NCBI GenBank assembly: GCA_048940925.1
Contig: JBHLOC010000070.1
Coordinates: 1 to 13,806, forward strand
DNA length: 13,806 nt
Direction: 5' to 3'
DNA from: Promethearchaeota archaeon
Lineage (GTDB): Archaea > Asgardarchaeota > Lokiarchaeia > Sigyniarchaeales > SOKP01
Shown here: positions 1 to 13,806 of the stretch, piece by piece
Position numbering within the stretch: the first letter of the stretch is position 1
Layout: each line of letters begins with the position of its first letter
Position numbers and translations under genes: made by a program
The notes under the pieces: model-generated
What the model saw: the letters and a program-made list of their open reading frames with translations, nothing else
What the model was told of the DNA's origin: nothing
Databases searched by the model: none

Positions 1-633
1 AATTATTTAATCCAGATAGACACTTTGCCAAGTTTTGATACGGAAAATCTTATCAATGAAACAATTTCTTCTTTAAGTTATTCACCTCCCACTCCTTTAT
101 CTGATGGAACTTGGTATTGGAGAGTTGGGGCTTTTGATTCTGAAGGAGATTTAGGTTTTTTTGCAGCTACTCAAAGTGTAAAAATATTTTTCATTCCTTT
201 AAGTTCCCCAACACTTATATCTCCAAATAATGGTTCAATTACTAATGATAACACCCCTACTTTCTCTTGGAGTGAAGTTACTGTTGCGGTTAATTATACT
301 TTACAGCTAGATACTTCTATTGATTTTTCCTCATCTGATCTTATAACTATTGATGGAATTATTCCAACTGAATATGAATTAACAACTCCCCTTTCTGATG
401 GTATTTGGTATTGGCGAGTATTTGCATATAACTCTGATGGAGATCAGGGCCCTTTCTCAGATACTCGAACCCTAATCGTGGATACTACTAGTGAAGGCAA
501 TGGAAAAGGAGGTGGTAAAATTTTAGGATATTCTCCCCCTATAGTTTTAGGTATATTATTCCTTATGTCTTTAAGTTGTATATATTTTTACCTAAGGAAG
601 GAGAAACTGAGAGAGAAAAACATAATTAGATAA
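1..633 (+). CDS. 5'-partial cell-surface protein with tandem FN3/Ig-like repeats and C-terminal Loki-CTERM-like membrane anchor
   Basis: Frame 1 is open from base 1 (NYLIQIDTLPSF...), so the TTG at 25 is not the true start. Two ~97-98 aa repeats (NYxxQxDT...TPLSDGxWYWRVxAxxSxGDxG) are followed by a Gly-rich linker, ILGY, a hydrophobic helix and a basic tail (RKEKLREK). Confidence 0.8.
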   Translation, partial: NYLIQIDTLPSFDTENLINETISSLSYSPPTPLSDGTWYWRVGAFDSEGDLGFFAATQSVKIFFIPLSSPTLISPNNGSITNDNTPTFSWSEVTVAVNYTLQLDTSIDFSSSDLITIDGIIPTEYELTTPLSDGIWYWRVFAYNSDGDQGPFSDTRTLIVDTTSEGNGKGGGKILGYSPPIVLGILFLMSLSCIYFYLRKEKLREKNIIR

Positions 634-641
634 GAAATTAA

Positions 642-662
642 TTTTATCTTTTATTTTTTTTT
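642..662 (+). terminator. Putative oligo-T archaeal terminator after the surface protein gene
   Basis: TTTTATCTTTTATTTTTTTTT starts 9 nt after the stop at 633, between convergent genes. The AT-rich background weakens specificity. Confidence 0.4.
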
Positions 663-776
663 ATAAATTTATAGTAAGAGTAAACAGGGATCAATAAATA
701 AAAGTATTTAGATTTTTATCAAAAAGTGTTATCGATAACTAGTAATCATTGTTAATTTTGGACAATTTTAAATTAT

Positions 777-1256
777 TCAAAAATTAGTAATAAAGCGTTT
801 CTCTCTTTTTTCTACATACTGTTGGTGATAATCTTCTGCTTGCCAAAAGTCTGAGGCGGGTACAATCTGGGTAACAATCGGGTTTTTGAAGCGTTTAGAA
901 TCTTCAAGTCTAGTTTTAGTGTTCTCAGCTTTTTCTTTCTGTTCTGAATCAAGATAGAAAATTGCTGACCTATATTGAGTGCCAACATCTGGACCTTGCC
1001 GATTTAGAGTAGTTGGGTCATGAATCGACCAGAATACATCTAATAGCTCATCATATGTTACTTTAGAGGGATCATAGGTAATTTCAATAGCCTCAGCATG
1101 GCCCGTCTTATGAGAACATACATCTTTATAGGTTGGATTAGTAAAATGTCCACCAGTATATCCCACACGAGTAGACACCACGCCTTTTATTTTTCGAAAA
1201 TTGGCTTCTACTCCCCAAAAACAACCTGCTGCAAAAATTGCTCTTTGATATTCCAT
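777..1256 (-). CDS. msrA: Peptide-methionine (S)-S-oxide reductase MsrA
   Basis: GCFWG catalytic motif, [27 protein letters not shown] and AEDYHQQY. Start moved to the ATG at 1256 (MEYQRAIF), which is preceded by GTGTGATAAAT (SD-like). The 29 extra N-terminal residues in the ORF track look non-coding. Confidence 0.97.
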
Positions 1257-1299
1257 ATTTATCACACAAGGATTCCATGAAATAAATCTTGGTCTAATG

Positions 1300-1308
1300 T
1301 TATATAAA
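1300..1308 (-). promoter_or_regulatory. Candidate TATA box for msrA in the msrA/msrB divergent intergenic region
   Basis: Reads TTTATATAA on the minus strand, ~45 nt upstream of the msrA ATG. The core TTATATAA is palindromic. Confidence 0.35.
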
Positions 1309-1407
1309 TTTAAGACGAATAGTAGGATTTTTCTATAGTACATATCCTCATTTTTTTTAGGATTTATAAGGAATCAATTATAATACCAGTATTTCCTTTT
1401 TAACAGT

Positions 1408-1797
1408 ATGAAGTCTAAAGAAACTGAAGATAAATGGAAAAATAAATTATCAAAAGAGCAATACCACGTTCTTCGTGAAAAAGGAACTGAACCTGCTTTC
1501 ACTGGAAAATATTGGAATAATCATCGAACAGGGATTTATAAATGCGCAGGTTGTGGAAAACCTTTATTTTCTTCTGAAGATAAGTTTGATTCTGGAACTG
1601 GATGGCCAAGTTTTTATGAACCTATTGATAAAGAAAACATTGAAGAAAAATTGGATACAAGTTATGGAATGAAGCGCACTGAGGTCCTATGTAAAAATTG
1701 TGGGGGGCATCTAGGGCATGTTTTTGACGATGTACCAAAGAATAAGGGATGTCGATATTGTATTAATTCGATTTCTTTAGATTTTGAGAAGAAATGA
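1408..1797 (+). CDS. msrB: Peptide-methionine (R)-S-oxide reductase MsrB, zinc-binding type
   Basis: GTE..FTG, two Zn CxxC motifs (CAGC, CKNC), [21 protein letters not shown] and RYCINS. Confidence 0.97.
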
Positions 1798-1919
1798 GGT
1801 ATTTTATAGTATTAATATTATGATAACTGAAAAATTTATCGCTATTAAACAAGATAAAGAGAATTTCCGTAAAACTGTGCATTTTTATATATTTAGAAAA
1901 AAACGAGAATAGTAATATA

Positions 1920-2486
1920 ATGAGTTTAACGAAGGTAAAAGAAACATTAGGGGAAAAATTTAGTCATGATAGTAATTTTCTAAACTCAGTCATACAAGAG
2001 CTAAAATTGGACAAAAGTTCAAAAATTTTAGATGTTGGTACTGGTTGGGGGTTTATGGCAATCACACTTGCAGTTCATGGTTATGAAGTTATTACTGGTG
2101 AACCAGAGAACGCAAATTGGGCTGATTGGAAATCAAGAGCCGAAAAAGCTAATGTAAAGGAAAAAATAACTTTCAAACCATTTTATGCTGAAAATTTGCC
2201 TTTTGAAAATGATTCTTTTGATGCTATTTTTCTTTATACCTCACTCCATCATATCCAAGATAAACCACGTGCGATAAGTGAAATGATCCGTGTTATGAAG
2301 AAAGATGGTTATTTAGTTATAATCGAATTGACAGAAAAGGGTGTTGAGCTAATAAGAAAAAGGCATATTAACCATCCTGATGCTGTCAATCCAAAAGATT
2401 TTATAAAGAATGTTAATCTTGAAGCAAGGATTAAAAAGAGTATGTATCTAAATGCTTACATTTATAAACATCAGAATAATGATTAA
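1920..2486 (+). CDS. Class I SAM-dependent methyltransferase (Methyltransf_11/UbiE-like), substrate unknown
   Basis: Motif I ILDVGTGWG, AENLPFENDSFDAI, SLHHI and RVMKKDG. Confidence 0.88.
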   Translation: MSLTKVKETLGEKFSHDSNFLNSVIQELKLDKSSKILDVGTGWGFMAITLAVHGYEVITGEPENANWADWKSRAEKANVKEKITFKPFYAENLPFENDSFDAIFLYTSLHHIQDKPRAISEMIRVMKKDGYLVIIELTEKGVELIRKRHINHPDAVNPKDFIKNVNLEARIKKSMYLNAYIYKHQNND

Positions 2487-2739
2487 CTATAATTTTTATT
2501 AATTAAAAGAGCAATAATTTAACTATTTTTAATTTATAAATTAATTTTGGTTTAGGAAAATTTAAAAACTGAATTCTAGAATACAATAACGTTTTGTATT
2601 TAGTAGAGCACAAAATAGGCTAAATAAGAGGGCATTTTCCGAGATACTTAAAGACAATATCATTGCTTGTATTAATTAGTGAGATCTTTTTAAAGTAATG
2701 GAATATAATTGGTAAATACTTTTATTTTAGGTTTTATTC

Positions 2740-2919
2740 ATGGAAAAAAGGGTAAAAAATAAAGGATTAACGCGTGGTAGAAAGGATGAATCAGTCATTG
2801 AGAGATTAGCAGAATTTTGGCCTGAACCACGTGAACAATTACATTTTGGGGACTGGGATAGTACTTATCAGTTAATAGAGAGACTTAATTTACTTAATAA
2901 TTTATTAATACTCAAATAA
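2740..2919 (+). pseudogene. 59-aa small ORF, possibly a remnant of a carboxymuconolactone decarboxylase/AhpD-like gene
   Basis: ATG at 2740 to TAA at 2919 gives MEKRVKNKGLTRGRKDESVIERLAEFWPEPREQLHFGDWDSTYQLIERLNLLNNLLILK, just under the ORF-track cutoff. It is more GC-rich than its flanks. SVIERLAEFWP...HFGD loosely recalls CMD-family N-termini. Confidence 0.3.
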
Positions 2920-2944
2920 TTTTCCAAAAAAGAGAGGTTTGAAA

Positions 2945-3349
2945 ATGCAAAAAATAAATGATTTGAGTAAAAGTGTGATATTTCCCAAGGGAGAAAAAGC
3001 AACAAGTGATTATTTTACAGGGAATGTATGGGTTCAAATGCTGGTGACGGAGGAGTTATTTAATTGTCAAGTCTACAATGTAACCTTTGAACCAGAAGCA
3101 AGAACTAAATGGCATTCACATCCAGGGGGACAAATTCTTCTTGTAACAGGAGGTAAAGGATATTATCAAGAAGAAGGAAAACCAGCACAATCGCTTCAAG
3201 AAGGAGATGTTGTGAAAATTCCCCCAAATGTAAAACATTGGCATGGGGCATCAAAAGATAGTTGGTTTGTTCATGTTGGTATTAGTACGAATCCTAGTTT
3301 AGGAAATGCAGAATGGCTAGGACCAGTAACAGAAGAAGAATATCAATGA
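2945..3349 (+). CDS. Cupin-2 domain protein (type often linked to CMD and aldo-keto reductase genes)
   Basis: YFTGNVW, VTFEPEARTKWHSHPGGQIL and VKHWHGA cupin motifs. ATG at 2945 preferred because GAGGT lies just upstream. Confidence 0.9.
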   Translation: MQKINDLSKSVIFPKGEKATSDYFTGNVWVQMLVTEELFNCQVYNVTFEPEARTKWHSHPGGQILLVTGGKGYYQEEGKPAQSLQEGDVVKIPPNVKHWHGASKDSWFVHVGISTNPSLGNAEWLGPVTEEEYQ

Positions 3350-3546
3350 AAGCAGCAATCTTTAAAAGTAAGAATAAGATAGTGATCGAGGAGCGCCCAA
3401 AACCGAATATCAAGGAATCAACGGATGCGATTGTTCGTGTAGTACTCTCTTGCGTATGCAGTTTGGATTTATGGTATTATCGCGACTTTAGTGACCATTC
3501 AAAAGGGTCAATTGGTCATGAGTGTATCGGTAATTTAAAAGAATAA
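3346..3546 (+). pseudogene. Truncated zinc-dependent alcohol dehydrogenase (MDR superfamily), N-terminal 66 aa only
   Basis: ATG overlaps the cupin stop (ATGA). MKAA...PKPNIKESTDAIVRVVLSCVCSLDLWYY...GHECIG is the typical MDR N-terminus, but it stops a few codons after GHE. No downstream continuation is visible, and CGSD has become CSLD. Confidence 0.85.
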
Positions 3547-3644
3547 ATGTTAAATACTTTTTCTTAAATAACTTCGATTCATTAATTTATATTTATTTTT
3601 TTAATCACCAACTTTTTTAGGTTATCTACTTATCTGTTTTAATA

Positions 3645-4022
3645 ATGATGAATGCTAAAGATTTTTCAATTAAGAAGAAGATACTTATTGAACATTTAGC
3701 AGAGTTATTTCTAGAATTACGTTATGTTAAAATTCATTGTGAGCGATGTTATGGAACGAAAATTTATACTAAGCTGAAAAAACCTAGAACTTTAATCAGA
3801 GTTAATGAACTCGAATCATATATAGATTATAAGGCTAAGGAACTTAGTGGAGAAGAAAAAATAGATCTTAAGCTTGATCATGCCGTCAAAGTATGGATAA
3901 AAAAAGCTATTAACTCTGGTATTCATTCAATAAGTTTTGATAAGGAAGAAGCTTCAGATAATACTAATATTACTTATTTCTATGAATTATTTTCTCAAGA
4001 CTTAATTTTTGAGAACAAATAA
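3645..4022 (+). CDS. Hypothetical protein with one CxxC motif
   Basis: 125-aa ORF with host-like AT-rich codons. Contains HCERC; no family recognised. Confidence 0.65.
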   Translation: MMNAKDFSIKKKILIEHLAELFLELRYVKIHCERCYGTKIYTKLKKPRTLIRVNELESYIDYKAKELSGEEKIDLKLDHAVKVWIKKAINSGIHSISFDKEEASDNTNITYFYELFSQDLIFENK

Positions 4023-4085
4023 ATTATTCTACCTTAATTTAAATTGAAAATTGTTATAATATAAAAGTGAGATAAAAAAAATTAA

Positions 4086-5084
<999 letters not shown>

Positions 5085-5114
5085 GAATTAAGAAAAATAA
5101 TTCTTAAGAAATAA

Positions 5115-6056
5115 ATGAAGCTTACTATGGAGAAAAAAGCTTATCGAATTGATATTCATCATCACATTTTACCTCCAGAATATCTTAAATCTTTAGCTAA
5201 AGTTGGTATTACAACTGCTGGGAATGTAGGATTCCCAACATGGGAGCCAAGGGATAGCCTAGAGCTAATGGATCGCCAGGGTATCGCGACTGCTATAACT
5301 TCAATTTCTACTCCTGGAATTTTTTTCGGAGATCGTGTATTTACACGAGATTTAGCACGAATATGTAATGATTTTTCAGCTAAATTAATTAACAAATATC
5401 CTCAACGTTTTGGTGGATTTGCTACATTACCCTTACCAGACATCGAAGCATCATTAATTGAATTAGAGTATGCATTAGATACATTGGAACTGGATGGTGT
5501 TGTCTTACTTTCTAACATAAATGGAAAATATTTGGGAGATCCCGAATTTGAAGAACTTTTTTCAGAACTTAATCGTCGAAGATCAGTGGTATTTATTCAT
5601 CCACATGCACCTCCTAATGATAAATTGCCCCAACTCAGTTTTCCTACCTCTGTTTTAGAATTTGTTTTTGATACAACACGCGCAGTTGCAAATATACTTC
5701 ATCATGGCATTCTTAAACAATTTTCCAATATTCGATTTATATTAGCGCATGCTGGAGGGACTGCTCCTTACTTAGCATGGAGAATAACTTTTGGAAATAA
5801 AAGGTTAATAAAGTATCTAAAGAACTTCTTTTATGATATGGCAATATCAGCAACCTCTTATGTGCTTAAAACTATTATGGAAGTAGCGAATCCTTCAAAA
5901 TTGCTTTTTGGTAGTGATTTTCCCTTTGTTCATGAAAGAATAGTAAAGGAAATGATTCAAGGGATTGGAAATTATGACGATCTTGATAAAGAAGACTGTA
6001 TTGCTATTGAGCGGGAAAATGCTCTAATGCTATTTCCTCGATTTAGTTATGAATAA
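5115..6056 (+). CDS. Amidohydrolase-2 family protein (ACMSD / aromatic-acid decarboxylase-like)
   Basis: IDIHHH metal motif, VFIHP, FDTTRA, LAHAGG and FGSDFPF. Alternative start at 5127. Confidence 0.9.
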   Translation: MKLTMEKKAYRIDIHHHILPPEYLKSLAKVGITTAGNVGFPTWEPRDSLELMDRQGIATAITSISTPGIFFGDRVFTRDLARICNDFSAKLINKYPQRFGGFATLPLPDIEASLIELEYALDTLELDGVVLLSNINGKYLGDPEFEELFSELNRRRSVVFIHPHAPPNDKLPQLSFPTSVLEFVFDTTRAVANILHHGILKQFSNIRFILAHAGGTAPYLAWRITFGNKRLIKYLKNFFYDMAISATSYVLKTIMEVANPSKLLFGSDFPFVHERIVKEMIQGIGNYDDLDKEDCIAIERENALMLFPRFSYE

Positions 6057-6087
6057 TAGAGATATTCTAAAATAAAAAACTAGTTAA

Positions 6088-6849
6088 TTAAACGTCCCGA
6101 GATTTAAATCTCAGGTAAGAAATTGTAAGACAAGGTATAAGATACAAAAGTGATATATAGATTGCCAATAATAAATCTATATTCATCCCCGACATTGCTG
6201 TATCCCCTAAGAAAATAGCTTGTCCTGCTAATTCTAGATAAATGAAGGTTGGATTTGGCAAACTTGGATCAATAAATAGAAAAACTGCAAATACTATAGC
6301 TGAACTTGAGAATATAATGAATCCTATTATCATAGCTTGACTACCTGATCTAAAAAGAGCACTACATAGAAGATAAAGAGAAGTACATGATACACCAACT
6401 AAACAATAATATCCAAACCATATTATTAATTCAATAGAAAGGGTATTATACTTTATTAAACAAAAAATAATTGTTACTATGAGTGCAGGAGTAAACCATA
6501 CTAAGACACTAGAAAAAGCAGCAAATGCTTTTCCAATAAAAAAATTATCACGTCCAGTTTTGGTAAAATTGGTTAATGCTGTCTTTTTATCAAATTCATT
6601 AGCTATAATTCCGCCAGCAAAAAATAATGTTAAAAGATAGGAAACTGAACCTATTTGACTAAGCGTACTTCCACAAAAAAGCTTAGCATTAGGACTTGAT
6701 AAGGACATCAGAGACGTCAAAATGACAGCTATTACTGATAATAAAGCAACTAAAATATATCTCTTTCTCAGTAGAAATATTTCAAACCTATAGATATTGA
6801 AAATTTGCTTTAAATTAAGATTTTCCTCTAAAATTATATTAGAGTTCAC
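6088..6849 (-). CDS. ABC-2 type transporter permease
   Basis: About six hydrophobic segments, IANEFDKKT...GK motif and C-terminal FKSRDV. The GTG start overlaps the ATPase stop (GTGA) and has GGAGGTG upstream. Confidence 0.88.
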   Translation of the reverse strand: MNSNIILEENLNLKQIFNIYRFEIFLLRKRYILVALLSVIAVILTSLMSLSSPNAKLFCGSTLSQIGSVSYLLTLFFAGGIIANEFDKKTALTNFTKTGRDNFFIGKAFAAFSSVLVWFTPALIVTIIFCLIKYNTLSIELIIWFGYYCLVGVSCTSLYLLCSALFRSGSQAMIIGFIIFSSSAIVFAVFLFIDPSLPNPTFIYLELAGQAIFLGDTAMSGMNIDLLLAIYISLLYLIPCLTISYLRFKSRDV

Positions 6850-7871
6850 TCTTTCAACACACCTCCATTTTTATCATCATCTTGCTCTACTAGTCTTATA
6901 TACAAATCTTCTAACCGAGAAGTCCGAATTTTACTAAATCCAATAATTGGAAGTCTCATGTCTATAGATAAAATTTCATGAATTTTCTTAAGAGATAAAA
7001 GTGTTCCATCGTAGTATATATTGAATCCAGGAACATTATCATCGTATAGAACAAAATTTTTAGCCCCTTTTTCGCAATATTGCTCAATATTATTGCTGAT
7101 TGCATTTACAATTTTCTCAACTTGAGATAGTTCGAGTGGCTCAAAAATTTCGCATTGAATTTGCTTTTTAGTCATTTTCTGTTCTAAATTGATAAGAGTA
7201 TCAACTGCAATTACATTACCATGATTTATTATAACTATACGATCACAGACTTCCGATATTTCGTATAATAAATGAGATGAGAGGAAAATTGTCTTCCCTA
7301 TTTTTTTCAATTTTTGTAGGATTTTTCGAACTAGTATACGTCCAGAAGGATCTAAACCTGTTTGTGGTTCGTCAAGAACGAGTACGTCTGGGTCATGTAC
7401 TAAAGCTTGTGCAAGCCCTAACCTTTGAACCATTCCTTTTGAAAATTCTTTTATGATTTTATTTTTCCATTTTGACATTTCAACAATTTCAAGTGCCCAG
7501 TCTATTTGTTCTTCAATAATATCTTTAGATAATCCTAATAAACGACAATAATACCGAAGTATTTGATGTGGTGTTATATTTCCGTAAAAAGCGGGTAAAT
7601 CAATCAAAAAACCAATTAGTTTAAAGAGATCAGCTGGTTTTTTTATAGTATCTATTAAGTATCCATTATGATTATATATTTCAATTTTTCCACTCGTTGG
7701 TTTAATTAGTCCACCTAACATTTTCATAGTTGTTGTCTTTCCTGCTCCATTAGGACCAACAAATCCCAGGATTTCCCCTTCATAGATTTCCAAATTTAAA
7801 TTGTTTACAGCTATTAAGTCATGGAACCTTTTATTAATGTTCGTGAACTTTACGATAGTTTTAGGTGACAT
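6846..7871 (-). CDS. ABC transporter ATP-binding protein (ABC-2/multidrug-type)
   Basis: Walker A GPNGAGKTT, signature FSKGM, Walker B LVLDEP and H-loop SSH. ATG at 7871 is preceded by GGTGA (SD), so it is preferred over 7880. Confidence 0.95.
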   Translation of the reverse strand: MSPKTIVKFTNINKRFHDLIAVNNLNLEIYEGEILGFVGPNGAGKTTTMKMLGGLIKPTSGKIEIYNHNGYLIDTIKKPADLFKLIGFLIDLPAFYGNITPHQILRYYCRLLGLSKDIIEEQIDWALEIVEMSKWKNKIIKEFSKGMVQRLGLAQALVHDPDVLVLDEPQTGLDPSGRILVRKILQKLKKIGKTIFLSSHLLYEISEVCDRIVIINHGNVIAVDTLINLEQKMTKKQIQCEIFEPLELSQVEKIVNAISNNIEQYCEKGAKNFVLYDDNVPGFNIYYDGTLLSLKKIHEILSIDMRLPIIGFSKIRTSRLEDLYIRLVEQDDDKNGGVLKE

Positions 7872-8165
7872 ACTCACCACGATATATTATTATTAAAATG
7901 GTTTACAATAGAATTGCTATTCTAAAAATAGATTCAGAAATGTTTAATTATTTAACTTATGGAGTCCAATTTTTCTTTTTCAAGTTTTTCGGGATCAATG
8001 ATTCTTCAAAATAATAAGTATTAAAAAATCACAGAAGATAGTCAACATAAAAATGAATATGTTATTTTAGAATGTCCAATTAATAGAGTAGAGAAATAAG
8101 GATTCCTATTTTTATTTAAATTAATTAATTCAATGTTTTATTGAATTTGTCTTCAAATTAAAAAA

Positions 8166-8240
8166 GATTTGGATAAGTTTGGCTAACTTTTAAGAAAAAA
8201 AGCTTCATTATCCTTTTCAACTTTAATCCTACCAAATCAT
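8166..8240 (-). promoter_or_regulatory. Structured 3' UTR element of the UGA-containing gene (candidate SECIS and/or terminator)
   Basis: Complementary arms GAUUUGG/CCAAAUC (8232-8238 with 8166-8172), GGAUAA/UUAUCC and AGCUUUU/AAAAGUU. Two AUGA motifs (8240-8237, 8208-8205), followed by a U-run. A clean AUGA/GA kink-turn could not be established by eye. Confidence 0.3.
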
Positions 8241-8242
8241 TA

Positions 8243-8710
8243 TTATTGGATTTTTTTTAATACTTCGAAAATTTCTTCATTTGTGGGAATATCGCTCATA
8301 CTATCACCATAATATGCATATTGAATGATTCCTTGCTTATTAATGACCAATAATCCCGGCATTCTCCCAAGTTTAGTAATTTTTACTTCTTGTTTAAGCA
8401 TTTTAGGAACTTTTTTTGTTTTATCATAAAATACAGGATATTTACGTGCATATTTTTGTTCCATTTTAATCGCATTTTCCTTTTTATCAGCTAATATTGG
8501 ATATAAGTAAGCATTTAATTCTTCAAACTTTTCATAATCTTTCCGTAGTTGAGCAGCATGCCAACGACAATAAGGTCAATGAATATCCCTGAAAAGAACT
8601 AATACAACGTTCTTACCCTCTAAGTCTCTGATATTTACCGTTTCTTCTCTTGAATTAGATAATTTAAATTCTTGAATTTTTGTACCTACTAATTGAAATT
8701 TATCCTTCAT
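8243..8710 (-). CDS. Peroxiredoxin-like (AhpC/TSA, thioredoxin-fold) protein, probable selenoprotein with UxxC motif (Sec45)
   Basis: ATG at 8710 reads MKDKFQLVGTKIQEFKLSNSREETVNIRDLEGKNVVLVLFRDIH-TGA-PYCRWHAAQLRKDYEKFEELNAYLYPILAD... in frame with the 73-aa ORF-track fragment. TGA (8576-8578) is the only interruption in 155 codons and sits at the first Cys of the family's CPxC motif. Confidence 0.9.
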
Positions 8711-8907
8711 TTGAATAACCTTATTTAAAATTTTATTGTACTAAAAAATAGTTTAAGTAAAATAATATATATACTTTACAGATAAATTTCATAAACAAAT
8801 TATTTGTAAAGAAATGATTTTTGATTAAACTACTTTTTATACACATTTTTAATAATTCTTCATTTACACAAATCTTTTAAAAGTTAAAAATTTACAATTA
8901 ACTTTAG

Positions 8908-8923
8908 AGAAAATTAATTTTCT
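8908..8923. promoter_or_regulatory. Perfect 16-bp palindrome in the divergent prx-like/acr3 intergenic region
   Basis: AGAAAATTAATTTTCT equals its own reverse complement and lies ~150 nt upstream of acr3. Function is inferred only. Confidence 0.3.
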
Positions 8924-9073
8924 ACTTACAAATCAATTAAAAAATTAGGGTTATTTTGATGAGGGTTTTTTCGATGTTTTCTTCTAATTTTTAAACAAAA
9001 TTATTTAATATTATTTTCAATTTATAACAAATTAACTATATAGGAATTAAATCAATTTTAGAAATTATATTTC

Positions 9074-10177
9074 ATGAATATTATGGCTGAAAACGCCAAA
9101 CCTCATAAAAAACTCTCAAACTTAGATAAATTTCTTACACTCTGGATTTTTATCGCAATGGCCATTGGGATCCTACTCGCAGTTTTTATTCCTAATTTTG
9201 AAGCCTTTCTTTCACAGTTTCAAGTGGGATACACAAATATTCCAATAGCAATCGGATTAATTCTAATGATGTATCCACCACTCGCTAAGGTTCACTATGA
9301 AGAATTAGGTGATGTATTCAAGGATAAAAAAGTGTTAGGTTTGGCATTAATTCAAAATTGGTTAATTGGACCATTCTTAATGTTTGCTTTGGCCGTAATT
9401 TTTCTCAGCAGTTATCCTGAATATATGATTGGTGTGATCTTGATCGGACTAGCGAGATGCATAGCAATGGTTATTGTATGGAATGATTTAGCGGGAGGGA
9501 GTCGTGAGTACGCAGCGGGTTTAGTAGCATTTAACAGCATATTTCAAGTACTTTTTTATAGCGTATTTGCCTGGTTTTTTATAACTTTATTACCTCATTT
9601 ACTTGGCTTCCAATCGAATATAATAAATATAGGGATCGGATCAATTGCAGAAACCGTTTTTATTTATTTAGGAATCCCATTTATCTTAGGCTTTCTAACT
9701 AGAAAGATATTAATTAAAAAAAAAGGGGCTGAATGGTATTCGAAAAAATTTCTTCCAAAAATTTCGCCAATTACATTAATTGCTCTTTTATTCACGATTG
9801 TGGTGATGTTTGGGTTAAAAGGTGGTCAAATTATCACAATTCCGTTGGATGTGGTCAAGATTGCGATCCCTTTAATCATTTACTTTATTTTAATGTTTTT
9901 AATCAGTTTTGTGATGAGTAAAAAATTAGGTGCAGATTATCAGAAATCTACTAGTTTGTCATTTACAGCAGCCAGCAATAATTTTGAACTCTCACTTGCC
10001 GTAGCTGTATCTATATTTGGTTTAGGATCTGGAATTGCGTTTGCTGCGGTCATTGGACCCTTAATTGAAGTACCTGTGATGATATCTTTAGTTAATGTTG
10101 CAAAATATTTCAATAAGAAATTTTATATTAAATCTTCAAAAAAAGTATTAACTTATCCAGAGGAACTAAAAACATAA
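9074..10177 (+). CDS. acr3: ACR3 family arsenite efflux transporter
   Basis: [42 protein letters not shown] (conserved Cys), AASNNFEL and GPLIEVPV. About ten transmembrane helices. Confidence 0.97.
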
Positions 10178-10471
10178 CCCTGCAATGTTATATTATACTT
10201 CTTATAAGAAATTCAGTAAGTATTTTTATTTTTCATATAAATTTGCTTAACAAAATATTCATAAATAAAGGAAAAAGTAGAAATCCCCAATTTTTTTATA
10301 ATATATGTAAAGGTTTGCTATAATTTACATTTTTGTAATATATGAATGTATTAAGAAAATTGTACACAAAATTAAATAAATCCTACATTAAATTATTTTA
10401 ACTTGACTTTCATAATACATTATTATAAATTATTATTAATTGAAAATTAACGAGAAAAGGTGAATAATAGA

Positions 10472-10666
10472 ATTCCAAATGTAACCATAGAAGGACCTCC
10501 TATTGATGATATAGAGATTAAGAGACAATTAGTTAAGGAAATTACAAATGCTCTTGAAAAAGCATATAAATTACCTAGAGAGGTTTATACAATATTAATA
10601 AGAGAAAACTTGTCAGAAAATGTGGGTGTTGGTGGAGAATTACTTATTGATAGAAGAAGAAAATAA
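10472..10666 (+). CDS. dmpI: 4-oxalocrotonate tautomerase family protein, archaeal DmpI-type
   Basis: PNVTIEGP...KRQLVKEIT...Y...ILIRE...ENVGVGGELLIDR matches the DmpI pattern. The start is uncertain: ATT at 10472 directly precedes Pro, while the ORF-track GTG at 10460 lies inside the AGGTGA SD. Confidence 0.85.
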   Translation: MPNVTIEGPPIDDIEIKRQLVKEITNALEKAYKLPREVYTILIRENLSENVGVGGELLIDRRRK

Positions 10667-10750
10667 GTTCAAAAGAATATATTTACGTCCTCGTTAGTTA
10701 GGTCCAATTTTTGTAATAAAAAGAAAGAGTAGATGAGATTTTCAAAATCA

Positions 10751-11587
10751 TTAGGTTAAGTTGTTGTTTAACCAATCACGAAGATCTTTTAATACTATTT
10801 TCCTATCAGTTTCAATTTCATTATATACCTCGTGATATAAACCTTCATAGATTTTAATAGTCTTATTATCCATTTTAAATAAATCTTCAAGTTCATCGCT
10901 TCCTTTAATTAATTTATCGTCCGAACCACACTGAATAAGTAAATTAATTTTAAATTTGCTGATAAAAGTCTTTAAATGCTTGAAATTTTTTACCATTTCA
11001 TAACTTAATCTTGCTGAAATTTTGTCGGCATTTACTAAAGGATCGTTCTTGTATAAATTTACTACTTCTGGGTCGTGGCTTAAAAATTTAGCATTAAGCC
11101 TCGGATTGAAACTCATCTTAGGCATTATTTTTGAGAAACCCTTTGCTATTAGTTTTAAAAAACCACTAGTTTCTTTACCTGGTTTTGTTCCCGTTCCCGA
11201 AAGAATCAGACCATGTAACAGATTCTCATATTTTTTTGTGAAATAAATTGCAATAAAGGAGCCAAGAGAATGACCTAACATAAATATTGGCAAATGTGGA
11301 TGTTGTTCTTTTATAATTTCGTATAATAATCTTTCATCCTCTATATATTGGTCAAAAGAATCAACATAATTCCTTAATCCTTCTGATCTTCCATGACCGC
11401 GGTGATCATCTGCATATATTGCAAATCCTTCAGGAACTAATTCATTCACAACAAATTGATATCTTCCAGAGTGTTCAAATCCTCCATGGACAAGTTGTAT
11501 AATAGCTTTAGGAGTATCAGGAATCCACGCTTGATAGTAGATTTTTAATTCCTTTACTCCCTTAAATTCTCCCTCAATATGTTTCAA
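10751..11587 (-). CDS. Alpha/beta hydrolase, lysophospholipase / monoacylglycerol lipase-like
   Basis: HGGFEHSGRY, DHRGHGRSEG, nucleophile GHSLG, GSDDKL (Asp) and YHEVYNE (His). TTG start with GAGGAG upstream. Confidence 0.93.
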   Translation of the reverse strand: MKHIEGEFKGVKELKIYYQAWIPDTPKAIIQLVHGGFEHSGRYQFVVNELVPEGFAIYADDHRGHGRSEGLRNYVDSFDQYIEDERLLYEIIKEQHPHLPIFMLGHSLGSFIAIYFTKKYENLLHGLILSGTGTKPGKETSGFLKLIAKGFSKIMPKMSFNPRLNAKFLSHDPEVVNLYKNDPLVNADKISARLSYEMVKNFKHLKTFISKFKINLLIQCGSDDKLIKGSDELEDLFKMDNKTIKIYEGLYHEVYNEIETDRKIVLKDLRDWLNNNLT

Positions 11588-11714
11588 ATATTTTATCTCC
11601 TCATTTTTTATTTGTCATTTAGTTTAATATTTATTTATTTAATAGCATGAATAAATTCTAATTAAATATAAAAAATTACTTATAATCTTAAGATAGATTA
11701 AAAGTTATAAAGAT

Positions 11715-12098
11715 ATGGGAAAGAAAATGGATGAACCTAATAAATATTCTATTGATCAAGAAATAAAATATAATCCATTAGAAATTATTGATGTTCCAAG
11801 AGTAATAGAAAATTGCACTAAAAAATGGCAAAATTTATCACTTTGCCGGGTAAATGATTCTGTCGTGAGGTTAGGAGTTATTGAAGGAGAATTCCACTGG
11901 CATAAACATGAAAAAGAGGATGAATTTTTCTATGTTATTGAAGGATTACTTTTAATTGATTTGGAAGATAAACTGATTGAATTGAAACCAAATCAAGGTA
12001 TTACTGTACCAAAAGGTGTCATGCATCGTACAAGAGCTCCTACTCGGTCATCAATTTTGATGATGGAAAAAAGTACTATAAAACCAACAGGGGATTGA
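11715..12098 (+). CDS. Small cupin domain protein
   Basis: GEFHWHKHEKEDEFFYV and VPKGVMHR cupin metal-binding motifs. Confidence 0.9.
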   Translation: MGKKMDEPNKYSIDQEIKYNPLEIIDVPRVIENCTKKWQNLSLCRVNDSVVRLGVIEGEFHWHKHEKEDEFFYVIEGLLLIDLEDKLIELKPNQGITVPKGVMHRTRAPTRSSILMMEKSTIKPTGD

Positions 12099-12140
12099 TA
12101 ATAAAATTTAGGAGAATACTAATTATAAGTTGTGATTATT

Positions 12141-12827
12141 ATGCCACAAAAAGCTAAGAAAAATCAACAAAAACCATTGTTACAAGTAGCATTAGATTTT
12201 GAGAACCTAGATGATGCCCTGGCAATTTCAAGAGAAGTTGCTCCTTTTGTAGATATTTTGGAGGCTGGAACACCTTTAATAAAATCTGAAGGTGTCCAAG
12301 CTATTCGAGCATTAAAGGATACGTATCCAGATAAATTAATTTGTGCCGATTTAAAAACTGCAGATGCTGGGTACCTTGAAACACGGATGGCTGCTAAAGC
12401 GAAAGCCGATATTACTACTGTTCTTGCTGACGCGTATAATAATACTATTGAGGAAGCGCTCCGTGCTGCACATGATTTTCATGTAGAGATTATAGCTGAC
12501 CTTATTATGTCTAGAAGACCTTCCAAAAGGTTAGCAGAACTAGTTGATATCAATTATAAAGGTATAAAAGTACATTATGCTCTAGTCCATAGTGGTTTGG
12601 ATATCCAAGCATCACGACGAGCTCCATTAGCTGAATTGGAATCTGTAACTCATATTCAAAACCGACCGCGATTAGCAATTGCAGGTGGGATTCGTTTAGG
12701 TGATATTTCTAAACTATTAGCTTATCCCTTGGATATCATTATAATAGGAGGAGGAATCACTCGTGCAAAAAATCCTAAGATTGCTGCAGAAAAGATTCGA
12801 AAAGCAATTTACAAGGATTTTAGTTAA
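12141..12827 (+). CDS. hxlA: 3-hexulose-6-phosphate synthase-like protein (OMPDC/HUMPS family)
   Basis: LQVALD, EAGTPLIKSEG, ADLKTADAG, VHSGLDIQ, IAGGI and GGGIT. ATG at 12141 has GTGA upstream and is preferred over the GTG at 12132. Confidence 0.8.
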   Translation: MPQKAKKNQQKPLLQVALDFENLDDALAISREVAPFVDILEAGTPLIKSEGVQAIRALKDTYPDKLICADLKTADAGYLETRMAAKAKADITTVLADAYNNTIEEALRAAHDFHVEIIADLIMSRRPSKRLAELVDINYKGIKVHYALVHSGLDIQASRRAPLAELESVTHIQNRPRLAIAGGIRLGDISKLLAYPLDIIIIGGGITRAKNPKIAAEKIRKAIYKDFS

Positions 12828-12859
12828 ATGAAATTATTTAATTTTTGAGGAAGGATAAG

Positions 12860-13806
12860 TTATATTCGTTTCTCTGCTAACAGCTTCGCTGCTATTCCTT
12901 GAGGTCGTAACAATAAAATAAGAAGTGATGCAAGGAATATTTTCTTATTGTCCGGTTCTCCAAGAAGAGTACGAATTTTTTGGAATAAATTGTCACCATC
13001 ACCTTCTTCAATTTTTTTATAATCTTTAATCCAAGATCCAATGGCTTGAAGATATTTATCTAATAAGGCAGCTCGTTCTAATCCATCAGTTCCCTTCCTC
13101 GGCATAATTGCTCTCCATTTATTTGCTCCGATGCTTGATATTATTATATCATATCTATGGAAAGCTTTATGATTACAAGGTTGAAGTCTCCCATCACCTT
13201 CAGATTTCATTGCTTTTAAAATCAAATTATCAGGATTTTTCCTTAGGATCTCCTTTTCAATTGCATTTACTGCAGCTTGGTGGGCAATTAATTGAGGAGA
13301 TTTTTTAAAATAATAATTACCAATCCAGAATTCAAGTAAAAGGCAAAAACGTTCTACATATAACTCTTTTAGACTATCGTGTTCATCAAGTAATTCATAA
13401 ATCTTTTTCTTTACAGATTTATCAGGATCGCATATATTTTGAAGTGATTCATAACCATAAGATTTTAAAGATGGAAGCCAACTCCGTAAGGCTAAATAAT
13501 ATGCCCATAATTTATTCCATCTTTCACTTGTTATTGATTTAAGATGCCCAATTGGGATTGTGGGTGCTATATTTTCACCTATTGCCTTGCATATACTCAT
13601 AATACTGTTCTCAAGATTCCAATTACATATTTCAAGATCTAATATACTTTTTAAAATATCCTTACCTGGTTGATCAAGTGGGTGAGCTTTATTCCAGAGA
13701 TTCCTTAGAATTAAATATTCATTAGAAACTCTTTCACTATCAAAAGAAACATGATTCTCGGGGAACCATATTTTAATGCGTCCCCAACGATGATTAGCGA
13801 AAATCT
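12860..13806 (-). CDS. 5'-partial hypothetical protein (>=314 aa) with two ~150-aa internal repeats
   Basis: The frame stays open from 13600 to the window end (IFANHRWGRIKIWFPENHVSFDSERVSNEYLILRNLWNKAHPLDQPGKDILKSILDLEICNWNLENSI-MSICK...). No family recognised. Confidence 0.8.
   Translation of the reverse strand, partial: IFANHRWGRIKIWFPENHVSFDSERVSNEYLILRNLWNKAHPLDQPGKDILKSILDLEICNWNLENSIMSICKAIGENIAPTIPIGHLKSITSERWNKLWAYYLALRSWLPSLKSYGYESLQNICDPDKSVKKKIYELLDEHDSLKELYVERFCLLLEFWIGNYYFKKSPQLIAHQAAVNAIEKEILRKNPDNLILKAMKSEGDGRLQPCNHKAFHRYDIIISSIGANKWRAIMPRKGTDGLERAALLDKYLQAIGSWIKDYKKIEEGDGDNLFQKIRTLLGEPDNKKIFLASLLILLLRPQGIAAKLLAEKRI

Follow-up and report, generated by a model that had tools for sequence, protein, structure and literature searches.

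A Prx-like gene with a conserved in-frame TGA codon in a Loki-type Asgard archaeon and the three-way-junction RNA behind its stop codon

Introduction

Lokiarchaeal PrxL proteins were described as peroxiredoxin (Prx)-like selenoproteins with a C-x-x-C box, in which the first or both Cys residues are Sec and outside which there is no other Cys; the form PrxL.1 carries UxxU and PrxL.2 carries UxxC (Mariotti 2016, PMC4989117). Prx-like selenoproteins were subsequently reported for 43.2% of the Sec-using Asgard archaea (Huang, Xiao, Zhang 2024, PMC11227280), and a review of 2026 also includes the family. The recoding signal of these archaea, lokiSECIS, directly follows the coding sequence and consists of AUGA, a 9-bp stem, an 11-nt loop (AAAAA...AG) and GA (Mariotti 2016, PMC4989117). 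The models of Huang 2024 (PMC11227280) place a GA_[G/A]A quartet around a stem of 7-15 bp and were applied as the search patterns NNGAN, stem 7-15, loop 8-20 and N[G/A]ANN, with the remark that additional SECIS patterns may remain unidentified. Our full-text search of the literature for a SECIS with a three-way junction found nothing relevant. Asgard SECIS elements have been used in arguments on the origin of the eukaryotic Sec-insertion system.

Here we describe a monocistronic PrxL gene of Promethearchaeia, a Loki-type Asgard lineage, which lies on a stretch of 13,806 nucleotides, hereafter the window. We consider it very probable that this is a selenoprotein gene in which UGA codon 45 is read as Sec, with a three-way-junction RNA behind the stop codon as the most likely recoding signal. 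The gene shares with Asgard PrxL the AhpC/TSA fold, a predicted Sec as the first Cys of C-x-x-C at the site of the Prx T-x-x-C, the lack of Cys outside the box, the Loki-type Asgard host and the position of the presumed signal directly after the coding sequence. It differs in that this signal would be a three-way junction instead of the AUGA/9-bp/11-nt/GA hairpin, whereas the canonical form belongs to the other PrxL-like gene of the same genome. Because the family has already been published as Asgard PrxL (Mariotti 2016; Huang 2024), the first of these papers being cited in a sequence-only reading of the window, the gene adds one case to a family and lineage already on record and is not a discovery; a text search for it in the supplements of Huang 2024 (PMC11227280) gave no match, which is uninformative on whether it was catalogued there. 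What is unusual is the 3' RNA only, which departs from the published models.

Results

An intact reading frame interrupted by a single TGA codon

Translation of the coding sequence (Table 1) yields 155 sense codons followed by TAA, and the TGA at codon 45 is the sole interruption. The read-through product matches the Pfam profile AhpC-TSA (PF00578) with residues 8-131 on profile positions 1-123 of 124 (E 6.6e-23), and this match extends across the TGA codon. The Redoxin profile is matched as well (E 1.7e-18), the two profiles together covering residues 8-140. The sequence-only reading had described an intact 155-codon AhpC/TSA-like gene with one TGA at codon 45, of which the 73-aa ORF was the C-terminal part only; coordinates and description proved exact, and the entry in the ORF list indeed begins at M83.

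Table 1. Features of the window (positions counted from its first letter) and related loci on other contigs and in other genomes
Feature	Position or locus	Strand	Remarks
Probable PrxL selenoprotein CDS, complete	8243..8710	-	ATG 8708-8710, 155 codons, TAA stop 8243-8245
Predicted Sec codon, in-frame TGA, codon 45	8576..8578	-	context ...VLFRDIH-U-PYCRWH...
Redox box U45-P46-Y47-C48	8567..8578	-	from translation and orthologue alignment
73-aa ORF from standard caller	8243..8464	-	C-terminal fragment, begins at M83
Three-way-junction RNA, 77 nt	8164..8240	-	starts 4 nt after the stop codon
P1 helix	8232-8238 paired with 8166-8172	-	GAUUUGG/CCAAAUC
P2 arm	8193-8230	-	
P3 hairpin	8175-8189	-	loop UAGCCAA
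U-P-[YH]-[A/S/T]-K-A subgroup	L034, L035, L040, L056, L061, L063, L064, L067-L072		second Cys of the box lost
TGA-free paralogues	L043 (G058:C159:885-1352), L036:2143-2610 (G057:C126)		Asp at the Sec column, L-M-D-L-F-C
Distant paralogue L087	G057:C196:9085-9631	-	34% identity, two predicted Sec codons, U-G-V-U; junction present
Second PrxL-like selenoprotein gene, same genome	G000:C62:28319-28735 (L015)	-	U-S-H-C, 27% identical, AhpC-TSA 2.9e-20
Sec-machinery cluster, 6.5 kb	G000:C3:45426-51927		SelB-like 45426-46322 (-), tRNA-Sec 50049-50137 (+), SepSecS 50626-51927 (+)
Tandem SelD genes	G000:C72:3553-6078		TGA near the N-terminus of each

The start codon is ATG in the copy of the window and in its closest relative. 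Most orthologues of the same genus (loci L017-L033) have an apparent TTG start, with AAGTGA and a conserved TTTAAAATATAAATA box before it. Within flanks of 1.5 kb, we found no conserved gene neighbours of the orthologues from which a partner or substrate could be inferred. About 7 kb from the PrxL gene, the window also carries a divergent pair of oxidative-repair genes, MsrA at 777-1343 (-) and MsrB at 1408-1797 (+) (PMSR 3.7e-69 and SelR 7.3e-55), both terminated by TGA; this linkage is not conserved in relatives.

The TGA column is conserved and both sides are under purifying selection

A six-frame protein search of 60 related genomes recovered full-length relatives of 46-88% identity with exactly one in-frame TGA each; two genomes in a single contig, G050 and G055, are among those with an orthologue. 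Of these relatives 30 were extracted, 29 of which carry the TGA, and its column is identical in all 29. A scan of named genome records yielded 31 loci, of which 25 were new. Their sources are Promethearchaeota/Promethearchaeia together with Jord-, Frey-, Hod-, Odin- and Borrarchaeal MAGs, and 31/31 again have TGA at this site. Agreement of this extent goes well past what chance would give. The combined set thus comprises 54 distinct orthologous loci from different assemblies with TGA in one column. No TGT, TGC or TGG was found at this column among the orthologues. The close family yielded no orthologue with Cys there; only the comparison with distant relatives, ResA for example, gives a Sec/Cys pair. 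The codons flanking the TGA, by comparison, vary synonymously (CCT/CCA/CCC for the invariant Pro, TGT/TGC for Cys48). The median dN/dS over usable pairs (NG86, Nei-Gojobori) is 0.118 for the 44 codons upstream and 0.110 for the 115 codons downstream of the TGA.

The standard ORF caller returns only the 73-aa ORF, as would be expected if the TGA were a sequencing or assembly error, a recent nonsense mutation in a pseudogene or the boundary between two small genes. Such an origin has a negligible probability in our assessment: the same column holds TGA in 54 independent loci of different assemblies, dN/dS stays near 0.11 both before and after the codon, and a single Pfam domain spans it. The conserved TGA column together with selection on both sides therefore excludes sequencing error, pseudogene and two separate genes.

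TGA is an ordinary stop codon elsewhere, and database entries are truncated or mistranslated

In the window, TGA terminates 5 of the 17 ORFs, namely those of MsrA, MsrB, the ABC ATPase and both cupins. In the genome as a whole, 262 of 1973 long ORFs (13%) stop at TGA. It is also the stop codon of 6 of the 30 orthologues of the PrxL gene. These counts bear on the possibility that TGA is a sense codon throughout the organism, as in code 4 or a 25-like code, and encodes Trp or Gly. What speaks for a Trp reading is that about 50 full-length public homologues carry Trp at the Sec column. The one entry of this type that we traced translates only with TGA=W and is located on a 666-bp contig; since translation requires TGA=W and the contigs are under 2 kb, we regard the Trp entries as artefacts of gene callers. 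A genome-wide sense codon is hardly conceivable given its use as a stop in the window, the genome and several orthologues of the PrxL gene itself, the position of the site at a catalytic Cys and the presence of a tRNA-Sec in the genome. The site-specific recoding proposed from the sequence, without an alternative code, is thus in keeping with the use of TGA as a normal stop.

The expectation that standard annotation would split or truncate the gene was also borne out. The named entries for Lokiarchaeota/Promethearchaeota at NCBI/JGI are C-terminal fragments of 85-106 aa, called 'redoxin domain-containing protein', 'thioredoxin peroxidase' or 'peroxiredoxin'; the full-length public products have the TGA as Trp. 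With orthologues deposited in truncated form or with a false Trp, the selenoproteomes and redox inventories of Asgard archaea come out too small.

The genome encodes a Sec pathway

The genome of the window (4.8 Mb, 90 contigs) contains a tRNA-Sec that scores 63.7 bits, above the Rfam gathering threshold, and is called SeC(tca) by ARAGORN. A SepSecS gene (484.6 bits) lies about 500 nt downstream of it, and the contig also carries, at a distance of about 4 kb, a SelB-like GTPase (240 bits). The latter and a PSTK-like gene (139 bits) do not reach the NCBIfam cut-offs, which derive from other lineages. Two adjacent SelD genes (182 and 171 bits) each contain an in-frame TGA. Behind the second of these stands a lokiSECIS-like element of type II, made of AUGA, a 7-bp stem, an apical mini-stem and GA.

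Misinsertion at UGA is known for some selenoproteins of other organisms. By this precedent, UGA 45 could be read by a near-cognate tRNA for Cys or Trp, or tRNA-Sec could deliver Cys when selenium is scarce, so that the mature protein would often lack Se. We hold this to be very improbable, though somewhat less so than an assembly error or an altered code, as the genome carries the complete Sec pathway and TGA has been strictly kept over TGT/TGC across long evolutionary distances. The same two observations argue that Sec itself has been selected. Recoding of the UGA as selenocysteine, the central proposal of the sequence-only reading, is accordingly supported by three kinds of evidence that it had proposed as checks: the conserved TGA column, purifying selection on both sides of it and the Sec machinery of the genome.

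The predicted fold places residue 45 at the start of the first helix

An AlphaFold2 model computed with 32 orthologues as input (pLDDT 95.3) shows a fold of the BCP/PrxQ type, in which residue 45 directly precedes the helix 46-57. Foldseek ranked Sulfolobus Bcp4 (3hjp, TM 0.87) and Bcp1 (3drn, TM 0.84) at the top, with ResA at 0.75-0.77. By sequence, the best match in the PDB is ResA (4nmu; E 3e-6, about 20% identity), other near matches being the archaeal BCP/Prx-like proteins 2ywn and 2cx3. U45-x-x-C48 aligns with the C-x-x-C of ResA, U45 falling on the first Cys, where the UGA had been placed from the sequence. When aligned with BCP, the box has C48 opposite the peroxidatic Cys and U45 opposite the Thr of T-x-x-C.

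R41, U45, P46 and R116 are invariant across the family. C48, the sole Cys of the protein, is shared by 26 of 29 orthologues; the U-P-[YH]-A subgroup has Ala there. With the BCP/PrxQ peroxiredoxins the protein shares the top structural matches, the alignment of Cys48 with the peroxidatic Cys and an invariant R116 at the spacing expected for the catalytic Arg of Prx, to which it presumably corresponds. However, the Prx signature P-x-x-x-T/S-x-x-C is replaced by R41-x-x-x-U45-x-x-C48 (R41-D-I-H-U45-P-Y-C48 in the window), and one PrxL subgroup lacks Cys48. With the ResA/TlpA oxidoreductases it shares a C-x-x-C at the N-terminus of a helix, matched by U45-x-x-C48, but identity is only about 20%, Sec would stand in place of Cys and the 155-aa product has neither a membrane anchor nor a signal sequence.

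Subgroups and paralogues

A large subgroup with the box U-P-[YH]-A has kept Sec and lost Cys48. Since this subgroup does without Cys48, Sec would be the indispensable nucleophile, and the comparison of sequences indicates that it is the essential residue. Two paralogues free of TGA carry Asp at the Sec column, and neither is followed by the 3' three-way junction described below. In one genome (G057), the TGA-free paralogue is located directly downstream of the Sec form. The distant paralogue L087, with the box U-G-V-U, does have the same junction, and the RNA is hence common to UxxC, UxxA and UxxU members of the clade.

A three-way-junction RNA follows the TGA-bearing genes

Behind every TGA-bearing orthologue we found the same layout, consisting of GAUUUGG, a hairpin of 9-11 bp, a hairpin of 4-5 bp with the loop UAGCCA[C/A/U], and CCAAAUC. 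The element stands directly after the stop codon, usually within a few nt and sometimes overlapping it. Single-sequence MFE folding gave the same three-way junction in most orthologues, GAUUUGG and CCAAAUC forming the outer Watson-Crick helix P1, which covaries. The junction still folds in divergent orthologues that share none of the P1 and P3 sequence, one of which has UCAAAC/GUUUGA as P1 and GGUG-UGCCCUC-ACC as P3, and another GAUGC/GCAUC and GGGC-UAGCCAU-GCCC.

A covariance model, R1, was built from 23 sequences and aligns 51 elements, 49 of them distinct. In the alignment of the 49 distinct sequences, 97.4% of the cells are paired, as opposed to 35-57% when the partners were slid; in 17 of 20 pairs both partners vary, and none of 500 shuffles reached any of the observed measures. 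All three helices are supported by covariation. Having been fitted to the model, the alignment is biased towards the structure, but the independent MFE folds and the controls with slid partners lead to the same result.

Searching the genome with R1 returned one significant hit, the element of the window (66 bits, E 1.3e-11), with the next at 22 bits (E 0.85). Across 61 genomes there were 27 hits; for all 27, a TGA-bearing family member, found independently by protein search, lies 8-35 nt upstream. Within the genus, gene and RNA co-occur in the same 21 of 36 genomes.

For the 77-nt element of the window itself, the MFE fold is the three-way junction at -13.1 kcal/mol, a stability that is not distinctive against shuffles in the AU-rich context (z -0.7), and support for this copy therefore rests on the comparative data. 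Likewise, the MFE fold of the raw 146-nt 3'UTR showed no distinctive structure (z -0.79), and the junction emerged only from the comparison. No SECIS family was matched when the entire window was scanned against Rfam with E values up to 10; the two hits obtained were at chance level.

Where an orthologue has TGA as its stop codon (L026, L032, L039, L042, L060, L065 and L066), the element opens with this codon (UGA-UUUGG...), and a predicted Sec-UGA and a stop-UGA stand in one mRNA, the latter overlapping P1. The Borrarchaeum loci L065 and L066 have a second copy of the junction (1309-1385) about 115 nt upstream of the gene, which suggests a tandem upstream paralogue with its own element.

The P2 arm and the canonical elements of the same genome

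The genus-majority form of P2 is GAAUAAAAU-AAUAAAAAUGAG-AUUUUAUUC. Its loop ends in UGA(N) in 42 of the 49 sequences and begins with N?GA in 20. In the class with loops of 16-17 nt, to which the window belongs, the apex of P2 reads N-GA-AAA...-[A/G]UGA-N. The U-P-[YH]-[A/S/T]-K-A subgroup has a distinct class of 15-nt loops, ending in UUGA.

A genome-wide pattern scan recovered textbook lokiSECIS elements behind HdrA-VhuD gene pairs. Near the PrxL gene (contig C12), no canonical AUGA/9-bp/11-nt/GA hairpin was found, either by eye on the 3'UTRs or in the genome-wide scan. In the PrxL-like gene on C62, the UGA stop doubles as the AUGA of a canonical lokiSECIS, AUGA-UUCGUAUGU-AAAAAAAUGAG-ACAUCCGAU-GA. 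A SelD gene of the same genome has the type II form.

We tried the 'AUGA' that precedes P1 (AUGAUUUGG) as a SECIS core and ruled it out: the two bases before the GA vary freely, and the GA pairs with UC in the covarying Watson-Crick helix P1.

Discussion

The junction as a candidate SECIS

The junction RNA resembles lokiSECIS, or the Asgard eSECIS-like type I, in being a 3'UTR element beside the stop codon, in the 9-bp stem and A-rich loop of 11-17 nt of its P2 arm, and in that this arm, with a loop such as AAUAAAAAUGAG, closely resembles the canonical element of C62, with AAAAAAAUGAG. In contrast to lokiSECIS, there is no AUGA before the 9-bp stem and no GA after it; instead, the stem opens into the Watson-Crick helix P1 and the P3 hairpin with its UAGCCA loop. 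The GA_[G/A]A quartet is absent, as P2 has stem and loop but is flanked by junction residues, and the search patterns of Huang 2024 (PMC11227280) do not describe the element.

We considered two scenarios for its role. In the first, the junction is not a SECIS but a terminator, a stability or processing element or the binding site of an mRNA-specific regulatory protein, and Sec is inserted by means of another signal or none. This would account for an element that lacks the AUGA/GA core defining all published Asgard and eukaryotic SECIS models, and a U-run and a further hairpin do come after the junction. Several observations make this scenario unlikely, although less remote than the alternatives considered above for the TGA itself. 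The junction occurs only behind TGA-bearing members and is absent behind the TGA-free paralogues; it tracks the gene across phylum-level distances; and it sits right after the stop codon, the usual site of lokiSECIS. Furthermore, its P2 arm resembles the C62 element, as described above, and the 362-nt intergenic region contains no other conserved structure or canonical SECIS.

The second scenario, which we prefer, is that the junction is a family-specific variant of SECIS; on the comparison of sequences this is the most likely of the readings. That it functions as a SECIS with no AUGA/GA kink-turn core at the foot of its stem we regard as rather probable, with less confidence than we have in the recoding of the UGA. 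The long P2 arm would correspond to the upper stem and A-rich loop of lokiSECIS, with P1 and P3 in place of the AUGA/GA kink-turn core. We hypothesize that, in the class with loops of 16-17 nt, a permuted, K-loop-like core could form at the apex of P2, where tandem G.A pairs would close the loop; this arrangement is not universal, the 5' GA being found in 20 of the 49 sequences. The conserved UAGCCA loop may be a second recognition determinant.

If such a widespread and deeply conserved signal without a kink-turn core is functional, recognition by the archaeal machinery is not limited to one architecture, and the junction would be a compact test case for finding the Asgard SECIS-binding factor. 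A single Asgard genome would in that case employ no fewer than three SECIS architectures, the type I hairpin, type II and the junction, and the Asgard Sec machinery would not depend on the eukaryote-like core.

A proposed route from UGA to the redox reaction

The mechanism that we propose begins with Sec-tRNA(Sec), for whose synthesis the cell would use the archaeal/eukaryotic pathway through PSTK and SepSecS, with SelD as the source of selenophosphate; a factor of the SelB/EFSec type would deliver the charged tRNA. The UGA at codon 45 would be read as Sec by this tRNA, most likely directed by the structured RNA that begins 4 nt past the stop codon. In the protein, Sec45 at the N-terminus of the first helix may act as the attacking nucleophile of the U-P-Y-C box. 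A selenenylsulfide between Sec45 and Cys48 could follow and would be resolved by a cellular thiol reductant. We infer from fold and box that the protein is a thiol-disulfide oxidoreductase or a thiol peroxidase.

Two further observations concern the RNA. A perfect 8-bp hairpin, AAUUCAAU-loop-AUUGAAUU, stands at 8127-8147 (-), about 20 nt downstream of the junction and after a U-run, and may be a signal for the 3' end of the transcript. The near-invariant P3 loop UAGCCA (about 8178-8185 (-) in the window) contains GCCA, which equals the 3' end of a tRNA with discriminator G; mimicry of a tRNA end by this loop is speculation.
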